Shown here piece after piece: positions 1 to 64,000 of a stretch of 64,000 nt of DNA. The DNA comes from Sulfolobales archaeon. GTDB lineage: Archaea > Thermoproteota > Thermoprotei_A > Sulfolobales > AG1. The position numbers and the translations under genes are program-made. The notes beneath the pieces were generated by a model. The model was not told where the DNA came from and did no database searches. It was given only the letters and a program-made list of their open reading frames with translations. The DNA lies in NCBI GenBank assembly GCA_038867615.1, contig JAWBYA010000002.1, positions 96,001-160,000 on the forward strand, written 5' to 3'. Within the stretch, counting starts at the first letter, position 1; the number at the start of each line of letters is the position of its first letter.

Positions 1-185
1 ACACCGAGGCTTAGAACCTGGGAGAAGTTTATGGTATGCATACCTAGATAAACACTAAGATCATTGAGATCTTGGGGAGAGCCTATCGTTGTATTATACC
101 CAGAGCTCTGGGCCTCACCGTTTATCGAGAGCGATATGAGCAACACGAGCAAAGCTACGAGCAGGGTCTCGCCATAACTCCTCAA
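1..185 (-). CDS. Exported/membrane protein, N-terminal part (runs off window), coupled to the MoxR gene
   Basis: TTG at 185 overlaps the MoxR TGA. My translation is MRSYGETLLVALLVLLISLSINGEAQ..., open to the edge and signal-peptide-like. Confidence 0.6.
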   Translation of the reverse strand, partial: MRSYGETLLVALLVLLISLSINGEAQSSGYNTTIGSPQDLNDLSVYLGMHTINFSQVLSLG

Positions 186-1114
186 GGCCTGGGCACCTCA
201 ACCCTACCCAGGATCTCCTTCACTATTGCTACAGGATCTCCGCCCTCGATCTCGTACTCAGGCTTAAGTATAAGCCTATGTCTCAGAGCTGGTATAGCTA
301 TGGCTTTCACATCGTCAGGAATAACGTATTTTCTACCATCTAGATAGGCCCACGCCTTTGATAGCCTTATAATAGCTATCCCAGCCCTCGGTGATGCTCC
401 AAGCCTTAGAAGCTTATGCATCCTGGTCTCCTCAATGATCCTTGCTATATATTGATATATAGAATCGTCAACAACAACCTCAGATGCCTCTTTAGAGGCC
501 CTTAGAATCTCTTCTTTAGATAGGACTGGCTTAAGCTCTCTCGAAGCCTCCTCTATGAAATCGGCTCTCTTCATAATATCTATAAAACCCTTAGTAGAGG
601 GGTAGGAGCTCTCTATCTTTACTAGAAATCTATCTAGCTGGGATTCGGGGAGCGGGAAGATCCCTTCGGTCTCGATCGGGTTCTGCGTCGCTATAACCAT
701 GAAGGGTTCCTCAAGCACATACGTATTCCCCTCGATCGTCACCTGCCTCTCCTGCATAGCTTCGAGAAGGGCGCTCTGCGTCCTGGGAGAAGCCCTGTTA
801 AGCTCATCCACGAATAAGATATTAGTAAATATGGGTCCCTTCTTAAGCGTAAAAGCCCCTGTTCTCTGATCATATACATAACCACCTATAATATCGCTTG
901 GAAGAAGATCCGGTGTCATCTGCACCCTCTTAAAATCAAGGCCCGTGAGTCTGGATATAACCTTTGCTGTTAGGGTCTTGGCAACGCCGGGGACTCCTTC
1001 TATGAGTACATGTCCTCTTGCTAGGAGTGATGCTACTATAAGCTTGATCTCCTGTTCTTTCTCTACCAGAATGTTGGATGACGCGTCAAGGATCCTCCTT
1101 AGTATTGGGGACAA
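182..1114 (-). CDS. moxR: MoxR family AAA+ ATPase
   Basis: GHVLIEGVPGVAKT Walker A, FVDELNRA Walker B, ATQNPIE, LPESQLDRF. Confidence 0.95.
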   Translation of the reverse strand: MSPILRRILDASSNILVEKEQEIKLIVASLLARGHVLIEGVPGVAKTLTAKVISRLTGLDFKRVQMTPDLLPSDIIGGYVYDQRTGAFTLKKGPIFTNILFVDELNRASPRTQSALLEAMQERQVTIEGNTYVLEEPFMVIATQNPIETEGIFPLPESQLDRFLVKIESSYPSTKGFIDIMKRADFIEEASRELKPVLSKEEILRASKEASEVVVDDSIYQYIARIIEETRMHKLLRLGASPRAGIAIIRLSKAWAYLDGRKYVIPDDVKAIAIPALRHRLILKPEYEIEGGDPVAIVKEILGRVEVPRP

Positions 1115-1212
1115 GCTTATCAGCTCTCTATATATTACTCTACTCCATATATAATTTCTAACACATCTTTAAGAAATATCCATATGTTGATAATGGGTCA
1201 GGCTATATATAC

Positions 1213-2556
1213 TCATCCCATGGCCCATATCGGTACTGAGACTAGATATGTTATGATGAGATTTATCGTAGCATATGTTATGGTTATCCTGTATATCGCC
1301 TTAGGTTTTATCCTCGACCCCGTCTCCCTCTCAATAATTCTAAAAGCAACATAGAGAGCAGGGGCCCCGGCCGCTGTATAGTTGCTTCCAAGGGTCCCAG
1401 CCCATAGGAGAGACCAGGCAAAAGGCCATGGGTTCTCTACACCGGTTTCTTTAATGCTTCTAAGCATTATCAATATATATGCATCGTGCTCTACAAAAGC
1501 TACTATTGGTGCAGAGATCCAGTATATAGCTGTATAGCCTAAGAGCAAGTTATCCATTAATCCTGAGAGCCATAGGGATATTGGTTCTAGCCCGTGATGT
1601 TTTTCTAGCGATCCCACTAATATGAATAGTGAGATGTAGAAGAGTATAGATCCCCAGTCAATACCCTTCTCAACAACTTCTCTAAATCCCTTGCCATATA
1701 GTTTTTCGCACAATATAGAACCTATAATGCCTACAATTAGGGGGAATACTCCCAGCGGTATATCCCTCCCGAGAGCCATGCTGATCTCCTTCCTAAGACT
1801 CATGAGAACTATGGCTGTGAAGAACAATGCTAGGGAGAATACAAGGTATCCTTTATTATCATCACCATTATCATCACTGCCTCTAGCCTCCACCCTCTTC
1901 TCGATCCTCCTCGCAGGTACGAGGATCTTTACCGAGATATAGAGAGCCGCCAGTATAGATACCATCAATATAGGAAAGCTCGATGGTTTCCCCATCATGT
2001 ATATGAAATCAATAAACTCAGCCTTAAAAACGCTGTGGAGAAGCTGTGGAGGGAGATCCCCTAGAAGCAAGGCTGTCCCCGTCGCATTTGCAGTTAACGT
2101 TACTAGCAGAGCCGTTGCCAGAGGATCTATACCATAAGCTCTGGCGATCCTTACGGCTATCGGTACCAGGAGAAGCACTACGAGAACATTATCAACCACG
2201 GTACTTATAATCCCAGCCACTAGTGAGAGCAGAAGAGCAGCATCTCTAGAGGTTTTTATATACCTCGATATACCGTTAACGATCCGCTGGGGTAGCCCCG
2301 CCTCAACCATGTGGTGGGATATCATCCACATACCAAGGAGGATCGCTATAATGTTCCAGTCAACCATAGATCCAAACGCCTCGCTAAGCCCAGCCAAACC
2401 TACTATTAAGAGGAGAGAGACCCCTAGAAGACCGGCAAGAGGCTCATCAACCCTTCTAGACACTATAAGCGCTATCGACACAATAAAAATGATCCAGGCG
2501 AGCCAGAACTCGAGCCCCCCTTCCAAGGAGCATCCTGTGATGATATAAGAAGACAA
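1213..2556 (-). CDS. ArsB/NhaD/SLC13-family anion permease
   Basis: Many TM helices; STVVDNV, ANATGTALLLGDLP and GTLGSNYTAAGAPA motifs. Confidence 0.85.
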   Translation of the reverse strand: MSSYIITGCSLEGGLEFWLAWIIFIVSIALIVSRRVDEPLAGLLGVSLLLIVGLAGLSEAFGSMVDWNIIAILLGMWMISHHMVEAGLPQRIVNGISRYIKTSRDAALLLSLVAGIISTVVDNVLVVLLLVPIAVRIARAYGIDPLATALLVTLTANATGTALLLGDLPPQLLHSVFKAEFIDFIYMMGKPSSFPILMVSILAALYISVKILVPARRIEKRVEARGSDDNGDDNKGYLVFSLALFFTAIVLMSLRKEISMALGRDIPLGVFPLIVGIIGSILCEKLYGKGFREVVEKGIDWGSILFYISLFILVGSLEKHHGLEPISLWLSGLMDNLLLGYTAIYWISAPIVAFVEHDAYILIMLRSIKETGVENPWPFAWSLLWAGTLGSNYTAAGAPALYVAFRIIERETGSRIKPKAIYRITITYATINLIITYLVSVPIWAMG

Positions 2557-2643
2557 TGTTATAAGTGTTACTACAACTTAATAACAAGTAACACACTATC
2601 TATACAAACAATCTCGAAACCCATCCTAGATTCCAGCGTTATC

Positions 2644-2790
2644 GGGGTTCGGGCTTCGTAGCGGTTTTCTCTATCAACAGCTCTCCCAATGGCCTCAATG
2701 GCTTCATAGGCCTCCACCCGTCCAGAGAAACCCCAACCCACAGCCCCCTATCATGACTCTGCCCAATACTATGGAGAAACCCCCACATCC
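2644..2790 (-). mobile_element. IS200/IS605 tnpB right-end remnant, family A copy 1
   Basis: Reverse complement aligns with 52530-52711 (GATGTGGGGGTTTC...ACGGGTGGAGGCC...TATGAAGCCA...GAAGCCCGAACCCC). Confidence 0.75.
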
Positions 2791-3019
2791 CGGCTCAACC
2801 GTAAAATAATAGAACTTATACTATGTTCCCACAGCACTATAGGTTTAACATCAACCCTCTATAAACCATCACCAAATCAAAAACAGCTGGTTACAGCTCC
2901 TATATATGTCTAAGCGATCATCCTACTTTCGGGATATACATGGGCTTGATAAAGTATCTATACTAACTGCTATGAGGTTCAAGCCTCTTCGTATCCGGCT
3001 TAAATTTAAGCTGGATGTT

Positions 3020-4720
3020 TTATGAGGGGCTGAGGTTCTTTCTTAACCACTCTATAAGATCCTCGATCCTTACTCTGATCTGTTCTTTAGTGTCTCTGAA
3101 CCTGATCGTAACTGTGTTATCTTCGAGCGTCTGCTTATCAACTGTTATTCCGTAGGGGATGCCTATCTCATCTGCTCTTGCGTATCTTCTACCAATGCTG
3201 CCGCTCTCATCGTATATAACGTAGAAGCCTGCTTCAACAAGACCCCTGTAGATCTTCCTGGCGATCCTCACGAGATCCTCTTCCTCTACTAGGGGGTAGA
3301 TGCCTGCAGTTATAGGTGCTAGTCTGGGGGGTATTTTGAGCACTACTCTCTCGCCCTCTTCGCTATAAGCCCTATCAAGGACAACGTAGAGTAGTCTTTC
3401 TGCACCGAAGGAGGGTTCTATGACGTGGGGGAAGAACTTCTCTCCGTGGACTAGCTCCTCAACCTCCTCTACTCTGAAAACATCCCTGCTGATCCTTAGA
3501 CCCTTTATCTCCACCTCATCTCCAGAGAGATCCAGGGTGTCTGGGTTTATGCTTGAGAGGGCCTTGAAGATCTCTGGAGCCTTCTCGCCATAGATCCTGA
3601 GCACTGCCTGCTTATCAATCCTAACCCTCCTTCTCTTCACACTAACAGGGCTCTGATATCTCCTATATACCGTGAGATCTGATCCGCTGTATATGGAGTG
3701 CCTGCTAAGATCATAGTCCGTCCTATTAGCATGCCCCGAAACCTCTATCCAGCCCCACCTCGATACCTTGACAAGCTGGTCGAAGACCTGGGATGCATAG
3801 TGAGCCCTCTCGTGGGGGAGCTTCTCTTCAAAATAGGTATCCGAGGGATCCACGCCTAATCTCTCGATAAACTCCGAAGCAACGGCCATCCAATAAACAT
3901 GCCACTCACCACTAACAATTTTTTCCCTCACAAGCTCCTCTACGCTATACTCTGAGGGCTTGTCAACTTCCGAGAGCCTGTCTCTGGCTGTGAGTATCTT
4001 CAGCTTTCTATTCCTAACCCTATCTAGGAGGGGGCATGATGGGTTTTGGGGATCATAGAAGAACTCGATCTCCATTATAGTGAACTCCCTAAGCCTCACC
4101 ATACCCTGTCTAGGCGAGATCTCGTTCCTAGCAACCCTCCCAATCTGGGCTATCCCTAGTGGGAGCTTCTCCCTAGAAGCCTCGAAAACCCTCTTAAACG
4201 CTGTAAACATGCCCTGAGCAGCTTCAGGCCTTATATAGCCCACTGCATCGGCATAGGGTCCTATGGTGGTTTTGAAGAGGAGGTTGAAAAGCCTAACCTC
4301 TCCCAAGGGGCCTCCGCACTGTGGGCATCTTATATTCTTCTCAGCAATCACCCTCGATAGATCCTCCGGTTTCATGCCTTCTGTCTTCACACCGCTCGCG
4401 GCCTCAATGAGATGATCAGCCCTATATTTTCTCCCGCACTTTGTGCACTCAACTATAGGGTCTGTAAAGCTCTCCACATGTCCAGAGGCTTCAAAAACCC
4501 TTGATGGAGCGATCATCGGTGTCTCTATCTCCACAACATACTCCTGGTGTCTTTGAACAAACACCCTTCTCCATTCCTCAACAATATTTCTCTTAAGGAG
4601 GGCCCCCAGAGGGCCTAGATCGTATAGTCCCGAGACACCACCATAGATCTCGTAGGAGGGCCAGAAGAAGCCTCTCCTCACAGCTAGATCCATGATCCTC
4701 TCGTACTTGTCCTCCCCCAT
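3020..4720 (-). CDS. glyS: Glycyl-tRNA synthetase (homodimeric, archaeal/eukaryal type)
   Basis: RRGFFWPSYEIYGG, RNEISPRQGMVRLREFT, VIEPSFG, GSIGRRYARADEIG; ATG at 4720 preferred over GTG at 4741. Confidence 0.97.
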   Translation of the reverse strand: MGEDKYERIMDLAVRRGFFWPSYEIYGGVSGLYDLGPLGALLKRNIVEEWRRVFVQRHQEYVVEIETPMIAPSRVFEASGHVESFTDPIVECTKCGRKYRADHLIEAASGVKTEGMKPEDLSRVIAEKNIRCPQCGGPLGEVRLFNLLFKTTIGPYADAVGYIRPEAAQGMFTAFKRVFEASREKLPLGIAQIGRVARNEISPRQGMVRLREFTIMEIEFFYDPQNPSCPLLDRVRNRKLKILTARDRLSEVDKPSEYSVEELVREKIVSGEWHVYWMAVASEFIERLGVDPSDTYFEEKLPHERAHYASQVFDQLVKVSRWGWIEVSGHANRTDYDLSRHSIYSGSDLTVYRRYQSPVSVKRRRVRIDKQAVLRIYGEKAPEIFKALSSINPDTLDLSGDEVEIKGLRISRDVFRVEEVEELVHGEKFFPHVIEPSFGAERLLYVVLDRAYSEEGERVVLKIPPRLAPITAGIYPLVEEEDLVRIARKIYRGLVEAGFYVIYDESGSIGRRYARADEIGIPYGITVDKQTLEDNTVTIRFRDTKEQIRVRIEDLIEWLRKNLSPS

Positions 4721-4945
4721 ACTCTCCAGCCTTTCACACACTATCTAGCGGAAGAGGTTAATATTAGATATAGGAATATGGATCAGCATTGCAAGAGACC
4801 GGTTGATCTCAATGCTTGGAAGCAAAAACAGATCCTATTTCGTTCTATATGTGTGGCCTATCCACTAACTAGGATCTCGATGTTCTATTAAATCTGCGAG
4901 AATATATAAGTAATCCTGGACCAGATCCTGTACTAGGAGTGATTC

Positions 4946-5590
4946 TTATACCTGGTTTAAACCAGATGTTTCCGGTTTCTTGAAAGATCCTGGTAGTGAG
5001 AAGAAGGCTACCGTCTGTAATACGATAGCTATAAGGATTACCACAAGACCCACCAGTATTATTGTCAGAACCGAGCCCACGAGGTATAGAAGCCCTGCAG
5101 TTGAGAAGAGCCCAACACCTGTTTGGAGCGATACTGATTTGTAGGATTTATATAGAAAGTAAGAGGATGCTATTAAGAAAACCCAGAACGCTATCAAAGC
5201 TATCGCAATTGATGCTAGCAGACCGAGAAAACCTGGGGGGATTGTTGTCTGTGTCTGTAGAATACCCGGTATTGAAGTCCCTGTTATGGCTATAGGTTCC
5301 TGAGATCTCATGGCAGTTGAAAAGAGACCAAATAAAGCTGATAATATCACAAGGGGTGCGATTACAATAGCTGCTACGCCTAGAATAATCGCTATTAGGG
5401 CGTTTCTAAATATAGACTCATCTTTAGCCACGTCAGAGAGCTTTCTAAGGGCTATGAGTAGAAATACGAGGCCAACTATCCCTAGGATCCATCCCACTGT
5501 GGGTACCATAACGAGCAACATGAGGATCGAGCCCACACCACCAAAAGCCCTGATCGAGCCTATTTCAGCCTCATGGTTAGTAAAGCTCAA
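4946..5590 (-). CDS. DUF996-type membrane protein
   Basis: GGVGSIL...LIALRKLSD...IFRN and F-x-TAGLLYLVG...AFFSLP pattern. Confidence 0.75.
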   Translation of the reverse strand: MSFTNHEAEIGSIRAFGGVGSILMLLVMVPTVGWILGIVGLVFLLIALRKLSDVAKDESIFRNALIAIILGVAAIVIAPLVILSALFGLFSTAMRSQEPIAITGTSIPGILQTQTTIPPGFLGLLASIAIALIAFWVFLIASSYFLYKSYKSVSLQTGVGLFSTAGLLYLVGSVLTIILVGLVVILIAIVLQTVAFFSLPGSFKKPETSGLNQV

Positions 5591-5655
5591 CCGTAATCCC
5601 GCACAATATTTATTAAAAAAAAAATATAAGTAGCAAGATCTATTTAAGATCCTAT

Positions 5656-5997
5656 CTAATCAACCGCTCCGCCGCAGCAACAATAGCCGAGCTCATTGAT
5701 CTCGCATCCGCAAGTTAAACATATCTCAGGGCCGTAGAGAACATACCATGGTAGTCTATGGAATAATCTGTAGTGGATTTCGTTATCCTTGATGAAGTAT
5801 CTATATTCTGGAGAGGATATTATCCTTAGGATCTCCCTGACGTGATGAATCACCTCAGGATCCCCCTCACTAGCAGCTATTTCCTCGAGATCTGTTTCTG
5901 TAAGGCTTAGTAACCCGCCCTTGATTACAGCCAGCTTTCTCACTAACATAACGGCTTTAGAAACCTTGGGGCATCTAATGTGATAATTAAGCCCCAT
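5656..5997 (-). CDS. Small hypothetical protein with Cys-rich C-terminus
   Basis: 113-aa ORF ending CLTCGCEINELGYCCCGG; AT-rich upstream region. Confidence 0.65.
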   Translation of the reverse strand: MGLNYHIRCPKVSKAVMLVRKLAVIKGGLLSLTETDLEEIAASEGDPEVIHHVREILRIISSPEYRYFIKDNEIHYRLFHRLPWYVLYGPEICLTCGCEINELGYCCCGGAVD

Positions 5998-6213
5998 TAT
6001 ATAGTGAGTGAACTCATTAATATATCTCAGCCTCCAAATATTATATCTGTATCAAGCTTAATATTAATATATTAATAATTTTCACTATAACTAGTAATAG
6101 AAATTTATTTTAGTTTTTATGAAAATTTATGATAATATATTGTTATTCATAGATTCTTATTATTCTATATATATGCCTATACTAAAATATAAAGTGTTGT
6201 AATGCCTGTATAC

Positions 6214-6377
6214 GATGTGGGTGGGGTAAAGAGAGAGCTGAAATAAGGGTTTCCTGCAACAATGAGGAGAAGATACAAAATGAGTCACCCCTAACGTGGA
6301 ACCGGGTATATGGGTCTAATAAAAGAGGCTCTAAGGCCTAGAAGTATAAAAATCAACCGCAATGAAACCCGAACCCC
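6214..6377 (+). mobile_element. IS200/IS605 tnpB right-end remnant, family A copy 2
   Basis: TATAAAAATCAACCGCAATGAAACCCGAACCCC is nearly identical to 52679-52711; also shares GGGTTTCC and GTCACCCC. Confidence 0.75.
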
Positions 6378-6484
6378 TAAATGCAGATAACACAATAATT
6401 ATACGAAACAGCCGGCGAAGCATAGAGATAGCTATTGGCTTAGGAGACTCTGTAGAGCAATGGAGGTTTTCACGTAATAAGAAA

Positions 6485-7648
6485 TTATCTTGGCACTATT
6501 CTAACGATCCTATCGTCTCCTGGTGAGGGAAGACCTCTTCCGTCCCTATTGCTGGTCGAGATAAGTATAGATCCGTCATCGTCTATCACAACATCTCTCA
6601 ACCTGCCAAAAGCGCCTATTAAGAGCTCTTCGGCAACATATGCTCTCTTCGTATCGAGGAACCTGATCCTGAGGAGCCTTTCGCCTCTTAGGCATGCGGC
6701 AAGAAGATCGCCTTGAAACTGTTTAAAAAGATCCCCTTTTATGAAGGAGATACCAGAAGGAGCCCAGGTGGTTGTTCCACTCTCAATAACTGGGTCTATA
6801 AACCTGTTATCCTTACCAACCCCGGCATAGTGGGGCCACCCATAGTTCCCTCCAGGTATTATCACGTTTATTTCATCATGTGCTACAGGCCCATGCTCTG
6901 AGGCCACCATGAACCCATGTGATGGGTGCCAGTCAATACCCTGTGGGTTCCTATGACCATAGCTATATACTGGTGATGGGTAGAATGGATTGTCTTTTGG
7001 TATGCTTCCATCATCCTCGATCCTCAAGATCTTTCCTGCAAGGCTATCAAGCCTCTGGGCTAGAGATCCTATCGAGGCATCACCGGTGGTTATATATAGC
7101 TTTTGATCCGGACCAAATCTGATCCTGCCACCATTGTGTATATAGCCACCCGGTATCCTATTAAGCATGGTCTGCATAGATAGAGCCTTCCACGTGCTAG
7201 TATCAATCCTGATCTTCACAACCCTGTTGTATATATCCCCAGAATCCTGGTAACTCATATAAGCATACACATAGGGTCTCGAAGGAAACTCGGGATGAAT
7301 AGCGAGCCCTAGCAAACCAGCTTCGCCTACAGATGCCACATCCGTCGACACTATTTCCCTTACAGTATTCCCCATTATTACAGAGATCCTTCCGATCCTC
7401 TCACTCACAATATACATACCGCCTCCTACAGGCACTATAGACCAGGGTACTCGAAGACCCGATACTAGTACCCTGGTCTCGGCCAGATCTGTAAGGGTAG
7501 TTTCAGAACCTCCCGCAGGAGAAATACTTGTAATATTTAGTGACGGCTGCCAGGATTGCTGTGTTGATAGTCTATAGATTGTGAGCGAGCCTCCTAGGAT
7601 CACGAGGCCTCCGAAAGCTATTTTTATAAAATCTCTTCTACGCATCAC
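6485..7648 (-). CDS. PQQ-dependent soluble aldose sugar dehydrogenase, Tat-exported
   Basis: RRRDFIK Tat signal; GEAGLLGLAIHP, HNGGRIRFGPD, GHRNPQG, GRLRDV. Confidence 0.92.
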   Translation of the reverse strand: MMRRRDFIKIAFGGLVILGGSLTIYRLSTQQSWQPSLNITSISPAGGSETTLTDLAETRVLVSGLRVPWSIVPVGGGMYIVSERIGRISVIMGNTVREIVSTDVASVGEAGLLGLAIHPEFPSRPYVYAYMSYQDSGDIYNRVVKIRIDTSTWKALSMQTMLNRIPGGYIHNGGRIRFGPDQKLYITTGDASIGSLAQRLDSLAGKILRIEDDGSIPKDNPFYPSPVYSYGHRNPQGIDWHPSHGFMVASEHGPVAHDEINVIIPGGNYGWPHYAGVGKDNRFIDPVIESGTTTWAPSGISFIKGDLFKQFQGDLLAACLRGERLLRIRFLDTKRAYVAEELLIGAFGRLRDVVIDDDGSILISTSNRDGRGLPSPGDDRIVRIVPR

Positions 7649-7932
7649 AATAATACACTACTTCAGAGTATAAATAAACCATTGTCAACATCCTAGGCGG
7701 AAAGCTTGATGACGATGAACCGTGTCATGAACCGATGGCTAAGCCTTAGTGTTCCATAATAACCCAGTATAGCACGATCCCGTGTTACGATGGGGCTGTA
7801 GATCATCATATGGATGGTGAATAAGTATTAAAAGCTGTTTCCTTACCTACGCCCATTAAGATCTGTAAAAGATCTCTCAGTAGGTGGGAACGCAATACAA
7901 TTAGGCTAACGGTAAATTATAAAACGGATATA

Positions 7933-7980
7933 GATCCTGCCAAACTGGGTGGAAGTCCCTAAATAAGAATCAAAGAATAC
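7933..7980 (+). mobile_element. Possible short family B tnpB right-end fragment
   Basis: GATCC...GAAGTCCCT...AATCAAAGAATA resembles 52931-52994; short and degenerate. Confidence 0.35.
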
Positions 7981-8063
7981 CGATAAACACTCAGAGAGAA
8001 ATGTGAATCCATATCTAGAGCTTTAATATATCATGTCATCTAGGCTTAACATTTACAATGCAT

Positions 8064-8699
8064 CTAGGGACTCTTATTAACTACTTTTTGGGGCGATAGT
8101 AGTAATATGTGTCTGCAGAATAGATCTCCTCTAGCTATGCATTCAGCAAGCTCGACCCTATAGCTATTGGCAAGCATGGATATTGCTTTCGTATGGAATT
8201 TTGTGCAGAATATATCAAAATGTCTTTTAGCTGCCTTGAGGACTGGGCAGTTTCTGCTTACAACCTCAATCCTATCTCCATCTATCTTTATGCTACTCAT
8301 AAAGCCAAGGCTATTGAGTTTCTCCACAGATTCCCTGAGATCTCCTGATCTGTTTTTCGAGGCTATCTCGATAGCCATATTCTCCACGATATCCTCGATT
8401 CTGTTCCTAAGCCCTAATGCTGAAAGCCTGTCCATGATCTCCGCCAACAGCTCGCCATAGATCTTTGGAAGAGCCTCTATACCTTTCTCAGTCACCATAT
8501 AAACCTTTCTAGGCCTTCCCACACCCTTTCTAACAAAAACATGTCTTACAAAGCCATAGAGCTCCAGCTTCTCTAAATGCTTCCTAGCAGCACTCACCCT
8601 TATACCAAGCTCTTTAGCAACCTGTGCTGCTGTAGCACCCTCGCCTGCAACAATCTCAAGAACCCTTAGCATTGCACCAGTGATCCTCTTTTTCTCCAT
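8064..8699 (-). CDS. ArsR/SufR-like HTH transcriptional regulator with Cys-containing (V4R-like) C-terminal domain
   Basis: N-terminal wHTH with GVGRPRKVY; NCP...C...CIARGDLFC. Confidence 0.85.
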   Translation of the reverse strand: MEKKRITGAMLRVLEIVAGEGATAAQVAKELGIRVSAARKHLEKLELYGFVRHVFVRKGVGRPRKVYMVTEKGIEALPKIYGELLAEIMDRLSALGLRNRIEDIVENMAIEIASKNRSGDLRESVEKLNSLGFMSSIKIDGDRIEVVSRNCPVLKAAKRHFDIFCTKFHTKAISMLANSYRVELAECIARGDLFCRHILLLSPQKVVNKSP

Positions 8700-9031
8700 G
8701 CTTCACCAATATCGATATGGTTAGGAATTTTATATTATCATAGCTAGACCGTAGATCTGTAATTGCTGCGAGAAAAGGTTCAGGCTCGTATAATTAGCCA
8801 TTTACTGGCTAGTCCCAGCCTATTCTGGTACCTCGCACTAGTTCGTCCCTTTTCAGTTCTATAGTAGTCAGGTCTTATAAGATCTTATTTGCTGAATCCG
8901 TGTAACTACATAAGGTTTAGGCTTGCTTCGCGAACATCAATTGATCTCTGTAACACGCCTCTAAGACCAATGATCACATAGACCCCTATAAAACCAACTA
9001 CTAAGTTAAAAAGCAGTAACGTGAAAGCTAG

Positions 9032-10009
9032 CTATAGCTTATTCACGGCTGTAAAAGGAGACCCCTGATCCGTGGAAATATAACCCCTAGCCATCCCCTT
9101 AGTATTGAATGCCATATATAGATCCGAGTTCTTAGTAAGCACTATAACCCCCGCATGTGCATAGCCCTTAAACCTCGGGAGATTCTCGAGCTCTTCGAAT
9201 GAGTATGCTATTGCTGACGAGACCGACCCCATGAACCTGGATACCAGGGCTATAGATCTGCAGAGTGATAGCGTCATTATAGCCTCCCCTACCCCTGTTG
9301 CCGAGCATGCTATCTCCCGGTCAGCGTAGAAGCCTGCCCCAGGGATGGGCGTATCACCAACTCTGCCAGGGAGTTTTAGCCAGATCCCCCCGGTGCTTGT
9401 TGCTGCAGCAAGTCCGCCCTCACTGTCTATCGCAACTGCCCCAACAGTCCCATGGATCCCTGTCTCCAATATTCTCTTCACAACCTCTCTATTCGCCCTA
9501 ACATATGGGGGTATACCTTCACCGTCGATCCTAGAGATCAGATCCCTATACCTCCTAACCTGCTCCTCCCCAGGTTTGAAAACCTCTAACCCTAGACCCA
9601 GTACTTTAGCGAAGGTTTCAGCACCATCGCAACATAGGATCACGTGTGAAGTTCTCTCCATCACAGCCCTAGCAAGCCTAACAGGATTCTTAACCCTCAC
9701 AGCAGCTACAGCGCCGGAAAACATTGTAGGACCATACATCACACCAGCATCTAGCTCCCCATATCCAGCTGAGTTGAGAACACTACCGGAACCGGCATTG
9801 AAAACCCCCGAGTCTTCAAGTACCGAGACAGCCTCAGTAACGGCATCAATAGCGGAGCCTCCGCTCACTAATATACCAAACCCAGCCTCCAATGCTTCTC
9901 TTAACCCTTTGCTAACCCTTTTCTCACCCTCACTATCAAGATTCCACTCGCCAGCCCCACCATGCACAGCTATGCCTGGCTTTCGGAGCACGAACCTCTC
10001 GATATACAT
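9032..10009 (-). CDS. Isoaspartyl peptidase/L-asparaginase (Ntn hydrolase)
   Basis: IAVHGGAG, FNAGSGS, GTVGAVA (Thr nucleophile), TSTGG, GRVGDTP; start uncertain (10009-10030). Confidence 0.95.
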   Translation of the reverse strand: MYIERFVLRKPGIAVHGGAGEWNLDSEGEKRVSKGLREALEAGFGILVSGGSAIDAVTEAVSVLEDSGVFNAGSGSVLNSAGYGELDAGVMYGPTMFSGAVAAVRVKNPVRLARAVMERTSHVILCCDGAETFAKVLGLGLEVFKPGEEQVRRYRDLISRIDGEGIPPYVRANREVVKRILETGIHGTVGAVAIDSEGGLAAATSTGGIWLKLPGRVGDTPIPGAGFYADREIACSATGVGEAIMTLSLCRSIALVSRFMGSVSSAIAYSFEELENLPRFKGYAHAGVIVLTKNSDLYMAFNTKGMARGYISTDQGSPFTAVNKL

Positions 10010-10147
10010 AGTAATCACCATATATAACAAAAAGCAGAGCTTAAAAACAAGATTAGGGCAGCAACAGTCTGTGCAGAAAGGTGCCGATAGGGCTGAGAGA
10101 TCTGTGATAATAAATGCTTAAAAGACAAAACCATTACTATAATAATT

Positions 10148-10228
10148 ATGGAGGGCAGGGCCTCTATGGCTAAGAAGAAAGAGAAGAAGGAAGAAAAGAA
10201 GGAGGAGAAGAAAGAGCAGAAGAAATAA
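10148..10228 (+). CDS. Lys/Glu-rich micro-protein (26 aa, or 20 aa from ATG 10166)
   Basis: MEGRASMAKKKEKKEEKKEEKKEQKK*; TATA-like CTTAAAAG ~25 nt upstream; T-run downstream. Confidence 0.55.
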   Translation: MEGRASMAKKKEKKEEKKEEKKEQKK

Positions 10229-10265
10229 GAAATAATAATTAAGATAAGCCCAACACACCTCCCAA

Positions 10266-10276
10266 CTTCTTTTTTC
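10266..10276 (+). terminator. Oligo-T archaeal terminator candidate
   Basis: CTTCTTTTTTC about 40 nt after the micro-ORF stop. Confidence 0.4.
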
Positions 10277-10372
10277 AACCAAGCTTCACTAGATATGGAA
10301 CCATGTTGAAAGCGATGTTGGTTTTAAGTTTTTAGGGTTGCAGCACTATATAGATAGGACTCGTTTAAATCC

Positions 10373-11755
10373 ATGAAGGGTCCCGTCTTGCAGATAGATC
10401 CTAGGGTGAGGCTCGTAACAATATCCCTACTTACATCCCTAGCTATGCTAGGTATAAGGTTTACAGCCTACCTATACAGCGGTAGCCTAGCCATACTGGC
10501 TGACAGTGTGCATAGCTTGAGCGATATAGTAGGAGGGATAATAGCTCTGGTAGCAATAAAGGTTGCTATTAAGGAGCCTGACCCTGAGCATCCATATGGG
10601 CATGGTAAAGCTGAGAGCCTCGGATCCCTCGGTGTCTCTCTAGCTCTTGTCGCGTTACTTCTATATGTTGCCTACGAGGCTGTACTTAGGATTACTGGAG
10701 CCTATGAACCCTATGTAGAGTTCACACCGCTCATACCTTTCCTGCTTCTGATCACAATCTTGATCGATTACTGGAGATCGAGAGCCCTCAGCAAGGGAGC
10801 ATTGAAATACGGATCACTACTATTAGCCTCAGACGCGCTCCATTATAGCAGTGACCTCTATGCAACATCATCTGTGCTTATCATGAGCATCCTTGGTATG
10901 GTGGCTGGCGAAAAGATACCAATACTCATAATGGACTCTATACTAGGCATAGCTATAGCTGCTTACTTTGCTGTAGCAGCGATCAGACTCGCAAAGATCT
11001 CTATAGACGAGCTGATGGATAGAGCGCCTACTGAGGCTATTGAGATGTTTAGAAAAGCATGCAGAGAACTAGACCTAGGTGTAAAGAGCGTAAGAGCCAG
11101 GAGGGCTGGATCCAGGATATTTATAGATGCTGTGGTCGAGATCTCTGGCAACATGGATCTCGTAGAGGCCCATAAGATCATAGATACCCTAGAGGAGAGG
11201 ATAAAAAGCTCGACGATCAGGAACGTGGATCTAGTGATCCACATGGAACCCAGAGGGGGTTCTGCGCTAAGCGAGATAGCATCGAAAAGCAGCGAAATAG
11301 CAGCAAGGGTAACAGGGGTTCTAGGTGTTCACGATGTAGAGGTTTTCAAAGACGAGAAGGGCTATCACGTGAGAATGCACATAGAGGTAAGCCCTACAAT
11401 GAGTCTCAGCGAGGCTTCAAAAATAGCATCTGAGGTTGAGAGAAGGATTAAGAACCTGGTAGAGGGTGTTGAAAGCGTGCTTGTCCATATAGAGCCTAAG
11501 AGAGGATATGCTGAGGATCTATATAGGATCGTCACCAAAGCTATACAGAGAGACAGCTCAATAAAGGATCTCGCAGGGATCAAGAGTGTAAAGGCTATTT
11601 ACCTTGGTAAGAAGCTGGTGATAGATGTAATATGTGTATTACCAGGAAATATGGATGTGAATAAAGCACACGATATCGTGTCCAGGATAGAAGCACTACT
11701 AAGAGAAGAGGTTGGTGAAAAAGCATCAATAACAATCAAATACCACTCAGAATAA
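10373..11755 (+). CDS. Cation diffusion facilitator with three tandem C-terminal ZT_dimer domains
   Basis: SLAILADSVHSLSD, HPYGHGKAE, ASDALHYSSD; repeated VIHMEP / LVHIEP / ITIKY units. Confidence 0.92.
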   Translation: MKGPVLQIDPRVRLVTISLLTSLAMLGIRFTAYLYSGSLAILADSVHSLSDIVGGIIALVAIKVAIKEPDPEHPYGHGKAESLGSLGVSLALVALLLYVAYEAVLRITGAYEPYVEFTPLIPFLLLITILIDYWRSRALSKGALKYGSLLLASDALHYSSDLYATSSVLIMSILGMVAGEKIPILIMDSILGIAIAAYFAVAAIRLAKISIDELMDRAPTEAIEMFRKACRELDLGVKSVRARRAGSRIFIDAVVEISGNMDLVEAHKIIDTLEERIKSSTIRNVDLVIHMEPRGGSALSEIASKSSEIAARVTGVLGVHDVEVFKDEKGYHVRMHIEVSPTMSLSEASKIASEVERRIKNLVEGVESVLVHIEPKRGYAEDLYRIVTKAIQRDSSIKDLAGIKSVKAIYLGKKLVIDVICVLPGNMDVNKAHDIVSRIEALLREEVGEKASITIKYHSE

Positions 11756-11931
11756 CCAAACCAATAACCATTCCCAGGCGTTAGTAAAACGCTCCAGCAC
11801 CTAATCTATACAATGATAAAACATAGTTTGCCAAGGATCATAAATCCCTAGGAATTACTGGAGAAGAAACGCCCCAAAGGTATAGACCCGGATCTGGCGG
11901 GGTACCCGAATATGTATATCTTAAACCAATA

Positions 11932-12366
11932 TTGGTGGGAAGAATATTGCCGTGCCCCTTCTACAGAGGCGGCGCCTGCCACTCGCCAAAACTCGAGGAG
12001 CCGGACGATAGTGTCGTAGCAGCATCTAGGTGTAGAGGCCCGCCAGAGACTTACATGGGGTGCTCTTTATATGTGAATACAGATCTCGGAATAAATAAAC
12101 CACCTGAGAATAACAATAATAGTGGAAAAGGAGGCGTGAGGGTTATTACGAAGAACTCTATCGCCTCCAAGATCTATTCACCAATACACCTACTAAAAGA
12201 ACCTCTAAGCTCTGAATGCCCAGGCTATAGAATAGAGAACGCAGGGACAGGGTATGTAGCTTTCTGCAACGTGCTGAGAAGAGCCCTCACCAAGTACGAG
12301 GCAAAGCTATGCTCTCTACACTGGAAAGAATGCCCATACATCCTTGCTAGACCTCAGAGCGCGTGA
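11932..12366 (+). CDS. Cys-rich hypothetical protein (two putative metal-binding modules)
   Basis: CPFY...CHSP...C...C and CPGY...C...C...WKECPY. Confidence 0.7.
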   Translation: MVGRILPCPFYRGGACHSPKLEEPDDSVVAASRCRGPPETYMGCSLYVNTDLGINKPPENNNNSGKGGVRVITKNSIASKIYSPIHLLKEPLSSECPGYRIENAGTGYVAFCNVLRRALTKYEAKLCSLHWKECPYILARPQSA

Positions 12367-12860
12367 TAACGCATATCTAAATATCCTAACCGGCTTTCCA
12401 ACTAGGCCTTTATATTTTATGATTCACAAGCCTAAATACTGGGATATTATCTATGCAAAGTATTCCTACACACCACTTACCGATACATGTGAGGAAGACC
12501 TATGCTTTGACAGTTTTTTACTGTGAATCGAACTTAATAATGACCCCAGAAGGCATGGAGCATGCTCTTCTCACCGTCAAGGCCTATCTTAAATAAAGCC
12601 TCATTACATCGAGCCCCAAACCCCTCTACAACGCACAGGGATCCACCATACCTATAACTAGATGAAAGGTTCCCGACATAGATGAGGCAATAAGCATTAA
12701 AGAGCATCCGGGGGAGATACGAGATACGGATTCCATTATGGTTGTATTTTGACGCGAAGCAGTTGGCTACAGCTTGTGTTAAACATCATGTTAAGGATTC
12801 CTAGTAATGCTTTTTTTAAAACAGAATAGCACTCTCTATCTCTTCATAAGGCCTGGGAAT

Positions 12861-13691
12861 CTATCTGCATTCTTCTCTAAGAACTATCATGGATACCCAT
12901 GTTCTGTTTGATAGTTGCTTTGATCGGAAAAGGTTTTGATCAATGCATTGTTCGGTATTGAGGAGTTTGTAGTAGAGTGGAGTGGGATCACGGCTATTTA
13001 TGAGGATCAGTTTATATATATTTCTATTCTTGATCTCACGGATCTTCTTCTTTATCTGCGCACGTTTCTCATAGGGCTTTAAGCCGGTAATATTCATAGC
13101 CGTTGCACCGCTCTTCATAAGAGCGCTTGAGAGCCTCTTCTCCATATCGTCAACCAAGCCAAGCATCCTCTCGTAAAACCCTTCTCCTAGATTCGTTTCG
13201 ATCCCTCTGAAAACCTGAGAGATCGTCTGTTCACCAATCCCTGTCTTTACCAATATATCCAGCATCTTGGGTAATATTACTCTCTCCTCATGCTCTATAA
13301 GATCCTCAACAGCTTCGTGGTATATAGCTGCTCCTGAAGCTAGAGCTTCTCCACTGCCTCCTAAGACATAAGCATCGATGAAATCCTTAAAGCTATCCTC
13401 AGCGATCAAATGAAGATCTTCTAGATCTCTGATCAACCAGTGCTTTGGACCACCCAACAGCCCAGCTAGTATAGCTAGAACTTCCTCCTTCCTACCATGA
13501 TACAGAGCATACATACCCTTAAATTCTATATATATGGGTAGCACCTGCTCAAAAGGCTCTTTCTCATTCAGCATGTACGACGATACTGCGGAGAGTAGCA
13601 ATGCATTTGAAGCCCTCCTGAGAATCCTGTGCTCATCGATAAGCCTATCCAGCCACCTAGAATCCCCTCTCCACGGATTTTTTGACTCTAT
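12861..13691 (-). CDS. Hemerythrin (HHE) domain protein with C-terminal DUF2249-like domain
   Basis: Frame is open upstream of 13601 and gives LDRLIDEHRILRRA, then HGRKEE and EHEERVILP; C-terminal LILINSRDPTPLYYKL; probable ATA start at 13691. Confidence 0.75.
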   Translation of the reverse strand: MESKNPWRGDSRWLDRLIDEHRILRRASNALLLSAVSSYMLNEKEPFEQVLPIYIEFKGMYALYHGRKEEVLAILAGLLGGPKHWLIRDLEDLHLIAEDSFKDFIDAYVLGGSGEALASGAAIYHEAVEDLIEHEERVILPKMLDILVKTGIGEQTISQVFRGIETNLGEGFYERMLGLVDDMEKRLSSALMKSGATAMNITGLKPYEKRAQIKKKIREIKNRNIYKLILINSRDPTPLYYKLLNTEQCIDQNLFRSKQLSNRTWVSMIVLREECR

Positions 13692-13699
13692 ATTTCATC

Positions 13700-13715
13700 A
13701 CCCCACATGTGGGGT
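13700..13715. promoter_or_regulatory. Perfect 16-bp palindrome ACCCCACATGTGGGGT overlapping the hemerythrin SD
   Basis: Read directly; overlaps GGGGTGA on the minus strand. Confidence 0.55.
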
Positions 13716-13920
13716 ATAGGATCAAAAAGCACATGGAACATAAAAACCCAACCCCATATATAGTATGATCCGAGGTATATATATAAAATATATATTGTTT
13801 ACATATGTATACACGAGCCCGTGTGCCTACATGTTAGAAAAGCGAATAACAACACTCCCAATGGATAGATGCTAGCAGTTATGAAGTTCGAAAATTTGAA
13901 CTCTAGGACTGGTTAAAAAA

Positions 13921-14661
13921 TTAGCGTTTGATCAGTTTCTTCTTAAAGATCTCTGTCTTAAGGATCTGGATTGCGAAAGCAGGGTCAACGCCTTTTGGAC
14001 ATACACGGCTGCACGATCCTGCGAACTCGCAGGACCAGACACCATCGAAGCTATCTACCAGCTCTAATCTTGAGACACCGCCTTGATCCCTTGAGTCTGC
14101 GTACCATCTATAAGCCTGTGCGAGAGCCTGTGGTCCTAGGAACCCTGGTTTCTCTGCAACTACGGGGCATGCTGCTACACATAGTCCGCATTTTATGCAG
14201 TATGCGAACGGCAGGAAGTTTTCAAGCTGTTCTGGTGTCTGTCTATACTCTTCTGCTGCTCTGAACTGCTCTTCCTCGTCTTTTCTTATTAGATAGGGTT
14301 TCACGGATCTGTGTTTCTTGAAGAAGTCGCCCGCGTCTATTACAAGATCTCTTACGATCTTTAAGTTATACATTGGTTCGACGTATATCTTATCAACACC
14401 CAGCCCCACTATGTTTGTCTCGCACGCCAGTCTTGGAACACCGTTTATAATCATTCCACAGGATCCGCAGATACCCATTCTGCAGCTATACCTAACGGCA
14501 AGCGTTGGATCCTGTTTCTCGATTATTGAGAGGAGCGCATCGAGTACCGTGGAGTATCTGCTAACCTTAACATTATACTCGCTATCGTAGAAGCCCTTAC
14601 CGGGATCGTATCTCTTAACCTTTATTATAACGCTTTTATACCCCTTACCTTTTTCCGCCAT
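13921..14661 (-). CDS. sdhB: Succinate dehydrogenase/fumarate reductase Fe-S subunit
   Basis: SCRMGICGSC...LAC [2Fe-2S], CIKCGLCVAACP [4Fe-4S], CEFAGSCSRVCP [3Fe-4S]. Confidence 0.95.
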   Translation of the reverse strand: MAEKGKGYKSVIIKVKRYDPGKGFYDSEYNVKVSRYSTVLDALLSIIEKQDPTLAVRYSCRMGICGSCGMIINGVPRLACETNIVGLGVDKIYVEPMYNLKIVRDLVIDAGDFFKKHRSVKPYLIRKDEEEQFRAAEEYRQTPEQLENFLPFAYCIKCGLCVAACPVVAEKPGFLGPQALAQAYRWYADSRDQGGVSRLELVDSFDGVWSCEFAGSCSRVCPKGVDPAFAIQILKTEIFKKKLIKR

Positions 14662-14857
14662 GACCTCCACCCCCAACTACGTGTAACAATCCCACTACTC
14701 CGAAGAGGATTGATGCTATGAGGAGAAGGGCTGGAAGGGCTACCTCTACCAAGGGCTGGCCCTTTAGAAACGATGATACCATTACTAACCAGACCAGGAT
14801 CATAGAGCCAAAGTAGCCTAGATAGTGGAGAAGCATAACCCCACTAGCCCTAGCCAT
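14645..14857 (-). CDS. Small 2-TM protein, putative SDH/FRD membrane anchor
   Basis: Overlaps both neighbours in the operon; two hydrophobic helices, with His in LLHY and LLHV. Confidence 0.7.
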   Translation of the reverse strand: MARASGVMLLHYLGYFGSMILVWLVMVSSFLKGQPLVEVALPALLLIASILFGVVGLLHVVGGGGHGGKR

Positions 14858-15251
14858 ACAACCACCCCAGGATAAAGACTATGGGGGCGATGATCCACAA
14901 TATGATCGCTGCGTAGAGAGCCACCGATGCCAGTCTAGCCCTCGAGCCGTAACGCTGCAAAAGCCTCTTCCTAACATTCTCTGCTATATGGCTCATAAAG
15001 GTCCCCCTACTATATATCATGAGAAACCCCTTCGTGAGCTCATAAAAAGAGGGGGTTAAGAGGAACCAGTATATGATTGTAGACACCCTGAATGCCATAG
15101 AGGTAAGTGGTGAGGGGCTTGCTAGATAGGCTAATATGGCTAGAGCCTCTATTATTGAGAACAGAACGGCTGCTTTGTAAAAGAGCGTGTGCACCCATCC
15201 CTCGAGATCGTATTCCCTCAGTCTCTGCCTATTCACAGCCACACGGATCAC
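14850..15251 (-). CDS. 3-TM protein, putative SDH/FRD membrane anchor
   Basis: Starts 2 nt after the sdhA stop; three hydrophobic segments. Confidence 0.7.
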   Translation of the reverse strand: MIRVAVNRQRLREYDLEGWVHTLFYKAAVLFSIIEALAILAYLASPSPLTSMAFRVSTIIYWFLLTPSFYELTKGFLMIYSRGTFMSHIAENVRKRLLQRYGSRARLASVALYAAIILWIIAPIVFILGWLYG

Positions 15252-15252
15252 C

Positions 15253-17013
15253 TCAGTACTTTCTCTCCTCAGGCGCCCATCTAGTTATCCTCACTGGTAT
15301 GTAGCTTATGCTCGGAGGCTCTCCCCTTCTGAAATAGACCAGGGTATGCTTGAGCCAGTTGGCATCATCCCTCTTGGGATAGTCGAGCCTGTAGTGGGCA
15401 CCCCTAGATTCTGTCCTGTTGAGAGCCCCCACCACTATGATCTCCGCTATATCTAGCATGAAGCTAAGCTCTATGAAATCCCTGAGGTTATTGTTATAAA
15501 TCCTCGTCCTATTCTCAACCCTAGCTCTCGAGAACCTCTCCTTAAGCCTCTTAATCGTGCTCCACGCCTCCTCAAGACTTCTCTGGTCTCTGAATACACC
15601 TACCTTCTTATCCATTGTCGTCTGGAGCTCCTCTCTGATATCATATGGGTTCTCTGCAGCGCTCTCAACATGTAGAAGCTTATCGAAAACCCTCGACTCC
15701 TCCCTCTTTATAGCCTCATCAAGCGTTGAGCTCACCTGGAGCACTGTATCGGGGGTCTTCATGGCATACTGTGCAGCAGCTTCACCCGTAAGCCTGCCCC
15801 ATACAACGGTCTCTCCTAGGGAGTTGCTTCCAAGCCTGTTGGCCCCATGTAGGCTGACACATGCAGCCTCTCCAGCAGCCCATAGGTTCGGGATCCTTGT
15901 GCTCTCATCAAGCATAACCTGCCCATAGGTGTCTGTATGCACACCCCCCATAGTATAGTGGGTAGTCGGTCTAACAGGGATAGGCTCGCTCACGGGGTCA
16001 ACGCCTATTAGTTTCTTTGAGAGCTCCCTTATCATTGGCAGCCTCTCGTTTATCTTCTCCTCACCCAGGTGTCTTAGATCTAGGAGCACATGCTCCAGCC
16101 CCGACTCCTCCTGAACAAAGCCTCTCCCCTCCTTGATCTCGGTCATTATAGCCCTGGATATTATATCTCTTGGAGCGAGCTCCATCCTCTGGGGAGCATA
16201 TCTCTTGAGGAACCTCTCCCCCTCTTTATTAATTAGATACCCACCCTCACCCCTAGCAGCCTCGGTTATGAGCACACCGCTTGGAACCATACCCGTGGGG
16301 TGGAATTGAACGAACTCCATATCTTTAATCGGTATCCCAGCCCTGTAGGCCATGGCTACACCATCACCAGTGCTTGAATTGGCTACAGTGACGAAAGAAT
16401 ATACCCTCCCAGCACCACCAGTAGCTATTATTCCTGCCTTCCCAAGGAACACTCTAAACTCGCCAGTAGCCATATCAATCGCTGCCACACCTCTAAAGAC
16501 GCCGTTCTCCATGAGTATCGATGTGGCCATGTTTTCGTGATAAATATCAACGTTATTAAACCTCAACAGGTTATCATAGAGAGTGCTCATCATGAAGAAG
16601 CCCGTCTTATCGGCGGCAAAGACAGCCCTCGGAACGCTCATTCCACCGAAGGGCCTCTGAGCTATCCTCCCGTCTGGGCGTCTGCTCCAAGGGGTTCCTA
16701 GATGGTCGAAGAACCTTATCTCTTCAGGGACTAGCTTGACCAGGAGCTCTACAGCATCCTGGTCGGCTAGAAAGTCGCTTCCCTTTACAGTATCGTAAGC
16801 GTGTAGATCTATGCTGTCATTCATCTCCTTGGGGTATAGGACAGCGCTTATACCTCCCTCGGCGCTTACAGAGTGACTCCTCATAGCGTGAAGCTTAGAC
16901 ACCACAGCAATCCTAAGCCTATCCTTAGAGGTGAGGGCTGCCTGGAAAGCTGCTCTGAGCCCGGCCAACCCTGACCCGAGGACCACGATGTCGTACTTCA
17001 GGATCTCAACCAT
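15253..17013 (-). CDS. sdhA: Succinate dehydrogenase/fumarate reductase flavoprotein subunit
   Basis: GSGLAG, RSHSVSAEGGI (covalent FAD His), QFHPT, HYTMGG, HGANRLGSNSL, ESRGAH. Confidence 0.97.
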   Translation of the reverse strand: MVEILKYDIVVLGSGLAGLRAAFQAALTSKDRLRIAVVSKLHAMRSHSVSAEGGISAVLYPKEMNDSIDLHAYDTVKGSDFLADQDAVELLVKLVPEEIRFFDHLGTPWSRRPDGRIAQRPFGGMSVPRAVFAADKTGFFMMSTLYDNLLRFNNVDIYHENMATSILMENGVFRGVAAIDMATGEFRVFLGKAGIIATGGAGRVYSFVTVANSSTGDGVAMAYRAGIPIKDMEFVQFHPTGMVPSGVLITEAARGEGGYLINKEGERFLKRYAPQRMELAPRDIISRAIMTEIKEGRGFVQEESGLEHVLLDLRHLGEEKINERLPMIRELSKKLIGVDPVSEPIPVRPTTHYTMGGVHTDTYGQVMLDESTRIPNLWAAGEAACVSLHGANRLGSNSLGETVVWGRLTGEAAAQYAMKTPDTVLQVSSTLDEAIKREESRVFDKLLHVESAAENPYDIREELQTTMDKKVGVFRDQRSLEEAWSTIKRLKERFSRARVENRTRIYNNNLRDFIELSFMLDIAEIIVVGALNRTESRGAHYRLDYPKRDDANWLKHTLVYFRRGEPPSISYIPVRITRWAPEERKY

Positions 17014-17164
17014 ATAAGCACCAAATATAATTCAGTAACCCAGAATATATTTTCAGAGATGGGAGATATTGGATTAAACTTCACAAACATGGTATATATG
17101 ATAAATATTATTGTGCCTAAGATTAATAACATATCAAGGATCTATGGGTTGTTGTGTAAACAGG

Positions 17165-17623
17165 CTATATGTCTAGCACTATAGAGACCCTCCAGAGATC
17201 TCCGACCCTCTCTATAGCCATTTGCGAGTATGTTACGGCTTTCACAACTATTCCGGGAGCGTGTTTCCTGGGATCGTATCTCTCGCCAGCAGCAAAACCC
17301 TTCAATATATAGCTCTGCTCTCCCCCCTCCTCAACCCTATATATGCCTTTTACAATGAATCTGGAGAAGACAAGCCCGCGAGTATCGTGGAGTATTATGA
17401 GATCCTCTAGCCATCTGTATAGGAGGTTCTCAAGATCTATGCCTCTGCATGTGAGCTCAACACCAATTATAGGCGATACCCTCGATAGATCTGGCGATAT
17501 ATATCTAAACATCCCCAACGCAGCATATTCGAAGAGCTTCTCAAGAGACTGGGATTCCACTATATACATCACATCCGCTGTATGCTCAACCTCAACTATC
17601 CTACCCATAGTGTCGGTATCCAT
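17165..17623 (-). CDS. Archease (RtcB activator)
   Basis: EHTADV, LLYRWLEDLI, VKAVTYS, C-terminal LDI. Confidence 0.93.
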   Translation of the reverse strand: MDTDTMGRIVEVEHTADVMYIVESQSLEKLFEYAALGMFRYISPDLSRVSPIIGVELTCRGIDLENLLYRWLEDLIILHDTRGLVFSRFIVKGIYRVEEGGEQSYILKGFAAGERYDPRKHAPGIVVKAVTYSQMAIERVGDLWRVSIVLDI

Positions 17624-17742
17624 AACCAACCCGCCACTATATAGACATGCCGACAAAATAAACCTCTAGGAATATCCCATAAATACTGAAGCTACTTATA
17701 TCCTGTTGCTGATAAAACAATCCGAAAGACAAGAGCGAAGGC

Positions 17743-18030
17743 TTATTTACTTCCACGCGACATCCTAACCAGAATAGATCTACCGGCCTCTACGAGGCCT
17801 GGTATATCTACACCTGTAGGGCATGGGGGTACGCAGGCATAGCATAAGAGGCATGTGTATAGATACTCAGCGGTTTTTTTAGAATATATGCCGTTGAGGA
17901 GAAGCCCCACTACCCTGACACGACCCCTAGGTCCATAGCCCCTCTCACCCGTCTCTCCAAGAGTTGGGCATGATGATTCACAGAACCCGCAGAAGACGCA
18001 TTTCCTAAACTCCTGCAAAGCCTTATCCAA
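17743..18030 (-). CDS. 2[4Fe-4S] ferredoxin-like protein (GlcF N-terminal domain only)
   Basis: CVFCGFCESSCPT, GPRGR, CLLCYACVPPCP. Confidence 0.85.
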   Translation of the reverse strand: MDKALQEFRKCVFCGFCESSCPTLGETGERGYGPRGRVRVVGLLLNGIYSKKTAEYLYTCLLCYACVPPCPTGVDIPGLVEAGRSILVRMSRGSK

Positions 18031-18034
18031 CGAG

Positions 18035-19507
18035 CTATATTTTTCGACCCGGCTCAGTGGGGATCACTCTCCCTGGATTAAGGATCCATTTTGGATCGAA
18101 TGCCTTCTTTATATTGATCATAAGATCTAAAGTGTGCTCTGACCCCTTGTTCCTCAGCTCTATTAGCAATAACTCTAGCTTCATCGAGCCTATCCCGTGC
18201 TCGGAGCTAGAGGTTCCGCCGAGCTTTAACGCTTCAATCACTATCTCTTTCGCTATCTTTAATGCTAAGGATCTATCCTCAGGATCTTCTAGATCGCATT
18301 CTATATGAGGATGTAGATTACCATCCCCAAGATGTCCTCCGAGAGCGATCTCTCTCCCATATTTACCCTCTATATCTCTAACCCTTCTGACAAACTCTGG
18401 AAGCTTTGAGATAGGGACTGCTGTGTCCTCGAATATTATGTGTCTCTTGAGCTTCATCTTAACCATGCCAGCATACATTGATCTCCTGAACCTATAGATC
18501 TCTTCAAAAGATCTATCACGATCAGTTGCAGTGGCAGTATAGAAAGCTCCTGCATCCTTAGCATCCTTCTCAAGGGTTTTTAGCAGTTTCTCAGCCTCCT
18601 CATCAGACCCGGCTTCGAGATCCAGTATAAGTGTATGCCCAGCAGGGATACCTAGCCCCAAGGTCCTGATCACCTTCTCAGCCACCCTATTCTCCATATA
18701 CTCAGCTATGAGAGGAACCCTCCCCCTCCTAACGCCTAGGAAGAATCTATACAGACCAGTGAAATCGTTGAAAACAGCCATAAGCCTCGAGATAGCGGCT
18801 GGTCTTGGCCATAGCTTTAGCACCGCTTTCGTTATAACCCCAAGAGTACCTTCAGAACCTACCATGAGTCTTGTGATATCATATCCCTGTCTACACTTAA
18901 CAGTTCTACACCCAGTCCTGTGGATCCTTCCTAGACCATCTACAAACTCGAGACCGAGAACCCAGTCCCTCATAGTACCATACTTAGCGCCCCTCAAACC
19001 CCCAGCTCCTGTCGCTATAGCTCCTCCCACGCTAGCTGCTCTAGCAGATGCTGGATCTACTGGAAAGAATAGATCTGTTTCTGCTAGAGCCTCGTTAAGA
19101 CTATCAATCCTCACTCCTGGCTCTACAACCGCTACCCTATCCGTCTCCGATATCTCTTCTATACCGCTCATCATCCCAGTGTGGAGTATAATGCCTCTCT
19201 CAAGCATATAGATCTGGTTAGCTGTTGTGAGAGATATGCTCCCACTACCCATCGACAGATCTGTTGAGGATCCCTGCGGTATAACAGAAACCCCATGCTT
19301 ACCAGCGATCTTGACTATTTCGGATACCTCTTCAGCATTCTTGGGTACCGCAAGCACATACCTCTCCGAGAGATCTTTGGGAATGAAATAGTAGGACGAC
19401 GCATCAATAGCGTGGAGACCAAGATCCACAGGATCCCTCGAAACCCTTCTCCCAAGAATCGATGAGAGCTCCTCAAAAACCCTCTCGATGATCTTATCAC
19501 GCGCCAA
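18035..19507 (-). CDS. FAD-linked oxidase, GlcD/D-lactate dehydrogenase family
   Basis: FPVDPAS, GSEGTLG, GHLGDGNLHP, SEHGIG, FDPKWILNPG. Confidence 0.92.
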   Translation of the reverse strand: MARDKIIERVFEELSSILGRRVSRDPVDLGLHAIDASSYYFIPKDLSERYVLAVPKNAEEVSEIVKIAGKHGVSVIPQGSSTDLSMGSGSISLTTANQIYMLERGIILHTGMMSGIEEISETDRVAVVEPGVRIDSLNEALAETDLFFPVDPASARAASVGGAIATGAGGLRGAKYGTMRDWVLGLEFVDGLGRIHRTGCRTVKCRQGYDITRLMVGSEGTLGVITKAVLKLWPRPAAISRLMAVFNDFTGLYRFFLGVRRGRVPLIAEYMENRVAEKVIRTLGLGIPAGHTLILDLEAGSDEEAEKLLKTLEKDAKDAGAFYTATATDRDRSFEEIYRFRRSMYAGMVKMKLKRHIIFEDTAVPISKLPEFVRRVRDIEGKYGREIALGGHLGDGNLHPHIECDLEDPEDRSLALKIAKEIVIEALKLGGTSSSEHGIGSMKLELLLIELRNKGSEHTLDLMINIKKAFDPKWILNPGRVIPTEPGRKI

Positions 19508-19731
19508 GCACTATCCCACCTACTATAACCTGAAGGAAATATATTGTTGGAATAAAAATAAACCAAGCGATCGACTGTTCTCTGGGTAAAGCTTTTAGTG
19601 TTTTTCAGCTACTATATATTATCGTGATCTTACCTTAATTGGAATTAGGTTGAAGGGTATGGACAACAACATAAACGTGATCATGGGTTGCTTAATCCCT
19701 ACGTAGCGTTATATATAGCTTAGGAGCTGGT

Positions 19732-20361
19732 TTGGAGAGGGGCTTCGACGTCGGTATAAGGGTAAAGCTTGTTAATGCTGTTAAGAGGCTTTATTTGAGA
19801 GGATTCAACTCAACCTTTTCTGGTAATGTGAGTGTCAGGAGTAGTTATAAAGACCACTTCTGGATAACCCCTAGGGCTTGTGATAAGGCCTCGCTAACAA
19901 TAGAGGATCTAAGCCTAGTCAATATAATAACAGGCAATAGGATCATGGGTGCAGAGCCCTCTTCAGAGTATAGGGTTCACCTAGAGATCTATAGGGCTAG
20001 GGATGATGTTAACGCGGTGGTTCACACACACCAGGCCTACACCATGGTAGCATATAAAGCAGGGCTTCTAAAGAGAGAGCTTCTTGAAGAGAGCTATGAG
20101 GCTAAAGCATACCTAGGAGGCATATCATACGTACCAAGGTTAGAGCCGGGAAGCTGGGAGCTGGCTAAGGCTGTGTCACAACAATTAGCGGATAAGAAGA
20201 ATGTTGCTGTTATAATGGATGGGCATGGAGTGGTGCTTATAGGCGGTAGCATCGATGAGGCTCTCAATAGGGCTGAGATCCTCGAGATGGAGGCTATGAG
20301 GCTCGTTAACCTAGCCCTTCTGGGGGTTATCAGGATTGATCGTGATCAGAGCTGGGGATAA
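19732..20361 (+). CDS. Class II aldolase/adducin family protein (FucA/MtnB-like)
   Basis: GNVSVR, PSSE..VH, VVHTH, GHG. Confidence 0.9.
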   Translation: MERGFDVGIRVKLVNAVKRLYLRGFNSTFSGNVSVRSSYKDHFWITPRACDKASLTIEDLSLVNIITGNRIMGAEPSSEYRVHLEIYRARDDVNAVVHTHQAYTMVAYKAGLLKRELLEESYEAKAYLGGISYVPRLEPGSWELAKAVSQQLADKKNVAVIMDGHGVVLIGGSIDEALNRAEILEMEAMRLVNLALLGVIRIDRDQSWG

Positions 20362-20803
20362 AATAACCGTGGTTAAAGGGGACGAGAGGTATAGGGAAGG
20401 GGAAGTAATAGATCTTTTCGAAGCATCCTATCTAGTCTATAGCGGGAGGGCAAAGGCTATCGATGAAAAAGGCGAAGAGCTTGGAGTAAAAGAGCTCTTT
20501 ATGAGATATGCCAGCGGCGACCTATGGTGGATATACTTCACAGTATTTACAGACCTAGCATCCAGGGGGAGGAGGATTAGGAGAGGCTATGGCGAGAGGA
20601 GCATCATAGTCGAGCATGAGGGTGAGAAATACATGGTATATGTTACAGAAGAGGGTGCTAGAGTACCTCTCATAACCCTCCTCTCATGGATCGAGAGCTC
20701 CCAGCATAAAGACCTGATCCCGGTCATAGCGGTTGTCGACATGTATGGTGATGTCACATACTACCAGGCTATGAGTGTATCCCTAAAAAGGCTACAGCTA
20801 TAG
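20336..20803 (+). CDS. tRNA-splicing endonuclease structural (beta-type) subunit
   Basis: LFEASYL, VFTDLASRG, IAVVDMYGDVTYY; EndA-like fold without the catalytic motif. Confidence 0.75.
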   Translation: MIVIRAGDKITVVKGDERYREGEVIDLFEASYLVYSGRAKAIDEKGEELGVKELFMRYASGDLWWIYFTVFTDLASRGRRIRRGYGERSIIVEHEGEKYMVYVTEEGARVPLITLLSWIESSQHKDLIPVIAVVDMYGDVTYYQAMSVSLKRLQL

Positions 20804-20888
20804 CATCTAACGGTATCTCACCTTATAGATAGCATCGCCTTTAGAATCAGTCTGTTTAAGAACATATGCCTAGAAACCCGAACCTCGG

Positions 20889-21710
20889 CTAACCCTGTCT
20901 TTTGATATAGCTATTTATATAGCTATTCTTGATAGCCCTAACCACCAATCCGCTGAAGTGGTGGGCAAGCCATCTCAATAGCCTGTATCTAGAACCAATC
21001 ACTATATCGCCATTAAACCCAGGATCCTTTATCCTCCTAACAACCTCGTCAGCAACCTCGCTACTCCTAAGCACAGGAGCTAGGAAAGAGCCCCTAACAC
21101 TCCATCTATGTTTCATAGAGCTGCTGGTGAGAACAACGCTCTTGTGGAAATCCGTGTCAACATATCCCGGGTAGACCCCTATGACTCTTATCCCATAGGG
21201 GCTGAGCTCTATCCTGAGCGTGTCTGTGAGGGCTTTGAGAGCAGCTTTAGTGGCATTATATAGGGAGAGCCATGGTATTGGAGTGTATACAGCTAGGGTT
21301 ACTATATTCACTATACAGCCGCCCCCTGCTTTCTTCATATATCTAGACGCCTCTCTCATAAGAATCGTTGGTGAGATCACGTTGACCCAGAAGATCCTCT
21401 GGATATCCTCATCATTAACCTCATCTATAGGACCATAGACAGCGAACCCAGCATTGTTGACAAGAACATCTATCCTGCCCAGCTTCTCAATAACAGATCT
21501 AACAAGGTTCGAAGAATCACTATACATAGATAGATCTGCCTTAAAAACCTCAGCCCTACCCCCAATGCTAGCTATATCGTCCGCAACTTTCTCAAGAATC
21601 TCAACTCTTCTAGCAACTAGAGCAACACTATATCCCTCCCTAGCGAGCATCAGAGCTAGATCTCTCCCAATGCCTGATGACGCTCCGGTCACAAGCGCAA
21701 CCTTCGACAT
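20889..21710 (-). CDS. Short-chain dehydrogenase/reductase
   Basis: TGASSGIG, NNAG, YNATK. Confidence 0.93.
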   Translation of the reverse strand: MSKVALVTGASSGIGRDLALMLAREGYSVALVARRVEILEKVADDIASIGGRAEVFKADLSMYSDSSNLVRSVIEKLGRIDVLVNNAGFAVYGPIDEVNDEDIQRIFWVNVISPTILMREASRYMKKAGGGCIVNIVTLAVYTPIPWLSLYNATKAALKALTDTLRIELSPYGIRVIGVYPGYVDTDFHKSVVLTSSSMKHRWSVRGSFLAPVLRSSEVADEVVRRIKDPGFNGDIVIGSRYRLLRWLAHHFSGLVVRAIKNSYINSYIKRQG

Positions 21711-21893
21711 ACCGAACCCCCTAAACCTCAAAAGTACTGCGAGGCAGGTTAAATTAGAGGGGCTTCTTAACCTAAGAAGCGATCTAGGAACAGCACCTGA
21801 CCAGTATCGACTTGTTATTTACTAAGGATCCCTTGTAGATCTTATCTATTTAAACCTACACGTTCCGAAACTAGTGAAGAGAAATCCATCTGG

Positions 21894-22742
21894 GTGCAGG
21901 ACTTGCATAGCGAGAACCCTGGGGATCATCTGGCTAGGGGTTTAACATATAGGGATCTGCTTAGCGATATATTGCCTCGAGACGTGCTTGAGAAGCTTCC
22001 CAGGAGTTTCGATATTGTTGGAGATATAGCTATTATAAGGATCGATGAGGAGGAATTGCTGAGATATGGTGGAGAGATCTCTAACGCTATAATGAAGATC
22101 CATAAGAGGGTTAGGGCTGTATATGCTAGAGGCCCTGCCAGAGGTTCGCTGAGGATCCAGCAGCTAGAACATCTTGGGGGTGAGAAAATAACAGAGACTA
22201 TATATAAAGAGAACGGCTTGAGATTCTCTGTAGATATAGCGAAGATGTATGTAAACCCAAGGCTTGGAAGCGAGAGGCTGAGGGTAGCAGCCGAGGTGAG
22301 CGATGGAGAACTTGTTCTAGATATGTTCTCAAGCTATGGGGCTTTTGCGATAAACATAGCGAGGATCAGGAGATGCTTGGTGGTTGCAAGCGATATAAAT
22401 AGTGATGCTGTTATCCATATGAGGAGATCTATATATATGAATAAGCTTTTAGGAGAGGTCATGCCGCTCGTATCCGATGCCAATAATATACCGCTCAGAA
22501 GGGTCTTCACTACCGTTATAGCTGATAACCCCACAAATATTCTGGAAAGCGTTGAAGCTATTACAAACGCTCTGGTAAAGGGTGGCAGAGCCTATATATA
22601 CGCACTTACAGATGAGCCGGAAGCTATGGGAAGGGAGATCGAGAGATCCTCAGGCTCTAGGCTCGCGATAAAGTCGTACTATAAAGTGAAGGAATACTCA
22701 CCAAGGCTAAACATATATAGATACCTCGCTATAAGGGTATAG
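21894..22742 (+). CDS. Trm5/Taw2-family tRNA methyltransferase
   Basis: PRSFDIVGDIAII, YKENG, NPRLGSER, VLDMFSSYGAF. Confidence 0.88.
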   Translation: MQDLHSENPGDHLARGLTYRDLLSDILPRDVLEKLPRSFDIVGDIAIIRIDEEELLRYGGEISNAIMKIHKRVRAVYARGPARGSLRIQQLEHLGGEKITETIYKENGLRFSVDIAKMYVNPRLGSERLRVAAEVSDGELVLDMFSSYGAFAINIARIRRCLVVASDINSDAVIHMRRSIYMNKLLGEVMPLVSDANNIPLRRVFTTVIADNPTNILESVEAITNALVKGGRAYIYALTDEPEAMGREIERSSGSRLAIKSYYKVKEYSPRLNIYRYLAIRV

Positions 22743-22843
22743 ATGGTTATGATGGATCTGTAGAAAAGCCTAAAAATATGTCAGGAATATCTATGAAAAG
22801 GATTAAGGGTAAAAAGGGATATTGATCTGATAGCAAGAAAGAT

Positions 22844-24196
22844 CTATCCATACATATCTCTAATCTTCTTTATATCATCCGGCGTGAGTGGTAGTGGGAC
22901 GCTTACCTCTCCACGCCTTATCTTATCCTCAAGCTCTTTAACGCCCTCCCACACCCATGATGGTATTGAGTCCCTCATAGCCTTAACCCTAGCCTTGATC
23001 TCTTCGGGCGGGGCTGGGAGTACTTTCTTACCTGTTAGCTTTTCAGCGTTTATACCCATCTGTATAAATTCGTCTAGATCCTGTAGCGTACTTACAGAGA
23101 TCCCTTCGGCTAGCTCGCCATCGATCTTAGTACCTATGCCTAGAAGAAGCACACCATTATTCCTCTTAACCACGTCTGTGAATTTATTCTCAAGGACGAG
23201 TTTGGTGGCTATATATACACCTTTATCTACTCTCTTCATCATAGATGCTATCACGAACCCAGGGTTGATCCAGTCCTGGTTGGCGTCAACACCTACCCAG
23301 AAGGGAGGCCCTCTGGTGAGGTTCCTAGCCTTGGCTATCTCCTCCACAGCCTGGTTTATACCCAGCCCGAGTGGGCCGGCAACGTTATATACGGCTATAG
23401 CGCCTTTCTCGTACATAGGCTTCGAAGCCGTGTAGCCTTTAATAACATCGCTGAAAGTACCTGTGTATGTCCATAGAACCCTGCTCTTAACAGGTGTTGC
23501 CCCTATCCCTGGAGGATCTCTGCCAAACTTAGACTTATACCACTCCAAAGCCCAGTTACAGCCCCACTTATACCCAGCCTCGAATTTCCAGAGGACGGGT
23601 ATCTCTATACCCAGAACCATCCCGACATATGGGTAGTTATATGCAGCTGCTGCTAGACATGCTAGGGCTCCTACTAAGGCGCTCCCCTTATGCTCCTCAA
23701 ACCTTATGTCGAGGAGGTTGGGCAAGGGATACTTATCTTTATACTTCTCCTTTACAATCTCCTGGGAGCTTGTATCTATTCCTGCGAAGAACTTGTTGGG
23801 GAATTCAAGGGCTACTGTGACTAGGGCTTCTGTTAATAGGAACCCGACCCCTACTATTAGCTTTACATCGGGATCCTGGGCTGCTGTCCTTAGGTTAGGT
23901 ATATAGTCCTGCTCGGTCTTGCTAACAAGCTCGACAACACCTACGCCAAAATCTCTTTTAGCATCATCGCCTCCCTTGAATGCCATGTCGTTGAAGCTGA
24001 GATCGCCTCTGCCACCTATATCAGACACTATAGCTATCTTGAACTTCTGTGCAGGCGTGGTCGGAACAGCTGCTGGCGCTCTTTGTTGCGTTACTACTAG
24101 ATAGCCTGCCACTGCAGCTATAATTACTACGAGTATTACTACGGCTATAACTGTTCTAGAGATTCCTTTGAGATTTCTGGCATGAAAAGTCGCCAT
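22844..24196 (-). CDS. BMP-family ABC substrate-binding protein (nucleoside/sugar)
   Basis: GGRGDLSFND, GVDANQD, SMMKRVD; N-terminal anchor. Confidence 0.92.
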   Translation of the reverse strand: MATFHARNLKGISRTVIAVVILVVIIAAVAGYLVVTQQRAPAAVPTTPAQKFKIAIVSDIGGRGDLSFNDMAFKGGDDAKRDFGVGVVELVSKTEQDYIPNLRTAAQDPDVKLIVGVGFLLTEALVTVALEFPNKFFAGIDTSSQEIVKEKYKDKYPLPNLLDIRFEEHKGSALVGALACLAAAAYNYPYVGMVLGIEIPVLWKFEAGYKWGCNWALEWYKSKFGRDPPGIGATPVKSRVLWTYTGTFSDVIKGYTASKPMYEKGAIAVYNVAGPLGLGINQAVEEIAKARNLTRGPPFWVGVDANQDWINPGFVIASMMKRVDKGVYIATKLVLENKFTDVVKRNNGVLLLGIGTKIDGELAEGISVSTLQDLDEFIQMGINAEKLTGKKVLPAPPEEIKARVKAMRDSIPSWVWEGVKELEDKIRRGEVSVPLPLTPDDIKKIRDMYG

Positions 24197-24543
24197 GAAA
24201 ATCTCCTCATTAAGATTAATGATTGGGAATATATAACCTTACCGATACCAATTATTAGCTTAATCTAAATTACATAAAATCCTAATAGTCATGTTAATAC
24301 CTCATATAGCTTTAACATTGCAGTAGGCTGTTTCATTTCTACAGGTTTCCTGCCTACAGCCTGTATAAACAAAGACCAAGATATGCATGATATAAAAACC
24401 AGGATATGGAGGTTTCTCTATGACATTGAGCCAGAGAGAGCTATGAAATTGAATAGGCCACATAGTATATACCAGACAATAATAAGAACCTCTAAGTTAG
24501 TAGAGCGAAAGACCGAGCATCTAGTATCAAACGATACTAGCTG

Positions 24544-26109
24544 CTATGAAGCCTGGACCCCGCCCATCATCAGGCCTATATCTACTCTTTTAGCCTCTTC
24601 CCTAGATAGGATTCCCAAGATCTTCCCATCATAGATCACGGCTATTCTATCGCTTAATTCCAGGATCTCGTCTAGATCCGATGATACGAGGAGTACGCCT
24701 GCTCCTCCATCCCTCAACTCTCTTAATATAGTTCTCACATAGCTTGTCGACGCTATATCGAGACCCCTGGTGGGGTTTGATGCTACAACTACCTTAGCTC
24801 CTTTGCTAAGCTCTCTAGCTATGACAAGCCTCTGCCTATTACCCCCACTCAATGCTCTTACCTTAGCATCCAAGGATTCAGCAGTTATTGAGAATCTTTT
24901 TATAAGTTCTTTAGCAAATTTCTTTACCGTATCCCAGTTTATGAGCCTAAGGATTATATTGTGGTGATATGCTGGGTTTCTTTGAAGACCTATAAGGACA
25001 TTCTCATAGATCTTCATATCAAGTGCTAGTGCGAGCCTATCTCTATCACTCGGTATATGGATTAGCCCTTGTTTATATATATAGCTAGGAGTTTTGTTTG
25101 TTATATCAACCCCGTCGAGGATTACAGAGCCTTTGAGAACACCCCTAAGCCCCGTAATAGCCTCTACAAGCTCCGACTGGCCGTTACCCTCAACACCGGC
25201 TATTCCTAATATCTCGCCCTGGAACAGATCCAGATCTATACCCTTAACAACAGGTCTCCCCAGATCGTCAAGCACCTCAAGACCCCTGACGCTAAGGATA
25301 GGCTTGTCAACAAATGCTTTTCTCTCACTAGCAGTGACCTCTCTCCTAACTATGGCTTCTCCCCCAACCATGAGTTCAGAGAGCTTCTCAGGCGTAGCAC
25401 TCCTAGTACTCATCTCACCAGCTACAAGGCCCCTTCTAAGAACCACCACTCTATCTGTTATATCGATAACCTCCCTTATCCTGTGGGTTATAAATATCAC
25501 TGCAGCTCCCTTTTGCGCCAACTCCTTGATAAATCTAAACAGCTCTCTAGCCTCGTAAGGTGTTAAGAGGCTTGTAGGTTCGTCTAGGATCAGGACATCG
25601 GCTCCTATGAAGATCGCTTTAAGGATCTCCGCCCTCTGCCTAACCCCTACCGGGAGGTTCTCAACAGGGATATCTAGAGGTACATCGAGACCGAGCACGC
25701 TCAATAGCTTCTTAGCCTTCTCTCTAACAATATCGAGGTCTAAGCCCTTGAGCGTCGTCAGAAAGCCCTTTCCATGGACAAGGCATAGGTTCTCAAGCAC
25801 TGTGAATGAGGGTACTAAGGAGAAGTGCTGGTGAACCATATATATACCCCTATTAATGGCATCCGAGGGGTCTCGGAACCTGACCTCTTTCCCATCAATA
25901 TATATCAAACCCTTGGTCGGTCTCAAAAACCCGGATAGGATCTTCATGAGGGTTGTCTTCCCAGCACCGTTCTCACCCAATAAGCCCAAGACCTCCCCTC
26001 TATAAATATCTAGATCAACTCCTCTGAGCGCTAAAGTGCCATCTTGGTATATCTTGACTATACCACGCATAGAGATATGCGGTCTATCGCGACTCCCAGA
26101 ATCGCCCAT
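24544..26109 (-). CDS. CUT2-type ABC ATP-binding protein (fused NBDs)
   Basis: GENGAGKT, ILDEPT, GIAGVEGNGQ, LSGGNRQ, PTRGLD. Confidence 0.93.
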   Translation of the reverse strand: MGDSGSRDRPHISMRGIVKIYQDGTLALRGVDLDIYRGEVLGLLGENGAGKTTLMKILSGFLRPTKGLIYIDGKEVRFRDPSDAINRGIYMVHQHFSLVPSFTVLENLCLVHGKGFLTTLKGLDLDIVREKAKKLLSVLGLDVPLDIPVENLPVGVRQRAEILKAIFIGADVLILDEPTSLLTPYEARELFRFIKELAQKGAAVIFITHRIREVIDITDRVVVLRRGLVAGEMSTRSATPEKLSELMVGGEAIVRREVTASERKAFVDKPILSVRGLEVLDDLGRPVVKGIDLDLFQGEILGIAGVEGNGQSELVEAITGLRGVLKGSVILDGVDITNKTPSYIYKQGLIHIPSDRDRLALALDMKIYENVLIGLQRNPAYHHNIILRLINWDTVKKFAKELIKRFSITAESLDAKVRALSGGNRQRLVIARELSKGAKVVVASNPTRGLDIASTSYVRTILRELRDGGAGVLLVSSDLDEILELSDRIAVIYDGKILGILSREEAKRVDIGLMMGGVQAS

Positions 26110-26307
26110 TACCGGTACACCGATACCATGATTATTATACAATAGCTCGTTATAATAATAACAAAATATAACTAACAATATAGCGATAGAGCCGTGAGAC
26201 AGGCTGGAAACCGAGATCGTAAGCCCTGCACACTAGAAGGCGAAACCGTTCCAAAGACTTCGCGAAATTATAACCCCATGGTACCCCGGATTAAACAGTA
26301 GTGTAAT

Positions 26308-27288
26308 TTATTCTCTAGAATAGGGGATCCCAAGAGCCCTGGGAAGTTTTCTTCCCTTAACAGCTATCGCCACTACCGCTAGTGTCACTATGTATGGTAG
26401 TGCTAGTATAAATTGATAGGGAACACTCTCCTTAACACCCGGGGTAATAGCTATTACAGGGGCAAGGGCGTCTGCTAGGCCGAATATCAAGGCGAACCCC
26501 AGGGATCCCATTGGCTCTAGGTTTGAAGATATCACGCAGGCAAGGGCTATGAAACCCCTTCCAGCTGTGAACTCCTTAGTTATGCTTCCAAAGAAGTCCA
26601 GCGGCATGAAGGCGCCTCCAAGACCTGCTAGGAATCCTCCTATAGTTGGTGTGATCATCCTTATCATATTAACGTTGTGGCCAGCGGCGTCGAGAGCCTC
26701 TGGTGCTTCACCTGCAGCCTTTATCCAGAGGCCTAGGTATGTTTTGTGGAGAATTATGTGGAGGGCTATAGCGATCACTATGGCTGCTATGGTGACTATT
26801 GATATCTGGAAGCCATATATATCTAGCCTCTCTATGAGTACCTCTTTTGGCGGTAGATGGAGTCCTGGGAAGCCCCATATAGCTCTTAGGAGAAACGGTG
26901 TTATGCCCATCGCTGCTATATTTAGCCCCATACCCATTATTATCTGATCAGCCTTGCCGTATATACTCACCACAGCCATGATAAACCCTATGAGGGCTCC
27001 TACAAGCCCCCCGAATAATAGCCCTAAGTAGCCGTTGCCTAGAGCCTCAGCCATATATACGCCTGCTATTGCAGATATGGCAAATATACCTTCAATCCCT
27101 ATGTTCACCATACCAGCCCTCTGATTTAGTGCCTCTCCAGCTGCTGCCAGCGCTAGTGGTGTCATAGCTAGAAGTGTTGTTTGTATAAGGGCCTTTGGAT
27201 CTGTTCCCAGCGATTGCTGTAGGAGTATAAGGATCGCTGATAGGATCGCGACGTAGATTGACAGCCTAACAATACCTCTTATCATCAT
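26308..27288 (-). CDS. Nucleoside-type ABC permease
   Basis: GMVNIGIEG, GRGFIALA, LPYIVTL, PRALGIPY. Confidence 0.92.
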   Translation of the reverse strand: MMIRGIVRLSIYVAILSAILILLQQSLGTDPKALIQTTLLAMTPLALAAAGEALNQRAGMVNIGIEGIFAISAIAGVYMAEALGNGYLGLLFGGLVGALIGFIMAVVSIYGKADQIIMGMGLNIAAMGITPFLLRAIWGFPGLHLPPKEVLIERLDIYGFQISIVTIAAIVIAIALHIILHKTYLGLWIKAAGEAPEALDAAGHNVNMIRMITPTIGGFLAGLGGAFMPLDFFGSITKEFTAGRGFIALACVISSNLEPMGSLGFALIFGLADALAPVIAITPGVKESVPYQFILALPYIVTLAVVAIAVKGRKLPRALGIPYSRE

Positions 27289-28337
27289 CTCCTCACCAGC
27301 CTCCCAAAGATTCTGAATAGCTCTGGCATTGAGAGCGATATAACGATCAAACCGTTTATTGCTTTGACAAGATCCGAATCGATCCCGGCGTAGTACTCCA
27401 TGAAGCGCCCACCATTCTTTATACCCCCGTATAGTATCGATGCAAGGATAATCCCTATAGGATTATTGCGCCCTATAAGTGCAACACCTATTCCCTCAAA
27501 GCCGTATCCCCATATGTTGCCCAGAGTACCGTAGATAGCATATGTGGGTGGTCTAGCAATCACCAGTAAACTCCCAGCTATCCCGGAAGCTATTCCTCCT
27601 AGTAGAAAGCTATAGATCATTATTTTTCTAACATTAACCCCCGCGTATCTCGCAACATCTGTCCCAGATCCTAGTAGGGAGATCTCGTAACCAAGAACAG
27701 ATCTAGATATTAGGAAGTAATATGCAAGAGCAGTTGCTATTGATATAAAGATCCCGCCTGTAAGCGTTGTCCCAGAAACTATTATCGAGAATCTAGAGCT
27801 CTCAAGAACAGAGAGAGTTTTCTCAGGTCTCGCGGGGTCGACGAGAATCTGGGATGATACATACATAGTTATATAATATGCTGTCCAGTTAAGCATAATA
27901 GTACTGAGCACCTCATGAACCCCTCTATAGACCTTAAGCAGTGCCGGAATCGATGCCCACAACATGCCAAATAGAGCCGAACCTATGAGGGTCAGAGCTA
28001 CATGGGCATGGCCAGCATAGCTCAGAGAAGCCGAACCTATGGCTACTGCTGCCAAGGCTCCCATATAAACCTGACCCTCGGATCCTATGTTAAAGAGCCC
28101 CGTTCTAATACCAATGGCGAAAGTAAGCCCTGTTAGTGCTAGAGGCATTGAATATGAAAGAGTCTCTGCCAATGCTACAGTGTTCCCAAAAGCCCCGATG
28201 AATAGGCCTAGATACCCAGCTACAGGATCATATCTATATATATAGATCAATAACGCCCCTACTCCAAGCCCTATGAGAAGGGCTAACAAGCTCTCTAGAA
28301 ATGGCTGAACCTTGTGAAGAAAACCCCCCGCCCCCAA
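27285..28337 (-). CDS. Nucleoside-type ABC permease
   Basis: GLFNIGSEGQ, EVLSTIMLN, GFEGIGVALIGRNNP. Confidence 0.92.
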   Translation of the reverse strand: MGAGGFLHKVQPFLESLLALLIGLGVGALLIYIYRYDPVAGYLGLFIGAFGNTVALAETLSYSMPLALTGLTFAIGIRTGLFNIGSEGQVYMGALAAVAIGSASLSYAGHAHVALTLIGSALFGMLWASIPALLKVYRGVHEVLSTIMLNWTAYYITMYVSSQILVDPARPEKTLSVLESSRFSIIVSGTTLTGGIFISIATALAYYFLISRSVLGYEISLLGSGTDVARYAGVNVRKIMIYSFLLGGIASGIAGSLLVIARPPTYAIYGTLGNIWGYGFEGIGVALIGRNNPIGIILASILYGGIKNGGRFMEYYAGIDSDLVKAINGLIVISLSMPELFRIFGRLVRR

Positions 28338-28521
28338 CTAAATCCCGGTAATGGTTATGTAACAGCTTTAAATAAGCCGAAGAAGCTAATAGATCGCTGG
28401 GTTTAAAATATCCTATGGTCATGTGGAAATGAGGGTGCTTTATGATAGTCAGTATTTTTGTTCTAATGCTATGAGACCTGAACCCATAACCCCTATAATA
28501 TTCCATCCATAATTTTTTTAT

Positions 28522-29649
28522 GTGTCCAGCATGGGGGGAAGGGTCTGGCTAGTCACGGCATCTATATACGTGCTTGACAATCTATGGGGTTTTAGGGTTA
28601 AAGGCGATCTAGAAGATATAGAGAGGATCATAGTAGTCGATGAGGGGGATGAGAGGGTTAGGCAAGAATCGCTCAAAATGTTAAAAGGTCTCGACATAGA
28701 GTTCCACGGACCGAGGGAGAGGGAGGCTTTCTTCAGATCTAGATATGGCTCTTCTTATGAGAAATACTTATCCCTCATACCCGAGAGATCCCATGCAGAG
28801 ACAAGCTACGGCTTTCTCCTAGCATATGAGGCTGGCGCTGACTATATAATAGAGATCGATGACGATGTATATCCTGAGCACAGTTACGATCTCGTCAAGG
28901 ATCATTTATCGTCTCTGACTAATAGCAACGGTGTTGGTATTGAGTCTCCTGGGAGGTGGATAAATACTGTCGACTTCCTCGAACTGAGGCCAAGTATGAG
29001 CCTATTCCCCAGGGGACATCCATATGATCCCTCGACAAGGGTTGGGAATTATAATCGCAGCGTTCAGGATGCTGAGTGTGTGTTGAATATGGGGCTTTGG
29101 ACGGGGCATCCGGATCTAGATGCTCTCACAATACTCTATCTAGGTGGTATGGATGGGAGGGCTCCTGTGGAGTCTACCGGTATTAAGGAGGAGAGGGTTA
29201 TACCTCTTCCGGGGAACTACTTTGCTGTATGTTCGATGAATACTTCTTTCTCGAGAAAAATAGTACCGGCGTTCTACCAGCTATATATGAGGTATATGGG
29301 TATTGATAGGTTTGACGACATATGGTCAGGGATCATTATCAAGAAGATCGCAGATAGTATCGGTGATAAAATATGCTTTGGAAAACCAGCGGCAAAGCAT
29401 ATGAAGAGACCGAGATCCGTGTGGAAAGATCTGAGGGCTGAGTTGGAGGGTATGATAATAAACGAGATTCTATGGAGAATCATAGATCGTGCCGATATAT
29501 CGAGTAAAAGCTATCAGGACGCATATTTAGAGATGGCAAACCATATCGAGAGAAGCCTGGGAGAGTTCAAGGAAGAGCTTCACAGAAAATTCATAGCAAC
29601 CCAGGTTGAGAAGATGAGAATATGGGTTGATGCTATCGATAAGCTCTAA
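28522..29649 (+). CDS. Reversibly glycosylated polypeptide / GT75 family protein (UDP-sugar mutase-like)
   Basis: IDDD, RGHPY, GLWTGHPDLDA, CSMNTSF and RFDDIWSG match plant RGP motifs (RGYPF, GLW...PDYDA, CGMN, RYDDMWAG). Confidence 0.8.
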   Translation: MSSMGGRVWLVTASIYVLDNLWGFRVKGDLEDIERIIVVDEGDERVRQESLKMLKGLDIEFHGPREREAFFRSRYGSSYEKYLSLIPERSHAETSYGFLLAYEAGADYIIEIDDDVYPEHSYDLVKDHLSSLTNSNGVGIESPGRWINTVDFLELRPSMSLFPRGHPYDPSTRVGNYNRSVQDAECVLNMGLWTGHPDLDALTILYLGGMDGRAPVESTGIKEERVIPLPGNYFAVCSMNTSFSRKIVPAFYQLYMRYMGIDRFDDIWSGIIIKKIADSIGDKICFGKPAAKHMKRPRSVWKDLRAELEGMIINEILWRIIDRADISSKSYQDAYLEMANHIERSLGEFKEELHRKFIATQVEKMRIWVDAIDKL

Positions 29650-29708
29650 TCCCTAATTATTATGTGAGATATAAAACGAATATGTAGCGATCAAAAATAG
29701 GTTTTGAT

Positions 29709-31079
29709 CTATATTCTCTTGATCCACCTAACAGCGTCGGAGCTTGTATCAACAACAGCCACTTTCTCCCAAGAGGGCTTGCCGTCTTTCACAACCACAG
29801 CCCACACGTCATAGTCACCGCCAGCTCTGTCTCCGTTATCATCAAGGATCGTCCATCCAGAGACACCGAAATAGCTTCTAGCTACCTGCAGCATAGAGTT
29901 CTTTATAGCCTCTCCATCATATTTACCAGCCTGTATTATGGCAAGCCCCAGTAGCCATACACAGTCATACGCTGTGGTAGGATATGTTCCTGGAAACTCG
30001 CGTGTCTTAGCCCTAAACTTATTCACAAACTCTGTGAACTTGGGGCTCTCGGTTGGGGCGAATATTGTTGCCAGGTGTTTAACCTTAACGAGCTGAGCCC
30101 CGGCTGCTTCCAAGATTTTCAGGTTCATTGCTGTTCCATCGCTTCCGAACCAGGTTACGCCCATAAGCTCTGGGTAACCCCCAGCTTGCGCTGTTATGGT
30201 TCCCGCCTCCTCGAAGCTTATTAGAAGTACACCAACAGCTTTATCGCCATATCTGCTTACAGCGCTCTTTACAGCTGATGCTGCCGCGGCAAGCTCTGCT
30301 GAGAAGTCGCCCTTCTTAGGATCGTATCCGACCTTGCCGAGAACGGTGCCTCCTATCTCCTTATACCTAGCCTCTGTAGCATCCGCAAGACCCTTACCCC
30401 AGGCATCGTTTCTGTAGAGGATATAGGTGTACTTTACACCATAGTCTATCAGTAGCCTTGCTATAGCCTTGCCCTGGAAGAAGTCGTTTGGAACGTTTCT
30501 AAATATATAGTCAGGCACAGCTAGATCAGGTGCGGTTGACGACTGGCTGCACACAACGATCTTGTTACCATCTGCATAGCTCTTCAGATTCCTAACCTCA
30601 GCACTGGTCATGGGCCCAACAACAGCCCTCACACCCCTAGCATAAAGACTCTGGAGCTTAGCGAGAGCCGTTGTTGGATCTGTAGCGCTATCCTCGATAA
30701 GGAGTCTAAATGTTACTGGGAGCCCTAATGCCTTTACATAGCTATTGAGATCTTCCACAGCTATCTCAACAGCAGCCTTATTCAATGCACCCTCGCTTGC
30801 AAGATCGCCGCTTAGCGGTATCAATACCCCTATAGGTATCTCTCCTGATAGTGCTGCTACTGGCTGTGTAACTGTTACCCTCACAGTAGCTGTAGTCGCT
30901 ATAGTTGCTGTCTGTGTAACTGTTTGTGTAACCGCACCTGCTGCCTGAGTTACTGTTACGGTGGATACCTTTGGCGGTGCTGCCGCACCACCGATCGCAT
31001 AGCCTGCGGCTATACCGATTATGAGAACCACTACTAACATAGCGACCTGTGTCGGGGATACCGCCCTCAAACTAAACAC
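29709..31079 (-). CDS. Branched-chain amino acid (Liv-type) ABC substrate-binding protein with Thr-rich linker
   Basis: IGVLIPLSG, VVGPMTS, AYDCVWL, GDRAGGDY. Confidence 0.9.
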   Translation of the reverse strand: MFSLRAVSPTQVAMLVVVLIIGIAAGYAIGGAAAPPKVSTVTVTQAAGAVTQTVTQTATIATTATVRVTVTQPVAALSGEIPIGVLIPLSGDLASEGALNKAAVEIAVEDLNSYVKALGLPVTFRLLIEDSATDPTTALAKLQSLYARGVRAVVGPMTSAEVRNLKSYADGNKIVVCSQSSTAPDLAVPDYIFRNVPNDFFQGKAIARLLIDYGVKYTYILYRNDAWGKGLADATEARYKEIGGTVLGKVGYDPKKGDFSAELAAAASAVKSAVSRYGDKAVGVLLISFEEAGTITAQAGGYPELMGVTWFGSDGTAMNLKILEAAGAQLVKVKHLATIFAPTESPKFTEFVNKFRAKTREFPGTYPTTAYDCVWLLGLAIIQAGKYDGEAIKNSMLQVARSYFGVSGWTILDDNGDRAGGDYDVWAVVVKDGKPSWEKVAVVDTSSDAVRWIKRI

Positions 31080-31146
31080 CTACTTTACCATATATTATAT
31101 ATGGGGATATATAAGTATTGACAAAAATAGAAAGTAGGTTTAGATT

Positions 31147-32154
31147 ATGCCAAGCCCGGGCGATGCGTTAGCATGCCTACAGGGCTTTGTAAACATACCC
31201 TTACAACAGTTTATAGGATTCCTATTCTATATGAGCATATTGAGCTTAATGGGGCTTGGGCTTACTCTAATGTATCAGACTACAAAGGTACCTAATTTCG
31301 CGTACGGCTCCTACGTTGGTGTCGGTATGTATGTTGCCTTCCTTGGCCACGAGCGAATCCTAGGGATCATGCCCCCATACCCTCTAGCGCCCCTTGCATT
31401 CTTACTAGGAGGGATCGCTTCTCTCCTCACATACCTATTTGTTATCAAACCCCTAGCATCCCGTGGTGCTTCGATCGTTCAGCTCATGATAGCAACCATA
31501 GCCGTGGATCTCTTTGCCTCAACTCTTCTCTACATATTAACAGATTATTATTACTATGTCCACAAGATCTATACTGTCAAGGGCTTCCTATTCAGATCCA
31601 ACGACATAGTGCTCATACCAGGGATCCAGTTAACAGCAGCCCCAATCATAGCTGTCTCTCTCCTAGCAGTCCTGGTAGTAGCTCTATACATATTTATTAA
31701 TAAAACAAGGATCGGAATAGCTATGAGAGCATCTATAGAGAATCCACAGCTCGCAGAGATCCTTGGGATACCGACTGGCAGGATATATCTACTCTCATGG
31801 TTCCTTGCAGGAGCATTGGGAGGGCTTGCAGGTTCTCTTTACCCCATGTGGTTATATGTGGATCCCAGTGTCCCAGCAAGAATACTTATAACTATATTCG
31901 CTGTAAGCATTGTTGGGGGGCTCTCAAGCATTTATGGACCCTTCCTAGGAGCTCTTGTAGTAGCGTTTGCCGAAGCAATACTCCCATCACAGATCTATGG
32001 GTGCCTCTACTCAGTCGGCTATCCCGAGGCTAGCGAGATCCTGAAATACGGCTTCGTGTTCCCAATGATCCTAATAGTGCTCTTCATAGCGTTCGCACCA
32101 GTGGGGCTAGCACCTATAGTATCATCAGCTCTGACTAGGTTGCAGAGGAGGTGA
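31147..32154 (+). CDS. LivH-type ABC permease
   Basis: GLTLMY...PNFAYG, GIAMRASIENPQLAEILGI. Confidence 0.9.
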   Translation: MPSPGDALACLQGFVNIPLQQFIGFLFYMSILSLMGLGLTLMYQTTKVPNFAYGSYVGVGMYVAFLGHERILGIMPPYPLAPLAFLLGGIASLLTYLFVIKPLASRGASIVQLMIATIAVDLFASTLLYILTDYYYYVHKIYTVKGFLFRSNDIVLIPGIQLTAAPIIAVSLLAVLVVALYIFINKTRIGIAMRASIENPQLAEILGIPTGRIYLLSWFLAGALGGLAGSLYPMWLYVDPSVPARILITIFAVSIVGGLSSIYGPFLGALVVAFAEAILPSQIYGCLYSVGYPEASEILKYGFVFPMILIVLFIAFAPVGLAPIVSSALTRLQRR

Positions 32155-32160
32155 TGATCT

Positions 32161-33255
32161 GTGAGCGATGTGCTCAGCCTAGTAATAGATACAATCCCCT
32201 TCATAGCGATATTCGCAACAATAGCGATCTCACTGAACATAGAGTATGGATACGCAGGCCTCCCCAATTTCGGCAAAGTATTACCCGTCTTTGGCGGTGC
32301 TTTAATAGCAGGCTCTATGGTTCCGAGAATGATACAAGCAATATTCCCCGACGCTCCCAAGACAGACTATATATTCAACAATGGCCCTGCATCGGTAGAG
32401 CTTCAGGCTTTTATGAACACGCACTACGAGATCTCAGTGATCATGATGATCCTCGGGCTTGTAATAGCCATAGTCTTTGGAGCATCTCTCGGCCTGATCT
32501 CAGCAGCACCTGCTCTAAAGCTTAGAGAGGATTACCTAGCAATAACCCTGATAGCTATGGCAGAGATCTTCAGAGCTGTCTCGAAAAACTACGATCCGAT
32601 AATGAATGGTGCAAGAGGAGTCTCTGTCCCCGACCCGCTTGGGTGGCTGGGACCTAAGTCATGGGTTTATCTATATATCTCGTCCGCAATGCTTATAGCA
32701 TCACTCGCTATAACAAGCTATATGCTCAGAACACCCTTAGGAAGAGCTCTTAGAGCTATGAGGGAGAATGAGGTGACTGCACAGAGCCTGGGGATAAATA
32801 TAGCGTCTCTCAGGGTTAAGAGCCTCATGATCGGTTCTGCGATAGCTGCTGTTGCGGGCTATATAGATACTATGTACTCAGGAGGGCTTACCGTGGATAA
32901 GTATGATAGATATCAATATACATTCATACCATGGCTCATGGTTCTAATGGGCGGTGCCGGGAATAACCTAGGCGTATTCCTAGGCGTATCTATATACTGG
33001 GTAGCCTCTAGGGCTATCAACTTCTACAAAGACCAGATACTCTCAGGCATATCATGGCTTGCAAACCTCGGGGGTTCAGGGATAGATATGAGCTGGTTCG
33101 ACGTAACAAGGGTTGAGAGAATAGCGTTCGCAGTAGTAATCATAGTCATACTGCTCCTAAGACCCCAGGGCATATTGCCCGAGAAACCAATAAAGACTCC
33201 TGGGTATAGGCTTGTAGAGGATATGATGAAGAAAAACCGAGGGACATCCTCATAA
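32161..33255 (+). CDS. LivM-type ABC permease
   Basis: SLNIEYGYAGLPNFG, LREDYLAITL, RAMRENE, RPQGIL. Confidence 0.9.
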   Translation: MSDVLSLVIDTIPFIAIFATIAISLNIEYGYAGLPNFGKVLPVFGGALIAGSMVPRMIQAIFPDAPKTDYIFNNGPASVELQAFMNTHYEISVIMMILGLVIAIVFGASLGLISAAPALKLREDYLAITLIAMAEIFRAVSKNYDPIMNGARGVSVPDPLGWLGPKSWVYLYISSAMLIASLAITSYMLRTPLGRALRAMRENEVTAQSLGINIASLRVKSLMIGSAIAAVAGYIDTMYSGGLTVDKYDRYQYTFIPWLMVLMGGAGNNLGVFLGVSIYWVASRAINFYKDQILSGISWLANLGGSGIDMSWFDVTRVERIAFAVVIIVILLLRPQGILPEKPIKTPGYRLVEDMMKKNRGTSS

Positions 33256-33374
33256 GCCGCCCAACATGCAGCAAGGATCAGTGCATGAATGTATCTTCAC
33301 AGATCCGGCTTGCCGGGTTTCATCACACCAATAACAAGATCTCGTGGTTCTATATAAATAGTTGGGGGATCCGG

Positions 33375-35198
33375 CTAGAGGAAGTCGCTGGCAACGAGCT
33401 TTACAAGGGACTCGAATTCCTTAAGATTCCTAGCTATCCTCCCTATCCTAAGCCCCATATACTTCCTAATATCCTTAGACATGAACCTCCTATCACCGAG
33501 GACAACCAACGCTCTATCATCCTCGCCCCTCACGGCCCTCCCTATAGCCTGCAGTACCTTCATAGATGCCGTCATATTGTATATATAGTCCCAAGCCTCA
33601 TCCTCCGAGACCCTTTTTCTCATACTCTTGAAAATCTCATCCACGTACTCATCCTTCTGGGGGTAGGGAACACCTGCTACGAATACACACCTGATCATGG
33701 ATCTATTGTTAGCAACGAGCTCTATCCCCTCAGAAAGCTTTCCTCCCGCAACTGCGTGAACCAAACCGCCATCCCTATCTATACTTCTAACAAGATCCTC
33801 TATGGTGGTGCCTCTATTCTCAACAAACCCCTGGTTTTGAAGCCTATCAACAACATTTCTCATGAACTCATAGCTTGGATATATAACTAGTTTTACGCCG
33901 TCAATGAATCTATCGATCACTTCTATGTATTTTGAATATAGATCATACATGTTGGGGCTCCTCTCACTATACCTAGAGCTCAGCCCGCTTGTAAGCACAG
34001 TAGCTATATTGCCATAAGGCGACCAAGAGCCCAGCTCAAGAGCGTCTATGTAGCTGGCACCCTGTATACCTAGGATCCTCTCAATATATTCAAGAGTAGG
34101 GGGTGTTCCCGACATTAAAAGAGAGGCTCTATACATTGAGAGTGCTTCGGACACAACACTATGATCTATAGCTGTTATCTTGATCCACACGCTCATCCCA
34201 TTCCTATATGCAAAAACCTCGAACCTGGGATCCTCTAGCAAGGCTATCGCGAGCGAGACCTTAACCAACGAGATCCTTTTTGAAGCAGCCTCACCCACAG
34301 AACCTCTCGAGAGGATTCTATCGAGAGCCCTTCTCTTCACCTCGAGAGCTATGTTGATCAGGTGTTCTATAGCGTCTGTATCGATACTGAGAAGAGATCT
34401 ATCTATCTTTCTAAGCCTATCATCCACAGCCCTTTCTCCAGCAAGCCTTAAGATCCTGTTTAGAAGAGCTTCTGAGAAAGGGTCTCCTCCGAGATACTCC
34501 CTGATCTCGTGGATAGAAGCCTCTATCTTAGAGGTGCTTATCTCCGAAGAAAATATCGATGATGGGTCTGTAAGCATATGGGCCTCGTCTATCACAGCAA
34601 AAAACTCTCCAGGATCTTCCTCTGGATATATGGTTGAGAAGAGATCTTTAGAGAACACGTAGGGATATGTTGCTACAACATATTGAGATCCTCTGGCTAG
34701 CTTGGCGAGCGAGAAGAAAGGACACGAACCAAGATCCCTTGAGATCCTCTTCACAGCATCAACATGATTCTCCGAGACGCTGAGGATCTCTTCGACATCT
34801 TCCTCAGGGACTAAAAGGGATTTCTTATAATAGCTACACCTCCCACTCTCCCTCAGGATCTGGCAGTTTAGCCAGAAATCCTCAGGATCTATCCTCTCAC
34901 TGCTCAGAAGAGGGCACATGGCGTGGGCTGAGTGTATAAAGCTATACCTAACACCCTTAACCTTTTTTGATAATCGCTTGAGATCCCTTAGAACAGGGGT
35001 TATCTCATTCCTAGTCCTCACAGAATGGATCGCTGGCGACCTCATCATGCCCGTAGCTATAGCGACAGCCGTCTTTCCAAACCCTGTTGGGGCTCTGAGG
35101 ACTAGGAGTCTTGATAACCCTATCTCCTCCCTGATCCTCTTGAGAACCTCCCTCTGACCTGGTCTGAAGCTCTCGTAGGGGAAGAACTCTTCAGCCAT
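33375..35198 (-). CDS. xpd: XPD/Rad3-family Fe-S DNA helicase
   Basis: FPYESFRPGQ, APTGFGKT, four Fe-S Cys, DEAH, SEGIE, QAIGRAVR. Confidence 0.88.
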   Translation of the reverse strand: MAEEFFPYESFRPGQREVLKRIREEIGLSRLLVLRAPTGFGKTAVAIATGMMRSPAIHSVRTRNEITPVLRDLKRLSKKVKGVRYSFIHSAHAMCPLLSSERIDPEDFWLNCQILRESGRCSYYKKSLLVPEEDVEEILSVSENHVDAVKRISRDLGSCPFFSLAKLARGSQYVVATYPYVFSKDLFSTIYPEEDPGEFFAVIDEAHMLTDPSSIFSSEISTSKIEASIHEIREYLGGDPFSEALLNRILRLAGERAVDDRLRKIDRSLLSIDTDAIEHLINIALEVKRRALDRILSRGSVGEAASKRISLVKVSLAIALLEDPRFEVFAYRNGMSVWIKITAIDHSVVSEALSMYRASLLMSGTPPTLEYIERILGIQGASYIDALELGSWSPYGNIATVLTSGLSSRYSERSPNMYDLYSKYIEVIDRFIDGVKLVIYPSYEFMRNVVDRLQNQGFVENRGTTIEDLVRSIDRDGGLVHAVAGGKLSEGIELVANNRSMIRCVFVAGVPYPQKDEYVDEIFKSMRKRVSEDEAWDYIYNMTASMKVLQAIGRAVRGEDDRALVVLGDRRFMSKDIRKYMGLRIGRIARNLKEFESLVKLVASDFL

Positions 35199-35814
35199 TT
35201 CTATGCACCCTAGATATAAAGATCCTATAGAGCTTCACCCTGGTGAAATGCCCTATCAAGGCAACAATGGCGAAGGAGAGTATAATTGCTATTGCTATGC
35301 CCCTAGCTATCTCAACGCCTATACCGAGCATTGGGGTTATAATTATAGCCAACCCTCCAGAGATCATCAGGATCTCGATCACAATAATAGATCCTATAAT
35401 ACCTAGGTAGATAGCTTTATTACTAAGCCTATATCCAGAACTCTCAATACCCCATAGATAGCCTTGGTAAAGGTTCCTACATCTCTTGAGATGATAGGAA
35501 CCATATATAAATATGAGGGCAAGGATTGTGAGGAGCCATGGGGTGTTGAGAATCACCTCTACTATAAATACTACTACCGAGGAGAACAGTATAAGAAAGC
35601 CCTCAACAACCCTATAAACACTAGTCCCCTCAGAGAGCCTCGAGAGGATCCTAGGAATCAATCCGCTGGGGTTCGCAGCAAGCACCCTGTATAATATATC
35701 CTGGCAATTAATAACCAGGCGGATCCAGCGTTTGGTCAAAAGATCAAGGCTAGGAGATCTCTGCAGGCTAGACAGAGATCCTCGATATAAAAGAACATCG
35801 AAAGCATCAACCAA
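35191..35814 (-). CDS. Hypothetical 4-TM membrane protein (true start probably downstream, ~35660-35685)
   Basis: Hydrophobic helices; stop overlaps the xpd start. Confidence 0.6.
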   Translation of the reverse strand: MVDAFDVLLYRGSLSSLQRSPSLDLLTKRWIRLVINCQDILYRVLAANPSGLIPRILSRLSEGTSVYRVVEGFLILFSSVVVFIVEVILNTPWLLTILALIFIYGSYHLKRCRNLYQGYLWGIESSGYRLSNKAIYLGIIGSIIVIEILMISGGLAIIITPMLGIGVEIARGIAIAIILSFAIVALIGHFTRVKLYRIFISRVHRNG

Positions 35815-35887
35815 TATTCAGGAACAAGCAGCACTATCGCTAGCTCAATATAATATTTGCAAGCATATCTATGGTGGAGGGATAGCC

Positions 35888-36625
35888 TTGGCAGTAATTA
35901 TAAGATGGTGGGGTCACGCGTGCTTCGAGATCCTCTATAGCGGTGTATCGATAACAATAGACCCTCACGATGGAGCTTCTATAGGGCTTAAGAAACCGGG
36001 GGCGAGATCTGATTATGTTCTGATGAGCCATGAGCATTTCGATCACAACGCATACAGGGTTGTGCTTAAAGAGGGAGGTAAATATCTCTCCATGGCTGTT
36101 GGGGAGAACATCCTTGGCCCCTTCAAGGTGAGGGGTATACAGACGTTCCATGATAAGGAGAGGGGGAGAAGGAGGGGGAGGAATGTGGCCTATGTTATTG
36201 AGACCCCCGATGGTTTCAGAATCTTCCATGCTGGTGATCTGGGACACGTGCTTGAGAAGGATCATTTGAGAGAAACGGGCGAGATACACCTAGCCTTATT
36301 ACCGGTCGGAGGTACATTTACAATAGATCATGAGGAAGCCCTCCAGGTGTTCTCATCCCTCAATGCCAAGGTAATGGTTCCGATGCACTACTGGGTTAAG
36401 GGTGTGAATCTCCCCCTAAACACTATAGATAAGCTTGTTGAGAGGGCTAAGAAAGAATATAAGATCTACTGGGTAGATGGTAGCGAGATAGAGGTTTCAG
36501 GAAAACCTGGCTCTGTATCGATAACATCTAAACATAGCTGTAGGGATGAGGCTTCCGGAAAGATCCTGGAGAGGTGCGGGATCGAGGTGGGGGATAGGGC
36601 AATAGTGATCCTAAGTATAGGGTAG
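35888..36625 (+). CDS. Metallo-beta-lactamase fold hydrolase
   Basis: WGHACF, SHEHFDH, HAGDLG, PMHY; TTG 35888 follows a GGTGGAGG SD. Confidence 0.9.
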   Translation: MAVIIRWWGHACFEILYSGVSITIDPHDGASIGLKKPGARSDYVLMSHEHFDHNAYRVVLKEGGKYLSMAVGENILGPFKVRGIQTFHDKERGRRRGRNVAYVIETPDGFRIFHAGDLGHVLEKDHLRETGEIHLALLPVGGTFTIDHEEALQVFSSLNAKVMVPMHYWVKGVNLPLNTIDKLVERAKKEYKIYWVDGSEIEVSGKPGSVSITSKHSCRDEASGKILERCGIEVGDRAIVILSIG

Positions 36626-36630
36626 CCAGC

Positions 36631-37026
36631 ATGCCCATAGGTAAGAGGGAGCTTGCATCCTACCTCCTTCTCTACAGCTCTGGCAGAGAGGTTATAAGCA
36701 TGGATCATGCGAGAGAGATCCTGGAACTCATACTACCTAGAAGAGCCGTTAGAAGCGTGATCAGGATACTCGCTAAATCAGGGTTCATAGGTTTGAATAA
36801 CAAGGAGATAAGGATTCACAAACCCGAAGAGGCTATGGGGAACTATCTCTCACAATATATAAAATCAAGGATCGAGAGAAACGCCAAGTCTAGGCACATA
36901 CCATACAGGATCGAGAAAGTACGGGATAATATAGAGAAAATATACATTGACGGCGTTAAATGCGGAGAGAAGATCAACATAGGGGGAAGAATAGAGATCA
37001 TATGTAAAACAAACACAAATGAGTAG
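36631..37026 (+). CDS. Hypothetical protein (possible winged helix)
   Basis: 131-aa ORF co-oriented 5 nt after the MBL gene. Confidence 0.6.
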   Translation: MPIGKRELASYLLLYSSGREVISMDHAREILELILPRRAVRSVIRILAKSGFIGLNNKEIRIHKPEEAMGNYLSQYIKSRIERNAKSRHIPYRIEKVRDNIEKIYIDGVKCGEKINIGGRIEIICKTNTNE

Positions 37027-37119
37027 ACGGGATAGAACATCTCCGAAGCATAACAATCTATTACTCGATATTCTTTTTAGATCTGAGTTTTATAGCATTT
37101 AATACCTGGATACTAAACA

Positions 37120-37210
37120 TTCGCTCCGGGCTTCTATAGACCTTACAACCTCCCTCATCGAAGCCCGTATCATTTATTCAAAATAGTCTCAACCCCATAG
37201 CTCTTCCAGC
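37120..37210 (-). mobile_element. Degenerate internal fragment of family A tnpB right-end remnant (copy 5)
   Basis: Minus strand ATACGGGCTTCGATGAGGGAGG...TCTATAGAAGCCC resembles ATAGGGCTCCGATGAAAGGGG...CCTATGAAGCC at 52622-52661; 8-bp inverted repeat CGGGCTTC/GAAGCCCG. Confidence 0.5.
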
Positions 37211-37240
37211 CCTGGCTATCTATAGAGATCATCAGGCGCT

Positions 37241-37594
37241 CTACTCCGATTTCTCTTCGAGTAGCTCGACCGTTATTCTTGCTTTAACCTTAGTCCCTGG
37301 CAATGGTGGTGGAGACGTACCAAGTTCTGCGGCAAACACTACGGTGTTTCCAGCAGAGTCGGTGAACTTGATCTCTGCTATGAATGTTTTCTTAGGAGTC
37401 TCCGTAATGCTCCTCATAAGAGTATCATAGATCCTTGTTAAAGCCATCTGTAGAGCTATAGGGCTCGCGAAGTCCTCCGGCCTGAGGGTTATGCTCTTGA
37501 AGGTGCTCATCACCTCACCTATCCTTGCCGTCCCCTCAAACACTATCCTGATAGGAGCGCTCTCCTCACCCTCAGTTTCTCTACCCATTTTCAC
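37241..37594 (-). CDS. Hypothetical protein
   Basis: 117-aa ORF with typical codon usage and an SD-like GGTG; no family recognised. Confidence 0.7.
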   Translation of the reverse strand: MKMGRETEGEESAPIRIVFEGTARIGEVMSTFKSITLRPEDFASPIALQMALTRIYDTLMRSITETPKKTFIAEIKFTDSAGNTVVFAAELGTSPPPLPGTKVKARITVELLEEKSE

Positions 37595-37720
37595 ACCAAC
37601 TATTTTTTCTAAGACACCTTATACGTTGCCATACCTAGTGGCTTAGCAATAGATGATTCGGTGTAGCGTTCAGGCTTTATAGCTGGAAAAAGGTTTAGGT
37701 GGTCGTGATCGCTATCCAGC

Positions 37721-38368
37721 CTATAAGAGGTATAGATCGTCTTCTCTTGGTTCTCTAAGTATTCCTGATTCCATTATATATATCCTATCTCCAGCTAGTT
37801 TAGCCATCTCTGAGTCTTGCTCAGCTATCAACATAGTTATGCCTTTCCTCATCATGCCTTTGAGGATCTCTGCTATCTCTACCTTCATCCTTAGGAAAAG
37901 CCCTGAGGATGGCTCATCTATTAGCAAGAGCTTTGCGTCTGAGTTATAAGCCATTGCGAGTGAGAGTATCTTATACTCACCACCGCTAAGATATCCCGCC
38001 TTTACCTTGAGCCTCTTCTCGAGAACCGGGAAGAGGGATATATCGTAGTCCTTCTTAACAAGCCTCAGATTATCCTCCACAGTAAGGTTTCTGAAGGCAG
38101 CATCTCTATCTGGTATATATCTTATCCCCAGGGAGATTCTCTCATTGAGGCTTTTGCTGGTTATATCGATACCTCTATACAGTATAGACCCCGATGATGG
38201 CTTCAAGGAACCCGCTATCGCCTTTAAGAGCGCAGTCTTACCACTACCGTTAGGTCCCAGCACTACCACAGATTCTTTTTCATGTACAACTAGATCCGCT
38301 TTTTCAACGTTAACCATGTTGCCTTGCTGGCATCTAAGCCCTCTAACCTCTAGAAGCCCCCTCACCAT
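37721..38368 (-). CDS. LivF-type ABC ATP-binding protein
   Basis: GPNGSGKT, LSGGE, IDEPS, AEQD. Confidence 0.9.
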   Translation of the reverse strand: MVRGLLEVRGLRCQQGNMVNVEKADLVVHEKESVVVLGPNGSGKTALLKAIAGSLKPSSGSILYRGIDITSKSLNERISLGIRYIPDRDAAFRNLTVEDNLRLVKKDYDISLFPVLEKRLKVKAGYLSGGEYKILSLAMAYNSDAKLLLIDEPSSGLFLRMKVEIAEILKGMMRKGITMLIAEQDSEMAKLAGDRIYIMESGILREPREDDLYLL

Positions 38369-39044
38369 AACCACCTCCCAGGAGGAGTTTTCTAACCATA
38401 CCCATGGCTTCTTCAACTGGTGCGTCAAAAACTATTTTTCCCGCGTTCATGGCTACGATCCTTTTTGCGAGTCTGCTGAGGTGAGAGATCTTGTGCTCTA
38501 TTATTATAACGCCTATCCCCAGCTCCCTATATATATCGCTTATCAGCTCCCCAAGCTCTGCAGCAGCACTTGATATAAGCCCTGCGAAGGGTTCGTCGAG
38601 TAATAGGAGCTTGGGTTTAAGGGCTAGGCATCTCGCGATCTCAAGCCTCCTGATCTCGCCAAGGGTAAGGCTTCTCGGGCTTCTCTGTCTCTTCTCCCAA
38701 AGCCCTGTTCTCTTCAATGCATACTCAACAATGGATCTATCCCTGGTAACACCCTCTATATTCTCCTCGATAGATAGTGACCAGAAGATCTTTGGCTGCT
38801 GGAATGTCCTAAGAATCCCCATCCTAACCCTATCCTCGATAGATGCCCTAGCTATATCGCTACCCATGAATAAGATGCTCCCGCGATCAGGCTTCACATG
38901 CCCCGTTATAGTGTTAAATAGTGTAGTCTTTCCACTACCATTGGGCCCTATAATGCCTACCAACTCTCGATCTATCTTGAGGGATATGTTGTCTAGAGCA
39001 ACTATCCCTCCAAACCTCTTACTTACGGATCTTAGTTCCAGCAA
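38343..39044 (-). CDS. LivG-type ABC ATP-binding protein
   Basis: FGGIVAL, GPNGSGKTT, RTFQ, LDEPFAG. Confidence 0.92.
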   Translation of the reverse strand: MLELRSVSKRFGGIVALDNISLKIDRELVGIIGPNGSGKTTLFNTITGHVKPDRGSILFMGSDIARASIEDRVRMGILRTFQQPKIFWSLSIEENIEGVTRDRSIVEYALKRTGLWEKRQRSPRSLTLGEIRRLEIARCLALKPKLLLLDEPFAGLISSAAAELGELISDIYRELGIGVIIIEHKISHLSRLAKRIVAMNAGKIVFDAPVEEAMGMVRKLLLGGGYGEGASRG

Positions 39045-39936
39045 CCCCTAACACCACCCTTGCTGCATATATGGTTAACAAAAGGCTTGACGCAACCACG
39101 AGCCTGAGGTCATACATAGCAGCCCTCATAAAGTTATCAAGCCACCATATCCCCATACCGCCTAGGAATGAATAGAGCGCTGAGCCGGGCTTGTAGAGGG
39201 CGCTAGCCATTAACGCATAGATCAGGACTGGCATCGGGTCTGCCAACTCTATACTTGCCACCCCGCTAACCTGCGTATACGGGATCATAACCGCGGTGAC
39301 CATGAGCGTACACACTACGTGTGTCAAGATCTTTACCCTTACTACGCCTATGCCAGAGGACTCTGCGAGAGTCTCATCATCCCTAATCATTGCTAGCTTT
39401 ATAGCAAGCCTCGTCCCCAGAAGGATAAAGAGAAGGGATAATACGCCCATTGATATTGCTAGGGAGAGGTAATAGAGGTGTGTGGGGCTGCTTAGGAGAG
39501 GTTTTACATAGATCCCGACATCCCCGCCAAACACCTCTGGAAAGAGCCTCGCTATTGGTGCCAGTGTGAATGGATAGAGGAGAGTTGCAACTGAGTAGAA
39601 AGGCCCTCTAAGCTTGAGCATCGGGACGAGTATCGCTATTGAGAAGAGCATTGACAGCGGAAAGGCTGCCAGGATGGCTAGAGCCGTGGGGAGCCTTTCA
39701 AGTGTTATTGCTATTGAGAAGGCTGACGATGCTACAATATATGTATAGCCTAGGTTTATATAGCCGCTCCTTATATAGAAGAAATCATATATAGAGACCA
39801 GCGCTCCGAAGAGTAAGAGAAGCGATAATAGTGTTAGCATGTATGAGGAAAGACCTAGCATTGGTAGTATAGACATTGATATGAGGATAACGGCCAGGGG
39901 TATAAGCTCTCCATAACTGATCTCCTTCAAGCCCAT
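39019..39936 (-). CDS. LivM-type ABC permease
   Basis: GYINLG, LRGPFYSVATL, IRDDETLAESSGI. Confidence 0.88.
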   Translation of the reverse strand: MGLKEISYGELIPLAVILISMSILPMLGLSSYMLTLLSLLLLFGALVSIYDFFYIRSGYINLGYTYIVASSAFSIAITLERLPTALAILAAFPLSMLFSIAILVPMLKLRGPFYSVATLLYPFTLAPIARLFPEVFGGDVGIYVKPLLSSPTHLYYLSLAISMGVLSLLFILLGTRLAIKLAMIRDDETLAESSGIGVVRVKILTHVVCTLMVTAVMIPYTQVSGVASIELADPMPVLIYALMASALYKPGSALYSFLGGMGIWWLDNFMRAAMYDLRLVVASSLLLTIYAARVVLGVAGTKIRK

Positions 39937-40760
39937 CTAACACCCCTCCCAAAGATCCCCTCAGGCCTTAGGAGAAGAACGGATATTAAAATCGTGAGAG
40001 GAATTAGATCCTTAGCGGGAGACCCTATATAGTATGCCGCGAGAGACTGTGTGAATGATAGTATCATAGAAGATGCTAGTGCTCCCATAGCACTTCCAAG
40101 ACCACCCACTATGACTACCGCAAGCACTATTGTTAAATAATACCAGCCCACGTGGGGGTATATAGCATATAGGGGGGTTATGGCTATAGATGCTACTGAG
40201 GCGAAGAGAGAAGCTATCATGAATGACAGCATGCTTGTTACCCTCACGTTGATCCCCATGTACCTAGCTAGATCTTCGTTCTCTGCCACAGCAGCCATTC
40301 TCTTACCAATCATTGTGCGGCTCATCATCACGTAGAAAGCCAGCAGGGAAGCGATCGAAGAGAAAGCAGCTATAACCCACTGGGCAGAGATCCCCATGAT
40401 ATCGCCAGGTGCTATTACTAGAGAGATAAGCCTAGCGCCATATATCTTTAGAAGCACACCCTCTATTAGAAGAGCAACTGCTATTGAGACTACTATAGAT
40501 AGTATTAGATCCTTTCTAAAGATCCACAGGACAAGCCAGAGAATAGCGCCTATAACGAGGGATAATAGCACAGATATGGGAAGAGCCATCACAGCTGGCA
40601 TGAAGTTGAGGAGAGTGCTAGCTATGTATGAGGTTAGTATTATCTGAGCCCCATAGGCCAGGTTAACTATCCTAGACACGCCTAGGACAAGGTTAAAACC
40701 GATTGCCATGAGCATATAAACCAATCCAACTATTACTGAGAATAAAAACACCTCTAGCAA
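39927..40760 (-). CDS. LivH-type ABC permease
   Basis: GFNLVLGVSRIVNLAYG, IVGGLGS, RPEGIFG. Confidence 0.9.
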   Translation of the reverse strand: MLEVFLFSVIVGLVYMLMAIGFNLVLGVSRIVNLAYGAQIILTSYIASTLLNFMPAVMALPISVLLSLVIGAILWLVLWIFRKDLILSIVVSIAVALLIEGVLLKIYGARLISLVIAPGDIMGISAQWVIAAFSSIASLLAFYVMMSRTMIGKRMAAVAENEDLARYMGINVRVTSMLSFMIASLFASVASIAITPLYAIYPHVGWYYLTIVLAVVIVGGLGSAMGALASSMILSFTQSLAAYYIGSPAKDLIPLTILISVLLLRPEGIFGRGVRWA

Positions 40761-40775
40761 GAGCTATCCCCACAG

Positions 40776-42017
40776 CTACTTAGAGAGCCATGGGGGTGGT
40801 TGGAACCTCGCATCAGCATACTTAGAAGGCCATATAACCGCAAGCTTTCCACCAGGTAGCCATTGGAGAGCCATTGTCGCTATGTAATCCTCACCATACA
40901 TCGCTGAATGCCCCTTAGTGAAGACCCACCTGCCGGTGATCCCTTGGTAACCGTTCTTTTCAATATAGTCAGCAACCGCATCGCCATCGAATTTTCCTGT
41001 GGCTTCTACAGCCTTCTTCCACGCATATACAGCATCATAGATATATGGTGCGTAGAAGAGCGGGTCATAGCCGTATTTCTGTTTAAATGCATCGTAGAAA
41101 GCCTTAAGCTTTGGATCAGCGCCAGCGCCTCTACCATATGAGAAGAATATAAATACCTGATATGCAGTCTTCCCCCCAGTTATGTTCCACTGCTCGGGTC
41201 TCATTCCAACACCATCGAACTGGATTAGCACAAACGAGGGCTTCAAGTCGTCATAGTCTCTCTGGAGGAATTTGGCATCGCCGTATGCGCTCCATACTAG
41301 TAGTAGCTGGACACCGCTATCTCTAGCCTTTGTTAGGTGCGGTACAAAGCTGGTGGTTTTACCAATATCTATTGTCCCCTCATATACAAGTTCAAAACCA
41401 TCTTGCTTGATAGCATTCTTAACGGTGCTGACCACAGGAGCCGTCCATGGCGCGTTATCATATAACAAACCGAACCTCTTTAGACCGAGTTGCTGTGCGA
41501 TCATCTTCGCTGGGTAATATACGAAGAGGGTATGTGTGGAGGCGTTTGTGTTGAACCTAAACCAATATCTATACCCGGGATTGTTGCTCACATTAACATC
41601 GATAACATCGCTAGTAGCACCCATAGCGAAAACCGGGATCTTGTACTGCTGGATCAGGGGTAGGATGGCTAGCCCGACAGGGCTTGCATGTATTCCGAAC
41701 ACAGCAACTACTTTGTCTTCCTCAACAAGCTTTCTAAACCCGCTCACACCCTTATCAGGTGCGTTTCCATCGTCGTATGTAACGATCTCGATCTTTCTTC
41801 CCAGCACACCACCAGCTCTATTTATTTCTTCAACCGCCAGTTGCACAGATTTCAACCCAACATCGCCAAACTCTGTCTGAAGGGGGCCCAGGAATCCTAT
41901 CTTCACAGTACCAGTTGCCTGTGGTTGGCTCATCATTACTACCAGGGCGGCCCCTATAGCTGCTATCACGATTATAGCGGCTATTATGATTATATATGTT
42001 CTCGATAATGCTCTCAT
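40776..42017 (-). CDS. Liv-type ABC substrate-binding protein (possibly aromatic acids)
   Basis: VEEINRAGGVLGRKIE, YDAVY, QW...IWP. Confidence 0.9.
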   Translation of the reverse strand: MRALSRTYIIIIAAIIVIAAIGAALVVMMSQPQATGTVKIGFLGPLQTEFGDVGLKSVQLAVEEINRAGGVLGRKIEIVTYDDGNAPDKGVSGFRKLVEEDKVVAVFGIHASPVGLAILPLIQQYKIPVFAMGATSDVIDVNVSNNPGYRYWFRFNTNASTHTLFVYYPAKMIAQQLGLKRFGLLYDNAPWTAPVVSTVKNAIKQDGFELVYEGTIDIGKTTSFVPHLTKARDSGVQLLLVWSAYGDAKFLQRDYDDLKPSFVLIQFDGVGMRPEQWNITGGKTAYQVFIFFSYGRGAGADPKLKAFYDAFKQKYGYDPLFYAPYIYDAVYAWKKAVEATGKFDGDAVADYIEKNGYQGITGRWVFTKGHSAMYGEDYIATMALQWLPGGKLAVIWPSKYADARFQPPPWLSK

Positions 42018-42061
42018 TAAACCACCTTTTTATATATAGAAATAGTCAGCTATATATTATC

Positions 42062-42092
42062 ATCTAATTCTGTTTGATTATGTATATTTAAG
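42062..42092. promoter_or_regulatory. Putative operator plus TATA box in the divergent liv / regulator promoter
   Basis: ATCTAATTCTGTTTGATTATGTATATTTAA matches the hpaD promoter motif. Confidence 0.55.
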
Positions 42093-42121
42093 TTTCTTAT
42101 TGACACACGCAGTGAGACCCC

Positions 42122-42802
42122 ATGGTATCTAGGGCTGGTGTCTATTACTTCGAGGTTGAGCACCATGGGTGCTGGACAACCATTACTAGGGATCAGGATG
42201 TGGTTATAAAGACACTTAGACAGGAGTTCAGAGATCCTGAGATCTTTAAGGCTAGCGTCATGATCATTGGCAAGGATACCAGGTCATTTATAACAAGGAT
42301 ACGAAGGCTGAGAGAGATCCTCAAGATCGATATTAACCTCTTCCAAGAGAAGAGATGGGTTAACGGTGAGAGGACAAGACTAGCCCTCATGGATTTTGAG
42401 AGTCGTAGGCATGGATCCGTGTCTGATCTTGTATACAGGCTTGGAGGTATAATCCTGAGACAGGAGGTTGTGGGTGGACTTGAGAAGTGGAAGATCCTGA
42501 TCCCCAGATCCTCTAACAGGCTTGAAGAAACACTCAGAGAGTCACTAAATAGAGGATGCAGTTTGGTAGAGATGCGGGGAGGAGATCTAGAGCCGTCTAT
42601 GATAGATGGTAGCATCGATGCAATGCTAACCATCTATGAAAAACAGGCTTTGATAGCAGCGCTTAAGAGCGGCTTCATAGACTATCCTAGAAGGGCTAAG
42701 GCTGCGGATGTTGCAAAGATGCTAGGAGTAAGCCCGGCTACATTTATATATCATTTTAGAAGGGCTGAGAAGAAACTGGCTAGGCTGGTGCTTCTAGAGT
42801 AG
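42122..42802 (+). CDS. HTH-10 / bacterio-opsin-activator-like transcriptional regulator
   Basis: N-terminal HHGCWT; C-terminal LT..E..AL..A...GFIDYPRR...HFRRAEKKL. Confidence 0.9.
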   Translation: MVSRAGVYYFEVEHHGCWTTITRDQDVVIKTLRQEFRDPEIFKASVMIIGKDTRSFITRIRRLREILKIDINLFQEKRWVNGERTRLALMDFESRRHGSVSDLVYRLGGIILRQEVVGGLEKWKILIPRSSNRLEETLRESLNRGCSLVEMRGGDLEPSMIDGSIDAMLTIYEKQALIAALKSGFIDYPRRAKAADVAKMLGVSPATFIYHFRRAEKKLARLVLLE

Positions 42803-42815
42803 CTATTTAAGATTG

Positions 42816-43415
42816 CTAGCTACGCCCAGGATCCTTTCTAGCTATACCTCTAAGAACCTCAACAGCCCTTCTCCTGAACTCCTGGATATCGATACCATCG
42901 TTAACTATCATTATATCAGCCATTGCTATAACGCCTCCAAGCCCTAGCGAGAGTTCTAGGGAATCCCTTGCAGCAAACTCCTCCCAGCTCTTCGGATCCC
43001 CCTCCCTCCCCCTACTAGAAAGCCTCGCAAACCTGGTTTTAGGGCTAGCATGTATACCAACAATGATCACTTCCGAGAAGCTCTTTCTAAAAACCTCGAT
43101 CTCTCTCAAAGATCTCGAACCATCTATAACAACATAGCGACACCCCTCCGGACCTCCACGGCTCGAGAACACCTCACCAACCGTCATCTTGGCAACGAAA
43201 TCATCACCATATATCTTCCTAAGCTCTACAGCAACCATAGCCATGTTACTCCTGGTTATGGGAAGACCCCTCCTAACAAGCTCTCTCCTCACCACATCGC
43301 CCATAACATATACCTCGAAACCCATCTCCCTAGCGGTCTCTGAGAATATGCTCTTACCAGAGCCCGGCATGCCTGTAACCACGATGGCTATGACGCACTC
43401 GGTTTTCGTATCCAA
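42816..43415 (-). CDS. Archaeal P-loop nucleotide kinase (UPF0200/CoaE-like)
   Basis: TGMPGSGKS, MGDVVR, IDGSRS, RGREGDP, AMADIMIVN. Confidence 0.88.
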   Translation of the reverse strand: MDTKTECVIAIVVTGMPGSGKSIFSETAREMGFEVYVMGDVVRRELVRRGLPITRSNMAMVAVELRKIYGDDFVAKMTVGEVFSSRGGPEGCRYVVIDGSRSLREIEVFRKSFSEVIIVGIHASPKTRFARLSSRGREGDPKSWEEFAARDSLELSLGLGGVIAMADIMIVNDGIDIQEFRRRAVEVLRGIARKDPGRS

Positions 43416-43495
43416 CGAGATACCCCAGCCCTCTATAAAGTTAGAAAGTTATAAGATAATCGAATCCCTTGTTCGAAAACCATAAATCTATATGA

Positions 43496-43555
43496 TGGCG
43501 CCGCGGCCGGGATTTGAACCCGGGTCACGGGCTATCCGCAGCGCCCACAGGCCCC
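43496..43555 (-). tRNA. 3' half of tRNA-Asp(GUC) (positions 38-76 at 43533-43496) with 22-nt leader; split-tRNA gene
   Basis: Minus strand reads GGGGCCTGTGGGCGCTGCGGAT|AGCCCGTGACCCGGGTTCAAATCCCGGCCGCGGCGCCA: T-arm, acceptor 3' strand, G73 and CCA, with no D-arm or anticodon nearby. Confidence 0.85.
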
Positions 43556-43578
43556 AGATAGATATATGTGAAGAAATG

Positions 43579-43586
43579 CTTATAAA
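43579..43586 (-). promoter_or_regulatory. TATA box for the tRNA-half transcript
   Basis: TTTATAAG lies 24-31 nt upstream of the first leader G (43555). Confidence 0.7.
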
Positions 43587-43617
43587 TTAGAGCGTGGGTC
43601 GGGGTTAAAAAGCTCTT

Positions 43618-43947
43618 TTACACCTCTCCCTCCACTTCTTCGATCATTATTATGTTCTCCTCAGGTACTCCAAGCTCCTTGATCAATATGTTCTTTACCC
43701 TAAGCCTGTGGTCTCCCTGGAGCTCTATCCTTCCGTTCTTAGCAGTCCCTCCGGTGGCTAGTTTTGATTTAAGCATGGATGCTATTTTCCTTAGATCCTG
43801 TGTCTCGTCAAGCCCCTCTATTATTGTTACTTCTTTCCCAAACTTTCTTTTCTCTAAACGTATTTTTACAATCTGTTGTTCAACCATTAGCTGTCTACAT
43901 ATCTCTGGGGGGAGGCCTCCACATATATTCTCGAGAGAGCTTTTCAT
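43618..43947 (-). CDS. Translation initiation factor aIF-1 (SUI1)
   Basis: [32 protein letters not shown]. Confidence 0.95.
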
Positions 43948-44050
43948 GTTCTCCTCGATACACCCACTAAATGAAGGCTTAGTAAGCTAATATATTTGAA
44001 AAATTTGAGCGCCATGATCTGGGCCGGGTTTGTTAAAAGATCCCGATCTA

Positions 44051-45538
44051 TTACTGCTTCGGGTCTGGCATCTGATCCAGGATCTCCTTAACTATTTTCT
44101 TCAACTCATCATGCTTGGATCTATATACCTCTGTGTATGTCTGAGCCCATCTTATAGTTGGATCCCCTCTGCTGAACCGATCGTATTGCTCATACCTCAT
44201 ACCAACCTCAGAGCCTATGACATCCCATAGTAGGTTGAAGAGCTTCACCCTCTCTAGAGCGTTAATCCCCTTCATTGCTAGGTATTTCTCTATATATGCC
44301 CTCTCCTCGGGGTTCTCGAAATCCTTTATAGATGCCGGTATTGGTATAGATGCGCCGGCTGAGATAAGCCTCAGGATCTCGTTGGCCCTTGGAAGGGCTT
44401 TCATGTTAAAGTGGCTAGCAGCTATTGCTATCTGGGCGTTTGGTCTAACTATGTTGGGGAGCTCTTCCGCAAGCTCTATAGAGCCGTATATCGCTGCCTC
44501 GTTGAGGGCTAGGTAGATCAGGATCTCGCCCAGCTTCTCCTGGACATTTATAAAACTATCTATACCTGCAGCCTGTGCAACAGATATAGCTAGGCCTGCG
44601 AGGAACTTCAGCCTGCAGTAATGCTGTATCACGAAGTGCCAGTTAAACCACGATCTCAGCCTCACCTCATGCCACATGAAGTTCTCGATCTCCTCGGGCT
44701 TTTTATAGAATATTATATTCTCCCACGGTACCAGGATATCATCGAATATTAACAGTCCATCACTCTCCTCATATTTTGATGATATTGGGTATTCGAACCC
44801 GGAGTAACCGCTCCTCGGCTCAAACCCTCTTCTTGCAAGCACTTTAATACCCTTGGTGTTTGTTGGTATTGCGAAGAAGACCGCATACCTGGGATCGGTA
44901 TCCCTTCTTACGTTAGGTAGATACCATAGCCACTCAGCATATGCTGCTGATGTAGAGATCATTGCGGCGCCTCTTACTATAACACCCTCGCTTGTCTCCT
45001 TAACAACCCCTGCCCATATATATGGATCTGGCCATTGTGATGGTGGTTTTGATCTATCATACATGGGGGCTACTATGGCGTGTGTAAAGAAGAGATCTTT
45101 CTTAGCGTGCTGCTTATAGATCTCGATAGCGTTCTCGCCATATCTAGATCCGAAGTGCTTAGCGAAGTAATCGCTATGTGCTGCGAATACAGCGCTCCAT
45201 AGGTTGAGGTAGTCCGGGCTTCTGCCGAAGAATCCTCTATAGTGGTCATATATCGTCATAAGCCCTTCTGCGAGTTTTCTGAGATCGTTCTTAGACTTGG
45301 GGATCATGAAGCTTATACTCGCCTCCTCACCAAGCATGGGGCTATAGTGCCTCAGTTTATCGGACTTACCTGGATCCCAGTGGAGGTCGTAGTACTCGGC
45401 TGTTGTTTTCACAGGTATTCTAAAGGCTGGGTGATCCGCTATATCTTCTACTATTTTTCCATCGTAATATACTACTGGATGGTTACCCTCTCTAATGGAT
45501 CTTATGTAGTCCTCTCCTCTCCTGATCATGATCACCAC
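44051..45538 (-). CDS. hpaB: 4-hydroxyphenylacetate 3-monooxygenase, oxygenase component
   Basis: [19 protein letters not shown]...[20 protein letters not shown]. Confidence 0.9.
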
Positions 45539-46542
45539 CTTATAGTGGGCATCATGCTTGTATAGCCCTCGAGGGGTTTCATACCACCCCTAACGATCGA
45601 TTCCACGGGTTTTATCTCCCTCCACCTATCGGGTATCGGTCTGCCCCAGAAGTCAGATCTATATCTAGCCTGATTGAACCTCCACTCTATAGGCTTCCAC
45701 TTATCTGGATCTAGTATCACGTAATCCCCTGTGTAGAGCTCTATCCTAATACCATCTGGATCCCTTATATAGAAGTAGAAGGCCCTAGTAGCACCATGCC
45801 TCCCAGGCCCTCTCTCTATAGAGTCCCACATACCCATGCTAGCAAGTATATCTGCGATCCTCACCATATCCCTCATCTCTGGGACAATATATGCGACATG
45901 GTGGAAACCAGGCCCCGGATCCTTCCCAATGGTTTTTCCCAACGCAACATCGTGGGAGTCATGTTTATAGTAGGAGGTAACCCATGCAGCATGTTTAGAA
46001 CCATCATCGCCTAAGAAGTACTCAGTCAATATGAAACCGAGTTCTTTTATATAGTATCTCAGGGCTTCATCAAGATTCCTGACTGGGAGCGAGATATTGA
46101 CATGGGCTAGCCTTACTGGGGGTGCTCCTCTATACTGGCTATACTTTAACCCAAGATCCCCTGTGTACTCCATATCATAGTAAAACACCAGCGGAAAACC
46201 ATATGGATCTTCAACAGCTATGGCATCGGAAACACCCTTCTCGGAGAACCTAGATACAGGCAGCCCCATAGATCTATAATAGTCTCTAGCCCTATCAAGA
46301 TCCTCAGGGGAATTCACCCTAAACGCTATATATGATAACCCTGGCTCTGAGCCCTTCCTGAGTACAAGGCTGTGGTGCTGTCCCTCCTCAACACCCTTGA
46401 GATAAAGCTCATCCCCGCTCTTCTCAACCTCTACAAAGCCCAAGATATCTACGTAGAACAACCTAGCCCTATCAAGATCGGAAACCCTCAGGCCAACGTG
46501 GGAGATTCTATGGATACCAAATGCTGGCACTCTAACCACCAC
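45532..46542 (-). CDS. hpaD: 3,4-dihydroxyphenylacetate 2,3-dioxygenase (VOC extradiol type)
   Basis: [33 protein letters not shown]; GTG 46542 preferred as start. Confidence 0.9.
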
Positions 46543-46560
46543 GTAGTATTCCTTCAGGCT

Positions 46561-46594
46561 ATTTAATATACATGTAATCAAATTAATTAGATTA
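46561..46594 (-). promoter_or_regulatory. hpaD promoter: 18/20 palindrome directly upstream of a TATA box
   Basis: Minus strand TAATCTAATTAATTTGATTA-CATG-TATATTAAAT, ~20-28 nt before GTG 46542. Confidence 0.6.
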
Positions 46595-46726
46595 ACGCAA
46601 CCACCAATATGTTAAAATATAATCTATATAAACAGTATATAGTTGATCGCTAGCTGTTATCTAAGTTTCCCTTAGATCCGAGCTTCATAGCGATTGATAT
46701 TTTGTACCTATTATTTTTTCACTATA

Positions 46727-46830
46727 GATCCAGGACGTGGAGTTTCCCCACAACAGAAAGGAGCTAGAGTTGGGTCACCCCTAATGGGTGGACCAAGGAT
46801 AGAAGCCATGAACCGTTGGCTACGGCCTTG
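46727..46830 (+). mobile_element. Truncated family A tnpB right-end remnant (copy 4)
   Basis: GATCCAGGACGTGGAGTTTCCCCACA...GGGTCACCCCTAATGGGTGG...GGATAG aligns with 52524-52626. Confidence 0.65.
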
Positions 46831-46867
46831 GAATAGAATAAGATCTTCTTCCAAAAACCGGTTCTAC

Positions 46868-49486
46868 TCATAGCTCGCATGTCGTGCACGAGGGATCTGT
46901 ATAACCCTCTACAGTGAATCTAGGTATCCTCAAACGCTCCTTCATCTGTGAAGACTGTTGCTGTTGGGCTTGCTGTGCTTGCTGCGCCTGGATATTCTCC
47001 TCCTTCTTAGCACTCTTCTGCATCTCCACAGTCTTTAGCCCGAAGTATATTACCTGCTTGCTCTTGGACTTATCTCTATAGACCGTTATACCCTTGATCC
47101 CTAGCCTCCACGCAATCTTATATACATGATCCACATCCTCTTCAGAGGCTTCTGAAGCCATGTTTATAGTTTTAGAGACCCCGGCATCTACCCACTGCTG
47201 CCATGCAGCCTGGTGGAGAACATGGTATACGGGGCTCACGTCATGGGCTGTTCTGAATAGCTCTCTAAGCGTTCTTGGCATGAAGGGGTTGTGATCTATA
47301 GATCCTGTCTCGGCTACAGCCTCAACAACCTCTGGGGAGTCTAGCTCATACCTCCTGAGATAGTCTAGGAACACTCTATCAAGCTCTATGAATGTGCCTA
47401 CAGCAACGGCTCTTACAAAGGCTAGTGCGAATATGGGCTCTATAGAGCTTGATGTACCAGCTATTATCGAGATCGTGCCTGTAGGCGCTATTGAGAGAAC
47501 CTGTGCGTTCCTCACACCATATTCGAGTATACCGCTCTCCAGAGATCTAGGATCAACGCTGAGCTTTGAGAGAATCTTTGAGATCTTCTCAGAGGGTTTA
47601 CCCTCGATCCCGGTCTCTCTCAATAGATCCTCTACTGGTTTGGAGAACTCCCAAGCAGCCCTATAGAGCTTCGGGTTGAATGCCGTGAAAGCACCTTTCT
47701 CCTTAGCAAGCTCTATCGATGCTCTTAGTGCGTGGTAGTAGATGAACCTGGCTAGATACCATGCTAGGTATAATGCATCAACACTATCATACCTAATCCC
47801 AAGTCTTATGAGTGCGTGGGCCCAGCCCATAACGCCTAGACCAACTTTTCTAGTAAGCTTGGCTCCTCTCTCAAGCTGTGGTAGGGGCCATTTAGCGGCA
47901 TCTATAACGTTGTCAAGGAACCTTATAGCTATCTCTATATCCCTTACAAGTAGATCGAGATCTATATCTGTGCTCCCATCCTCCCTAACCACTATATATT
48001 TAGCCAGATCGAGGGATCCCAGGTTACATGGCTCCCAGTCTAGGAGGGGCTCTTCGGCACACGGGTTTGTAGCGTTTATCTTCCCCACATACCATGCTGT
48101 GTGTCTCCTGTTAATGGTATCTATAAACACAAGCCCTGGGTCTCCTGAATCCCATGCTCCCCTCACTATTTTCCTCCACAGCTCCTTAGGATCGATCCAT
48201 CTGACTATAGCTCCCTCTCTCTCAGCTATTGCGAGAGCCTCCTCCCACGTGATCACCCTAGACTCGTCGAGAGGAACAGAGCCTCCCCTCTCCTCAAGCT
48301 CGTCTATTATAACCTCCTGAACCCACTCCTCCTCAATGCTGAACCTAGCCCTAGCTATAGCATAATACCTCGAATCGCCAGATCCTGGTCTCAGCTGCGT
48401 CTTTCTCGGGTTTATGAGGGGGAATTTCTCTCCCCTCTCAAGGGCTTTCATAAACGAATCATAGATCCCGACGCTTATGTTGAAGTTCTGGAGATGCACA
48501 TCCCTAAGCTCTCCAGTCTTGCTCACTATGAACCTCTCTATATCGGGATGCCATACATGCAGGATCCCCATGTTAGCCCCTCTCCTCTTACCGCCTTGCT
48601 TGATCACCTCTGTGTTAACGTCAAAGAGCCTCATGAAGCTCAGGGGACCCGAGGCTACGCCAGCTGTTGATGCAACAGTATCTCCCTCGGGTCTCAGCTC
48701 TGAGAATGAGAATCCTGTTCCACCGCCCATCTTGTGTATAATAGCCTGGGCTCTCACAGCATCCATTATACCCTCTCCATCAGGTGTTACTAGAGAATCC
48801 CTCACAGGTAATACGAAGCAGGCTGAGAGTATTCCAAGCTTTGTCCCGGCATTCATCAGTGTTGGTGTGTTGGGGATGAATCTGAGGCCTGACATTACCT
48901 CGTAGAATCTCTCCTCAAGCTCTCTAACCTCCTTCTCAGACTTGCCATACTGCCTCTCAACAGATGCTATAACCCTAGCAACCCTTCTAAAGAGCATCTG
49001 CGGCGATTCTATATACCTCAGCGTCTCGGGATCCTTGAGCAGATACCTAGCCTCAAGAACCTTTATAGCCTGGTATGTGAGGAGGAGATCCCTCTCGTTA
49101 AACGAGCCGTCCCACTTATCACCATATAGATCCTGATAGATCCTTGCAAGAGCATACCTCTTAGCAGCCTCAAAGAACCTCTGATCCCTCACACCAAGTA
49201 TCATGAACCTCTTCTCAACAAGATCGGCAAGATCTCTCGAGCTAATCTCACAGATTTGTTTATTCCCACACCTCTCCACAACATCCCCATATACACCCTC
49301 AATCACATGCTCTGCTTCCTCAGCATCTATACCAGCAGACCTCAGGGCAAGAATAACAGATCTAGCTAGCTTACTAACATCGAAACCCTCTTTATGAGAA
49401 TCCCTCTTAACAACAACTATCTCTAAACCAACCACCTGCCCACCAACCCTCTTCTCAGCAACCTTCATCTCCTCAGAGCTAGACAT
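46868..49486 (-). CDS. nrdJ: Adenosylcobalamin-dependent (class II) ribonucleotide reductase with N-terminal ATP cone
   Basis: VVKRD ATP cone, [38 protein letters not shown]-terminal CTTC. Confidence 0.95.
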
Positions 49487-49722
49487 AGATCACCACCTAT
49501 TATGTGACCATATCCTATTGGTGTTTGATTACGTATATATAGATGGCTCATAGAACTCATATGAGTCTCACTATCCCTAGTAATATCCTGAATAGAAATG
49601 GGATAAATATATATAGTAAAACTATACAGAGAGACCAGGGCGAAACTATCGCTCCATATATCCCGGAGATATCGATATGACATGGTTATATAATTAACAA
49701 TCGACTCATCTCTGGGAAGGAG

Positions 49723-50526
49723 ATGCCGCGGAAAAGAGAAACTAAGGAGAAGGTGCAAGAGAAGGCCGAGACAGAGGCTAAGAGGAAAACGCCTAGAAGG
49801 GTTTCTAAGAAGCATGTTGATGTTGAGGAATGGGTTAGTGAGAGGATCGATGATCTCTCCTCAAGACTAGGCCTCGATATCCTTGGATTATCTAGGGAGG
49901 AGCTTGTAACAATACTAAGCAAGATCGTTGAGATCGTTTTGGGAGAGTCAAGACCAGATGTTGAGACAATAGTTAAGAGGATCAAGAGGAACGAGGATAA
50001 AATAAGACCCCTAATAGCGCTCGGCATACTAGAACTTAGGGAAAACCTAAACGAGGATCAGATAGACTATGTTTTATCAGCCCTGGGTCCATGGATACTA
50101 TCCCACGCTGGAAAACTATATAGAGAGGCTAAAAGACTGGGAAAGAGCGACTATCTACAAGCGGCAAGGCTTGAGTGGAACAAGCAGTGGATGATCCAGA
50201 GGGATAGGATCCTCCCACCAGAATGCCCCATCTGCGGGTTCAACGCCCTCATGGGTGATCTCACATGCTTAGTATGTGGCTCAACACCCAGCACTAAGCT
50301 CATTATAGAACACTATAGGGTTAGCGAATACGTGGAGAGCCTTGCAAAGAAAGGGATGCTTGAGGATCTAAAGAGGATCCTGGATTCAGGATATATAATC
50401 ATATCATCAACAGGAATAAAGATCCCGGGCAAAGACCCCAGGGAAAAATACGACGTAGAGCTCCATCTCACAAGCAGCTTAAGAGAAGAGATCAAAAAAG
50501 CCCTACAGAGTACTCAGAGTCTATAG
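49723..50526 (+). CDS. Hypothetical protein with central zinc ribbon
   Basis: CPICG...CLVCG; divergent from nrdJ. Confidence 0.75.
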   Translation: MPRKRETKEKVQEKAETEAKRKTPRRVSKKHVDVEEWVSERIDDLSSRLGLDILGLSREELVTILSKIVEIVLGESRPDVETIVKRIKRNEDKIRPLIALGILELRENLNEDQIDYVLSALGPWILSHAGKLYREAKRLGKSDYLQAARLEWNKQWMIQRDRILPPECPICGFNALMGDLTCLVCGSTPSTKLIIEHYRVSEYVESLAKKGMLEDLKRILDSGYIIISSTGIKIPGKDPREKYDVELHLTSSLREEIKKALQSTQSL

Positions 50527-50807
50527 ACATACATAGAAGTCTTTGAAGCAATAGCAAAGCATTTCGGAAACCAACCAAAAGTCTATACACCCAAGCCCGA
50601 GTCCTCCACACACGAAAAACGCCAACCTAAGCTTGCTGAGCATACCAGAACCAAGCTATCCAGAGCTGATCCTCAAATATAAAGTATAAAATATATAGCT
50701 AGCTTTTTGGAAGCTGCTTGGCAATATTCGAGCCTGCTTATAAGGAAAAAGATCTTGTGACCGAATCTCGCTAATATATATACTTCTCTCGCAATAAGAT
50801 CAGGTGG

Positions 50808-51659
50808 TTGTTTTTAAGGATAATGATAGGTACTGATAACGGTATATACGAACTCTCTGGGAAAAGACTTGATAAGATCTGTTGTGATGGCATGTCTATA
50901 TATGATCTTAAATCCTACGAAGACAAGCTGTATATCTGCTCAAGCAATAAGGGGCTCGCAAGGCTGGGTAGTGAGGGTTATAGTGATATACTGAAAGGTT
51001 CTTGTTGGAGGCTTATCACTACAGATAAGGGGCTTGTAGCGTCTCTCGATGGTCCTAGACTCTACCTAGTCACTGGAGATCGTGCTGAGCTTCTAGCAGA
51101 CTATAGAGGTTATGCCAAGAAGCATGGATGGTGGTTTCCACACGGACCTTCCCACATAACGGACTTCGCAGTCTATAAAAGGGTCTTCGTAGCCTCTGTG
51201 GAAGTTGGTAATCTGTTGAGAGGCCCGGACCTCGCATCCCTCGAGCCATTATCCTTCAGCCATGACCAGCATAACCTACTAGCACTAGAAGAACTGCTTA
51301 TCATTGCAACAGCGTCAGGAGTCTATTACACCGAGGATCTTGAGGTGTTCAACGAGGCAAAAGGCTCGCACGGATATTTCCACGCACTCGAAGAGTGCGG
51401 AGACCTCGTGCTAGGACACGTGATCAGCTCCAAACCCGTCAAGATATCCCGTGATCGTGGGAGAAGCTGGGAAAAGGTCGATATAGAGCTCCCAAGCCCA
51501 ACTACCGGTACTACAGGGATAGCATGCATTGGTGAGGGAAAAGCTATCTATGCTTCTACGGGAGTATACCTGGTAGATCTGGAAAACGGGGAGGCTGAGA
51601 ATCTCGTTGAGAAGATCCCCATGACCAGAAGGGTAACGATCCTGGACAAAGATCTCTAA
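50808..51659 (+). CDS. Beta-propeller (BNR/Asp-box-like) hypothetical protein
   Basis: IGTDNGIY, ATASGVY, SRDRGRSW Asp-box. Confidence 0.7.
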   Translation: MFLRIMIGTDNGIYELSGKRLDKICCDGMSIYDLKSYEDKLYICSSNKGLARLGSEGYSDILKGSCWRLITTDKGLVASLDGPRLYLVTGDRAELLADYRGYAKKHGWWFPHGPSHITDFAVYKRVFVASVEVGNLLRGPDLASLEPLSFSHDQHNLLALEELLIIATASGVYYTEDLEVFNEAKGSHGYFHALEECGDLVLGHVISSKPVKISRDRGRSWEKVDIELPSPTTGTTGIACIGEGKAIYASTGVYLVDLENGEAENLVEKIPMTRRVTILDKDL

Positions 51660-52191
51660 ACATGTATAATAGATTCGTATAGCTCTGGGATTAACCAGCA
51701 AGATCTCTAAGCCATCAAAATCCAGATCTTTTTCACAACGCTTTGAAAACCATTTTGAAAAACCATACAGAATAGTGATAGTTGATATTAATAACCATCC
51801 ATCCCGTCTCAGCGTTAAACACACTACAGATAGTTTTTACTACTAACAGTGAAGACACCGTATATCGGGAGCCTTAGATCAGCTGTAGCAAGCCTGCTGC
51901 CCAGCCTATATTAATACACACCTAACCACACAATAAGACCCTAGCTCATAACCATGAGCAAATAAGCGAATAAGAGACACAGGGATAGTTGCTTAGGAAC
52001 CGCTATTTAACCCCTATATGGTGAGAGATCCTCCACAAACACTCTTCTCGAATGCTTCGGTACGCATAGACACGCCTCTCTACTCTAAAATAACCAGCTA
52101 TAGTATGCCATAGGCATAAATCATAGAATAGATATATGTGAGAACATTGGGTAATAGTAAGAATAAAACCTCTGACACAATAATAGATTGA

Positions 52192-52278
52192 GCCGGGGTG
52201 CCCGAGCGGCCTAAGGGGCCGGCCTGGAGAGCCGGTGGGGGAAACCCCGCGCGGGTTCGAATCCCGCCCCCGGCGCCA
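52192..52278 (+). tRNA. tRNA-Ser(GGA), intronless, CCA encoded
   Basis: GCCGGGG acceptor, anticodon arm CCGGC-CTGGAGA-GCCGG, long variable arm, GGTTCGAATCC, ...CCCCGGCGCCA. Confidence 0.97.
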
Positions 52279-52500
52279 GCTTCATAGATCCTGGCTATAA
52301 ACAGCTGGTTTGCTGTCTAGTTATGTGGTTATTATTCTCTCCGATAGAATATTATGGGAGCCATAGCCAGCTATTTCGGGTTTCATGATGATTTATAAAG
52401 ACTGATATTAAACCCGTAGTTCTGCAGTAATGGAACACTATATAAGCTCTTATATTTTACTGGGATGCCCGCCCAGCAATGAGGGTAAAAATAAAGACCC

Positions 52501-61387: not shown

Positions 61388-62284
61388 CTAGCCCCTCCTT
61401 AGCAACGCCCTTGCCTTTGGATCCAGGGCGTCTCTCAGGCCATCGCCAAGCAGGTTGAAGCTTAGCGCAGAGATCATTATAAAGACCCCTGGGAAAACCA
61501 CTATATGTGGTGCGCTAAAAATATAAGTCCTACCACTACCTATCATAGCACCCCACTCAGGGGTTGGCGGGGGTACGCCTAGTCCTAAGAACCCTAGGGC
61601 TGATGCAAGCAGTATTGAGAGACCCATATAGTATGTAGCCTGAACCACTATAGGCGATATTGAGTTGGGAAGAACGTGCCTGAACATTATATAGATCTTG
61701 CTTTTCCCGAGAAGCCTTGCAGCAGCTATATAGTCCTCGTTAACAACCTGAAGCACGACGCCTCTTACAAGCCTCGCATAGACTGGGAAAGTGCTTATAG
61801 CTATAGCTATTATGAGGCTAACAACACCCTGCCCAAGGGAGGCTACAAGGGCTATGGCTAGAAGCACTGTTGGGAATGCTAGCATTACATCAACGACCCT
61901 CTGGATCACGGTATCCCATAAACCCCCTAGATAGCCCGAGGCTAGTCCTAGTATAACCCCTATCACCACACCAAGCAGTACTGATGCGATCGAGATCCCT
62001 ATGGTATATCTAGCCCCTTCCAGGATCCTGCTGAGAATATCCCTCCCAAGCTCGTCTGTACCGAATGGGTGGGCAGGGCTTGGGGGTTGTCTAGCCCTTG
62101 ATAGATCGAAGTCGTAGGGGTTGTAGGGCGTTAAGAGGGGTCCGAAGATCGCTATGAAGATCAAGAAGCCAACTATGTATAGCGAGACATAAGCAGCCTT
62201 GTTAGATTTAAGGGTCTCCCACATCTCTCTAAGCCTTCTCCTCCTAGCCTCGTAAACCCTTCTCAGGATCTCCCCGCTCTCCAT
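61388..62284 (-). CDS. Peptide ABC permease (OppC/DppC type)
   Basis: HPFGTDELGRD, RHVLPN, LGLGVPPPTPEWG, GDGLRDALDP. Confidence 0.93.
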   Translation of the reverse strand: MESGEILRRVYEARRRRLREMWETLKSNKAAYVSLYIVGFLIFIAIFGPLLTPYNPYDFDLSRARQPPSPAHPFGTDELGRDILSRILEGARYTIGISIASVLLGVVIGVILGLASGYLGGLWDTVIQRVVDVMLAFPTVLLAIALVASLGQGVVSLIIAIAISTFPVYARLVRGVVLQVVNEDYIAAARLLGKSKIYIMFRHVLPNSISPIVVQATYYMGLSILLASALGFLGLGVPPPTPEWGAMIGSGRTYIFSAPHIVVFPGVFIMISALSFNLLGDGLRDALDPKARALLRRG

Positions 62285-63210
62285 AGCACCTCCCTCACTC
62301 TTGGGTCTATGTATGCGTATAGTACGTCTGTGATTATATTTATAACTATGAAGACAAACACTATGAATAATATTATCCCCTGTGCCAAGGGATAATCCCT
62401 ATAGAATAGGGAGTCTATTAGGAGAGATCCTATCCCGGGCCATGCGAACACAGTCTCTGTTATCACAGCCCCTCCTAGTAGAGCTCCAACCTGTATACCC
62501 ATGATGGTGATTATAGGGATCATGGCGTTTCTGAGAACATGTCTCGCAAGGATCACTCTAGACCCAAGGCCCTTGGATACTGCTGTGAGTATATGGTTAC
62601 TCCCGAGAGCCTCCATCACTGCCGCCCTGGTTATCCTCGTAAGATTACCCATTAAGAGAAGAGCTAGGGTTACGGCTGGTAGTATAATATGCTTTGGGGT
62701 ATCGGCACCGCTTGACGGGAGGATCCTGAGGCTGACTGCAAAGACATATATGAATATAAGGCCGATCCAGAATATAGGGGTTGATGCCCCAACTAGTGAG
62801 AGCACCGATGCTATGTATGAAGCCTTAGATCTAGGCTTAATAGCTGAGTATATACCTAGGGGCAGAGCTATAGCTACAGCTATAGCCTCTGCTGCAAGGG
62901 CGAGGGTTATTGTGTATGGAAGCCTGGCCATTATCTCGTCGATCACTGGTGTTCTGTATTTTATCGAGGTACCGAAATCCCCTCTCAAGATAGACGACAT
63001 ATAGTCCACGAACTGTAGATATAAGGGCTTGTTAAGCCCCAGCTGCTCCCTAATCCTCTGAACATCCTGCTCAAGAGCCTCAGGACCTGCTATAAGCCTT
63101 GCAGGATCTCCCGGAAGTATCCTTACAAGTATGAACATGACTAGCATGGCTCCAACGAGGGTTGGGATCGCTTGGGCAACCCTTATACCCACATACCTTG
63201 CTAGCGACAT
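62263..63210 (-). CDS. Peptide ABC permease (OppB/DppB type)
   Basis: LPGDPA, GDFGTS, ITETVFAWPGIG, IDPR. Confidence 0.93.
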   Translation of the reverse strand: MSLARYVGIRVAQAIPTLVGAMLVMFILVRILPGDPARLIAGPEALEQDVQRIREQLGLNKPLYLQFVDYMSSILRGDFGTSIKYRTPVIDEIMARLPYTITLALAAEAIAVAIALPLGIYSAIKPRSKASYIASVLSLVGASTPIFWIGLIFIYVFAVSLRILPSSGADTPKHIILPAVTLALLLMGNLTRITRAAVMEALGSNHILTAVSKGLGSRVILARHVLRNAMIPIITIMGIQVGALLGGAVITETVFAWPGIGSLLIDSLFYRDYPLAQGIILFIVFVFIVINIITDVLYAYIDPRVREVLWRAGRS

Positions 63211-63318
63211 GCAGGATCTCCGTCCTACTGTGTTTTGTTATACCTTGTGAGGAATAAAAGCTACCCCAATTGAATCTTAGATAAAACAAGTTAATGTTTG
63301 ACCATGTGGTAAAGTAGA

Positions 63319-64000
63319 TCATATACCTGTTGGGAGAACCACCGCTCCTTTAGATGCCTGTGACACCAGGGATGCGTATTTAGCCAGAACTCCTGATCTA
63401 TATCTCGGTGGTCTTGGACTCCAGTTCTTAAACCTCCTTTTCACCTCGTCCTCGGGTACAGCGAGATCAAGCCTCCTGTTCTCAACATCTATGATTATCT
63501 TATCACCATTCTCAACAACAGCTATGGGGCCTCCTACAGCAGCTTCCGGCGATACGTGACCCACCATAGGGCCTCTTGTAGCACCACTGAATCTCCCGTC
63601 AGTAACCATGGCTACTTTTTCAAGCCCCGCACCAACTATAGCCGCTGTGACTCTAAGCATCTCCGGCATGCCGGGACCTCCCTTGGGACCTTCGTATCTT
63701 ATAACCACTACATCTCCCTCTTTCACCTCACCGCTCTCGATGCCTTTGAAGGCCTCATCCTCCCCGTCATATACCCTTGCACTCCCCTCAAACCTGGTTA
63801 TGTTTGTTGCAGCCACCTTGATCACTGCTCCCTCCGGTGCGAGGCTACCCTTAAGGATCACTATACCGCCGCTCTTCTTAAACGGGTTTGACACGCTCCT
63901 CACTATATGGTCATGGGGTACGTTTGGATATCTATAGCTCTCAAGATTCTCCTTAACAGTCTTCCCAGTCACCGTCAATGCATCGCCGTGTATTAATCCT
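63319..64000 (-). CDS. ilvD: Dihydroxy-acid dehydratase, C-terminal part
   Basis: [38 protein letters not shown]; runs off the window end. Confidence 0.95.

What the first reader, a model, noticed from the sequence alone, without database searches (positions are those of the whole stretch)
43496..43586. Stand-alone 3' half of tRNA-Asp with its own promoter and a BHB-forming leader: a trans-spliced (split) tRNA
Seen: the minus strand carries only tRNA positions 38-76 (AGCCCG-TGAC-CCGGG-TTCAAAT-CCCGG-CCGCGGC-G-CCA). It is preceded by a 22-nt GC-rich leader GGGGCCTGTGGGCGCT-GCGG-AT and a TTTATAAG box 24-31 nt upstream. No 5' half lies on either side. Established: archaeal 37/38 splicing uses a bulge-helix-bulge in which anticodon-loop nt 32-35 pair with the intron 3' end, and split tRNA-Asp(GUC) has been reported in Aeropyrum and Thermosphaera. 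Inference: leader GCGG pairs with C32-U33-G34-U35 of tRNA-Asp (two G-C, two G-U), AU-A is the 3-nt bulge, and the other 16 nt should pair with a trailer on a separately encoded 5' half. Standard tRNA finders would miss it. An EndA subunit and archease are encoded in the same window.
Basis: partly seen in the sequence, partly recalled or inferred. Interest (0 to 1): 0.85.

Follow-up and report, generated by a model that had tools for sequence, protein, structure and literature searches.

The report
Three-piece (tri-split) tRNA-Asp gene
This short stretch is the last third of an aspartate tRNA that this hot-spring archaeon appears to build from three separately encoded RNAs, one of which contributes only five letters including the anticodon; such three-piece tRNAs have so far been reported from only one other archaeon.

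Summary
Window 43496-43533 (-) holds only tRNA positions 38-76 (G73, encoded CCA). A 22-nt GC-rich leader (43534-43555) and a TTTATAAG box (43579-43586) precede it. ARAGORN and Rfam miss it.

The only other genomic site that can pair with the leader (18 bp, 2 G-U) is the trailer of a 47-nt mini-gene on contig C5 (660-706). Its sole exon is TGTCG (positions 33-37). That mini-gene's leader pairs with the trailer of a third gene, C2:58285-58345, 81 kb from the finding, which holds positions 1-32.

Supporting evidence:
- Each piece has its own TATA box.
- The joined product matches intact tRNA-Asp(GUC) genes of 12 relatives at 71-74 of 75 positions.
- No contiguous Asp anticodon arm exists in any of the 6 genomes of the genus.
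- The P1-P2 helix shows compensatory changes between two clades.
- The sister genus has one contiguous gene with introns at exactly 32/33 and 37/38.
- Two EndA paralogues of the heterotetrameric type, RtcB and archease are present.
- tRNA-Gln is also split in this genome.

Expression is untested. I read it as a tri-split tRNA-Asp, confidence 0.85.

The parts
43579..43586 (-). TATA box (TTTATAAG) of the 3' piece, 24-31 nt upstream of the first leader G
   Evidence: Read. TATA[AG] starts at -29 here, and at -31 and -28 for the two partner genes. The same motif lies at -38..-22 in 20 of 43 ordinary tRNA genes but at only 447 of 5000 random positions. It is conserved in G002, G003 and G001. Transcription itself was not shown.
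43540..43555 (-). Leader nt 1-16 (GGGGCCUGUGGGCGCU): outer helix h' strand that pairs with the trailer GGUGCCCACAGGCCCC of the mini-gene on contig C5
   Evidence: Complement found and located. Cofolding forms the helix. In G001 the leader ends ...GCC and the trailer starts GGC, so two G-U pairs become G-C.
43536..43539 (-). Leader nt 17-20 (GCGG): strand of the central 4-bp helix of the 37/38 bulge-helix-bulge, opposite C32-U33-G34-U35
   Evidence: All hand-drawn pairs are standard. The equivalent tetramer is GUAG in G001 and GCAG in the contiguous gene of the sister genus, and all three can pair with CUGU. The pairing is inferred, and this conformer is not the MFE.
43534..43535 (-). Leader nt 21-22 (AU): together with A38 they form the 3-nt 3' bulge; predicted EndA cleavage between 43534 and 43533
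   Evidence: Geometry of the canonical archaeal BHB (established knowledge; passages of PMC3218864 and PMC4033280 read), applied to the sequence. Inferred.
43496..43533 (-). Exon 3: tRNA-Asp positions 38-76. A38, anticodon-stem 3' strand GCCCG, variable loop UGAC, T arm, acceptor 3' strand CCGCGGC, discriminator G73, encoded CCA
   Evidence: It is identical to the 3' part of intact tRNA-Asp(GUC) genes of relatives. It differs from this genome's tRNA-Glu genes at position 73 (G versus A).
43476..43479 (-). T-run (TTTT) 17 nt after CCA, a possible archaeal terminator
   Evidence: Read. Inferred only.
20336..20803 (+). EndA structural (beta-like) subunit gene, 155 aa
   Evidence: PF01974 at 32.4 bits, cut-off 27. 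Best solved relatives are 3p1z_A, 3ajv_A, 2zyz_A (PAE0789) and 3iey_B (NEQ261). The catalytic paralogue lies outside the window at C1:316186-316440.
17168..17590 (-). Archease gene (cofactor of the RtcB ligase)
   Evidence: PF01951 at 126.8 bits. RtcB itself is at C5:117134-118438.

Best explanation
The finding is gene 3 of a tri-split tRNA-Asp(GUC). Three separately transcribed RNAs are involved.

- P1 (C2:58285-58345, +) holds tRNA positions 1-32 plus the trailer AGGUAGGCCGCCGGGGCCGCGG.
- P2 (C5:660-706, +) is a 47-nt RNA with a 20-nt leader, the 5-nt exon UGUCG (positions 33-37, which include the anticodon GUC) and a 22-nt trailer.
- P3 (window 43496-43555, -) holds a 22-nt leader plus positions 38-76.

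P2 acts as a bridge. Its leader anneals to the P1 trailer: 11-12 bp, then 3 bp, then a 4-bp helix CCCG:C27-G30. This leaves C31-C32-A and A-A-U33 as 3-nt bulges, a relaxed HBh' motif at 32/33. Its trailer anneals to the P3 leader over 16 bp. Once C32 is joined to U33, this completes a canonical hBHBh' at 37/38.

The (alpha-beta)2-type splicing endonuclease cuts in the bulges, and RtcB with archease ligates. The product is a 75-nt tRNA plus CCA.

The two motifs share nucleotides 27-33, so they cannot both be fully formed at once. I infer an ordered pathway: junction 32/33 first, then 37/38. That order would also keep the 5-nt exon from being released.

Shown: the sequences, complementarity, covariation, promoter boxes, absence of an intact gene, presence of the enzymes, and homology to a two-intron gene.

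Inferred: transcription, transcript ends, cleavage sites, order of splicing and function.
For: (1) Partner search. The only non-self site able to pair with leader nt 1-18 is C5:684-701, immediately after TGTCG. None of 150 shuffles gave a site with no more than 2 G-U pairs.

(2) The P2 leader GCUCCGGCGGC pairs with GCCGCCGGGGC, which follows ...CGGGCC (positions 27-32) at C2:58285-58345. The P1+P2 cofold MFE (-55.4 kcal/mol) gives the 4-bp helix, the CCA bulge and the outer helix. The three-strand MFE (-114.8 kcal/mol) forms the acceptor stem P1:P3 and both bridging helices.

(3) The pieces are separate genes with TATA boxes in the genus: P1 in 6 of 6 genomes, P2 in 5 of 6, P3 in 4 of 6. In the 5-genome alignment, only the TATA box and the 47-nt P2 core are conserved while the flanks diverge.

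(4) Covariation. The P1:P2 helix is GCCGCCGGGGC:GCUCCGGCGGC in G000/G002/G003 and GCCGCCCAGGGUC:GACCCUGGGCGGC in G001/G005, with the same P1 trailer in G004. At least three pairs are changed on both sides. The same motif is predicted in all 5 genomes that hold both pieces.

(5) The exons joined in silico match 12 intact tRNA-Asp genes of other families at 71-74 of 75 positions.

(6) No contiguous Asp anticodon arm (positions 22-36) exists in 6 of 6 genus genomes, against 4 of 5 control genomes. The 43 cis tRNA genes cover every standard anticodon except Asp GUC and Gln UUG/CUG, by my reading.

(7) Sister genus g3 (G009, G007) has one contiguous gene...CGGGCC|AGG..CCCCCGAA|TGTCG|GGCC..GCAGA[TC]|AGCCCG. 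Its introns lie at the same two sites and have the same ends. Its MFE shows the same 32/33 motif.

(8) Trans-splicing is independently evident in this genome. One tRNA-Gln 3' half lies on C5, and two 5' halves (CUG, UUG) have trailers complementary to its leader.

(9) The enzymes are present: EndA alpha plus a beta-like subunit, RtcB and archease.
Against: - There is no RNA evidence. The metatranscriptome material available was assembled contigs only and gave no junction.
- The cloverleaf plus hBHBh' conformer at 37/38 is not the thermodynamic optimum: -71.8 against an MFE of -87.4 kcal/mol. The MFE keeps the long helix but shifts register to a 3x3 internal loop.
- The 11-nt P1:P2 helix is not significant by complementarity alone. 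There are 62 sites that could pair if every G-U is allowed, against a shuffle mean of 44, and 12 of 60 shuffles reached the observed number.
- With unlimited G-U pairs the 18-nt leader test is also weak: 2 sites against a mean of 0.32, and 2 of 60 shuffles reached 2.
- Covariation rests on only two sequence classes of related genomes.
- P3 was not found in G004 (81% complete) or G005 (93% complete), and P2 was not found in G004.
- The assembly is 94% complete, so an unassembled intact gene cannot be formally excluded.
- A 5-nt exon is mechanistically awkward if both motifs are cut before ligation.
- Transcript ends are guessed from TATA-box spacing and T-runs.
Confidence: 0.85

Rival explanations
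1. Ordinary two-piece split tRNA-Asp: a 5' half carrying positions 1-37, including the anticodon, pairs directly with this leader.
For: [quoted passage not shown] Three relatives in other families (G016, G039, G040) have it, with the 5' half 493-607 nt upstream on the same strand.
Against: GCGGGCCTGTC occurs 0 times in the genome, and none of the 9 GGGCCTGTC[AG] sites lies in a tRNA context. The only 1-32 piece is followed by AGG..., not TGTC. The only trailer complementary to the leader follows a lone TGTCG.
Confidence: 0.03
2. Dead fragment: an attachment-site duplicate or pseudogene remnant of a tRNA-Asp/Glu 3' part, with no function.
For: The body matches this genome's tRNA-Glu genes over positions 38-72. 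The genome does hold truncated tRNA-Gly 3' copies that look like att duplicates, at C3:267208 and at both ends of C10.
Against: It has G73 and encoded CCA, unlike the Glu genes (A73). It has a TATA box at the right distance. It is kept with its leader in 4 genomes, next to SUI1 in both clades. The leader has a specific partner that covaries. Flanks are housekeeping genes, not an integrase. tRNA-Asp is otherwise missing.
Confidence: 0.03
3. The pieces are decaying relics of a recent break-up, and the working tRNA-Asp gene lies in the roughly 6% of the genome that was not assembled.
For: Assembly completeness is 94.4% in 28 contigs. tRNA genes are sometimes left unassembled.
Against: The same would have to be true of all six genomes of the genus, none of which has a contiguous 22-36 arm. 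Exons are invariant across the genus while flanks diverge, and the helices keep pairing through changes. That is purifying selection, not decay.
Confidence: 0.05
4. The transcript works alone as a tRNA-like minihelix. Leader GCUGCGG pairs with the acceptor 3' strand CCGCGGC, giving an acceptor-T-arm hairpin that could be charged or serve another role.
For: Rfam sub-threshold matches use exactly this fold: mascRNA-menRNA at 28.4 bits (gathering 42.5) and tmRNA at 19.4 bits (gathering 47). The P1+P3 cofold also pairs the leader with the acceptor strand.
Against: Both scores are below gathering. In G001 the equivalent heptamer GCCGUAG keeps only 6 of 7 pairs. The same leader nucleotides are needed for the helix with P2 and for the central BHB helix. 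This model does not explain P1, P2 or the missing tRNA-Asp.
Confidence: 0.03

Closest known systems
Tri-split tRNA-Gly of Caldivirga maquilingensis (Fujishima et al. 2009, PNAS; not held; known to me through passages of PMC4033280, PMC4390854 and PMC10714607 read)
   Same: A mature tRNA is made from three transcripts encoded at separate loci. The middle transcript carries the anticodon. Complementary leaders and trailers form BHB motifs. The leader sequences correspond to introns at the same positions in related species.
   Different: This one is a different tRNA (Asp, not Gly) in a different order (Desulfurococcales-type lineage, not Thermoproteales). The reviews I read describe the Caldivirga pieces as a '5' quarter', an 'anticodon-loop' transcript and a 3' half. 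Here the 5' piece reaches position 32 and the middle exon is only 5 nt (33-37). No piece is shared between isoacceptors here, since only one site pairs with the P3 leader. The exact Caldivirga split positions I know only from recall.
[quoted passage not shown]
   Same: Same isoacceptor and nearly the same mature sequence. Join at 37/38 through a canonical hBHBh' followed by a GC-rich stem. A stand-alone 3' half of about 58 nt with its own promoter and a leader of about 20 nt.
   Different: There are two halves lying side by side (about 160 nt apart) in those species. Here there are three pieces with an extra break at 32/33: P1 and P3 are 81 kb apart and convergent, and P2 is on another contig (in G003 also on another contig). 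The published cases have RT-PCR and Northern evidence; this one has none.
Nanoarchaeum equitans split tRNAs (Randau et al. 2005; details from Table 1 of PMC3218864, and PMC4390854)
   Same: Halves are dispersed in the genome, joined by leader-trailer helices and an (alpha-beta)2 EndA. One N. equitans tRNA (Gln UUG) is split at 32/33, the same site as the first break here. One 3' half is shared by two 5' halves (Glu), as for tRNA-Gln in this genome.
   Different: Only two pieces per tRNA there. tRNA-Asp is not among the six split tRNAs listed for N. equitans.
Contiguous multiple-intron tRNA genes of Crenarchaeota, here the two-intron tRNA-Asp of the sister genus (G009 L010, G007 L019)
   Same: Identical exons (1-32, UGUCG, 38-76), identical intron positions and intron ends (AGG... 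/ ...CCCCCGAA...GCAGA[UC]), and the same predicted motifs.
   Different: There the introns are 21-22 and 16 nt hairpins within a single transcript. Here each hairpin loop is replaced by a chromosomal break, a new promoter and terminator, and a longer outer helix (11-13 and 16 bp).

Membership tests
Trans-spliced (split) archaeal tRNA | The gene piece encodes only part of a tRNA and the rest is not adjacent | tested here: met
   Only positions 38-76 are present. The flanks are SUI1 and a kinase-like gene. P1 lies 81 kb away and P2 on another contig.
Trans-spliced (split) archaeal tRNA | Each piece has its own promoter | tested here: met
   TATA[AG] lies at -31, -28 and -29 of P1, P2 and P3, against 20 of 43 tRNA genes and 447 of 5000 random sites. 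It is conserved in relatives. This is sequence evidence only; transcription was not shown.
Trans-spliced (split) archaeal tRNA | GC-rich leader complementary to the trailer of a separately encoded partner | tested here: met
   P3 leader to P2 trailer: 16-18 bp, a unique site, 0 of 150 shuffles. P2 leader to P1 trailer: 11-13 bp with compensatory changes between clades.
Trans-spliced (split) archaeal tRNA | Bulge-helix-bulge (or relaxed) motif at each exon boundary | tested here: inconclusive
   At 32/33 the HBh' motif is the cofold MFE in 5 of 5 genomes. At 37/38 the hBHBh' can be drawn with only standard pairs but lies 15.6 kcal/mol above the MFE. No cleavage assay was done.
Trans-spliced (split) archaeal tRNA | No intact gene for the same isoacceptor | tested here: met
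   0 of 6 genus genomes hold the contiguous 22-36 arm, against 4 of 5 control genomes. The tRNA inventory lacks only Asp and Gln. Completeness is 81-96%.
Trans-spliced (split) archaeal tRNA | Broad-specificity (alpha-beta)2 EndA plus RtcB ligase in the genome | tested here: met
   EndA alpha: 197 aa, PF01974 110 bits plus PF02778. Beta-like: 155 aa, 32 bits, nearest to solved structural subunits. RtcB 577 bits. Archease 127 bits. That two subunits mean the heterotetrameric type follows from the reviews read (PMC5829648 abstract; PMC4033280 passages).
Trans-spliced (split) archaeal tRNA | Precursor pieces and joined mature tRNA detected as RNA | not testable with these tools
   Only contigs of metatranscriptomes were available, and they gave no junction.
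Tri-split tRNA | Three separately encoded transcripts whose exons together make one canonical tRNA | tested here: met
   At DNA level: 35 + 5 + 38 nt give 78 nt including CCA. The product matches intact tRNA-Asp genes of 12 relatives at 71-74 of 75 positions. The three loci are separate in G000 and G003.
Tri-split tRNA | Leaders and trailers correspond to introns at the same positions in relatives | tested here: met
   The sister-genus gene has introns at 32/33 and 37/38 with the same ends.
tRNA att-site duplicate / pseudogene fragment | Copy of a tRNA end bordering an integrated element, without promoter, partner or conservation | tested here: not met
   Housekeeping flanks, a TATA box, a covarying partner, and conservation with SUI1 synteny in both clades.

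The most novel reading that the evidence does not exclude
This would be a second, independent origin of tri-split tRNAs. Here an essential tRNA depends on a 47-nt 'anticodon mini-gene' whose only exon is 5 nt. The two overlapping splice motifs force an obligatory order, 32/33 before 37/38, so the micro-exon is never set free. The sister genus preserves the two-intron ancestor, so the lineage records each step from intron to chromosomal split. Together with the family-wide split tRNA-Gln, it would mark a clade in which tRNA gene fragmentation is ongoing and could be studied experimentally.
Probability: 0.6. Interest if true: 0.8.

Novelty: new variant of a known kind. Interest (0 to 1): 0.68.

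Why it matters
Split tRNAs are central to the argument over whether tRNAs began as halves or were broken up later. In what I could read, three-piece tRNAs are reported from one species only (Caldivirga maquilingensis, 2009).

This case would add a second lineage and a different tRNA, and it supplies the full series within one order:
- an intact gene,
- a one-intron gene,
- a two-intron gene in the sister genus,
- adjacent halves,
- three dispersed pieces.

That series argues directly for 'introns first, splits later'. The 5-nt exon also sets a concrete test for how EndA and RtcB handle micro-exons and for the order of trans-splicing.

In practice, standard tRNA finders report this genus as lacking tRNA-Asp and tRNA-Gln. 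That can mislead completeness and codon-usage assessments of such genomes.

Tried and rejected
- **Loose regex for a 5' half:** it gave hundreds of chance hits and was replaced by complement searches.
- **ARAGORN with introns:** it called a 'tRNA-Asp(gtc)' at C5:102408-102637 with a 134-nt intron. On reading, this is the tRNA-Gln 3' half plus unrelated upstream sequence, so I rejected it. Its other calls with introns of several hundred nt were also ignored.
- **BLAST search for P1 in the family:** it found only 3 of 14 genomes. A pattern search was needed to find all six.
- **P3 in G004/G005 and P2 in G004:** not found. These assemblies are 81% and 93% complete, so this says nothing either way.
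- **RNA evidence:** four metatranscriptome runs, held as assembled contigs, cover 43496-43533, but that stretch is shared with tRNA-Glu. The loose ends at 43533 read as Glu anticodon arms. One 1,968-nt contig of X15 covers 43504-43556 without differences and then runs into a different upstream sequence that again holds a TATA-like box. It may be DNA or RNA of a relative. No joint was listed. Nothing can be concluded about expression.
- **Metagenome scan with a 15-base P2 pattern:** I filtered the 80 listed loci, and the filter kept 3 weak matches, none of which is P2-like on reading.
- **Synteny test for the ancestral locus:** the neighbours of P1, P2 and P3 are not next to the contiguous genes of relatives. 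Only SUI1-P3 (also in G001) and the membrane gene beside P2 (within clade A) are shared. No ancestral site could be named.
- **First shuffle script:** it timed out and was rerun more lightly.
- **First TATA heptamer tally:** the pattern was too strict (15 of 43) and missed P2. I replaced it with TATA[AG] and a random-position control.
- **Literature:** full-text searches and passages read name tri-split tRNAs only in Caldivirga, and no split tRNA-Gln at 37/38. Subscription journals, the 2009 PNAS paper itself (not held) and all supplementary files were not seen, so an existing report cannot be excluded.
Full report
**What is at the site.** The minus strand of window 43496-43586 reads, 5' to 3':
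- TTTATAAG (43586-43579)
- a 23-nt AT-rich spacer
- GGGGCCTGTGGGCGCTGCGGAT (43555-43534)
- AGCCCG-TGAC-CCGGG-TTCAAAT-CCCGG-CCGCGGC-G-CCA (43533-43496)

The last segment is a complete tRNA 3' part, positions 38-76, with G73 and an encoded CCA. There is no D arm and no 5' strand of the anticodon stem. ARAGORN and Rfam at gathering score find only tRNA-Ser(GGA) at 52192-52278 in the window. The piece lies in a 202-bp gap between a SUI1 gene (43618-43947, -) and an AAA/kinase-like gene (42816-43415, -). That includes the EndA paralogue (window 20336-20803) and the archease (window 17168-17590).

**The genome.** The window is C2:96001-160000 of a 2.22-Mb assembly of 28 contigs, 94.4% complete. The nearest named records are uncultured or little-described Desulfurococcales/Desulfurococcaceae. 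Their RtcB is 96-99% identical to this genome's.

I read the tRNA inventory from 43 Rfam matches (one of them a truncated copy at a contig end), from ARAGORN, and from the intron-bearing genes by eye. It gives 43 cis-encoded genes with 43 different anticodons. Measured against the usual archaeal set of 46 anticodons (recalled), exactly three are missing: Asp GUC, Gln UUG and Gln CUG.

**The genome uses trans-splicing elsewhere.** A scan for T arms outside the Rfam matches found a second stand-alone 3' half at about C5:102578-102637. It has a GC-rich leader and the acceptor strand CCCGGCT-A-CCA. Two 5' halves have trailers complementary to that leader:
- C2:273527-273580, anticodon CUG
- C9:3025-3079, anticodon UUG

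This is a split tRNA-Gln with a shared 3' half. It accounts for two of the three missing anticodons.

**The partner of the finding.** Searching the genome for the reverse complement of the leader gave one hit, C5:684-701. It reads GCGGTGCCCACAGGCCCC and pairs with leader nt 1-18 over 18 bp with two G-U pairs. With no more than 2 G-U pairs allowed, this site and the leader's own antisense strand are the only two in the genome, and 0 of 150 shuffled leaders had any site. If every G-U is allowed the test is weak: 2 sites against a mean of 0.32.

The hit is not part of a 5' half. It belongs to a 47-nt unit, C5:660-706: GCTCCGGCGGCGCCCCCGAA-TGTCG-CGGTGCCCACAGGCCCCCGCTA. An ATATATAAG box precedes it and a T-run follows it. 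Only TGTCG corresponds to tRNA sequence: U33, the anticodon G34-U35-C36, and G37.

Its own leader, GCUCCGGCGGC, is complementary to GCCGCCGGGGC. That sequence sits six nucleotides after the end of a third unit at C2:58285-58345. This unit reads GCCGCGGTAGTATAGCCCGGCCCAGTATGCGGGCC (positions 1-32), then AGGTAGGCCGCCGGGGCCGCGG, then TTTT, and a CTTATAAG box precedes it. It lies between a large upstream ORF that I read as PheT-like (not scanned against any library) and a gene with an exosome RRP4/Csl4-type N-terminal domain. That is 81 kb from the finding, on the opposite strand.

**Predicted structures.** The P1+P2 cofold (MFE -55.4 kcal/mol) pairs C27-G30 with CCCG of the P2 leader. It leaves C31-C32-A as a 3-nt bulge, pairs GGU with GCC, bulges AG and then forms the 11-12 bp helix. 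A-A-U33 on the other strand stays unpaired. This is a relaxed HBh' motif, with both predicted cuts (after C32 and before U33) in 3-nt bulges.

The three-strand MFE (-114.8 kcal/mol) forms the acceptor stem between P1 and P3 and both bridging helices at once.

For the 37/38 junction I drew the cloverleaf plus a canonical hBHBh':
- anticodon stem 27-31/39-43
- central helix C32-U35 with GCGG
- bulges C36-G37-C and A-U-A38
- a 16-bp outer helix

Every pair is standard. However, the conformer scores -71.8 against an MFE of -87.4 kcal/mol. The MFE keeps the long helix in a shifted register.

The two motifs share nucleotides 27-33, so they are mutually exclusive. From this I infer an order: the 32/33 junction is cut and ligated first, which creates the C32-U33 continuity that the 37/38 motif needs. 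The order would also prevent release of a free 5-mer. This is inference only.

**Comparative evidence.** I examined 30 loci from 40 relatives of the same order. They sort as follows:

| Class | Loci | Genomes |
|---|---|---|
| Intact intronless tRNA-Asp(GUC) (one cut by a contig end) | 13 | various families |
| One intron at 37/38 | 6 | G015, G034, G037, G028, G008, G012 |
| Contiguous gene with two introns | 2 | G009, G007 (sister genus) |
| 3' half with leader, and a 5' half with complementary trailer 493-607 nt upstream on the same strand | 3 | G016, G039, G040 |
| Stand-alone 3' piece as here | 4 | G000, G002, G003, G001 |
| tRNA-Glu, set aside | 2 | G027, G029 |

The two-intron genes read ...CGGGCC|AGGATC...CCCCCGAA|TGTCG|GGCCGTTGGCGCAGA[TC]|AGCCCG. 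Their exon boundaries and intron ends are the same as in the three pieces. Their MFE shows the same 32/33 motif.

Within the genus:
- P1 is present in 6 of 6 genomes, P2 in 5 of 6 and P3 in 4 of 6. The misses are in the 81%- and 93%-complete assemblies.
- Each copy has a TATA box.
- In the P2 alignment, only the box and the 47-nt core are conserved between clades.
- The P1:P2 helix differs between the clades. It is GCCGCCGGGGC:GCUCCGGCGGC in one and GCCGCCCAGGGUC:GACCCUGGGCGGC in the other. At least three pairs are changed on both sides, and the same motif is predicted in all five genomes with both pieces.
- In the P2:P3 helix, two G-U pairs of G000 are G-C in G001.
- The central-helix tetramer is GCGG, GUAG or GCAG. 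All three can pair with the invariant CUGU.
- P3 follows SUI1 in both clades, so the split predates their divergence.
- In G003, as in G000, P1 and P3 lie 81 kb apart on one contig. P2 is on another contig, more than 33 kb from that contig's first base.

**No other tRNA-Asp.** The contiguous arm GTATGCGGGCCTGTC (positions 22-36) is absent from all six genus genomes. It is present in 4 of 5 control genomes of other families; the fifth has a D-stem variant. A looser 20-mer pattern finds only tRNA-Glu genes. The exons joined in silico give 75 nt plus CCA, and they match 12 intact tRNA-Asp genes at 71-74 of 75 positions.

**Machinery.**

| Component | Evidence |
|---|---|
| EndA alpha | 197 aa; PF01974 110 bits plus PF02778 |
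| EndA beta-like subunit | 155 aa; PF01974 32 bits; nearest solved chains 3p1z_A, 3ajv_A, 2zyz_A, 3iey_B |
| RtcB | PF01139, 577 bits |
| Archease | PF01951, 127 bits |

Two EndA subunits indicate the heterotetrameric type. According to the literature read, that type cleaves non-canonical and relaxed motifs (abstract of PMC5829648; passages of PMC4033280).

**Comparison with the literature.**
- Chan et al. 2011 (PMC3218864; abstract, Table 1 and passages read) report tRNA-Asp(GUC) split at 37/38 into two adjacent halves in A. pernix and T. aggregans, with RNA evidence for A. pernix.
- Their Table 1 also lists N. equitans tRNA-Gln(UUG) as split at 32/33.
- Reviews and later papers name tri-split tRNAs only for tRNA-Gly of Caldivirga maquilingensis (PMC4033280, PMC4390854, PMC10714607; passages read).
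- The original 2009 paper is not held.
- Four full-text searches found no report of a three-piece tRNA-Asp or of a split tRNA-Gln at 37/38. Supplements and subscription journals were not seen.

**Verdict.** The interpretation 'trans-spliced tRNA-Asp piece' is right, but the architecture is three pieces, not two.

What is shown is DNA-level: sequences, complementarity, covariation, promoter boxes, homology to a two-intron gene, absence of an intact gene, and presence of the enzymes. What is inferred is transcription, transcript ends, cleavage sites, splicing order and function.

The main weaknesses are these:
- No RNA data. One search was uninformative.
- Only two sequence classes support the covariation.
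- The assemblies are incomplete.
- The 37/38 BHB conformer is not the MFE.

Confidence that this is a functional tri-split tRNA-Asp is 0.85.

Noticed in passing
Outside the window: L003:129-188 (G000:C5:102578-102637), L004:128-181 (C2:273527-273580), L005:126-180 (C9:3025-3079): Split tRNA-Gln. One 3' half (leader GGGGCGGCGCGCCGGGGAGAA, join at 37/38, A73-CCA) is shared by two 5' halves with anticodons CUG and UUG, whose trailers pair with that leader. Stand-alone Gln 3' halves with AT-rich upstream regions occur across the family: 5 of 6 genomes of this genus, both of genus g3, and 5 genomes of g2. G011 has two intact genes. I found no report of a Gln split at 37/38 in the papers read.
   Followed up: partly
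L004:183-231 (G000:C2:273582-273630, +): A C/D-box sRNA-like sequence starts 2 nt after the trailer of the tRNA-Gln(CUG) 5' half. Rfam sR20 scores 28.4 bits, below the gathering score of 44. It may be co-transcribed with the half.
   Followed up: no
Relatives: L015 (G016), L016 (G039), L025 (G040): In three other families, tRNA-Asp(GUC) is in two parts on one strand, 493-607 nt apart, with complementary trailer and leader. These are either very long 37/38 introns or adjacent split halves of the Aeropyrum type.
   Followed up: partly
G000:C3:236292-236381 (-); relatives L059, L060, L063-L065: tRNA-Glu(CUC) of this genome carries a roughly 14-nt non-canonical intron in the D loop (…GGACAA|GCCCTGCGCCGAAA|GTATGC…). 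So do all five tRNA-Glu genes read in G001, G004 and G005. tRNA-Glu(UUC) of G000, G002 and G003 lacks it.
   Followed up: no
G000:C3:267208-267240, C10:79-110 and C10:41191-41241: Truncated copies of tRNA-Gly 3' parts lie at both ends of the 41-kb contig C10 and near the end of C3. They look like attachment-site duplicates of an integrated or excised element.
   Followed up: no
window 43511-43553 (-) (L006:1511-1553): The leader heptamer GCUGCGG can pair with the acceptor 3' strand, so the precursor alone can fold as an acceptor-T-arm minihelix. Rfam gives sub-threshold tRNA-like matches: mascRNA-menRNA at 28.4 bits and, over L006:1504-1556, tmRNA at 19.4 bits. This is probably a by-product of the leader's other pairings.
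   Followed up: partly
G000:C1:210089-210191 (-): By my reading, tRNA-Pro(CGG) has two non-canonical introns flanking the anticodon loop. ARAGORN mis-calls it Thr(cgt).
   Followed up: no
G000:C1:316186-316440 (-) and C1:317891-318026 (+): The catalytic EndA gene lies about 1.5 kb from the tRNA-Trp gene, which carries a 59-nt intron.
   Followed up: no
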